A DNA stretch of 64,000 bases, taken from positions 3,472,001 to 3,536,000 of the forward strand of contig NC_047065.1 in the NCBI RefSeq assembly GCF_902459465.1, given 5' to 3'. Shown piece after piece: positions 1 through 64,000 of the stretch. Made by a program: the position numbers and the translations under genes. The DNA is from Asterias rubens. Lineage: Eukaryota. The notes under the pieces are model-generated. The model did not search any database and had not been told where the DNA came from. It saw only the letters and a list, made by a program, of their open reading frames with translations. Each line of letters starts with the position of its first letter. Within the stretch, counting starts at the first letter, position 1.

Positions 1-12200: not shown

Positions 12201-13449
12201 TTATAGTGTCATAGAAAATATCACTACAAAAGGAGAGCAAAAGCAAAGTTTGCTTACCGATAAAAACAACTTTATGAAATGGTACTTTGGCTTGTAACTG
12301 GGCCCACTTCTTGAGCATACAGTTTTGCTTAACGATGTTGTGCTTAGCAAACAAATTAACAGGATACCATTCAGAAATGGTGCATGTGACAAGGTATTTT
12401 GGCTGGTAACTTTATTCTGGTAAGTATAAGTTTGTAGTGCTTAGCTACCTTTGTGTTGTTTTATTCTTATTTTTTTAAATAATTTTTTTTAATGTGTCTT
12501 GTGTTTTGTGATCCAGATTACGATCTCTAGGATCAGCAGCCCTGAATATGTGTCAGGTAGCGAGGGGTGGAGGGGACGTTTACTTTGAGCATGGTATCCA
12601 CTGCTGGGACATGGCTGCTGGTGCTGTCATCGTAACGGAGGCTGGTGGAACAGTCATCGACCCAAAAGGTAAGAGATTACAATTGGACTATTATTAGAAC
12701 TACAAAAAACCTCATGCATAAAACTACTGAAACCTCAGCACAACTAAAGGCACTGGACACTATTGGCAATTACTCAAAAAAACTTACTTGGTAACAAGCA
12801 ATGGAGAGCAGTTGATAGTACAAAACATTGTGAGAAACGACTCCCTTTGAAGTAACGTATAGTTTTCGAGAAAGAAGTTATTTTCCACTAAAATATTTGA
12901 ACTTGATTTGGAGACCTCAGAATTCGATTTTCAGGTCTGAAATCAAGCATCTGAAAGCACACAACTTCAGGTGACAAGGGTGTTTTTTCTTCCATTATTA
13001 TCTCGCAACTGCGACGACCAATTGAGTTCAAATTTTCACAGGTTTGTTATTTTGTGCATATGTTGAGATACACCAAGTGAGAAGACTGGTCTTTGACAAT
13101 TACCAAAGGTGTCCAGTGTCTTTAACGGAGTAATTGAAAAACAGTAGCAGGCCTAGCGACTGGACTAATGATTTAATAGTTGTGACTATGACACTAGTCG
13201 CATTAGTCGCCCAGGGCTTCTCGGTATTAACTTCACTACCGCGGAGTGAGTTCTTAATTGTTCTCACTGTTTTGACAAGCTTGCTCCAGTCATTGTCAGG
13301 CGACTGAATTATTTATCAATTGCAATTGTTTTTTCACTGTAGGTGGGCCGCTCGATTTGATGAAGCGAAATGTAATAGCAGCAAGTTCTCAACAACTAGC
13401 AGAAACTATATCATCATGTCTAACCCACATAGAGTTCCCCAGGGACTAG
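9276..13449 (+). CDS. IMPA1: Inositol monophosphatase 1-like
   Basis: Exons 9276-9362, 10791-10924, 11156-11260, 11379-11533, 12077-12185, 12517-12668, 13343-13449, all phase-compatible. Motifs [38 protein letters not shown] and CWDMAAG are present. Confidence 0.96.
10497..10600 (+). mobile_element. tRNA-derived SINE head
   Basis: TAGCTCAGTTGGTAGAGC (A box) and GGTTCAAATCC (B box), but the acceptor stem does not pair; related copies at about 4310-4395 and 40010-40065. Confidence 0.65.
11928..12000 (+). pseudogene. Degenerate duplicate of the 5' part of IMPA1 exon 5 (pseudo-exon)
   Basis: CCAG|ATATCTGTAAACAGTGTTTAGCCATTGCTGAGTTGGGAAGCAGTCTCGAATAAAGCTCATGTCAAGACCAA versus the real CCAG|ATATTTGTAAATGTTTAGCCATTGCTGAGGTGGGAAGCAGTCGCGATAAAGCCCACGTCAAGACCAA. 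Confidence 0.85.
12744..13125. mobile_element. MITE family A copy
   Basis: Same TIRs and body as 4403-4789, opposite orientation. Confidence 0.8.
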
Positions 13450-13701
13450 TTACAAGTCTAGGGTATTTTGTATTATACTGAAGGTGTAGCCATTTAGTAA
13501 TTTAGCCCAGAAAAAAACAGACAACGAGTGCATACTGTGGTATGCAATACCGGTGCCCGTGCAAACACAGGAGTTATAGGTTAGCACGATATACTGAGTT
13601 TGAAATCTGCCGAGCATGAAAGATTTTTGAGGAATATCTGACGTCCAAAATCAGTACTGTCCAAAACCCACAGCTAGGAAATGTATGCGGCCATGGAATC
13701 T

Positions 13702-14078
13702 TAAATGACACTATTGGTAATTGTCAAAGACCAGTCTTCTCACTTGGTGTATCTCAACGTATGCATCAAATCTGTGAAATTTTGAGCTCAATTGGTCATT
13801 GAAGTTGCAAGATAATAATGAAAGAAAAAACACTCTTGTCACACGAAGTTGTGTGCTTTCAGATGCTTGATTTCGAGACCTCAAATTATAAATCTGAGGT
13901 CTAGAAATCAAATTCATGAAAATTACTTCTTTCTTCAAAACTATGTTTGTTACTTCAGAAGGAGCCGTTTTTCACAATGTTTTATTGGATATCAACCTCT
14001 CCCCATTACTCGTTACCAAGTGAGGTTTTACGCTAATAATTATTTTGAGTAATTACCAATAGTGTCCACTGCCTTTAA
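13702..14078. mobile_element. MITE family A copy
   Basis: Left TIR slightly deleted, right TIR intact. Confidence 0.8.
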
Positions 14079-15160
14079 AGTAGTAGGTTATTACAAGAAA
14101 TATTTGAATTATGGAGGTCTGAAATTTGTCTTACCCTAAACTGGACCCTCGGGACTCTGTATCTGCATGATCTGTGTACAGCACAGAGGAAGAGTCCTAC
14201 ATAGGACTAGGTATCACAGTGTTCAACATTGTACAATGCTTCCACAGTGGGCAATGAAGGCAAATCAGGGGCCACTTTCACAAAGAGCTAAGATTGATGT
14301 TAACTGCAAATCAATCGCGGTTGCTTAAGTCACAATACAAATCACTATGGTGATATTGACAATTTGTCTCAAGATGAATTGTATTGCTATGTGAAATTGC
14401 CTCTGGGCTCTAGGCAGATTTGTTTAGAGTAATACATGTACCTTAGTCAGGTTGTTAGTTGTCACCCATTTGTCAAATGTGAGTAAAAACAGGCAAGTAA
14501 AAACACTGTCATTTGCTGCAAGGCCAATTAGAATTTTGTTAATTAGTCAAACATCAATGTTAACTAGTAAAGTTACAATGTGGGGCGTGGCATGGCTTGG
14601 TGTCAAGCACTCGGGACTCAAGCTCTGGTGTTTCTGATCATCATAGAGTGGTTAGGTGCCGGTCAGGACACTTTTGTTGTCACCCATTCACAAAATGTGA
14701 GTAAAAGCAGGCACAGCAAAACACTTTTATTTGCAGCAAGACCAATTAAAATTTGGTTAAGTAGTCAAACTACAATGTAAACTATGTAATTAAAATGTCG
14801 GGAGTGACATGGCTGAGTTTAGTTTCTGGTGTTTCTGATCATCATAATGTGGGTTTGAGTCCCGGTCTTGACACTAGTGTCCTTAACCTTGCAATGCCCC
14901 ACCCATGTTAAATACTATATGACTGCCATTGGTAACTGCAGGATGCAGTCAGTTGGAAAACATGTACATTTGTACCTCATTACCTCTAAATTATTTCATG
15001 ACCACAAACTGGACAAAGATCCGTCACCAAAAAATAGACATAGAGAATTGAAATATGATGAAACTGCTTTTATACAGTACATCTTTCTTCAGTTGAAATA
15101 ATTTTCCAAAATAAATGAAATAAAGGTTATTCATTACTAGATTACGTATTTACTTGTCAT

Positions 15161-15390
15161 TTAAAGGCAGTGGACACTATTGGTAAATACTCAAAATAAT
15201 TATTGGCATAAACTTGGTAACGTGTAATGGGGAGCTGTTGATAGTAAAAACATTGTGAGAAACAGCTCCCTCTGAAGTGCAGAGTTTTGGAGAAAGAAGT
15301 ACTTTTCCGCGAATTTGATTTTGAGACCTCAGATTTAGATTCACCAATTAAGAAGACCAATTTTACCAATAGTGTCCAGTGTCTAAAGTA
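15161..15390. mobile_element. MITE family A copy, internally deleted
   Basis: Both TIRs are present but the element is only about 230 bp; the body is lost beyond the central hairpin. Confidence 0.75.
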
Positions 15391-16439
15391 TGACTATTCC
15401 TATTATCACATTGCTGTCGAAGCAGTAGTTACATGTAAGTTTAAGTTTTTTGTACTCATGTACCGCATATTGTCAGCTAGGTGATGTTGTTTTTTTAGAT
15501 TATGTTTCAATAAATTGATGTTAAAAGATATTTTCTGTTCTGAACACCGAAGTCATGCTTATTGTGTATTTATATTTAGGCACTATGTAGCGTGTGGCTT
15601 CTGTTATAAATATCAGACATTCATAAATACCCCAGACAGTTTCACTACTCCTATTGGTGGAGAGCGCGTCACGTGGGGGTGTTTAAACCTTTCATAATGA
15701 CCAGCTGGACCTGTGTGTAACAAGCTGGCTTCCGCGTGTCGGGCATGCAAGTTTATCACACGGAACGCAATTCATAGCTATAGTATCAGCGCGTAATCAA
15801 AGCGCGCGCGCATACACACAACCCACGCGCAACGAAGAGATTCTTAACAAAGTTTTGGAATAAAATATTTCAAACCTCGAATTTTCAATTGTTAAAGAGT
15901 CTATAACTGTATTTTTTAACGTTTTTTTAACAAAAGGGCATTTATGAATGGGAATAACAGAGTAGTGACTCGTTCATAAATGTCCGTTTAAAACCTTGCA
16001 GGGTCGTTGCCGTGCGATAAAGGCCCCGACCCTGCCAGCTTTTAACGGCCGTTGAAGAACTCTTCGCTACCCCTTTATTCCCTTAGTAATCATGGCACTC
16101 TACAGACCCTTGGGAGGACATAGTGTTAACATTTACAAACAATACTCTAAAAATGAACACATTTCAAAATAAAAAGGAAAGAAAATTCATTAATCCTATA
16201 TCTTTGAAGTACTGTATACTGTAAATACAGTACAACTTTATTTTGTTCAATGCAAATTAGAGACAAACTCTGGCAATCCAACTAGTCAATGCAAGGAATG
16301 TACATTTGTTTTGCTATGGAATTGTACTGTACAGATCATGCCCAACAGGAAGGGGCCATTCAGATAGGTTCAACATTTAAAATTGTTCTTTGTTGATCTT
16401 ATTTCTTAATTGGTTTGACCCATCTAACCACACCAAATT

Positions 16440-16826
16440 TTAAAGACAGTGGACACTATTGGTAATTGTCAAAGACCAGTCTTCTCACTTGGTGTATCTC
16501 AATATATGCATAAAATAACAAACCTGTGAAAATTTGAGCTCAATTGGTCGTCAAAGTTGCGAGATTATAATGAAAGAAAAAAAGGCCCTAGTCACATGAA
16601 GTTATGTGCTTTCAGATGCTTGATTTTGTGACCTCAAATTCTAAATCTGAGGTCTCAAAATCAAATTCGTGGAAAGTTACTTCTTTCTCGAAAACTACAT
16701 CACTTCAGAGGGAGCTGTTTCTCGCAATGTTTTATACTAGCAACCTCTCCCCATTACTCGTTACCAAGTGAGGTTTTATGCAAATAATTATTTGAAGAAA
16801 CTACCAATAGTGTCCACTGCCTTTAA
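16440..16826. mobile_element. MITE family A copy
   Basis: TIRs and body as at 4403-4789. Confidence 0.8.
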
Positions 16827-17289
16827 ATATTGACTACCCTATACACGTACACTGACATGACCAAATAACAAAGTAATGTCTCAAATTTAGCAGATATTTC
16901 AAATTAAAATTTCAGCCATCTCAGGAGATTTCAATTCAATAGCTTTCTCCTTGCTTCCAACAGGCAACCTATTCTAGTTGCAACCTAAGAGAAAATTCTC
17001 CCCATCCACCGGGAGCAGTAGTCAGCTATTGAAACTAGGTTGACTGTAAACATTTGAACTTCAAAGATAGTTTTTCTATTATTTGAACAGAAAACTTAAT
17101 TTCAATTTTCAGCCATTTCTTTTGACAGATTGAATTTAAAAAAAATTAATGTATTCTGAGTGAACCTTAATGTTGGTATCTGTGGGAGCAGGTGGACTTG
17201 GCAAACTAAGGCAGACTTCATCTACAAAACCAATGATTGAGAAAAAAAGTATACTTACTCATACTAAATACATACTTTATCTTCACACA

Positions 17290-17530
17290 CCACCTCGGCA
17301 GCTCAGATCATCCAACACTTAACTTCTTCTCTTGGGGAGCTCGATCCTTCTCACACTCTGGCCCATCACTGTGGAACGAACTCCCCCCCAAATCTCCGAC
17401 AAGTCACTCCTATTTTTGTGCTTAAATCTTTGTATACGACTTATTGTCAACTTGGTTTGCATCTCTCCTGCGCCAGGAGTGTCTTTTAGACAGACATGGC
17501 GCATTATAAATTGCCACTATTATTATTTAT
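17290..17530 (+). mobile_element. L2-clade LINE 3' tail
   Basis: Translates to WGARSFSHSGPSLWNELP; ends GGCGCATTATAAATTGCCACTATTATTATT. Confidence 0.7.
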
Positions 17531-17700
17531 ACTAAAGTTGCACTGTGAAATTTTCATGAACTTCTACACCTCAAAGAAGACTTCAACACTCCAACAGACT
17601 TGAAAATCAACCCACAGATCAAAAGTAATAAACATGTTCCAAAATAGAACAAAGGAATGTCCACATAATATTTATAACGATGAATATAACGTTGGGAGTG

Positions 17701-20700
17701 TCACCTGAGTTGTTGGTTCTGTCTGGCCGCTTTAAATCGAGACACTTTCTTGGGCGGGGCTGGTGGTTCGCTACTGGTAGGAGGCAAGTTTACTACTTCA
17801 GGAACGACCCGTGTCTCCTCTCTTTCTGTTACTTGACCTGAGAATGCCTGCATTTGGAGGGAAAGTCAAGACCTTTACCAGGTTGTTCTTTATTTACACA
17901 CGGTTAATTTGCATGCAGTTATGTAGTGTTGTAGGTCTCAAGATCGACTCAATACCCGATTTGTTGTTGAGGTCTTAACTGCTTCCAGGTCTAAATTTTG
18001 TAGACTCCGTCTTAGTCTCAGTTTTGTGTCGAGACCTTTCAAAGTGTTCACAATATCATGGCTATGCTTACCGCCGAATTCTGCGCTTACGATCACGATT
18101 CCCCGCTTACGTGCAAGCGCTGAATTTCTGCGCTTGCCTTGTAAGCGTAGAATGCCTAGTAACGTGGAGCACGCACGCGCAGAAGCCAAAATTCACCGCT
18201 AACCCGTGAAATATGCTTGACGTAAGCAGAGTTCCATGCTTCCGTAAAGCGCCAAATCTGTGCTTACGGTAAGCAGATCCATGAAATTGGGCCCTGATTT
18301 ACTGTAATTTTTAAGCTGATAAGCTGATCTTTAAGCTGATCTTGTGGCCAAACAAATTGGTCTGGTCTTGACCTAAACCACTGCAAATAATGTCATCACT
18401 TTAAACTTACCGAGGGTGGAGCTGGGAGTATCACATGATTTTTTGCCTCCTTTTTCTGCATCCCTTCTGGCTCCTCTGGTGCCCTAACCAGATGGGATCT
18501 TGGCCCACTCTTGAGAATTGATTTTAACAGCTGACCCTTCCCATGGGTTTCATCACAAGGTGCAGCTTCTTCAAGTGAGGTCCCTCCCCCTGGATTCTGA
18601 CCCATTGTAGTTAGGTACTGCTTGTAAATGTCTGCAGGGCTGAGAAGTGTCGTTGAGATTTCAGAGGGAGCACAGGCAGAGGGCGATTCCTTTGCAACAG
18701 GTGTCTGAAACGGAAGTTGAAATATGCCGAGAACGTCATTCTTTGCCATTTTTGTTGTACTTAGTGCAGAACAAGGAAAATTACATGGAATTAGAGAGTA
18801 TACAAGACCCAAAAATATGCATACCTCGGTATCCGTGACAGCCTTGGTATGCCTGAAGGTGATTGTAGTCGGCTTAGGGTCAGCAGTGTCATCGTCTGAG
18901 TCTGATTCTTCATATTCATCATCTTCCCATCGAACATGCCGACCTGTGTCATCCCCACTCTGAGAATTGTTGGGATTTTTACTAGGTACAGTGTTTTCGT
19001 CTTGTCTGAACAGGAAAGGAGAGAAAGAGAGGAGAAAATAACAGTGTAAGCTTGTATTTTGTAAGGACCTCTCATTTCCACCACCCCATGCGTACAACCC
19101 ATCCCCATTACAATGCACACCCAGACACCAGTGTCCAGACTAGCTGTCTGGGACTAGACAAATTTATGTGTTTTAATTATTTAATGACCTCTGTATAAAC
19201 ATTCTATTTTCCCATACTATTCATTCTTCTCTAGTCTACTCTCGTCGACAGACCCTCCTGGTTAGCCCGATCCAGTGTTCTTCTCTCTAATCCTGCCTTC
19301 TCTTTACTGATCTTGTACTCTTCCACAATCTTCGTTAAGCCTTATACAGTTCTTAAAAAAAAAAATATTCTGTATATCTAGCCCAAAAAAAAGAGTCTTT
19401 ATCCGAGTTTTATTCTTAAGTGTTATCGGCCAAGTTTAATCGTGACACCTGCAAATTTTCAAGTGTTACAACAGCAATGACGTTAAAACACCCTCGGGCC
19501 TCAAAACATTTCAGCTAACGAAGATATCACCAGACCATGTTCCTACACCAGAGCACTTGGACCTTGGCATTTGATTTGTTGACTTTAACTCACCGCTGTG
19601 ACCTACACCTTGACCTGTCAAAATGGCACATCTCAAACATGAGCTACAATCCGGCAACTCCAATTTCGTAGACAGTTCCAGTGCCTACCAATTTTTTGTT
19701 TTCATTAGTTGTACAATACAGGTTAACCAAACACAGGAATCAGACAGACATGTCTACGCGTTACAGTGCATAGACCACTTTTGTTTTTTTTGCCTTGGAT
19801 TTGTTACCTGGAAGGAATGTTAATAATGATTTCACACGCCAACTTACCGCGCCAACTCGTCTAATTCTTCTTCCTGTCTTTCGAGCTCGTCCAACCTCGC
19901 CCACAACTCAGTCATTCTCCTCCCTGTTGCGTCTGCTTGGTCCCCCTCCTCCACTCTCCCCCTGTCCCCCTCCCCCTCCTCCCTCGTCTTGGCTCCACCT
20001 TCTGAGTTGTGCGATGTGATGGCCTGCCCTCGACCACCAATCAATGGTTGATTTGACCCCTGACCCATGTCCCCTTGATGACTCTCTGAGCTCTTGCTCT
20101 TTGTGACGCCTGAAGCCGCAGTTTTCTTCTTTGCTTTTCGTTCCTCTTTAAAGTTAGAAAAAGTTCATAAAAACAAGTTAACAAGTTAAAAAATAATAAT
20201 TAAAAAATGCTTTTTTTGCTACATTTTATCCAATAACTTAACAATAACAATGCAAAAAATAACTTAAATCCTGGATTAATAATTGGCATGAGTGATTTAC
20301 TAATCGTCCGGGCAATTTGCTATTGTGGCCCATGCGGGATACTTCCCCACTGCCCACCCTTGGTGCTTTAGTTTGTAATAATCTATACAAAGTAATACCT
20401 CTGAAAATGAACAAGAAGTTTTCAATGGCTTTTCCTGGCATAAAGGCCCCATGAAATATTTAATGAAGACTGACCTCTCCATCTAGCCTCCTTCTCAGCG
20501 TCGTAGTCCTCTCTAATGTCAACAAGATCACCCTTGTTATCGCTCATGTCTTTTAGTTCTGATGTAAAACCAAGCCTGGATTTCAAGAGATCTGACTGCT
20601 TGGCTAGATCTGAGAGCATGCTGTCCACATCTGTAGATAAAAATTGAAAAATAAATAGTTAGTGAGCTGATGCTTCTACCCTGCAGAGTTTTTCTCGACA

Positions 20701-22492
20701 CCTTGGTCAAGCAGTTAGCTTTCTAGGTGGTTATTCATCAAGCATCAAGCGCCCGAAGACTTACAAAATAAAATGGGGGAAGGGAAATTACCGTAGCTAA
20801 GTCTCTATCGCACAAATAATAATTCTGTGTTAAATTATTGCTTTTTTAATATATATCTAGTTTGCCCCAAACAAGGCTGCAAGCCAGTCTTGGTTAGGGG
20901 CTACAACAAGAACAAATTTAAGATAAATACAAATAATTTTTTTAATTTGCCTTCCACTTATGAGTCTCATGGTTTGTCAGAATAATCATTTTTTGTCATA
21001 AGAATTGCCTTAAAGCCATTATACACTTTTGGTACAGAAAAAAAAAAGGTCACAGGTTTACAAATAGTTTACAGGGTTTACAGAAGGTAATGGTGAACGA
21101 CTTCTCTTGAAATATTATTCCATGAAATGCTTTACTTTTTGAGAAAACATTAAAACAATATCAATTCTCGATATCGAGAATTACGGATATATTTTAAACA
21201 CATGTCATGACACGGCGAAACGTGCGGAAACAAGGGTGGGTTTTCCCGTTATTTTCTCCCGACTCCGATGACCGATTGAGCCTAAATTTTCACAGGTTTG
21301 TTATTTTATATATAAGTTGTGATACACAAAGTGTGGGACTTGGACAATACTGTTTACCGAAAGTGTGTAATGGCTTTAAAAAATGAAATCAGCATTTGCT
21401 ATTTATTTTGCGCAAACCAATGCCAGGTTTAGAGCCAGAAGTAGCCTATATATTTTTTGTACATTGGATGAGCACAAAGTGAAAAACTGAACGTTAATGA
21501 TTAGTACATTAAAAATTCCTCTTTTGACTACTTACTTTCTTTCCTTCTGTCAACTATTTCACAAGCCTGCTTAGCGGATCTTTCACAAAACCAGTTGTCC
21601 CCGAGTAGAACCATGATTTCATTTGTGTGTACGATTTGGCCAGGCATGAAGGCAACAGATCCAAATGGAACCTGGTAGTGATAAATAAGCAGCCAGAATA
21701 ATACCAAGAATAATATCATTTATAACACACCTCTTGCTTTTTCTGTGTTCTGGTTGGCTGAAACACGGTACGTAGGATGAACTAATATAGGCTAGTGATC
21801 GCATGCGCGTGTTTTGCGGGAATTGACATTTTCTGTGAATATTTACCATGATATTATGAGACACTTTGTCAGGCAGAGATCTGAGCCTGTCTTGAAGTGC
21901 AGTGTAGTCATCTTTAAACTTCTCCCTGTCAATAAAAAGCATACAACGGACATTTAATTAAGCTTTATATCTAACAATAACATCAAACATGATGGTTTTG
22001 TCTCTCTTGATCCGGCCCCATCTGTGTGTAAAAAAAATTATTTATATTTGTGTACATATTATATTATTATTAGGCATAAATAAATAAGGGTAACTTTTCG
22101 TAAGGAGCCAACAAATTTGTACAAAAAAAGACATTGAGGTAAATTATTTCTATGTAGAATGAAAAAGTGGTGGCGCCATACAGAAACTTTTCCAACAAAA
22201 ATATGATTTATCATAAATCAACAATAACAAAACTAATTGCAAATTACAATATCTGTGCTGCAGTAAATTGTGGCTGTTGCATTTATAAAAATGTTGGGCA
22301 CAATCTTTGAACATTGGAAGGGATTAAAAATAAAAAGAAGAAAAACAATTAATTTATTTTTTTGAAAGGATATGTAAAAAATAAATCATAAAATGTCAGA
22401 AAATTCACTCACCATTTCTTAGTTTTCGACTCTGTTTCGTCCAAGCATCGTTCAATCTCTTCCTTCAGACGAGATACGTGTGCAGGGTCCAT
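17701..22492 (-). CDS. URI1: Unconventional prefoldin RPB5 interactor 1 (URI1/RMP)
   Basis: Exons 22492-22413, 21925-21847, 21671-21536, 20630-20475, 20145-19848, 19005-18825, 18704-18411, 17847-17701, all phase-compatible. Prefoldin-alpha motif IMVPFGSVAFMPGQIVHTNEIMVLLGDNWF, ELWARLDELERQEE, an acidic tract, TITFRHT, and C-terminal AFSGQVTE...KKVSRFKAARQ. Confidence 0.95.
21010..21378. mobile_element. TTAA-flanked MITE family B (Kolobok-like)
   Basis: TTAAAGCCATTATACACTTT ... AAAGTGTGTAATGGCTTTAA; second copy at 61048-61420. Confidence 0.8.
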
Positions 22493-22726
22493 GATATTGT
22501 CACAACAAATCTCAAGCTATGCTCAATTTACGGAAGAAAATTAAATGTATTTCTGCCTGGTTTAGACCGCCGGCCCCCCGTGCACAGCATGCAGCAAAGT
22601 TGTGAGTGAAACAGCCGTCGAATTTTGTTTAGGAATTACGCCGCGTTTCATTGGGCGATGTTGAGCAGGTAAAATCCAAGTGTCCAATGAAATCTTCGAA
22701 TGTATAAGAGACTCGGCATTGCAAAG
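22493..22726. promoter_or_regulatory. Putative bidirectional promoter URI1/MRPL3
   Basis: Divergent ATGs only about 235 bp apart; CpG-rich; YY1-like AAGATGGCGGC overlaps the MRPL3 start codon. Confidence 0.7.
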
Positions 22727-25700
22727 ATGGCGGCGCCCATGGTGATCACACGGGTAATACAACTTGGCTCGAAAAACTCACTTTTAAACCTTACTGAAAA
22801 GATTTCAAGGTATGTATTATGTATGCTCTGTTTCATCATTTCTTTATCTTCGAACTTACCATAACTGTTAACTGTTATCAATAGCGCCCATGCCACAAAC
22901 ATTACATTTGTTGTTGAACATTTTGTTGTTGAATTGATATCAATTCAATGTTCGTGCGCGTCCCGTCACTCATGCCCGTGTGCTGTGCGGATGGCGGTTC
23001 ACTCATGTGCAGTTGGCATTGTTGGGCTTGTCACTGTTGTTGTGAAGAGTGATGGTGGGATATGGATAGATGAGAACCCGATAGATGGTGGAAGGGCTGA
23101 ATCAACTTCGGTTAAATAATTTTAGAACTTGAATGTAAAAAAAAAAACACTATATGACAATACAATGAGTATGACTATGCTGTCCCTTATTTTTAATTGT
23201 ATTTTGTTTTTTTGTAAGCTTTTTGAAATGTTTAAAACAAATTCACCACAGTCTGTATGTGCTATGCAGGCCTAAAACTACACACACCTGTACACGCAAT
23301 GTAGTAGTGTAATCCTATTCCCAACCTATTAAATTGACTTTGCGGAGTCGGCGTAGAAGTTGTGAGTGAGTCAAACTCAATATAAAGATATCTGCAAGTA
23401 ACAGCCTGCAAGCCAGACTAGTCCCGATAATGATTGCTCCTAAATCAAAAAGTTCTCTCCGTAGCATAGCAGGCTCACCCAATGTTTAAACAATCATGAC
23501 TCCATCTACTCCTACCTTCTAGAACGATGAGGTTTGCCCCTATCGTCCCCACGATAGTGAAACAAACCCTATACGGCCATTTTTATAGTTCTAGGAGTAG
23601 CCCCCATCATGCACACATTAAATTAAATTACAAACTTGCACTGGCAACAGTCGGGAGGATCAAGGTTTTTACTCAAAGTGAAAACTTCTTACTTTTTTTC
23701 TCAGAATATGCAGCTGCAGTGTCCAGAGACGAACATATTACGACTATGATTACGAGTCGGACATCTCTAAAGAAGACGAAGAAGTTATATACAAGTGGAG
23801 CAAGATCAAGAACACCCTAGGGCCTAGCCCGCTAAAAGAGGCACCCTGGCCGAGGGGCGAGTGGGTACCCAAGTCTAAGAGATGTGGCCTGCTAGCCATC
23901 AAGCTGGGTATGACGCCCATATGGACTAAAGAAGGCGAGAGACTTACAGTCACAGCACTACAGGTATGAAATTATAGTTTACTCTAATTTTTAACTCAAC
24001 TGTTTAGAGAATCCATCTTCTGCACAGGTTCATCAAAGTTGCGGAATCTCCCTAAGTCGTTTAAGTTTTTTAACTTTGTCAAACAAAAACTTACTAGCCC
24101 AAATGCTTGAAGTTCTCTTTGCTAAAGTGAAAGATTTATCTGGACGTTTTTTTTCTAAGGACATTGCAGTGGAGTTGGATCCAGAAGGATTGAAGCCATA
24201 GTGGGTTTAGAAGGAATAGACACCTGGCACAGGATGTCACAAGACCCAATTAGTGCCCTCACTGAGGTCAATCAAGACCTACCATTGGCTGAGAGTTATG
24301 CATGGTCGACCGACCTCAGCCCTGCGATGGCTGCCAATGCAAGGGGTCTATTGGGGTCGTTAGGCGGTATTTGACATAAGAGAAAAGAGATAGGTTGGGT
24401 TCTTATGCAGCTTTGTCAAGTTTGGTTTCAGGCCCCAATTTTCTAGGGCGCATATATATTTGTATCGTTAGCAAGACTGTGATAGTTTACAATGTTAAGA
24501 AATATTTCTGGGTTTACTTTTTCAGGTAGTGGAGAACAACGTCATTAGTTACACACCTCCCGAGGAGAATAAATTCAGTGACACAAAAGGCTACCTCATT
24601 GTTGGTGCCAGGAACGCCAATCCCCTCAAGGTATTTTATCTTTTAAATGATGCAATTATGTAACTGTACTGTTAGAGACACTGAACACTATCCCTGTATA
24701 TTGTTTGTAGTGTTGTCATTTAGCCTTCCAGAAAGACTCTGCAGGGGTCAAAGTTTAAGGCCACTAACTATCGGTCATCGGCCCTTTGGGTATGTAGGCA
24801 GTTTGCAACAGCTACAACTATTTTTTCATAACTTTGTTTTTCAAAGTAATATTGGTAACGATTATTGCCATCGTATTACTGACACTTTATAACTGTTTGC
24901 TTCCAACAGAAATCATTTTTCTACTCGGAGCAGTTTAAGGAGGCAGCAGTACCAGTGAAAGATCATTTAGCAAAGTTTAATGTGACGCCAAATGCCAAGT
25001 TGCAGCCAGGTACGTATGTGTAGAAGGTCACCAGCCATGGTTCGAATCCCCTTTTGACCAGAACCTTGCATGTGGATTTGGTATTTAGTCCCGATTAATC
25101 TAGACACTTTCATATGATGTAACAAGCCCATAACAGCACAACAAATTTGCTTTGCAAAGATATTTTACCAGGCAGAACACCATTACCATTAGTGCTACCG
25201 GTGTGGCGGTTTCAACTTTCGGCTGTGACCAGTTTTCCGAATGACCAAATGCGGTAGCATTACGTCATGCGATGCCTGCGCACAGCAAGCGAAAGTAGTC
25301 CATTTTTAGTGCCATATTGAGTCATCCGTTACCCTCCGGTAGCTGTCATGGCGGCGTGCACGAGTCTAGTACAACTAGCGGCAAAAGCGTGGATGGTATG
25401 AGTTGTTTCTTATGTAAGCAGAGTGTGACCTGCCTAAAGTTGTACCCATGAATACATGTAAGAGATTATGTGACTATACACATAAAAGAATCGTAATAAT
25501 AAACAATTTGGGGTCACTGCTGAGAGAACTACAGTACTTGCCAGGGTACTCGCGGCGGTATCTGACAGGTCACCCGGAAAACTGAACACGCCGGAAAGCT
25601 AAAACCGTTAGAACAACGTGATGATATGTTCGACTACGTCACCCGGAAAACCTAACACGGCGGAAGACTGAAACCGCCACACCGGTACCCCTGTCTTTTC

Positions 25701-27552
25701 TTGTTTAGCCAAGAATTTTGCTAAGCAGCTTTTTGAACACAAAACCTGCAATACAGAGACAGATTTTGCTTAGCAGATGTACACATTACAATCTTTGTGG
25801 TTTCCACTTTTATTTTAGGTACACCACTCTTAGCTGGGCACTTCAGACCGGGGATGTATGTCGACTGCCGCGGTAGAACGTAAGTGAATTATTCAGAAAC
25901 TGAAGAACTGAATGAAGAATAGTGTCCTCAAGTGCAATGAGTTTCAATGTATATTGTCACTTTTCAACGGCTGTTTATTGATTCGAAAGTTGAATTGACC
26001 AATCACAGCTTTGATTATCCAACAGTCGACAGTCTGCCATGCTTGTAATATGCTTAAAGGTGCGGGCTGCATGATATGTTTTTGTCTATATGTATGTGCA
26101 GGGTTTTTTAACGCTGGACTTTATTGGCCCAAGCTCATAAACGCTGTTTACTGGTAATATTTTATGGCTAACTACAGCATAGGTAAAATAGTGAAATGAC
26201 ATAAACAATCATGAACATTTGACAACACAATGAGAGCTTTTTTGACAGTGGTGTGTCACTGATTGACAGTGATTGTTGAGTCACTGATTGACTTTAATAC
26301 AGTGTTGTGTCAGTGTCACTCATTGACAGTGAATGACTGTGTTTGTGTTGTCACCGATTGACATTGTGACAGTGTTGTGTCAGTGTTTTGTTTCTTACAG
26401 AATTTAAATAAATGGGACTCCTTTTTGGTTTTGTTTACCCCTCATTAGGATTGACAAAGGTTTCCAGGGCGTCATGAAACGATGGGGAATGAAGGGTCAA
26501 CCGGCAAGCCACGGAGCCACCAAGACCCATCGTAAAATGGGCGCATCTGGGGGTGGAGGGGTGAGTAATCTGGATTTGCATGGAGGTTGTCGTCTCTATG
26601 TTGTGGTCTTGGCATTAGTACTAATATTGGGTTTCCTAACAAGCACTTTATCCCACCCCTAAGAACGAATCAAAGCACCAATCCATTTTTTTAAGCAGAT
26701 CTATGTTTTGAATTAATTGATATTGATTTTCTTTTCTGTGTTATTGCAGACTCCGGGAAAAATTTGGCCTGGTAAAAAAATGCCTGGACATATGGGAGAC
26801 AAATGGCAATGGACCTATGGACTGAAGGTTAGTGTATTAAAGTATTAGTAGATGTATAATGTGCTTTATTGTATTTTTGAGAAAAAGGTAATTTTTTCAA
26901 ATACCGGTAACGCATCTGAAAGCACACAGTTGTGAAACAAGGGTGTTTTTCTTTCATTATTTTCTTGCAACTTCGATGACTGATTGAGTCCGAATTTTAA
27001 CAGGTTTGTTATTTTATGCATATGTTGGGATACAACAAGTGAGAGTACGGGTCTTTGACACTTGCCAAAGGTGTGCAGTGCCTTTAAGGGAACAAGTTTA
27101 CAACCCATCATCCAAGGGCTAGGAGCCGCTGAAGGTGGGAATTAATATTCCTCATAAAACAGTCAAGATTGTAGGATGGGGGGAAATTTGCACCAGGTTA
27201 TGAGTTCCAAAGAGATGCAGTACGTGGAATAAAGCTGTTAGAATTACTCCTATTCATGAAAAAAGCTAACGCTAAAAACCAGAAATGACTTTCATTCGTA
27301 CCACAGATCTGGCGTGTAAACACCAAGTACAACATAATCTACGTCAATGGCAGTGTATGCGGCACAAAGTACGGCTACGTTAAGATCATAGACACCATCA
27401 TACCCAAACGGAATGATTTTAAAGACCCCCCTCCGTTCCCTACGTACTACGAGGAAGAATCGTTGGACAAAGATCTGTACAGTGAAGATATGTTTGAACA
27501 CACAGAGCCGAGTATTCAATATGAAGAGGAGGAAGAAATCCCAAGTCGATGA
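22727..27552 (+). CDS. MRPL3: Mitochondrial ribosomal protein L3 (uL3m)
   Basis: Exons 22727-22809, 23705-23963, 24526-24630, 24910-25009, 25819-25879, 26449-26560, 26750-26827, 27307-27552, all phase-compatible. Motifs [54 protein letters not shown] and KKMPGHMG. Confidence 0.96.
25196..25687. mobile_element. TA-flanked MITE (Tc1/mariner-like ends)
   Basis: TA-CCGGTGTGGCGGTTTCA ... TGAAACCGCCACACCGG-TA; about 490 bp, non-coding, with subterminal CACCCGGAAAA repeats. Confidence 0.7.
26230..26390. repeat. Degenerate TTGACAGTG/TGTCACTG minisatellite
   Basis: Repeated TGACAGTG, CACTGATTGAC and GTGTTGTGTCA units in MRPL3 intron 5. Confidence 0.65.
26873..27088. mobile_element. MITE family A, one-sided fragment
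   Basis: One terminus only (GGTGTGCAGTGCCTTTAA) plus half of the body. Confidence 0.7.
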
Positions 27553-28039
27553 GGAGTTTTTTGCTGGAAGAGTGTTATTTCATGCCATTCTTTTGGACAT
27601 TTCCTTGAATGCTATCTTTACAATTCAGGCGTGATATTTTACCAACTTTAGTCTGTTTTCCAATTTTTTGTTTGCCCTTGGGAAAAATCTGAAAAATTGT
27701 GATTATTAAATAACCTTGAGCCTACAGCATGCGTAACATGTAGGTAAGTCCTTGTACTCGATGAAATGTTACTACTTTTTTTTTCAAATGACTCAATATC
27801 ATGCTTGTTCCATACAGATTGAACTTTCAACTGCATTTTCTTTTTAGTACCATTGAAGCAATTTCTGCATGCTAACTATTCAATATCGTGCACTGTGATT
27901 TTGAATGATACACTTTTGACAGCCTGCAATGTAATATCAGAATTGTTTTGTTGATATTATATACAGGTAGGTTATACATCATCTAGTGTGGTTTTGCAAT
28001 ATAGCAGAATTCTTTTGTTGGTATTGATATGATATCAGG

Positions 28040-28345
28040 CTGTGAATACGTCTACATAGTACACAGTCAACCCTCCTACTGTCTGACCATTCAATATTGG
28101 TTACTGTAGTTTTGAACAATAGATAAAACTATACCAGCCTTCAATATAATGACTTATGGTAAATGCATCTACACAGTATACGATCAATCCTCCTACTGTC
28201 TGACCATTTAATATCATCCACTGTTGTCTCGAATGATGGATACATTTGCCAGTCTGCAATCTGATACCAGGTAGCTAATGCATCTACCATGTCTACACAG
28301 TACACAGTCAACCCTCCTACTGTCTGACCATTCAATATCCTGCAC
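28040..28345. repeat. Degenerate tandem repeat, about 120 bp unit x3
   Basis: TACACAGT...TCAACCCTCCTACTGTCTGACCATTCAATAT recurs at about 28060, 28175 and 28300; a related reverse-complement array lies at about 52860-53140. Confidence 0.7.
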
Positions 28346-29580
28346 TGTGGTTGTGAATGATACAATGTACTTGGAATATAATATCATGTGGTGAATGTCA
28401 TAATGCTCATTTGGAGAAACAAAACAGACACAAACATTGAGTACCATTCAAGATTTTTATTGCAAAATAATCATTTGACAATGCAGTTACTTACTACACA
28501 GTTTCCACAACAAAGTGATATAATACAGAAAGAACATTTTACAAGATCTGTTTGTAAATAATAAAACAAAATTAATTGAACACATCTGGTGCTTTTTGTG
28601 ATTATTTGAAGCAAACATATAATATTGATATTGCACTCTCTTAGGGATAGAACTACTTGTTAATGTCTTTTTTGAAAAAAGCATGTTATACAAATATTGG
28701 ATGCAAGTGCGTGCATTGTCGCAAAATGTGAAATTTTGATTATTTCATGAGCCAAGTGAATCTGAAAAGCCAGATTTCACTTACTGATTATCTACTGCGA
28801 CTTAGCACAAACGAAATGCATCAAATGTTTGTTTTATTTAAACTCGCGCATAGATCGTTGTCATTTGAATTTTTTTTTAGACAGTAAACACTAAAATAGA
28901 CAGACTCTTTTCCACCCTGCACTCCAAACATTCTTAGAAACCCGTGCTCCTTACAATGCGGAAGACTTCATGTAACCACAAACCTTGTCCACTGTGACAC
29001 AAACTTTCCTTGCTTAGACAAAGGGAAGAAACAATTTCATATTGGACTCCAATATGAAGTTGTGGAGGGTAACGTCAGTATACATGACAAATGTAGGATG
29101 ACACATCAAATGACAATGTTCTGTGTGTGCGATATATAACTTAAAATAGGAGCATACAAATCCAGACATACTGGGTTTTATAACTTATTCAAGTGTGTAC
29201 ATAAAGATGCTCTTGTAGAGTACATGCATATGCATCCACCTGGCTCTAAAAATGAAGGTTTTGCCAAAACTTAACACAAGGTCGGAAAGAAAAGAACAAG
29301 GTTAGAGTAGGAATCTTAAAACTCAGTTTTGATGAAGTACATTTTACTCTCTGAAGGGGCACAACACAATCTGTGTTCCCCACCTTTTGCCTTCCCAGGA
29401 ACTGCCTTTCGACTGCCTTTCGACAGTGCTAACACACATCGGTGTATATGGGTAAAAACCAAAATAAATATTCCATGACTACTGTAATATTTGTATATAC
29501 TCGATACTATGAACACTTCATCTCTTTTCTTATGATAGTCACGCGATATGAAGTAAGGGAGCTGACTGGCCATTGGACAG

Positions 29581-32500
29581 TCACATGACCCTGATGAGGT
29601 GAGGATTGCGGTCTTTCTCATATTTTACGGTTCCTGTCTCCAGTCGTTGAGTTCTGATGCATTCTGCGATGCGCTTGTAGGTTGCAGTCTGTTGAATAGA
29701 CTAAAATATTACACTCCAAATATTGACTGATTCATTCAACATCATGGAAATCCATATGCAAAAACACGCCATGGCCCAGTCTACGGGTCGAGCATAAGGT
29801 TTGGAAGGTAGTGCATTCTGCTCTACCAACCAGGCCTCCTAGTGGATGATACCCATGCCTACATCCTTACAGACTGTGAAGGGGGTATAACCCAGTGTCG
29901 GCCCCAGGAGTAGGTGCCAACGTGTCCTGGTGACAGTTGATTTGGATTTATAGCCGAAGTGTACCCCTCACTTTGAAGTTTTGATTTATTTATCTTTTAT
30001 TAAAAGGACTAACAACCACCCAGAGTCATCTCTCAGAGACTGCTGTAAACTGCTATAAACACTTTACACACACATCCTGTAACCTACCTTTGGGTTTAGC
30101 ACGGAGACAACGTCTGTGACAGGTAACAGTTTCCCATGACGAGGATTGGCGGTGAAATAACGCTTACCCTTAATCACGCCATCAGTATCACCGACTGGAA
30201 GAGGTATAAATGAGTATAACAATAACAATCATTAAAATACAAAAATATTATTATACACAATCTGGGAATAAATGTATATAGCGTAAAATCCATCAGTAAA
30301 AATGCTCCCTGTGGGATTGATTTTAAAAAGATAGTCCTAACTTAGGACTAGTCCTAGGAGATATTAAAAACTGAAGGCTAGGTCTAAGTTAGGACAAGCA
30401 ACTCGTCCTAACTTGAGATAAGGCTAGTCTTAACTAGGCTAGTCTTGAAATGCACCACTTGACTTGATTTGACAAAGGAAGTCCTAACATAGGAATAGCC
30501 TTAGTTCTTTACCAACTCCTAGGACTAGTCCTAAGTTACGACTATATTTAATAAATCGACCATTGCTCACTAAAACCAATAAGCAGCCACTCCCTCCCTC
30601 CACCCGACCACCGGTTGGTCCAAACAATTAATTGAATTGCTGTACTGACCTGCCTCATCTAGTCTGATGCCTGTATACAGCCGATGATCATTGTGGTGAA
30701 ATTCCTTGTCCACCTTGCCGACAAACTTTACAACTCCGGTCAAGATGGCCCCTTTTCTCCTCCCACCTGTAGTAGTAGAAGTATGTACAGTAGTTAATAC
30801 GTTGAGAATGGAGAGCGGGTCAAAAGGTCACTGAATTATCTGCAGTAACAACATTACTTATTAAAGGCAGTGGACACTATTGGTAATTACTCAAAATAAT
30901 TATTGGCATAAAACCTTTCTTGCTGACGAGTAATGGGGAGAGGTTGATGGTATAAAACATCGTGAGAAACGGCTCCCTCTGAAGAAGTAATTTTCCACGA
31001 ATTTGATTTCAAGACCTCAAGTTTAGAACTTGAGGTCTCGAGATCAACCATCTAAACGCACACAATTTCGTGTTGCAAGGGTTATTTTTCTTTCATTATT
31101 CTCTCGCAACTTCGATGACCGATTGAGCTCAAATTTTCACAGGTTTGTTATTTTATGCATATGTTGAGATACACCAACTGTGAAGGCTAGTCTTTGACAA
31201 TTACCAATAGTGTCCACTGCCTTTAACCTATTCAGCACATAACACTATAGACCTTAGAAATAACAAATACTTTGAAATGTTTGGTATTGTACGGAATCAG
31301 GAGCTGCAAAAGTAAAATTTTACAGGTGAGTCTATAAGCCTATTCGGAGTTCCAGCTGCGCATGTCTGTTACTGCTGACAACGCAATTTGTTGCTCTCCC
31401 GTGACATTTTGACAATACCAGCGAGTATTGTCGAAAGGTCACTAGAGAGCAAAAAATTGCGTTGTCAGCAGTAACAGATATGCGCAGCTGGAACTCCGAA
31501 TCGACTTATTGAGACTAATGACACTCTGGTCTCAAAACACTCATACTGATAAGGACCAATTTTGCACTTCATTTTGTTTGTGGGGGGAAGTATGTTTAAA
31601 CATAATTCAAAAGATTGTGGAGTTTGCAAGAAAGATATCGTTGTTCAAGAAGGAGGAGAGAAATACTGGAGAAATATAGTTTGAGGAGAATGGGAGGTAG
31701 TAGGAAGTTTTCTCTGCCAAATCACAAACCTTTCTTCTTCACACGCACTCTGTCTCCCACTCGGAGACACTGGGCCACCAGAAAGTCATCCTCAAACATC
31801 ACTGTCCCTTTCTGCATAATGGAAGCTCCCTCAGTCTCCAATCGTGCCATGGACGACTTGGGTCTGAGGTGTGTACCATTCTTCAATGTAGGGTTGGCAG
31901 ACCGTGAGGTGGGTGCGTAAGAGCCTTCTGGGGTGTACAAGTCGTATATTGTAGGCATGCCGTCTTCGGCACTGCCTTGTTTGTGTAGGAGTCGTAGAAA
32001 GCTTCCGTTTGATGTGTTCAGGGAAGTGACCAGGCTGCCTTCGCTTTCCGGAGTATCGAGTCGTTGATAGTCCTCGAGCTTTGGCTGTTTGCAATCTGAT
32101 TGGCTACCGCTGCTACTACTGCTGTCATATGGAGGAGTGCCAACATCTAGCTGAGTACTGTTGTATGTGAGCTGGTGAGGGTGGAAGTATACATTCAGGA
32201 ATAATGTTTAAAAAGTCTGCAGTGTTTCTTTTATTGATTTACATAGACTTATGTTCAAGTTGTTATTGTCGTCATATGGAGGGGTGACATTATCTAGCCG
32301 AGTACTGTTGTATGTAAGCTGGTGAGGGGTGTATTGCTTAAAGTCAGTGGACACTATTGGTAATTGTCAAAGACTAGCTTTCACAGTTGGTGTATCTCAA
32401 CATATGCATAAAATAACAAACCTGTGAAAATTTGAACTCAATCGCTCATCGAACTTGCGGAATATTAATGTAAGAAAAAAACACCCTTATCACACGAACT

Positions 32501-35500
32501 TGTGTATGTTTAGATGGTTGATTTCGAGACCTCAAGTTCTAAATCTGAGGTCTTGAAATCAAATTCGTGGAAAATTACTTCTTTCTCGAAAACTATGGCA
32601 CTTCAGAGGGTGCTGTTTCTCGCAATGTTTTATACCATCAACCTCTCCCCATTACTCGTTACCAAGAAAGGTTTTACGGTAACAATTATTTTGAGTAATT
32701 ACCAATAGTGTCCACTGCCTTTAAAGTGTCTGCATATATAGACTTGTGGACAAGTAGTATTGTAGTGATAGCGTAATAATGTAGTACACTGTCGCTAGCT
32801 CTCGCCATCTTAGAGGTAAAACAATTACACAATGGTAAATGCTCATCTATGTATGCACATGATGGACCAAAAAGAGCAACCTTTTTTACTTTTGGTCCAA
32901 GGCGCCCTACTTATATGAAGTCTTGTGCATAAGATCTATTGCATGCGTGTAATCAGAATCAAAAGAAAAGGCAGTTTGTGAACGTAAAAACAATTCGCAC
33001 AACTAGTCATAGCATTTGCCATCGAATGGACGAACAGTATTTATAACCTTTTTCCCCTCTATATAAATGATGCAGTCTGCTCACCTTGGACCGTCTTGAC
33101 TGTGCTCCAACTTGAATGCCCTTAGAAGGTCTTCTGCAAATAATGACAAGCAGTTTGTCAAGAAGAATTGTTGTTAATTTGTTACGATTAACTGCGACAA
33201 AGATATCTAAATCTGCACGCTTCAAAATACATCTCAGTTTAATGTAAATAAATCAGTGACCAATACTAATATCCTAAGTTTCAATATGGATTTGGGTCAC
33301 CGCATAACAAGAATTTCAATATCAATAATAAAATAATGAAGAATTTGTTTACTGCTGTCGCTTACCTTTTTTGAAGCCTCACGATTCTAAAGTTTGTGCC
33401 ATTGGTCGGACCACCATTCCTCCAACCAATCCCCTGTGACTTGTTCTCCGAATCCACCCACGTCTCTCCATGGTCTGTTTCCAGTCTCTCCTTCACAGTA
33501 TCCAGCTCATGGGACTTCTGCATCACCAGACTATCTTTGCCTACGATCAACTGCTTTAGGGTGTAAATCTCGCACTTGGCGATGTCAAGTTCTTTTTCAG
33601 TTGCGTGGAGTTTGGCGAGCTCCGCCTCGAGGCCCTTGATCTTGGTTTTGTTTTCACCATTGACTCGTCTTGTTAGAATCAGGACGGCGTTCCTCTCCTC
33701 GAGACGTTTCTCGCAAACTTGGAGGGTTTCTTTCTTTTCGTCCAACTCCTTCTGAAGTGGCGGCAACTTCTTCAATTCCTGAATGTTGTAAAAAAGGGAA
33801 AATGTCAAAAATAAATTGCATTAAAAACACGGAGAATGCTAAGCTCAATTGTCATCTGTGTCTTCTGTGCACACCTTGTATGTCAGCTGTGGACATCTCG
33901 TGGTACATGCCTGTTCAGAAGATTATCCAGGGCCCAATTTCATAGAGCTGCTAAGCACAAAAATTTGCTTAGCATGAAATTTCTTCCTTGATAAAAACAG
34001 GATTACCAGCCAAATTTTCATTTGTGTCATATTGCTTGTTACTGGTATTCAGCTGTTGTGTGCTCATCCTGAAAACCGTGTGGAGATTTGGTTGGTAATC
34101 CTGTTTTTATTGAGGCAGAAATTTCATGCTAAGCAAATTTTTGTGCTTAGCAGCTCTATGAAATTGGGCCCTGATCATCAACGAATGGAAAAGCCTGCCT
34201 ACATACATGTATATTGGTTTTGAAAGCCCGGCCTTCTATGCAATCTGGGGTGTTCCATTTGGTTTTATCTTCATTTTCTGAGGAGAAAATGCACTTGCTT
34301 CAAACGGTTGCTCAACTTCCTGGAAAATTATCACACAGAGTAGGAAAGTCATGAACACCATGGCACTTGAGACTTACCAGTTCCATCCTCTCATTGCGTT
34401 TTCCTTCATATCTGAGCTGTTGATGTAGATCAGCAATCGCCGCTTTGCCGTTGTCGACCCGTGACTCACACTCGCTCAACTGCTTGTTCAAATCCTCAAT
34501 TTTGGTCTGATGGTCCACAATCTCCAGCTCACGATCTCGTACTGCACCCCTGGTGATTTTTAAACAAAAATGCTCCTTTTTTGAGTGAACTGTCTTCACG
34601 TGAAGATGAGCAGAGCATAGGCTAAGGTTGGAAGCATCAAGTCTCAACTTTATCTTGTTCTTTTATTTTGGGTTCCTTATAAGTTTTCCATTGGAAGAGT
34701 GTCAAATACGATCAGGTTTGACACTCTCTTAGAATGAGGCTAGAGATTAAAATATTTTTCACAATTTCATAAGGACCCTATCGTTTCGAAAATGGGTGCA
34801 TCACAAAACTTAATTTTGTCTTTGAGCCCCTCTTTAAAAAACCAACACTCCTACCCGAAGGCGATTTATTCCCAAGACTGTCACCTGTAAACCTTCTTAG
34901 TCCTCTTCACATAAAATGCTTTTCTGGATTGCGCACACTTGAAGGTATACATCTAATACAAGTACTCTTTATCTTTCAAAGTTTTAACATCTCACTCTTT
35001 CTCTTCTGACACACAACTTTTTTAATTAAATTTCTGCGATGAGAACGGTTCTTACTGGCAGTTTCTGAGAACGTCTCTCATGGATTCCAGATTGGCCTCT
35101 GTTCTTTCTGCTTCAGCCACTGAAAGAGAAGAAACATTGAGATTAAAATTGTTATTTAATTATACTTTTTTGTAATGAAACACAGGACGCCTGACAAGAC
35201 CAGGACTCAAACCCACACTCTGCTGATCAAAAACACCAGAGCACGAGTCAGTGCTTTTTACTGGTCACCAGCCTCGAATGTCCCACTATCAAAGACAAAG
35301 CAATTATGGTAAAGTATTTTAGGCGCCAAGACCTGGACTCAAACCCACACTCTGCTGATCAAAAACACCAGAGCATGAGTCAGTGTTTTTTACTGGTCAG
35401 CCTCGTCTAGCAATATAGATTGTCCTTATATTATGTACCTCTTTCTTCAAGCTGCTCAATCTTGTACTTCAGTTTAGTAATCTCCTTGTCCTTGGCATCA

Positions 35501-38500
35501 AGAAATATACCCTTCTTTTCACTCTGCAAAGCAAATTGATACAAGAAGAGACATCTTATTTTCAATTACAATTGTCTTATTTTAAATCACAAAATTACAG
35601 GTTCGAACCCAGCTCTGGGAATTTTTTCTTCGTTCAACCCTAATGATGATGAGGTATATTATCTGCCATTGAACAATGGTAGCAATCCACACCAATGATG
35701 TCACTTGTGGTAAAAAAAACCTGGATGTCAGCAAAAACATTTCCCCATGGACTCATATCATCCAACTAAGCTTGGGCGATATCACGATATTATCGAATAT
35801 CGCGATACTAATTTGGAAACGATTTCGATATCGGATAAATTTGGTTCTAATCAAAATATAGATTAAATATTGCAATATCGTGATGTATTTCCTAGCTGAG
35901 ACATCTTGCACCCCATAGGTTTGGAGTAAAACCAGAAGAATAGGTCATTAGAACACCTATCTTAAGCTATGACTGTCTCTTCTACAACTTTCACTGGGAG
36001 TTTGAAGACTGATGATGTCAAATTTACTTAATCGCGATTATATCGAATATCGCGATATATTATCGGCAATATATCATGAATAACATAAATCGATATCGCC
36101 CAAGCTTACATCCAACACAGCATCAGCACCACATCGGCGCATCAGAATGCAGTAGCAGTATAGCCTACAGTACACATGAGTAAACATAAAGCCTGGGCCC
36201 AATTTCTTAAAGCCTGTAAGCACAAAAATTTGCTAAGCATTAAATTCTTCCTTGAAACAGGATACCAACCAAAATTCCACATGATTTTTAGGCTAAGCAA
36301 ACAACAGATGAACACCAGTAACAAGCAATTTCCATCAAAAATTAAAATTTGGTTGGTAATCCTGTTTTTAACGCAGAAGAAATTTCATCCTTACCAAATT
36401 TGTGTGCTTACAGGCTTTATGTCATTGGGCCCAAGACACATGTAACGCACTCATACATTGCAACAACATACATTGCAACAACAAACAGGAGAACAACTTA
36501 TACCTCTGCTCTACTCTTCTCATAAAGTCTTGTGACTTTCTGCAGCTCCCTGCAAGTGAAAGCATTCTCAGAACTCAAGGTGGTGTACTTTTCTTCAAAA
36601 TCCTAAGAAAAAGAACAAAGATGCCGAGCTGGATCAGTTGAAACAACACATGAACAAAAAGATTTTAAAAAACACAACACATCTCAAAAAGCTTTTCTAA
36701 AAAGGAACATTTTGATTTGGCCATAGGGAGATTGAGAAATGACAGTCAAATGCATACCGTCCGCAGAGCCGACTCCTTCTCAAGTTTTTCTTTGGTGACT
36801 TTGAGTTCTTCAGACGTCTTAAGGAGAACTTTGGCGGCGTCGTTTCTGTTTGAGATAACAAACAAATGCAATTAATTTCTAAGAACAAACTTTGTTGACT
36901 CTGTAAAAGGATCATTTTTGTCTTTCTTATTCACTAATTTATGTTGGATGGCGTATCAAAACTAAAATACATACCGACTGTTGTTGTTTATAAACTGATT
37001 TGTTTAGTGCCGAAATGCACTATAAAAACATTTTGTTATTATTCTTAAATCCACCAAATTTATCTTGAATGGTTTGGTGGACGGTTTGTAACAAACAACT
37101 TTGGATTATCGATCCCTCAACTTTTTGCTGGCAGCTTTGCCTCGTGAAATGAAGAAGTCCAGAAATCACCGTTGTGAATATATTCTGCGATATTGTACTC
37201 ATATTTATGTACAATAATTGCATAACATACCTGTGTTTGAGCTGGTGTTGCTGCATGGTGACGATATGATTTGGTGGATGCCTAAGACTCTGCCCGGTTC
37301 TCTTGTTAAACCAGAAAGCACCTACGTGCCGTGTGCACAAAAAAGTCCAATCGTCCTGTAGCAAGAAATATTATTTCATTAAAAACTATCCGAGTTGTGC
37401 AAATATATTACCTCATAACACTCCACGATCAACATTTTTATTCATGGTTTTTTAAAATTTGTCTTTGTGGCCAGAGGCAAAATTGCATCACATTGTACAT
37501 TATATCAAATGGGATTTTATATTGAAATTTTGGCTCCTGCAATCGTTGTCAAGAAAAACTCATTTAGGTTAGCAATTCGTCATAGTTTTCTAATAACATT
37601 TTGACAATAATAATGATAGTATCCATTTCTTGAAATTAATATCAATTTATCACACACGAGGGCATCTCAAAGCAGTTATTGTTTGTTGTACTTGGAGCTA
37701 GGTTTGGGATTAAACAATGATAAAGTATATAGCACCACAATTTATTAACACAAACAGAGCTCTAGACCAATTAATTGACCAAAAAAAAGTTTTTTAAATA
37801 CATTGTAATGGATTACAAATAACAGATCAATCTAAAAATGTATTATGTATCAATCAAGTGCTTTAAGTCATTGAGATACTGTGAGGTACTTACTTTGAGT
37901 ATTAGTCCAAGAGATAAACTTCGTGTCATTCAATTATTTAAAACAACCACTTCAGCTGGAATAAATACATTTCAGGTAAGTCCAACTGTGTGGTCCTGGG
38001 AGACAACGTTTATCTCAAATATTTACTCGCTAAACAATCAAAGTGTTGGTAAATATTTGGCGACTCCAAACGAAGTACCAGACACTTTCAAGGCATGGTA
38101 ACTTTTATGTGCTACTGAATGTATCACATATAAGTGCCTTAGCCACAAGAAACCCTAACCCAATCAATATCCCTCTTATTGGTTGCCAGGAAGTCTGCTG
38201 CCCTCTTTATGCTAATTAGCATAACAACCAACCAGTCAATACTCTGCTCATCATGTGACAAAGGATGTCTTTATCCAGGGGGTAAAGTGACTCTGTTGAA
38301 TTTTGAATGAGGTGCACAGCTTTGTTGGGGAAACTCAGGGACTTTTCTCTGTTCATTGTAACTGGATTTTCAAGGATAGTATTTAGCATGTTTAGCTGGA
38401 GGCTGTTGGACTATAACTGTCTGTGAGATCAGACTGGGGACAACAAGCTTTGTGAATGGGGACAGTTATGTGTAAATAAGCTATAAATCACATACTTGAG

Positions 38501-41500
38501 CTGTCCTGGCATACAGTTAGATTAATCCCAGAAAAATTGTACATTTTCAATTAAGAGCTTACTTAGTAAAACTACAAATCTTCTTGAGACATTTATTTCT
38601 ATTAAAATGGTTAAACTTTGTTCAAACCTGTGTTTGAATTTGAATGTTTATACATTGCCTGGTCAGCTAAAACAATAGCTAGTAAGTTACTAAAACAAAC
38701 ATAAACAAATATGAAGAAACAAAAACAGGCTTTACGGTTTATACTTTTCTTCTTTCTTTATGAAATGTTTTTTCTTTTTCTTATGCATCCTACACAACTG
38801 CAGTAAAATCTAAGAAGGAATAAAAGCTCTATTCACAGGAGAATATTTCAATGAAAATCAATCACCTTATTTTCAAAAAAGTTGTCCTTTTGCAACCAAA
38901 TTTTTATTTGCTACATGTTGATTGAATTAAGCACATGTGATTCAGGTCGTGATACTGAAAATCCCTGGTACCACATAAAGTTTCCCTTAGTTCAAGTTAT
39001 TACATGTTTTTCTGAACAATGTTATCACAATGTATTGATTGATGTTGACATGAAATAAATGTATCTGAAATGAACTTCAGCTCACCGTCATTGGGTCTCT
39101 AGCCGAGAAGACAGCCACTATCAGTCGTTTGGCTAGAGGAAGAAACTCACTGTAACACACGTTGGAAACCTTGCCTGCTTCACTATACACACAAAAACAT
39201 TACAGAACACTTAAAGACACTGGACACTATTGCTAATTGTCAAAGGCCAGTCTTTTCACTTTGTGCATCTCAACATATGCATACAACAACAAACCTTTTA
39301 AAATTTGAGCTCAATCGGTCGTCGAAGTTGCGAGATAGTAATTGAAGAAAAAACAAACTTGTCAAAAGAAGTTGTGTGCTTTCAGGTGCTTGATTTCAGG
39401 ACCTCAAATTCTAAATCTGAGGTCTCGAAATCAAATTCATGGAAAATTACTTCTTTCTCAAAAACTACGTTACTTCAGAGGGAGCCATTTCTCACAATGT
39501 TTTATACCGTCAACAGCTCCCCATTACTGGTTACCAAGGTTTTATGCTAATAATTATTTTGAGTAATTCCCAATAGTGTCAACTGCCTTTAAATTCTCAC
39601 CATTAGCTTGTTATTCTTACATTCAAATCTGTTTTAAAAGTTAAACAAGTGGCACGAGAATATTATGTGTGATATTTTTGTCCTTTCCCGATAGCAGGGG
39701 CTTTTAAAAAATCTTTATTAAACTGGGATACCATACTCCAATTAAGAATAATAATTAAATGACGACTTACTTTTTAAAATGTTTACTGATTTCAGAGATG
39801 TCTCTTTTGGTGAGAATGAGCCCAAAATCTTCTGAGTTGATGATCTGAAGAAAAAAAAAGAAAAAATAAAGACATTTTTATGAACAACAGTTGACAGTTA
39901 TGAAATTACACATGGATGTTGGAGGATGAGCCAAAGTTTGTTTTTATTTGGTTGCATGGTTGAAATTGAAAATGCAGTTACTTTGTTGTATATATTTGTA
40001 TAAGCATACAGTTGGTAGAGCACTTGAATGGTATTCAAGAGGTTGAAGGTTCGATTCCCAATTCTACTTAGCTACTCATCCAAAAGGGGAATTTAAAGTT
40101 GCAAACTGCTAACCTGCCAACAAATTGTTTCTGTCATTGACGTTTCTAAGATTGCATATTTCAATTACGAATTGTTCTGCCTGGGTGAACATAACCGATT
40201 TGGATTTTCAGCGATTTTTCAAAAAAAGTACCATCTTTTACAAAAAAAAATCACAGGTTGAGTTTTCGTTTTTACATAACAAAATCGCAGTTTCATAAAC
40301 CAATGTATACAATCCCTTAGTCTTTTTGACGGCCTTTTTTGATAATGACTTGCCAGGGTCCAAACATAAGGCCACCAACAATGTTTGCGTCTGTGATATA
40401 TACACTTACTCTGATGAAATCATTGAGATTGATCCTGCCATCTTTATTCATGTCTGCCGTTTCCATGGCATCCCTCAAGGCATCCTCAAAGAGAAAAAGC
40501 TCCGGTTGGTTGTCATAGTCAACTGGTCTGTCTGACCTGAAAAAGGATCAAGCACAAAAAAATGTTTTTTTTAAATCACAGTAGGTTTGTGGGTTAATTA
40601 TTGTATGCACATGAAACAAAAAAGAAAAAACATTAACTTTCATACATTTTTGGGACAATGGTTTTTATTACATCCCAAATTACCTCTTTCTCTAAAACTG
40701 CCTTGTTTTAAATGCGGAACAAAGTTGTTTAATATCAACAGCTCTCCAGTGCTTTTACCAAGTAACTTTATGCTACTTAATTTGTGTAATTACCCAAGGA
40801 GAACCCTCATTTCGAAACAAAATATTAACTAATCTTGTTGACCCATTACACCATGCACCACACGCAGCAACTGGCAAGGGGACGTCTGTCATGCTCGCCA
40901 TTTTGGTAGTCAAGTTGCACAAAGCATGTTAATGCCGGGCCACCTAAATTGCACACTACACACAGGGACATTGACTCAAAAAAAAGATGCAACCAAGAAT
41001 ATTGTGATGATGAAGTCACTTAAAATCAGTCAATAGAGGTTTAAATGAAATTACCTACCGAACGGTTCCTGTGTGTTTGTTGAAGTAGTAGGGTGGTGAA
41101 TCCTTCCCTCTATCAAGAATGCTCCAGGGATTCTGAAATATTAAGAGATATAGATTATCAAAGTTGAAGTCTAAAGTTCAATTCCAAGGAATAACTTCCA
41201 AATCAGTCAGCGAGCAACTTTAGAATTTAAAGGCAATGGACACTATTGGTAATTACTCAAAATAATTATTAGCATAAAACCTTACTTGGTAACAAGTAAT
41301 GGGGAGAGGTTGATAGTATAAAACATTGTGAGAAATGGCTCCCTCTAAAGTGACGTAGTTTTTCGAGAAAGAAGTAATTTTCCACAAATTTGATTTTGAG
41401 ACCTCAGAATTAGATTTTGAGGTCTCAAAATCAAGCATCTGAAAGCACACAACTTCGTGTGACGAGGGTGTTTCTTCTTTCATCATTATCTCGCAACTTC

Positions 41501-44289
41501 GAAGACAAATTCAGCTCAAATTTTCACAGGTTTGTTATTTAATGCATATGTTGAGATACACAAAGTGAGAAGACTCGTCTTTGACAATTACCAATAGTGT
41601 CCAGTGTCTTTAAACCAATGTTTGTCTGAGAGAGATTGGCTGTTGTAAGCTTTTGTGTTTATATTCCCTAATGGGAGTTTGCAGAGTTCTCTTGACGGGT
41701 AGATAATCTAAACAAGCAAAGAACTGACAAAATCTCACCCTTGAGTTTGAATCCTCCTTGTTGTAGAACAGCATCAGCAAATACTTTGCCAGAGGGAGAA
41801 ACTCATCGAATGATACAGGCAAATCCTATTAAGTAAATTAAAAAACAGAATTATCAAATACATAACAGAAGTATCAAACTCACAACAATAGATCTGATGC
41901 ACATGACATCATTTTTATCAAGTTCAAAGTCAAAAGAAGGTTGCTTATCAGCTTATTGGCCCACCGTGGCACAACTTCCAGATTTTGTCGTGCACAAATT
42001 TTTCACAAAGAACCATTATAAAAGTATCAAAATTTTTATTATATGCATTTTATTAGATTTTCTTTCAAAAAAATGTATTAAACTTTACACAAATTTGAAC
42101 AAATGGGTCTGTAGATTGCAAAAAGAAAAAATTTTTGTCAGTCAATATTACTAAAAAAGGAGCATTAAACAAGTCATAACTTTTTTAAAGTCTATTTGGT
42201 GCATATAACAAAACTTTATTTCTGTTTCTATAATTACCTTAATGTCTTTCCGTCCGCCACTGCAATCCTTCTCCAGTTTTCTTATGTCTTCCGCAGACAG
42301 TTCAAGTTCTAATGATGGTGACTTCAGAACCTAAACAGAACATGCAAATGCTTAAATTAACCAATTTACTCTTGATGCTTTCTGGATTCGGTCGGAAATT
42401 AGTGAAAACTTGAAGACCTACAATTCTGTCAAAAATTCATGTAGCACTTTATAAGGGTTTACAAGGTCGATTGGCAGCTAACTTGGCAGCCACTGCCAAA
42501 AAAACCGGAGCAAATCCCTTCCTCTTACAAATGTCTTAGTGTTGAAGGGTTCTTCAACATGTATTACACAATAAACATGACCTAAGGCTTTATGTCTCGT
42601 CCAGAGGATGAAGCAATAATAGTAAAGTGTCTGGCTTCAGGACACAAGGTCAAGACTGTAACTCAAACCAATACTCTTCAGGGTAATAAGCAAAAAAATT
42701 TGCTTCGCATGAAATTTCTTCCTTGATAAAAACAGGATTACCAACCAAATTTCCATTTGTTGCATATTGCTCGTTACAGGTATTCAGCTGTTGTTTGCTT
42801 ATCCCAAAATCACGTGGGAATTTGGTTGGTAATCCTCTATGAAATTGGGCCCTGGTGAGAAACACCAGCAGGCCATAATGGGAGACTTTTGGACAGTCCT
42901 TTTATACAGTTCTTGCCAGGTGTGTGTGGTACCGACCATTATTTCTGCTGCCATCAGGGTCTCAAGAGTCTCCCCTTAGCCTTTTTGAGGTATGATGGAC
43001 ACTATAGGAGTGCACTGTTTGGTTTGGGTGCATACATACAAGTTTACCCAAACCGGATAGTGTCTTATGAATGTGTTCACCAAAACTCAAAATGGATTAA
43101 TGTCAGCATATTAAGTTATACTCACCGAGGTGAACTCTGCTCGCCTAAGCCTTTTATCACTATCCACATCGGCGCTGTCAAACACCACGAAGGCCAGCTC
43201 CTTGAAGGGATCCTCAAAGCGTCTCGCTTGGCGGCTGAGCAGCCTCGGAGACTTTCCAGACTTCTTGCTGCCGCGACGAGGCCTATCATACGACCACTCG
43301 TCGTCATCCTCCTCCATCCAGACGGTGGGCCTGAGTTTGACCTTGGGGAGCTTAGCGAAAGGGTCAGCGCACACCTTACGGGATGCCTTGCGCCTCTTCT
43401 TCGGGGCTGGTTGATTGGCAGGAGGAGGACTTGGGGTCAAATCTTCACCTGATGTATTGCTGGTTGCCATGGCAACTAAAGATTTTGTAACAAATTTGAA
43501 AAATTGTCAGTTGTAGATGGAAAAAAAATTAAAATAAGTTTGATTTTGTCCCAATATAGCTCAGATGGAAAAAAAAAAATCCTAGATCAACTGCAGATTT
43601 GTTGTTAAATCATACATAAAAAGATATTGCAGATTTTATCCAAAGTGAAAAAGTGAAATACCTCTCTCGGCTGCTAAATCTCCTTCAAGAACCAGTTCGT
43701 CTTCAGTGGTGTCCTGCAGAAGTAAATTGAACAATCCCTGACTTTGATGATTTGGCTGAAAATTACCCTTTGGCGCAGTGGAAGAGTCCGCTAAATCACC
43801 AGGAGATGATCTTGTTGTGCTCAACTCATTACAGTCATCAGCGGAAGGTTCCACACTATGAGGGTAGATATTTTGGAAAGTTTTTGCATCATCACCTTTT
43901 GAAGGATGACCCCCACAGCACATCCTTGACCTTGGTCTCACCTCAGGGTTTTGGGTATCTAAGGAATTATTGTCCCTGAGTTTCAAAGCATTGTCATTTT
44001 GAGCTGTTTCATTAGTCATTCCGAACCGTGAAGTTGAACTTTGACCTGAAGTGGTATCCTTAAGGTCAGGGGTCAACTCATTAAAGTCCATATCTGAGTC
44101 TCTCACAGACAGAGTTGAAAGTTTCTTCCCAACAATTTTTGGCCTTTCACCACGCTCACTTCTAATCTTTCCAGGACTCTGATTGGCTGGGTCTTGCATT
44201 GTATCCATGGCTCTGACTCGTTCATTTTGAGGCGTGCCATCATTCAGATGACTGATGATTGGTTCCCTCCTGAATGCTGAAGCCATCAT
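29581..44289 (-). CDS. Uncharacterised multidomain protein: 2x(EF-hand pair + WW-like), coiled coil, C-terminal CAP-Gly; about 1129 aa
   Basis: 20 GT-AG exons: 44289-43662, 43475-43126, 42330-42238, 41825-41739, 41132-41059, 40536-40410, 39844-39771, 39182-39086, 37355-37231, 36845-36758, 36602-36504, 35523-35439, 35119-35056, 34549-34378, 33778-33366, 33133-33085, 32150-31730, 30766-30650, 30194-30088, 29700-29581. Lengths sum to 3390 nt with every phase compatible and no internal stop. The start codon is uncertain (see findings). Confidence 0.85.
30860..31226. mobile_element. MITE family A copy
   Basis: Full TIRs with TTAA flanks. Confidence 0.8.
31327..31515. repeat. Palindromic element (about 70 bp arms), probable MITE
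   Basis: TTCGGAGTTCCAGCTGCGCATGTCTGTTACTGCTGACAACGCAATT is mirrored by AATTGCGTTGTCAGCAGTAACAGATATGCGCAGCTGGAACTCCGAA. Confidence 0.8.
32338..32724. mobile_element. MITE family A copy
   Basis: TIRs and body as at 4403-4789. Confidence 0.8.
33928..34173. mobile_element. GGGCCC-ended palindromic MITE family
   Basis: CAGGGCCCAATTTCATAGAGCTGCTAAGCACAAAAATTTGCTTAGCATGAAATTT...mirror...GGGCCCTG. Other copies at 36195-36432, 51731-51971, 42670-42853 (partial) and 47198-47260 (partial); related ends at 18055-18296, 49335-49440 and 3293-3470. Confidence 0.8.
35768..36107. mobile_element. MITE with AAGCTTGGGCGATAT TIRs
   Basis: AAGCTTGGGCGATATC ... GATATCGCCCAAGCTT with multiple subterminal CGATAT/ATATCG repeats. 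Confidence 0.75.
39211..39591. mobile_element. MITE family A copy
   Basis: TIRs and body as at 4403-4789. Confidence 0.8.
41227..41613. mobile_element. MITE family A copy
   Basis: TIRs and body as at 4403-4789, opposite orientation. Confidence 0.8.
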
Positions 44290-46392
44290 TGGTAGACTCC
44301 CGTGAACCAGTGTCTTGCAATGTTCTGTTTGCTGGTATCTGTGTATCTTTGTCTGAATTTGTGAAAACAGGCATTTTGGTCTTAGACCTACATTGTCTGT
44401 TGAGAGAGGAAGTAAAAAAATTATAAAATACATAGAAAGCAACAAAATGCATTTAGAAAAATGCATAAATCAATCCTTCACACAAGCCCATTATTGAACA
44501 TAAGCTGGTCAGCTTATCAGTAGTATTTATTTCCTCACTTACTCTAATTGCTTATTGTTTAACTATATACTGCAAACCGTACTATATTATAGTTTTATCT
44601 AACCACAAACTTGTTTCAATGATTGAACACAGAAAGAACACATAAATAACTTACAGATAAAACAATTGAAAAATTGTTCCAAAAAGTTTGTTTACAAAGT
44701 TTACCAGTTAATCTTTACATGTATCTTTACAAAGTTTGACACAATACAAATCATTACAATTTACAAAATGGCAGACTGCTTATACACAAAACAGTTGTTC
44801 AAAGCAGTGCTGACAAAAAAAATTTAAATAACATTTTACGGATTTTTATCACAGTTGAAAAATTGTTCTGAAACTTACCCTTTTACAGTCTTCTTAATAT
44901 GTGAACAACACAACCAAGATTGCTATCTGTCATGCATGGTGACCAGTCTTTCCGATACGCATGAGCACGCTCCAAAATGGCTTCCGCAAGATCCTGACAA
45001 CCACCTTACATTCATCCCCATCAGAAAATAGGTTCCATCTCCAAGCAGTTGAATGAATGCTCTGCAACAAAAGAAACAGTTTGCAGGACCTCAGTTGAAA
45101 TTTTAATGAGAAAAAACATATGAAAGTTTAATTAGGACAGCAGGGGACTTGGATGGTTGCTAGAATGGCATTAAAATTTCATTTTGACAAGACGGTTATG
45201 AAATATTAATGATGTGCAACATCATTGTTGGCTGAGTTGAGACTAGCCTTCTGTCGTTGCCTTCATGGCTTGGAAAGCTTTGTAGCTGCAAAGTGACTAA
45301 AAGCAGAGACTACACCTGCAAGTACGTTGGGTGACAAGTCTGGCTTCGCTACTCCTGTGTATGGTCTCCAGTTCCAGTCGCTTTGCAGCTACAAAGCTGT
45401 CCAAGCCGCGAAGGCATTGACAAAAGGCTAACTTGAAAACAGACATCAGTCCATGTTCCAATGGACTGGACATGAGGTTAGGATTTAGCTCGACTAAACC
45501 CGACAGGTAGACTCCGCAAGGTTCAAAACGCGAGGCCAATTTACCACTTTTTGCATCAAGTCCGCAAAAAGACAACAATGGGTTGAAGATTCTGCCCTTC
45601 AAAGCACACTGAGCTTACAATTCAACACACTCTTGATCTATTATGAGGCAAATTATTTGCTACCATCAGTTTCTTACCATACAATGTCAACCATGGTTAA
45701 ACAGTATGTGTACAACTTTCCCACAGCAACAAAATCCTAGTGAAGATGTTTAATGCTCAGTTCTCCGTCAGTCCTCGGAGCTTCACATTCCGAGACAGAA
45801 TACTCTGTGTTGGTATAAATCCCGACCTCCGATTACAATCCCACAGACGAGAATGAAGAACAAAACTTTTGCGAGGGCCAACGCACTGCTGCAAAGACGA
45901 AACCCCAGCTCACTTTCTTGACAATAGTTTTTGTGTTCAGCCAGGTGATGCTCAACCTGTTAGAAAAGATTTCAAGTGGATGTCTTAAGAAAAGGAACAC
46001 TTCTAAGTGAAGCTGATTAAAGAGAGGCTCAGATACACATTATTAAGGAGGGGGTAAGGGATTAAAGTGATTATCTCCTAATCCTATTAGAATCAGGAGA
46101 TAATGCCAATGGTCTGTTTGAAAATAGACTGTTATCTGGCTTTTATGCCACATAAAAGTAGGGTTATTTGTGATTGAGACCGAAAATGTTTCTTCATAGT
46201 CCCATTATAAGGACTGCAATGCTAAAGTTGCAAGAGATGCCCAAAACTCATTGCAAACTTACATTATTTATTTACTTTTACCTTTTTAATAGAATAAATA
46301 AATGCAGAAAATAGTTACTGGCCCGACGGAAAGGCAGAATATATAAATGTATAACATTTGGGATAGAGACAGAAAATGTTTCTTACATCATC

Positions 46393-46540
46393 AGGGGTGG
46401 ATTTCACAAAGAGTTAGGACTAAGTCTTAACTTAAGACTAGTCCTAAGAGAGATCAAAAACGTACAGTTAGTCCTAAGTTATAGTACCTTGTCCTAACTC
46501 GAGATAAGACTAGTCCTGACTCTTTGTGAAATCCACCCCA
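46393..46540. mobile_element. Palindromic MITE (GGGGTGGATTTCACAAAGAG ends)
   Basis: GGGGTGGATTTCACAAAGAGT ... ACTCTTTGTGAAATCCACCCC with internal TAGGACTAGTCCTA repeats; related sequence at about 30312-30560. Confidence 0.75.
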
Positions 46541-47619
46541 GTTTCAGCATGAAATATACATGCCCAAAACTCATGCAAACCAATATAATCACAATCAGTT
46601 TTTTTAATTGAATATCTAAACTTCAAACTTACCGTTTTAAACCAGTGATTTATGTGTTAAATGCAGACCATATTCTGTCCAGATGGTAATAAAATTCATT
46701 GTTATGAGTTTAGTTGATATATATTTTGTCCACATTTCCCAGTAGCTGATTTCACCATAGAAGCGTGACAGTATGAATAACAGAAAGTGCTCATTCAGAT
46801 GTTAATCAATATTAATGGATAAGCAACCTGCAAACTTTATGTTGGCAAGATCAAAAAAATGTAGCCTGGTTCAGCCACAATTCTCCTTTCCTACACTGTG
46901 CGAGTTCAAATGCAATGTGATTTCAGGCTGGATTCTATCCCTTTCAAGTGTCAATATTGATAATCAATATCTTGAACAAACACGCCACACACTGAACAGT
47001 CTCTCACCCCCATCAACTCTTTTGTGTTCCCTCATTGTAGGCTTAAGAAAACATGGCATCTTAAAAAATAACAAAGGTGCATTAGCGACTAGAGGGTGAA
47101 TATTTAACTCAAGAGCAAACTAAACAGTATTGAGGACAATTGTGGTAAAAATATAGTGAGCTCTGCGTGATAGCGCCACTGTGGACACAAATTTACCATG
47201 GCCCAATTTCATAGAGCTTATGCAAAAAAATGTTGCTTAAGAATTTTTTGCTTAGCAGAAATGAGCAGAACACCAGTCACAAGTTGCACATGCAAAAGGC
47301 CTTGCATAACAGACCTGAGCCTTTCCAATAAACAAAATGATACAATATGTAATAGAATTCACCTTAAATTCACACATTTATTCACTTAGATTTTTTTTAA
47401 TCAACAATGCAGGCAGTTTTAGACACATTTTGAATTGTGGTTTCCACAAAATTATATAGTTTGATCCCACCGTTAGACTATAACTGAATGTTATGTTTTT
47501 ATATTAATGTGAAAACTAATTTTCAAATATCTTTACAAAATTATTTGTGAATATGACAACAAATGCGTTGAAGGGAAGATGAAAGTCCCTTCATAACGAA
47601 ATTGTTCAAATCTGTATCA

Positions 47620-47974
47620 GTTTAAAGCATGGGACACATTTGGTAATTGTCAAAGACCAGTATTGTCACTTGGTGTATCCCATTATATGGATTAAATAAC
47701 AAGCCTGTGAAAATTTGGGCTCAATTGGTCATCAAGAGAATAATGAAAGAAAAAATACTTTGTTGCATTACTTTGTGTGCTTTCAGACGCATAATAAAAG
47801 GCTTCAGCTGAAGTATTTTATTATTTGAGTGAGAAATTACCTCTTTCTCAAAAACTACATTTTTTCAGGGGGAGCCATTTTATACTAGCAACAGCTCTCC
47901 AATGCTCAATACCAAGTAACTTTTTATGCTAACAATTATTTGGAGTAATAACTGATAGTGTCCATTGCCTTTAA
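47620..47974. mobile_element. MITE family A, diverged copy
   Basis: Recognisable but more diverged TIRs and body. Confidence 0.7.
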
Positions 47975-50327
47975 CTATTTTTACGCTGTTATGTACAGTT
48001 CAGCTGCCTCGAGCATCACTGAGTGATGGATATGCGCACTATATTAAACAAGCCACTATTATTATTGTTATTAATTTGGCACTATCTCACTGTTCCAAAG
48101 ACTTTATCAAAGACTAACCATTTCAATTTTAATTTTGGAAAATCTTTATTTGTAAATTTTGTCTTAACTTGCTGCCAGCAGATGGTTTCTGTTGCCTGTT
48201 ATGGAGTGGCATTAATAGGCCACCGTAGCCTTGCTGTATGATGATGTCATGGACTGTGAATAAACCACTTTCAGTAAATGCTACTACTGGAGTCTTGCCA
48301 TCTTTAGAAGATGGTTTAGAACATGGTGTCAGAAGTGTCAGAAGTCGCAATGTATTTTTTTTTACCACATGCTGGTCACGAGGTCAACAGTGAAGGGATC
48401 CGGGAAAGTGGCCATACCTTATGCATGTATTCGATGACCAGCGTGTGGTACGAAAACAAAATTGCTGCCCAGTCCAACTTCAGTAGACTTGGTTTCAAGT
48501 CTGCGATCGTGGCTTTTAGTCTCCCCGATAGCCAATACATTATTGCCTGAAATAGCGCCCCCCTCTTGTAGATTCACCCATGTCACTATCCTATGAAATT
48601 GTGAGTTGGGGCATTTTTTGTGGCTGATGTATTTTTTGTGGCTGATGCAGAGGAATAACCACGATCTAAGACTTGAAATCAAGTCTACAACTTCAGGAGC
48701 AAATAACCCCTAGTGAGTTCAGAGTTTAATCTTTAAAAAACCATCACTGCTGAAATAAGTTTACACTCACTGGATGTGCCTCAAACAGCAAAGAAATCTC
48801 TATCTAACTTAAGGTAGACCATCCAATGGCTGTGTATTTATTGTAAGAATGCACACCGTAAAAGTGAAGTTTAAAGAAATTGAATTGTCATCCAAAACTA
48901 CACACTCAAAACTACTATGTTAAAATCTTTGAAGCATGCATGCTAAGTATTGTGTCCAACATACCTAAAAATGGATTGTTGGTAATTAGCCATTTTGAGG
49001 TGGCTTAGTAATAAGCCATTTTGAGGTATAGTGGACAGAATACCGTTGACACTATTTAGTTTGGGTAATTTTTTGTCTAGCTGTAGACACCCAAACCAAA
49101 AAGCGCACTCCTAGGGTCCAACATACCTCAACAATGCTAACTTGGGCATGCTAGGCACGATTAAGGATACACAAATCCGAGTACATTAGGTGTGAAGAGA
49201 GATAGTTACTGAATTTGTCTAGTGACTTGGGCCCAATTATGGTTACACAAACAGGGAATTTAGCCCTTAAGTCATTCAGGGGTTAGCAGGGACTTTTTGT
49301 ATGAGCCCTTGCATACTCCACACTACTAGGCATTCTTCGCTTACACAGCTAGCGAAGAAATTCGGTGCTTGCACAAAAAGTGGAGAATTTTGATCGTAAG
49401 CGCATAATTCGGCAGTAAGCAGAGCTATGATGTTGGGCCCAGCTGCCAAGTACAGCTGGTTGTTATCAAGCCGTAACCAACTTTATAGTATTTTTAAAAT
49501 ATTGAAATATTGAAAATAACCATTCTTTAATTGTACTACAAATTGTTTTCATCATTTTAGTACACCTATTTTCATATATCTATGGAACAGGAAACAAGAC
49601 CAGTATATTAATCTTTAAAATGTATTGTAGGCCCTTTTCGAAATCACGGCTTTGGCTTAGGCTCAGCCTTGGGCTCTGTCGGTAGTTTCGAAAAAAAGCA
49701 TGCACTTTCAGTACAGGACTTCGAACAGGATCCCTAAACAAGCACCCAAGCCTAAACCGTGGTTTTCCCCAAAATGGCCACATCCCAACATTTTCCTATA
49801 AAATTTACAAATTCAAAATTTTCTCAGAGTTTAGAAGAAACTCAAGTTGACAACATGGAAGAAGGAAATAATTTTTTTTATCAGAAATAGGAAAAAATTG
49901 AGATGCGGTAACAGACCCCTTGCAAATGAAAGCATTAACGTTTAAGGCTTTAAGTGGACAAAATATGTTTCCAAAGGCTGATGACACTAAAGACTTTGGT
50001 ACACTCTAAAGGGCTACCAGCAGCTGCGACCCCCACTTGACCTCATTACTGAGGATCTATCAATGGTTTACACACAACTGTATGAGATAAATATATTGAT
50101 GAGTCTTCAACAATTACCATAAATGAAGATTACAATTGAACCAAACCGGTACCAGACTATTTTCCTCCAAGCCTCAGTTTGGTTACATTGATCTGATTGG
50201 ATGAACGTGGCTGCATCTTGATTCAAGATGGGGATTTACGATGACTTAAACAACACCTACATGTAGGGTAGCTTTAGTATACAACTCATTTGAAAGGGGT
50301 CTACAAGAATTGTTCCTCTTCATTCCT

Positions 50328-53300
50328 TCACTTGGTGACTTCGTGCATGGCATGGGCCAAGTAGGCGTTGTTCTTAGATGAGATACCGGCGACGGAGATT
50401 CGACCGTCTTTCGTCAGGTAGACCGAGAAATCCTTGGTGATCTTCTCCACCTGAAAAGGAAGTTGAAATAATTGCATGCAGCCCGAAAAAAAAACACACG
50501 AAATAGACTAATTGCATTAAAGGCAGCGGACACTATTGGTAATTACTCAAAATAATTATCAGCATAAAACCTTACTTGGTAACGAGTAATGGAGACAGGT
50601 TGATAGTATAAAACATTGTAAGGAACGGCTCCCTCAGAAGTGACGTAGTTTTCGAGAAAGAAGTTATTTCCACGTATTTGATTTTGAGACCTCAAGTTTA
50701 GAATTGATTGAAGTGTCGAAATCAACCATCTGAAAGCACACATCTTCGTGTGACAAGGGTGTTTTTTTCTTCCATTATCTCGCGACTTCAACGACCAATT
50801 GAGCTCAAATTTTCACAGGTTTGTTATTTTATGCATATATGATGAGATACACCAAATGAGAAGATTGGCCTTTGACAATTACCAATAGTGTCCACTGCCT
50901 TTAAAGGTAAGGTCATACTTTGATATTAAGGTTTAACAAAAAATAATGACCATAAAGACTTACTTAGTGGTAAGCACTGTACATGGCTGTTGGGTTAAAC
51001 TAATTTGAAAAAAGGATTCCCATGGTAAAGTATGGTTTGCACAAATATTTACCCAACAATTTTGTCATCTTAGGAACGATTCATGCACAAATCATTTCTT
51101 AGATTTCTGTAGGTGGCTGTCTGATCATGAATGCTGTGGCCAGAGAGATGCAGTTGGTGCCCTGCTATCATCTCGCTTAATGTGCGTAGATTTGTCGATC
51201 TTGTAAAAATACTGTCAAACTTTTTGCTGATTTCTCAGCAGGTAACTATGGTGTTTAGCTGAAACTTTCACATAACAAGCCCCCTTGGTCCACAGGTATG
51301 GCTTGCAAGCTACAGTGTATAAGTTCATGTATGAGGCATCCTTCTGGTTCCGTGACCAGAAATAAAACGACTTACTCAATTGAACATTCACGACTGCTCA
51401 ATTTAAGTCATTCTCATTAAACACACCCATATTATTTATATTGAATATCTTTGTCGCACCAATACTCTATTGTCATTATGGCATAACAGTAAAGAGTATT
51501 CTTCAACATATTGTAAACTTAATAAAATACCAAACTTCTTATTTTTAAAAGAGTTGTATCAAGCGGAGTGCTAGCTCAGGTTAGCTACCAAACGAAAAAC
51601 CCTAATCCTGATCTAAATGATGGGACACCAACGCTGCTTCGTACTTGTCAACAAACGTGTTAATGATAAAACGGGTTATGACTTGTTATGCCTCCAGTTG
51701 AGGATATTGCCTCCGTGAAGCATACAGCCTGGGCCCAATTTCGTAGAGCTGCTAAGCACGAAAATTTGCTTAGCATGAAATTTCTTCTCATTAACAACAG
51801 GATTACCAACCAAATTTCCATGTGATTTTCAGGATAAGCAAACAACAGCTGATTACCAGTAACAAGCAATATGCAACAAATGGAAATTTTGTAGGTAATC
51901 CTGTTTTTATCAAGAGAGAAATTTCATGCTAAGAAAATTTTTGTGCTTAACAGCTCTATGAAGTTGGGCCCTGGTGTACATGTAGTAAGGTGCTTCAAAT
52001 GTTACATTTGTTCAACAGGGCCTAATAATAATATGAATAACAAATGCTTATATAGCACATTTTACAATAATCGTATCAAGGCGTTACATTAGTGCCCTGG
52101 TGTTTTGGCCAATAACATTCTGAAAATCTTGTTCAGCTCCCTTGGGGTATACAGGCTGGGCTATCATGGCTCTCCAAAAGCTTTTTTGTACAAAGTATCA
52201 ACCTATGCCCTCGCAGGTATCCATTTATAGTAAAGCATCGTGCTTGAGGGCACAACCAAGTTTTACAACCAAGATTCAAACCGCACTTTGATGCCTTAAC
52301 TACCAGAACTTAAATTTGATGCCCTAAACTACTCGGCCATGACAACCAAATCAAGGTTCTATTTTCATTCAAATAGGGGAGGGGGGCTAAAGGGGTACTC
52401 CATCCTAATATAAACATGAACATACCTGGTCCGGTTTGAGTCCAGTGAAGCAGAACATGCCGATCTGATCAGTGATGTGTGACCAGTCCCGGGTAGACCC
52501 TTCCTTAGTCAGGTTAGCTACCAGATGGTCTCGCATTGTGATGATACGACCAGACATCAACTCTAACTCCTTCTTCCTGAAAATTAATTGAATGATCAAC
52601 TTTTTAAGCTAATTATAAGCCCCTACTGTTCTCCAAGTGGACCAACCAATTCAAACCCATCCAATGGGGACTTTGGAACACTAGGATGGCAGCAGACTTA
52701 CCAGGTAAAGTAGTTCTAAGTAGGCAGACATTATCGATTACACAGTATTTGATAACACAGTATTTCCAGAAAAAAAAAGTCCCCCATAGCAAGGGTTGTG
52801 TATGGTGAAACTACTGTGTACAGAACGAACTAACTAACTGTGTGCTTGTATGTACTGACATAGATGCAATGACTACATATCATTTTGCACATGCTGGCAC
52901 CATTCAAAACCACAGTTGAAATTAAGTGGTCAGATAGTAGGAGGGTTAACTGTAGATGTACTAACCCCATGATATCATATTGCAGGCTGTTAACCACTCA
53001 AAACCACAGAGGATGAAATTGAATGGTCAGGTAGTTAAGGAACATTAAAAGTGTGCTGTGAAGATGCATTAACCACCAGGTATCATACTGCAGATTGGTC
53101 TTTAGCTTATCTACCATTCAAAACCATTGCAGTCAGATAGAAGGGGGTTAAAGACACTGGACACTATTGGTAATTGTCAAAGACCAGTCTCCTCACTTGG
53201 TGTATCTCAACATATGCATAACAAAATAAACCTGGGAAAATTTGAGCTCAATTGGTCGTCGAAGTTTTGAGATAATAATGGAAGGAAAAACACCCATCAC

Positions 53301-56300
53301 ACGAAGTTGTGTGCTTTCAGATGATTGGTTTTGAGACTTCAAAATCTAATTCTGAGGTCTCGAAATCAACTTTGTGGAAAATTACTTCTTTCTCCAAAAC
53401 TACGTAACTTCAGAGGGAGCAGTTTCTCCAAATGTTTTACACTATCAAACTCTCCCCATTACTCAGTACCAAGTAAGGTTTTATGCTAATAATTATTTTG
53501 AGTAATTACCAATAGTGTCCATCGCTTTAATTTCTACACCACCTATTCATCGCATGGATTCAAATTTTCTCCTGATTTTTTCAAGCAAGTGAGGGAAAAA
53601 AACTAAAAAAACTACAAAAGTAAGATTAAAATAGGACATGTTTCATGCCTGTTAAAAAAAAAAAACTCCAGATAGAAACATAGAAACTTACCATTCTGCA
53701 TTAAGTTCTGGTGTATTGAGAATAGTGCTTGCAATTCTAGCCCCATAGGCCGGCGGGTTGGAGTACATGGGCCTGATGATGATTTTCAACTGAGACTCGC
53801 AGCGCTTGGCCTCCTCAGCGTCTGCGCAAACCAGGCTGAATGCGCCCACTCTCTGGCCGTACAGTCCCATGTTCTTGGCGTAGGACTGGGCGAGGGCAAC
53901 CGTGTGACCCTCGTCGAGGAAATGCCTCAGAGCCCAGGCGTCTTTGGCGAGGTCCCCGCTGGCGAAGCCCTGGTACGCCATATCAAAGAAGGGGAACAGC
54001 TGCCTCTCCTGTTGGAAGTAAGTTTTTAAACACATTATAATTAACTTGAAAAATATACTCCGCCGAGTAGAACATACAGCAAGACAGTTCTCTAAAGAAC
54101 GAACTCCGTCTTGCAAGACGGTACACATGGTGTTACTGCATACCAAATATATATTGATACCTCACCATGCAATGCCACAAATTATATAAATAATGAGAGC
54201 TTAATAATCTGAAGGTCACAAGTTCAAATCCATCCCACTCCCATTAAGCTTTTATTTGTTCCACACAAAAGTAAACAACTTTCTATCTAGATTGTTTCAG
54301 GTTTTTTTTGTATCAGTGTTAAAGTCTTACCTTGATCAGTTTGCCCATTTCTTTCCATTGCTCTGGCTGGGGGGGAAAATTCAAAGATATGAAATTAACA
54401 GATAAAAAAAGAAATTCTTGCAGAGTTTTTAGGTTTTTTTTTTTTCTATCACTACTGACTACTACATAGCAGTAAATCATCTGTTTATCATCTCAATAAT
54501 TATTATTGTTAAATTAGTGCCAAAAAGAGGTGTTATAATTTTTTTTGGAAAAGTGGAACATACGATCTGCTATTGTGCACATTTAAAATAGCGTATCTTA
54601 TTCTCTCATGAAAAAACAAACACAGGAACACTTCAAGGGAATTTTTAAGTGAATCAATATATTTAGGAACACTTCAAGGGAATTTTTATCATATCCATGT
54701 CATAAAAAAACACACAAATGAAGTCATTTAAAACTAAATTTTACATCACACAACACAAACAAGTTTAAGTTTACCTGACTAAAAATGCATTATCAAAGTA
54801 CAAGGTTCAGGTCAAAGTTCAAGATTATCAGGCAGCTTACCTTAGGGTCCACTCCTGTTGGATTGTGAGCGCAGGCATGCAGGATGATAATAGACTTCTC
54901 TGGGATTTTCTGTGGATTTTTAAAAGAAAACACTCTCACTTAAAGAGACAGTCAAGAAAACCCAATTGTTTCCTGTCAAATCCCTCACAACAATATAATT
55001 TACAAAAAGTTTCAAACTTTCCAGAAGCTTGAAATGCATCTGGACCCAAATCTAAATCCATGAAAATTGTGCATCTTAAAGGCAGTGGACACTATGATGG
55101 TAATTACTCAAAATAATTATTAGCATAAAACCTTACTTTGTACGAGTAATGGGAAGCTGTTCATGCTATAGTATAACACATTGTGAGAAACGGCTCTCTC
55201 TTAAGTGACGTAGTTTTCGAGAAAGAGGTAATTTTCCACGAATTTGATTTTGAGACCTCAGAATTAGAATTTGAGGTCTCGAAATCAAGCATCTGAAAGC
55301 ACACAACTTCGTGTGATAGAGGTGTTTTTTCTTTTATTATTATCTCGCAACTTCGACGACCAATTAAGCTCAAATGTTCACAGGTTTGTCATGTTTTGCA
55401 TATGTTGAGATACACAAAGTGAGAGAACCTGTCTTTGGCAATTACCAATAGTGTCCAGTGTCTTTAATACGGCCTCCATCTTAAAGTGGTTAAAAAGATT
55501 GTTGACAGTTTTTTTTTTTTTTAAGGGTACCCAAATAAATCTTTTTATTTTTCTTACCGAAATATCTTCCATAGCCCCAGCAGCATCAAAGCCACACGTT
55601 TCTTTGTCATAGTACCGATACCCTTGCACATCCAGACCTGCATGCCTGTTAGGGAAAAAGTAAAAAATGATCTAGATTCACTTTGTCAAGTTTTTAACGC
55701 AAAGTGTGAATGTAGCTTACTAACAACGCATTTATTGCACCGGGCATTTAGGTCAGCTGAAAGGTGAGTTCATTCCCTATAGCAATAATGGTTAAGTGTC
55801 TTGCTTAGAGACACAATCCTCACGGCTGTCTCGTGGGTTTTCCCCCCGAAACTCGAGCCGTGATATGGTTGTATGCTAAAAGCTTTCAAGCACTATTGTT
55901 ATACCTCAGTTACAAATTGTGAAGTTTCATTGGTCGAGAACCAATCACGTAATGGGATACAAAAACGCATGTACCATCGGCTGCACAGCGCAGAGGGTAA
56001 CATGAGTTTTGTTAACCAGTTTACATCACCTTGATCGTTCCCATCATTGGCTGATTTCCAGTGATGTGTACCAAACACCCGTGGGTTCGAGGGAACAGTG
56101 AAGAATTGTTTCTTATTTGAACAACTGTTTGTCTGCTATGCATACTCCGTCGTATTTGAAGATGGCAACATAATTGAGAAGAATAATTATAATAATGTAA
56201 CCAAGGTACAACAAAACAATTGTTGCACGCTGTAACGGGGGTCCATGGGTTTTGTCAAAACCTTGGGGGCAAATGCCATCCTCTGCTTCACCTCGGGTGC

Positions 56301-59300
56301 CATTATAACTCATCCCTGAACTATACTTACTTAAAAATTGGAGTATGGTTGCCCCAGGAGGGTTTGGGGAGATACACGGTTTTGTTGCCAGGGAAGAACT
56401 TGGAGAGATAGTTTGCCCCGATGCAAAGAGAACCTGTCCCAGATATACCTTGGACTGTTACATTCTGGGGTGAGAAAAACAGTTACTCGTTGAACATTTT
56501 GCGACAAAAAATTTATGGATAATAATAATAATACAAGTAATAATAATAATAAAAGTGGCTTCTTGTTTAGCATTCAGGTCCGTCACGCAGTGACGATCAT
56601 GGCGCCTGAACATTATTATCCCTGATCACTGGGCCTTTAATTATTCCTTAAACCATCTCAGCTCCCTGGGGAGTATACAGCCTGTGCCGCCAAATAGGTA
56701 GTCCACTAATTAAGCTAATCAATCACAAGAACCAGGTAATTACAATTTTTTTTTCATTTCATAAAAAAAGAAAATTTTGATCGTTCTTTTTTTTTTGCGG
56801 ATGGGGGAGGGAGGTTTTGTTGACATGCCAAATATGAAATCAAGAATAAAGAAATCATCACAATCACCAGATCACTATTAAACAGAGGGTTTGTGTGTTT
56901 TTGATGTTTTCAATAGTTTTGTCAAACAAATTTTACTCCTAGATTACATTTTTTGTCCACTTTTTCAAACAACTAAGCACAGTGTGTAGCCCAAGTAAAT
57001 ATTTGAAGAATTGTTCTTGCTTTGCCAACATGAATAAAAACCTTCTTTAATCATCTTTTCAAACCTGTACATTTTGAAAACAAAACAAAAAAACTAGACA
57101 TTGGGAGTTTGTGAACAAACTCTAGGTGTTCGGTTTCCGGGAGTTAAAGCCTATGATGTGATGGTAAAGCTAAAAGCCATTAAATAACGCCTTTTCAAAT
57201 AATTTCACAGTCACTTCCGGTTTAAACAAGTCAAAAGGTCAACAAAAGTTCACCAACATATCCATTTTTGTAAAGTACGAAAAGCCCTTTCATATGATGT
57301 ATAGATTGTAAAAAATAGCTTATGTGGTTTAGGAAATATGAACTTATAAGTTATTGTAAGGGGCATGCATGTTTTAAGAGTCAGTTCAGGTAAATAATTG
57401 ACATAGTTGCTCACGGTCAAAAAATGAATTTTTTAAATACTTTGTGGGTGGAAGGGCCTTGGGGTGCAAGTAAACAAAATTGCATTTTCAATTCTATATA
57501 TAGCCCGTTGCCATGGTTACGGCTCATTTTGTTTTTTGGCCATTTTAGGCCGATTTTGGGGTCTGAAAAACTGGTTTTTAGCTCATATTTACAACTCCAC
57601 CCCACCAAAATGCAAAATTATTTCAAAAAACCTTTTATACCACTACAAAGTATCATCCTTGGCCTTCCTTGAGAAAAAAAATTATTGCTTTAAATATCAC
57701 CCTTGTGCTATTTTTGCATCATGCATTACAGTATGTTTTTAGAACTTGCAAAATCGACATTTTTACCCTATTTATTTTTGGACCCCAAAATGTCAACTTG
57801 CCAGGGGTCTCAGAAAATTTTCCTTTTGGCTGTGATTAGGGCCAACATTGGTCTTTCCATATCTGGTGTCAAAAACTTGGGCAATTGTATCTTGTTGTTA
57901 CAGTACTGCCTCAAACTAGACTTTTTTCCCCAAAACGTGATAAATGACTTTTTAAGGGTCTTTTCACATAATATCGACATACGTGTCCACGGTAAAAAAA
58001 AAAGGAATATTTTTCTTATACTTTGTGGATGGTAGTTTTGAGGCAGTACTGTCACAACAAGATACAATTGCCCAAGTTTTTGACACCAGATATGGAAAGA
58101 CCAATGTTGGCCCTAATCACAGCCAAAAGGAAATTTTCTGAGCCCTCTGGCAAGTTGACATTTTGGGGTCCAAATATAAATAGGGTAAAAATGTCGATTT
58201 TGCAAGTTCTAAAAACATACTGTAATGCATGATGCAAAAATAGCACAAGGGTGATATTTAAAGCAATAATTTTTTTTCTCAAGGAAGGCCAAGGATGATA
58301 CTTTGTAGTGGTATAAAAGGTTTTTTGAAATAATTTTGCATTTTGGTGGGGTGGAGTTGTAAATATGAGCTAAAAACCAGTTTTTCAAACCCCAAAATCG
58401 GCCTTAAATGGCCAAAAAAACAAAATGAGCCGTAACCATGGCAACGGGCTATATATAGAATTGAAAATGCAATTTTGTTTCTTTGCAACCCAAGGCCCTT
58501 CCACCAACAAAGTATAAAAAAAATTCATTTTTTGACCGTGAGCAACTATGTCAAATATTTACCTGAACTGACTCTTAATTGCCTTGACAAAGACTATTCT
58601 ACATGAAGCTTTTTCGCGCTCTATGGATGATCACTGGAGCGTGACTCTCCCGCACAGCTAATACACTACACGTTGTGTGTCTGCCTAAGTGTAATGTTTA
58701 TGCACATACCAACGGGGGATTTACGTTGTTCTTTAGACGTGAATTCTGAAATTTTCAACCTCTCTTTTGAGCCGAATCAAAATGGGGTCATGTCTGTGAG
58801 GCGTTTACGGAGTTTTTAATGACGATTCCGATGACGTATTGATTATAAGTATCCCTTGCGTAGATCAAAAGTTATGATTTTTTGAAATAATAAACTTTGA
58901 ATTTTCATAACTCAAGAATGGACGACGTCACCATGACGTAACTCATACGGTTTCCTCTCCTAATGAATATCAAACTATGCGCGAAGTTCCAAGTTCATAC
59001 AAGTTTGGGAAATGTGTTTTTGTGAGGGGACAAAGAAGATTCAGAAGAAGAAGTATTAAGAAGTAAAAAAACAAAACAAAATAAGAGGTGTTCCGGGCTG
59101 TTGGCCCGAACACCTAAAATGGGGTCGGGGGGTTTTGAACAGTCGGGCGGGGACAATCAACAATTTTTCTTTTTTTATGTGGCCTAATAAACAATGATTA
59201 ATTCTTACCCTTCCGCTGCTAACAACTTCGCTGTCATCCCCAAAGGCAAGCTTGGCCGAAGCTTTGGTCAGGTCAGGAAGGCCAGTAATACCGAGGTACT

Positions 59301-62300
59301 CATGGTCAACATTGCTGGCTGCTATTATTGACTCAGCCTGTTATTAAAGAGAGAAAGGGCTGGTTAGAAAATACCCATGGTAGCAAGTCCCTGTTCAAGA
59401 CTGTGCAACCCAGCTGCAGCCGCTGGCCCAACAAAATCACTAGTTAGTCGATAACTAATTAAAGATGCTATGTCAGATTTTTGGCCAATTTGACCCAAAA
59501 TTTTGATTTAAAATTCAATAGGTATTTTGATGGGGGTCGAGAAAGTTACAAGCTTTCACTTGAGCCATTGCTCGAAAAAGTCCGCCAATTATTAGTAGTA
59601 GTGAAATAAAGTGCTCAAAAATAGTTTTTGTCGGGATCCTGACAATATATCTCGTGACCAATTCTTATGTGTTTTATAAGAAACTTTTTTAATTTTTGTC
59701 ATGGTTCCTGACCATTAAAAGTAAAAGTTAAACTTTTTTTTCGTTAGAGCGGGTGATACTCTTTGAAATACCATTCACTCAAAAAAATCTAAGTTTTAAT
59801 GTTTGGGACCAAAAATCTGACATAGCATCTTTAACTTTTTAATCAAATAATTTCATTTTCTGTATAGTCCATTCTCTCATATCAATGCAATCAAACAGGA
59901 CAAGTTTCGAGCGTCTCTGAGAAACTTCGTTCAGCCCAATTAGCTGTGTTAATAGAACTCTAATCTAAAGGAAAGTGCCAGGGACTGCAAAACTTTGTGA
60001 ATTTTTTTTAAATTCCCAATGTCACAGCTGAGAACCCCAAAATAGGAAATTAGCTGATCAGCTGAAAAGCATGCAGGGTTTACCCTTAACCTTTTACGTG
60101 ACCGGCCAGCAGAACCAGTTAGCTTGTCATTTTTACTAGTCCATCACATTTTCACTACATATTATAGTCCATACTGCAAAGAAATGGTTTGCAACCATCA
60201 GGAGGATGGAGGGTTGCGATTGATCTTGAGCCCTTTATCTTTTGTCCCATGAATGTTTTACCTTTCTTACTGATGAAATGGTTTCTGACCATCAGGAGGA
60301 TGGAGGGTTGCGATTGATCTTGAGCCCTTTATCTTTTGTCACATGATTGTTTTACCTTTCTTACTGATGAAATGGTTTCTGACCATCAGGAGGATGGAGG
60401 GTTGCGATTGATCTTGAGCCCTTTATCTTTTGTCCCATGAATGTTTTACCTTTCTTACTGATGAAATGGTTTCTGACCATCAGGAGGATGGAGGGTTGCA
60501 AATTGATCTTGAGCCCTTTATCTTTTGTCCCATGAATGTTTTACCTTTCTTACTGATGAAATGGTTTCTGACTATCAGGAGGATGGAGGGTTGCGAATTG
60601 ATCTTGAGCCCTTTATCTTTTGTCTCATGAATGTTTTACCTTTCTTACTGATGAGAGAACAAATGGTTTGCCCTCATCATCCCTGTATGCTCCAACTCCC
60701 AGATTCATCTTGTTAGGGTTGGTGTCACGCTTGAATGCCTCGGTGACCCCGAGGATCGCGTCAGGTGGGCCCATTTCCACATGGGGCCACCAGCTGAAAT
60801 TTGCATAAAACAGACAGAACAAAATGTTAAAGGTAGATTTAATAAATGAAGGCCAATTTTCTATTCCCTTGTTTAGTAAAATGTAATTATTAATCAGAAA
60901 AAAAGACTGCGAATAGCAAGTTAATCACAAATTGATTGTCTTGATATGTTTTCTATGTTTTGTCCTTTTGTATTTGCGTTGTTTGTTTATGAGGGCATGA
61001 ATGAAATTTTAAAAAAAAGCTTGCACTTTATAATATTTGTTGATACTTAAAGCCATTGGACCCTTTCGGTACAGAAAAAAAAATAAAAGTTCACAGATTT
61101 ACAAATAATTTACAGGGTTTACAGAAGGTAATGGTGAAAGACTTCTCTTGAAATATTAGTTCATGAAATGCTTTACTTTTTGAGAAAACAGTAAAACAAT
61201 ATAAATTCTCGTTAGCGAGAATTACGGATTTATTTTAAACACATGTCATGACACGGCGAAACGCGCGCAAGCAAGAGTGGGTTTTCCCGTTATTTTCTCC
61301 CGACTCCGATGACCGATTGAGCCTAAATTTTCACAGGTTTGTTGTTTTATATATAAGTTGTGATACACGAAGTGTGGGACTTGGACAATACTGTTTACCA
61401 AAAGTGTATAATGGCTTTAAATTAATCATGTGTTATTAGGCCTATGACATTTATCCGACTCTGAAGCCCAGTTCATACTACCTGCGAATGCGAAGCGAAT
61501 CTTGACGTCACAAATTCGCAAAGAACAGTTCGCAGCAGTTGAACTCTGCTCTACTCCCTTGCGATAATCGCTGCGAAAGGAGGGTGTGACGTCAAATTCA
61601 TGTCAAATTCACTTCGCATTCGCATTCGCAGGAAGTATGAACCGGGCTTTAGTCTGAACTAAACTGGGTGATGAACATCAGATGAATTGAATGCCAAGCA
61701 AGTTAAATCAAAATTATAGTTCACTACACTAGGGGCCCTAATACTTTATTATACTTTGGCTAGTTGCGATAACGTAACCCTCCTCCCGACGGACGCCAGG
61801 CCGGAGGGTTACGAGATTCTTATGATCGGCAAATGACAATCTGGTCCAACACGTATGATTTCGACAGCTAATCACCAGATTTGCCCCATTTTTACAACTT
61901 TCAAAAATCACGACACAAATTCTAAGGGCACGAACTTAATCATCAGCGTCTAATGAACACTCAAAACACCATTAAGAAAACATTTTTGAAGAAAAAGGAC
62001 AGCGAATTCCCAGGTTTACATTTTGAACTTGTCGCATGGCTTTGCAAATGCTTTATTTTGTTGTTGGACTAAACCATTCTGTGAAAGGGGGTGTTACAAG
62101 GCAGTGCCAGTGCTGCAGCGCTGTCCGTTTACATTGCCCGCCGCAGCCATTCAGTCATCATGGCATAGTCGAACCTGCTGCAGCACTGGTGGCCGTCGGG
62201 AGGAGTGTTACATTATCGCAACTATTATAGGGCCTACCTGACTTATCGCACCACAAACAGTCGCAACTTTACTTTGACACTGGTTGCGACTATTTTTTCT

Positions 62301-62699
62301 TATTTATTTTAATTCCAAAGTAAAGTTGCATTGCGGTTGAATTTGTGAATTGAAAACACATTGATGAAAATTACTTTGTAAGAGTTAATATTGAATTAAT
62401 ATTTTACAATGAAAACATATTGAGAGAACTACTCCGCCCCCCCCCCCCCCCCCCCCCCCCATTAACTAATTCTCATAACTCCTCCCCCATGGCCCCAGTT
62501 TATGCCCTTTATTTTTCATCTCCCGTTGGGATCAGGCTGGTTTGTTTTGACAACTTGCTCAACAAACTTATGTGATTATATTTATAGCACTCATTCTCAT
62601 TAAGAAATACCTTGTTTTAGCGGCTGATGTTGTTGCAAATGTCTTTGTGCATTGTTCCCTGAGAACTAGCAGGGATTTTGCATGAAGTCTGAGTGCCAT
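50328..62699 (-). CDS. GOT2: Aspartate aminotransferase, mitochondrial
   Basis: Exons 62699-62611 (basic, transit-peptide-like), 60793-60640, 59337-59209, 56464-56331, 55645-55558, 54909-54841, 54366-54331, 54008-53692, 52576-52426, 50450-50328, all phase-compatible. Motifs [53 protein letters not shown]-Lys [16 protein letters not shown] and DGRISVAG. Confidence 0.97.
50516..50904. mobile_element. MITE family A copy
   Basis: Full TIRs with TTAA flanks. Confidence 0.8.
53149..53530. mobile_element. MITE family A copy
   Basis: TIRs and body as at 4403-4789. Confidence 0.8.
55077..55467. mobile_element. MITE family A copy
   Basis: TIRs and body as at 4403-4789, opposite orientation. Confidence 0.8.
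57374..58578. mobile_element. 1.2 kb foldback element, TTAA-flanked
   Basis: TTAA-GAGTCAGTTCAGGTAAAT ... ATTTACCTGAACTGACTC-TTAA; near-identical arms at about 57374-57919 and 58032-58578 around a spacer of about 112 bp. Confidence 0.9.
59459..59834. mobile_element. TTAA-flanked MITE family C (Kolobok-like)
   Basis: TTAAAGATGCTATGTCAGATTTTTGG ... CCAAAAATCTGACATAGCATCTTTAA. Confidence 0.8.
60181..60652. repeat. Tandem repeat, 5 x 94-95 bp, overlapping the GOT2 exon 2 donor
   Basis: GAAATGGTTT unit starts at 60181, 60275, 60369, 60463 and 60558; each unit ends TTTTACCTTTCTTACTGAT. Confidence 0.95.
61048..61420. mobile_element. MITE family B copy
   Basis: Close match to 21010-21378 with TTAAAGCCATT termini. 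Confidence 0.8.
61464..61649. mobile_element. Palindromic MITE
   Basis: AAGCCCAGTTCATACTACCTGCGAATGCGAA ... TTCGCATTCGCAGGAAGTATGAACCGGGCTT. Confidence 0.75.
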
Positions 62700-63027
62700 T
62701 TTCCCGGTAAATTCTTCCAGACACTTGGATAACCACAAATCTGCTGGTAGATCAGTTTATTCGCAATTGGGCTTGTGCATCTAGGTATGACACCTTGACT
62801 CAATGATACAAAAACTAATGTTCTTATAGAGAAGCAACGAGCACCAAACTACCCATTCGCGAACAGCTGAAATTAATTTTATGGCACGCGCACGGACGAC
62901 GTGTGGTACGTGATCATTTCACACGTACACTTTGTGTGCGCTTGTTCGAGCATAAAACCGTCGTCTATTTTTGTATGTTTTTTTTAAAAAGTTGACGGCT
63001 GTTTGTACAAACTTCAAACATTCCAAG
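62700..63027. promoter_or_regulatory. Putative bidirectional promoter GOT2/NDUFAF6
   Basis: Divergent ATGs about 330 bp apart; CpG-rich with CACGTA/TACGTG boxes; YY1-like CAAGATGGCGGC overlaps the downstream ATG. Confidence 0.65.
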
Positions 63028-63173
63028 ATGGCGGCGTCCATGGGAGCTCACGCGAGGTTGATATCCAAGAAAGTTTTGTTAACGAAACATCTCAAATTAT
63101 GCAAACAAATCACGAATTTTCAACGGAAATCATTGTCAACAAATAACTCGCAATACTGCATTGATTTAGTGAG
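63028..63173 (+). CDS. NDUFAF6: Probable NDUFAF6 (complex I assembly factor), first coding exon
   Basis: MAASMGAHARLISKKVLLTKHLKLCKQITNFQRKSLSTNNSQYCIDLVR followed by a GTGAG donor. Basic transit-peptide-like N-terminus; YCIDLVR resembles the YCLELLR that opens the NDUFAF6 domain. Only one exon is visible. Confidence 0.65.
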
Positions 63174-64000
63174 GTGAGAATATATAATTTCTACAGTATA
63201 AGTTTGTAAAAATTGAGTTTCGACCGTCAACAACTGGTCAACCAATCGAATTCGTCTCTTCTGTTAGTATTTAAAACTGGGTCACTGGGTCACTGCCTGG
63301 AACCGCAGCATGCACCGCAGTGATGCTACTGCTACCTGCTGTACTCTCTGTTGGCTTTTTGTTGTGAAACTGTGAATACCCCACTGTGTATTCCTATACA
63401 AATTCTCTGATGATTCTTTTATCTTTTACTTTCCGTCTTTGGTTAATATTTTTCCAAAATTGGCAATGGTGGACCATGGAGGTAGAATTCTACCTCCATG
63501 GGTGGACAATTCAATAATAATGAGTTGCTTGATTTATTTCGAGACCTACCGATTGCGCTCCGTGCGTCACGAGACCTATAGTGGATATTGCATGTAAACA
63601 AACACTGCGCACTGCTTATAAATGTGCGTTAAAAAAACATGACTATTTTTGCAATTTTTTGGCTAAAAAAATGGTTAATTCTCGAAATCACTAAAGAGTA
63701 TTCTGGAGTTTGTCACATGAGACCTTACCTATTAGGCCACATAAAAATAATTGTTGATCGTCCTTTTATTTTTTATTTTTTTTTTTAAGTTTTGTTGACA
63801 TGCCAAATTAAATATGATATAAAGAATAAAGAAATCATCACAATCACTATAAAACAGAGGGTTTGTGTCTTTTTGATGTTTTCAATAGTTTTGTCAAACA
63901 AATTTAAAGGAACACGTTGCCTTGGATCGGATGAGTTGGTCTATAAAAAAGCGTTTGAATACTATCAACCTCTCCCAATTACTCGTTACCAAGTAAGGTT

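Follow-up and report, generated by a model that had tools for sequence, protein, structure and literature searches.

The minus strand of a 64,000-nucleotide stretch of the Asterias rubens genome (the window) carries, between positions 29581 and 44289, a series of exons previously joined by a sequence-only reading into one unrecognised gene. The question raised by this locus is whether EF-hand, WW-like, coiled-coil and CAP-Gly regions belong to a single protein and, if so, what kind of protein it is. An independent rebuild of the locus (LOC117289563) exactly reproduced the 20 exons and the spliced frame of about 1129 amino acids that had been claimed, with AG/GT boundaries throughout and an uninterrupted 1129-aa ORF from an ATG at 44289 to a TGA at 29583-29581; the motifs quoted earlier were all found in the minus-strand translation. 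The description as unrecognised holds only in part. The gene is already present in RefSeq, where the A. rubens protein XP_033626611.1 (P0046, "uncharacterized protein") is identical to the rebuilt model at 1102 of 1105 positions, and what stands is that the family to which it belongs lacks characterisation.

The two models differ in the start codon, which in XP_033626611.1 is Met28, at 44208, and in the acceptor of exon 3, where 42330 is correct and adds the residues VLK. The RefSeq protein of Asterias amurensis (XP_071785521, P0050; 1131 aa, 95% identical) has the same MMASAF start as the 1129-aa model. At least 15 further invertebrate species have gene models of the family, all of them named either "uncharacterized" or with spurious coiled-coil labels, and every orthologue found is uncharacterised; a literature search on the architecture and on the locus and accession identifiers of the family returned no relevant paper. 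LOC117289563 is therefore a member of a conserved, uncharacterised invertebrate protein family. It is an annotated yet unstudied gene built from known domains, and does not constitute a new kind of system. When the EF-WW module was searched against the whole A. rubens assembly, this locus alone was matched, so there is no paralogue.

The anatomy described earlier proved right, with a coil of ~270 aa. The protein begins with a disordered N-terminus, followed by two repeats of an EF-hand pair and a predicted WW-fold domain, a heptad-rich helix of that length, a Ser/Thr/Pro-rich linker of ~175 aa, a single C-terminal CAP-Gly domain and a short conserved tail. All exons lie on the minus strand. 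The coding part of exon 1 (43662..44289; donor gt at 43661) supplies the disordered N-terminus, is identical to XP_033626611.1 and 95% identical to the A. amurensis protein, and contains the conserved motifs CCGGH and GLFxLLL(Q/T)D. Exon 2 (43126..43475; acceptor tctttag|TT, phase 1) encodes a basic PKKRRK patch, which could equally be a sign of a nuclear role for the protein, DPF motifs and the loop of EF-hand 1, DVDSDKRLRRAE, with an EF-hand_7 match at residues 275-341 of XP_033626611.1. The exit helix of EF1 and the degenerate EF2 loop VLKSPSLELELSAEDIRKLEKDCSGGRKDIK are found in exon 3 (42238..42330), the acceptor of which is fixed by XP_033626611.1 and the Patiria protein (P0001). Exon 4 (41739..41825) completes the pair with the EF2 exit helix, ending ...SFDEFLPLAKYLLMLFYNKEDSNSR and spanning positions 75-93 of the AF2 model, and exon 5 (41059..41132) encodes WW-like domain 1, NPWSILDRGKDSPPYYFNKHTGTV.

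The second module follows the same plan. Exon 6 (40410..40536) contains EF-hand 3, with the loop DMNKDGRINLND and an EF-hand_1 match of E 7.4e-5 on the exon alone; exon 7 (39771..39844), the internal-duplication counterpart of exon 3, carries the EF3 exit helix and the start of EF4, IINSEDFGLILTKRDISEISKHFK; exon 8 (39086..39182) carries the degenerate EF4 and its exit helix, ...YSEFLPLAKRLIVAVFSARDPMT; and exon 9 (37231..37355) encodes WW-like domain 2, DDWTFLCTRHVGAFWFNKRTGQSLRHPP... The two modules are mutually homologous, with a similarity well above chance (local score 107, against 30.8 +/- 6.0 for shuffled sequences, z = 12.8), and have intron positions in common. When single exons were searched against Pfam, a lone EF-hand and the CAP-Gly domain were recovered; EF1 and the WW units were missed, because the introns split the domains.

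The coiled coil begins in exon 10 (36758..36845) and continues through exon 11 (36504..36602), in which the frame is restored by the acceptor at 36602, exon 12 (35439..35523), the 64-nt exon 13 (35056..35119) and exon 14 (34378..34549), before ending in the 413-nt exon 15 (33366..33778), which served as the query of a homologue search. Exon 16 (33085..33133) encodes a basic linker, RPSKGIQVGAQSRRSK; it is the sole 49-mer bounded by AG..GT in 33037-33227. Exon 17 (31730..32171) encodes the Ser-rich linker, with the conserved motifs FLRLL and PTIYDLYTPEGSY, and the first CAP-Gly strand, VGDRVRVKKK. The middle of the CAP-Gly domain, GVVKFVGKVDKEFHHNDHRLYTGIRLDEA, is in exon 18 (30650..30766; CAP_GLY profile positions 11-36), and exon 19 (30088..30194; 28.5 bits, profile positions 36-65) continues it with GDTDG in the place of GKNDG (VGDTDGVIKGKRYFTANPRHGK...). 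Finally, exon 20 (29581..29688) encodes the C-terminal tail TATYKRIAECIRTQRLETGTVKYEKDRNPHLIRVM, which is conserved in echinoderms and a hemichordate, and the TGA stop.

That these exons form one mRNA was established from Logan transcript contigs of four public runs. A 3623-nt contig of run X2 runs, in spliced form, from the exon of WW-like domain 2 across the coiled coil into the first exon with CAP-Gly sequence, in the order 37355-37231, 36845-36758, 36602-36504, 35523-35439, 34549-34378, 33778-33366 and 32171-31730, with a further 1848 nt on the 5' side and 235 nt on the 3' side. Its two gaps, of 65 and 49 nt, fit the small exons at 35119-35056 and 33133-33085, both of which also agree with the contig depth (for exon 13, in the bin 34947-35137), and the same junctions were found in contigs of runs X5 and X7. 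LOC117289563 is thus a single 20-exon gene transcribed into one mRNA, in which both halves are present, and the EF/WW and CAP-Gly halves are not separate genes.

The contrary reading, in which two adjacent genes (one EF/WW, one coiled-coil/CAP-Gly) were misjoined or the continuous frame arose by chance, could draw on the existence of proteins with a coiled coil and CAP-Gly domain that lack EF-WW modules, in molluscs, a hemichordate and a crinoid, and on Lingula, where each half has its own RefSeq model and the two lie on different scaffolds. It is opposed by the exact GT-AG junctions, in three runs, between the WW2 exon and the CAP-Gly exon, by RefSeq models of six echinoderm species and a nemertean that contain both halves, and by a protein from another organism (P0060), where both halves lie in the single 919-aa ORF of a 2885-nt transcript contig. 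We consider it highly improbable in general, and for A. rubens it is refuted by the spliced transcript contigs.

The full architecture is found in starfish, a brittle star, sea urchins and a nemertean, and probably also in a brachiopod. Orthologues with the complete order of two EF-WW modules, coiled coil and CAP-Gly domain include, besides the A. amurensis protein, Patiria miniata LOC119738570, Amphiura filiformis XP_072013862, Lytechinus LOC121408310/LOC129254485, a Diadema antillarum protein and Tubulanus polymorphus LOC141914435. When the Ptychodera flava and Magallana gigas loci, with 10-kb flanks, were searched by tblastn with the EF-WW modules, no EF-WW exons were detected, and these short forms are not obvious annotation truncations. 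Since the mollusc, Ptychodera and crinoid members do without them, the modules are not essential for the core function. Conversely, a sponge protein has the EF-WW module alone. The word-index protein searches returned 3-6 relatives each, and say little about taxonomic range because coiled-coil words saturated their candidate lists; no chordate, arthropod or cnidarian members were found in the searches made, which are too narrow to show absence.

The EF-hands are supported by profile matches in the region 255-520 of XP_033626611.1 (EF-hand_7, 31.8 bits against a cut-off of 30; EF-hand_1, 28.8 against 25.4), by a borderline EF-hand_1 match on the whole protein (25.5 bits against 25.4), and by matches of the EF-hand profile to all seven orthologous modules (7/7). 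The EF3 loop is canonical save for an Asp at position 12, the EF1 loop has a Lys at position 6, where the urchin, Lingula and sponge sequences have a Gly, and the EF2 and EF4 loops are degenerate. Because of these departures, the Ca2+ affinity of the EF-hands, as judged from the loops, is uncertain.

The WW-like units are less readily recognised. The Pfam WW profile (PF00397) matches WW-like domain 1 weakly, with 13.9 bits against a cut-off of 26.9, and gives weak matches in four of seven orthologues (best E 0.0013); a WW profile built from the family and compared with PDB sequences gave only sub-threshold WW matches, amid desmoglein and porin noise. With a model of the two modules together, Foldseek and VIA searches retrieved nothing more specific than four-EF-hand proteins (calmodulin-like, centrin, troponin C), and a WW unit was therefore modelled alone. 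The isolated AF2 model of WW-like domain 2 (pLDDT 84) gave a Foldseek PDB list headed by 50 WW domains (TM 0.54-0.71) and a VIA list headed by 16 WW domains, the best of the latter being FBP11 WW1 (Z 4.0, rmsd 1.9 A over 30 residues). The units are thus predicted to adopt a three-stranded WW fold. Among 16 aligned units the first signature Trp never varies, and at least 90% have the C-terminal Pro. At the position of the second Trp, the starfish protein has Ser in WW1 and Leu in WW2; this position varies across the family, and only WW1 of P0060 keeps the Trp. The suggestion that these units bind Pro-rich ligands is hence unsafe with regard to binding, even though the predicted structure favors the fold itself, and they are probably not PPxY readers, as the ligand-binding Trp is missing.

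Conservation of the EF-WW module as a whole extends from starfish to the nemertean, the brachiopod and the sponge, with Trp, Gly and Pro residues that do not vary. It is a previously undescribed combination of an EF-hand pair and a WW domain, and it is older than the family, given that the sponge protein has it. Structural matches to the module include A9USB8 (E 2.9e-12) and F2UN71, which is named "kinesin-like protein" (31% identity; rmsd 4.9 A over 131 residues); these, and a match of the EF region to a flagellar radial spoke protein (see below), put the module in a cytoskeletal context. In dystrophin and utrophin a WW domain is also coupled physically to an EF-hand pair, in the order WW then EF, the reverse of that in the starfish protein, and the dystrophin WW domain keeps both Trp residues and binds PPxY. 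Dystrophin was not among the Foldseek and VIA matches of the two-module model.

CAP-Gly proteins are a small and well-studied set (CLIPs, p150Glued, TBCB/E, CYLD, KIF13B and CEP350) with a common logic, the GKNDG-mediated reading of EEY/F tails. The starfish domain clearly belongs to this class (CAP_GLY, PF01302; 52.7 bits against a cut-off of 26.5, residues 986-1063 of XP_033626611.1), and its nearest solved relative by sequence is CAP-Gly 2 of CLIP-170 (Restin; PDB 2cp6, 2e4h, 2e3h; E 8e-10 to about 1e-9), with which it has GDRV, GVVxFxG, LDE, G..DG, RYF and P..G in common. It differs in the replacement of GKNDG by GDTDG and in a five-residue insertion (the KEFHHNDHRL loop), and it is single and C-terminal, whereas the CLIP domains are tandem and N-terminal. 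The EF/WW modules are not found in CLIPs, and with respect to CLIP hallmarks the starfish protein has no zinc-knuckle match in Pfam and no EEY tail, ending instead in ...LIRVM. At the GKNDG position every family member seen has G(D/E)(T/S)DG. The GKNDG motif and its Asn bind the EEY/F tail, to which the Asn forms a hydrogen bond (PMC3806363). The proposal that this CAP-Gly domain binds tubulin or EB tails is accordingly unsafe here, and with Lys-Asn replaced in all members seen, its ligand is probably not the canonical EEY/F tail, or is bound in another manner.

A canonical CLIP- or p150-like binder of plus ends or tubulin tails, reading EEY/F, switched by Ca2+ through its EF-hands and recruiting Pro-rich cargo through its WW units, would be consistent with the bona fide CAP-Gly domain and its proximity to that of CLIP-170, with the EF-hand matches, the predicted WW fold and the predicted coiled-coil dimer (vide infra), and with the basic and Ser-rich regions on either side of the CAP-Gly domain, which CLIPs and p150 likewise have. 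However, the family-wide substitution of Asp/Glu-Thr/Ser for Lys-Asn is a charge reversal at the site of the acidic tail, in a motif whose Asn has a documented hydrogen bond to that tail (PMC3806363). The second Trp, moreover, is missing in both WW units and is not conserved, and we regard such a binder as unlikely. TBCB offers another comparison: its CAP-Gly domain (PDB 1whg, 1lpl, 4b6m) can be aligned to the starfish one (E 5e-5 to 8e-5), and its layout, a coiled coil and then a C-terminal CAP-Gly domain, is similar. TBCB is nevertheless only ~240 aa long, with an N-terminal ubiquitin-like domain, no EF/WW modules, a far shorter coil and no orthology to the starfish protein, and its motif is GK(N/H/G)DG (PMC3806363).

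The family represents a further group of CAP-Gly proteins, in echinoderms, hemichordates, molluscs, brachiopods and nemerteans, in which the fold is kept and two ligand-contacting residues are systematically altered, and several phyla couple this altered domain to the EF-hand-pair/WW module. If characterised, it could widen the known CAP-Gly binding repertoire, and could reveal a Ca2+-linked cytoskeletal adaptor that is apparently missing from the standard vertebrate, fly and worm models.

The dimer proposed earlier finds support in a homodimer prediction. The ipSAE value was 0.48, against 0.00 for the best control, with runs agreeing on at least 90% of contacts and a partner pLDDT of at least 82; in the calibration of the tool, 21 of 30 solved homodimers but 0 of 23 monomers pass this mark, and for eukaryotes the figures are 17 of 29 and 0 of 30, respectively. 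Over residues 531-789 of XP_033626611.1, contacts are predicted i-to-i at a spacing of 3-4, and the helical region is thus predicted to form a parallel, in-register homodimer, with the proviso that coiled coils are easy for such models. An ESM Atlas feature search was uninformative (scores of 0.84 or below).

From these features we infer a function for the family that we consider probable, with moderate confidence: a coiled-coil homodimer, with EF/WW heads that bind Ca2+ and a non-canonical CAP-Gly domain, acting as a Ca2+-responsive cytoskeletal or motor-linked adaptor. The dimer would be a rod-like scaffold. At one end it would display four EF/WW modules, in which the odd-numbered EF loops (D-x-D/N-x-D...E/D) may be able to bind Ca2+ and the WW units would probably either cap the EF pairs structurally or give them an atypical surface for binding; at the other end, two CAP-Gly domains would dock on the tail of a partner. 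With the structural core and aromatic pocket kept and Lys-Asn changed to an acidic residue and Thr/Ser, these domains would probably either not take the acidic EEY/F tail of alpha-tubulin, EB or CLIP as their ligand, or bind it differently.

Among proteins of solved structure, the EF region is matched best in sequence by Chlamydomonas radial spoke protein 7 (PDB 7jtk_M; E 2.6e-6), followed by Tetrahymena RIB57. Radial spoke protein 7 has repeated EF-hand pairs of the same sub-type, with the common pattern F..AD.D....L.R.EF..(V/I)L....L.LS..(D)I......D......EFLP, and the likeness is confined to these pairs; it has a RIIa domain, and is without WW units, a long coiled coil or a CAP-Gly domain. 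These matches, together with a weak similarity of the coiled coil to Lebercilin (E 5e-4, below the cut-off) and the finding of members, in one narrow search, solely in marine invertebrates that have ciliated larvae and spawn their sperm freely, could indicate a structural protein of the axoneme or basal body of such larvae and sperm, with the EF pairs as axonemal Ca2+ sensors. The EF matches are generic, however, with calmodulin, centrin and troponin C retrieved equally by Foldseek and VIA, and the taxon list is itself the product of that single search, making a ciliary or flagellar role quite doubtful.

The layout of the favored adaptor matches the blueprint of the EF-hand-type dynein activating adaptors (Rab11-FIP3, CRACR2a, ninein/ninein-like), namely one or more N-terminal EF-hand pairs, a coiled coil that forms a parallel dimer and exceeds 200 aa, and a C-terminal partner-binding domain. 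Further hallmarks of that class are a Spindly motif and an EF pair that binds the DLIC helix. In those adaptors the C-terminal domain is a Rab-binding or GTPase domain, not CAP-Gly, and as no sequence relationship was detected, the comparison concerns only the layout and the predicted ~260-aa dimeric coil. A more specific proposal, which we hold to be distinctly improbable, is a Ca2+-gated motor or microtubule adaptor that vertebrates and ecdysozoans would have lost, whose EF heads would engage a motor and whose charge-reversed G(D/E)(T/S)DG motif would read a non-canonical tail or tubulin state that GKNDG domains do not bind. Models for the EF heads of such an adaptor are found both in the EF-hand dynein activating adaptors and in the kinesin-like protein that shares the EF-WW module.

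On the minus strand of AT-rich, animal-type DNA (GC ~0.38), the coding region of LOC117289563 runs from an ATG at 44289 to a TGA at 29583-29581 in 20 exons, with canonical splice sites throughout. All motifs quoted in the sequence-only reading, which had proposed 20 exons and about 1129 amino acids, were found in minus-strand stop-free segments; when AG...GT-bounded open segments were listed and then chained by phase, the rebuilt model likewise comprised 20 exons in a single frame of 1129 amino acids. A phmmer search of 1.84 billion representative sequences with exon 15 as query matched Patiria miniata LOC119738570 (68% identity across the exon), and a follow-up search matched XP_033626611.1 (P0046), "uncharacterized protein LOC117289563 [Asterias rubens]". 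This protein agrees with the exon model at 1102 of 1105 positions. The two differ in the start methionine and, by 9 nt, in the acceptor of exon 3, which is correctly placed at 42330. In A. amurensis, the RefSeq protein begins at MMASAF, the start used in the sequence-only reading. The gene is already annotated, without a name. Other family members are named "uncharacterized" or carry coiled-coil artefacts (myosin, reticulocyte-binding protein, CCDC186-like), and a literature search on the loci found no citing paper.

Spliced contigs with exons of the gene are present in four public sequencing runs. One 3623-nt contig, from run X2, matches seven minus-strand exons, from the WW2 exon to that encoding the linker and first CAP-Gly strand: 37355-37231 (WW2), 36845-36758, 36602-36504, 35523-35439, 34549-34378, 33778-33366 and 32171-31730 (linker and first CAP-Gly strand). 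Two stretches of this contig, 65 and 49 nt long, stay unaligned; their lengths and the bin depths agree with exons 35119-35056 and 33133-33085. The contig continues for 1848 nt on the 5' side and 235 nt on the 3' side, which leaves room for the entire EF/WW half and for the CAP-Gly exons still to come. Identical junctions occur in contigs of 1836 nt (run X5) and 1704 nt (run X7). The spliced contigs in these three runs show that the EF/WW and CAP-Gly halves form one mRNA, and speak against separate genes in A. rubens.

Residues 262-520 of P0046 contain two homologous modules, each an EF-hand pair followed by a WW-like unit. Their mutual similarity (z = 12.8) and the equivalent positions of their introns show that an exon block was duplicated in tandem long ago. 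EF-hand_7 and EF-hand_1 (Pfam) both score above threshold. The EF3 loop is canonical, those of EF2 and EF4 are degenerate, and EF1 retains the D1/D3/D5/E12 ligands but has lysine at position 6. An AF2 model (pLDDT 76) places four helices, the EF-hand pair, and then three short strands in each module. Modelled alone with 16 family sequences (pLDDT 84), these strands are predicted to adopt a WW fold: the best 50 Foldseek matches in the PDB are all WW domains (Pin1, FBP28, KIBRA, FE65, SAV1; TM 0.54-0.71), as are the best 16 from VIA, which is independent of Foldseek (FBP11 WW1, Z 4.0, rmsd 1.9 A over 30 residues). The modest E and Z values reflect the tiny size of the domain; the Pfam WW model does not reach threshold (13.9 vs 26.9 bits). 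The first tryptophan is invariant and the terminal proline occurs in at least 90% of units, with canonical spacing. The second tryptophan of WW domains forms the proline-binding groove; it is serine or leucine in A. rubens, is not conserved family-wide, and is retained only in P0060, a divergent 919-residue homologue from a transcript contig of another organism.

The CAP-Gly domain (986-1063; 52.7 bits, Pfam) has CLIP-170 CAP-Gly 2 as its nearest solved relative (E ~1e-9). The scaffold residues of the two align, but GKNDG is GDTDG in A. rubens, and a motif scan found G(D/E)(T/S)DG in every retrieved family protein without exception; two unrelated multi-CAP-Gly proteins returned by the same searches have GMHDG. 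GKNDG is "almost always" kept in CAP-Gly domains, and its asparagine hydrogen-bonds the EE[Y/F] tail (PMC3806363). The replacement of lysine by an acidic residue and of asparagine by threonine or serine across the whole family speaks for a change of ligand and against decay.

Between these domains, the coiled coil (516-800) is 41% charged, with two prolines and a heptad pattern. ESMFold2 places two copies in a parallel in-register dimer (ipSAE 0.48 vs 0.00 for the best control), with at least 90% of contacts agreeing between runs and partner pLDDT of at least 82. In calibration, 21 of 30 solved homodimers but none of 23 monomers attained this mark (eukaryotes, 17/29 vs 0/30). This supports dimerisation of the coiled coil, but is not proof of it. 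A Ser/Thr/Pro/Gly-rich linker (801-975) has conserved islands FLRLL and PTIYDLYxPxGxY, and the C-terminal tail (1064-1105) is conserved in ambulacrarians. The N-terminus (1-261) is disordered, with 72% polar or charged residues, and includes short motifs common to echinoderms: CCGGH, GLFxLLLxD, a PKKRRK basic patch and DPF. Motifs lie at residues 94-100, 165-172 and 205-212 (window ~43990-44010, 43780-43800 and 43400-43420; exons 1-2). CCGG(H), GLFxLLLxD and the PKKRRK-type patch are kept across starfish, a brittle star and, partly, urchins, amid divergent disorder. CCGG(H) is a possible dual-cysteine lipidation site. The PKKRRK-type patch looks like a putative nuclear localisation signal, and on that evidence the protein may have a nuclear role.

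Taken together, the models suggest a rod-like parallel dimer, with putatively Ca2+-binding EF/WW heads at one end and two CAP-Gly domains of altered specificity at the other. The protein is most likely a cytoskeletal scaffold or adaptor, a role favoured because of the CAP-Gly lineage, an EF sub-type nearest to flagellar RSP7 (E 2.6e-6) and the presence of the module in a kinesin-like protein; a canonical +TIP role and, given RSP7, a ciliary structural role are less likely. The predicted layout is also reminiscent of EF-hand-type dynein activating adaptors. The earlier proposal of an unrecognised Ca2+-sensing microtubule adaptor is thus partly supported: one gene and mRNA with EF/WW/coiled-coil/CAP-Gly anatomy stand, whereas the gene was already annotated and its CAP-Gly domain, with GDTDG, is non-canonical. 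The gene itself is ordinary, being annotated and assembled from known domains; what is new is the architecture, with a systematically divergent CAP-Gly domain in a genuinely unstudied family.

The full architecture is found in Asterias (two species), Patiria, Amphiura, Lytechinus (two species), Diadema, the nemertean Tubulanus, an older merged Lingula model and P0060. Proteins of 570-780 amino acids with only the coiled coil and CAP-Gly occur in Ptychodera, Antedon, oysters, Pecten, Haliotis, Aplysia, Lymnaea and others; in Ptychodera and oysters, neither the gene nor the 10 kb to either side of it contains EF-WW exons. A narrow search, with one coiled-coil exon and word-indexed look-ups, turned up no member in chordates, arthropods, nematodes or cnidarians. 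A. rubens has no second EF-WW locus. Two EF-WW modules without CAP-Gly are present in the sponge Oscarella pearsei (EP00118_P018106, 1147 amino acids; residues 378-632, flanked by coiled-coil and disordered regions). By structure, the module also matches residues 583-827 of A9USB8 (E 2.9e-12) and residues 368-493 of F2UN71, which is named a "kinesin-like protein" (31% identity); judging by their accession prefixes, both may come from choanoflagellates. The module occurs outside the CAP-Gly family, and appears to be a mobile, pre-bilaterian and previously undescribed unit. The Lingula sequence (MetaClust UPI00078A155F, 1397 amino acids) has an exact internal repeat of ~150 amino acids of coiled coil (ALETRHSNLQVKYEAACLELQ...), probably an assembly or haplotype artefact; in the current RefSeq, the locus is LOC106175708 (640 amino acids) and a partial LOC106177984 (EF-WW) on separate scaffolds.

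The window also contains a MITE-like element of ~365-390 bp with 28-nt terminal inverted repeats (TTAAAGGCAGTGGACACTATTGGTAATT). Four full copies lie in introns of the gene (30861-31226, 32338-32724, 39211-39592 and 41227-41613), with other copies at 4403-4789, 12744-13125, 16440-16826 and 50517-50904 and single ends at 14051, 15161, 53148 and 55440; 20 repeat ends were found in 64 kb vs 0 expected. Matching sequence is hugely abundant in transcriptome contigs (summed depth ~10^6), and a recurrent pseudo-ORF, '...ENYFF...', falls inside the copies. Intronic high-copy interspersed repeats at 33801-34182 and 35138-36474 have summed contig depths of 10^3 to 10^5 in each of the four runs, and a run of 316 Ns at 4885-5200 is an assembly gap or masked stretch. 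Finally, a 65-nt direct duplication (32117-32181 and 32264-32328; 86% identity, 147 nt apart) repeats the acceptor of exon 17 and the first 55 nt of that exon, creating an unused pseudo-exon just upstream of it that adjoins a MITE insertion; acceptor 32171 alone is used in the transcript contigs.
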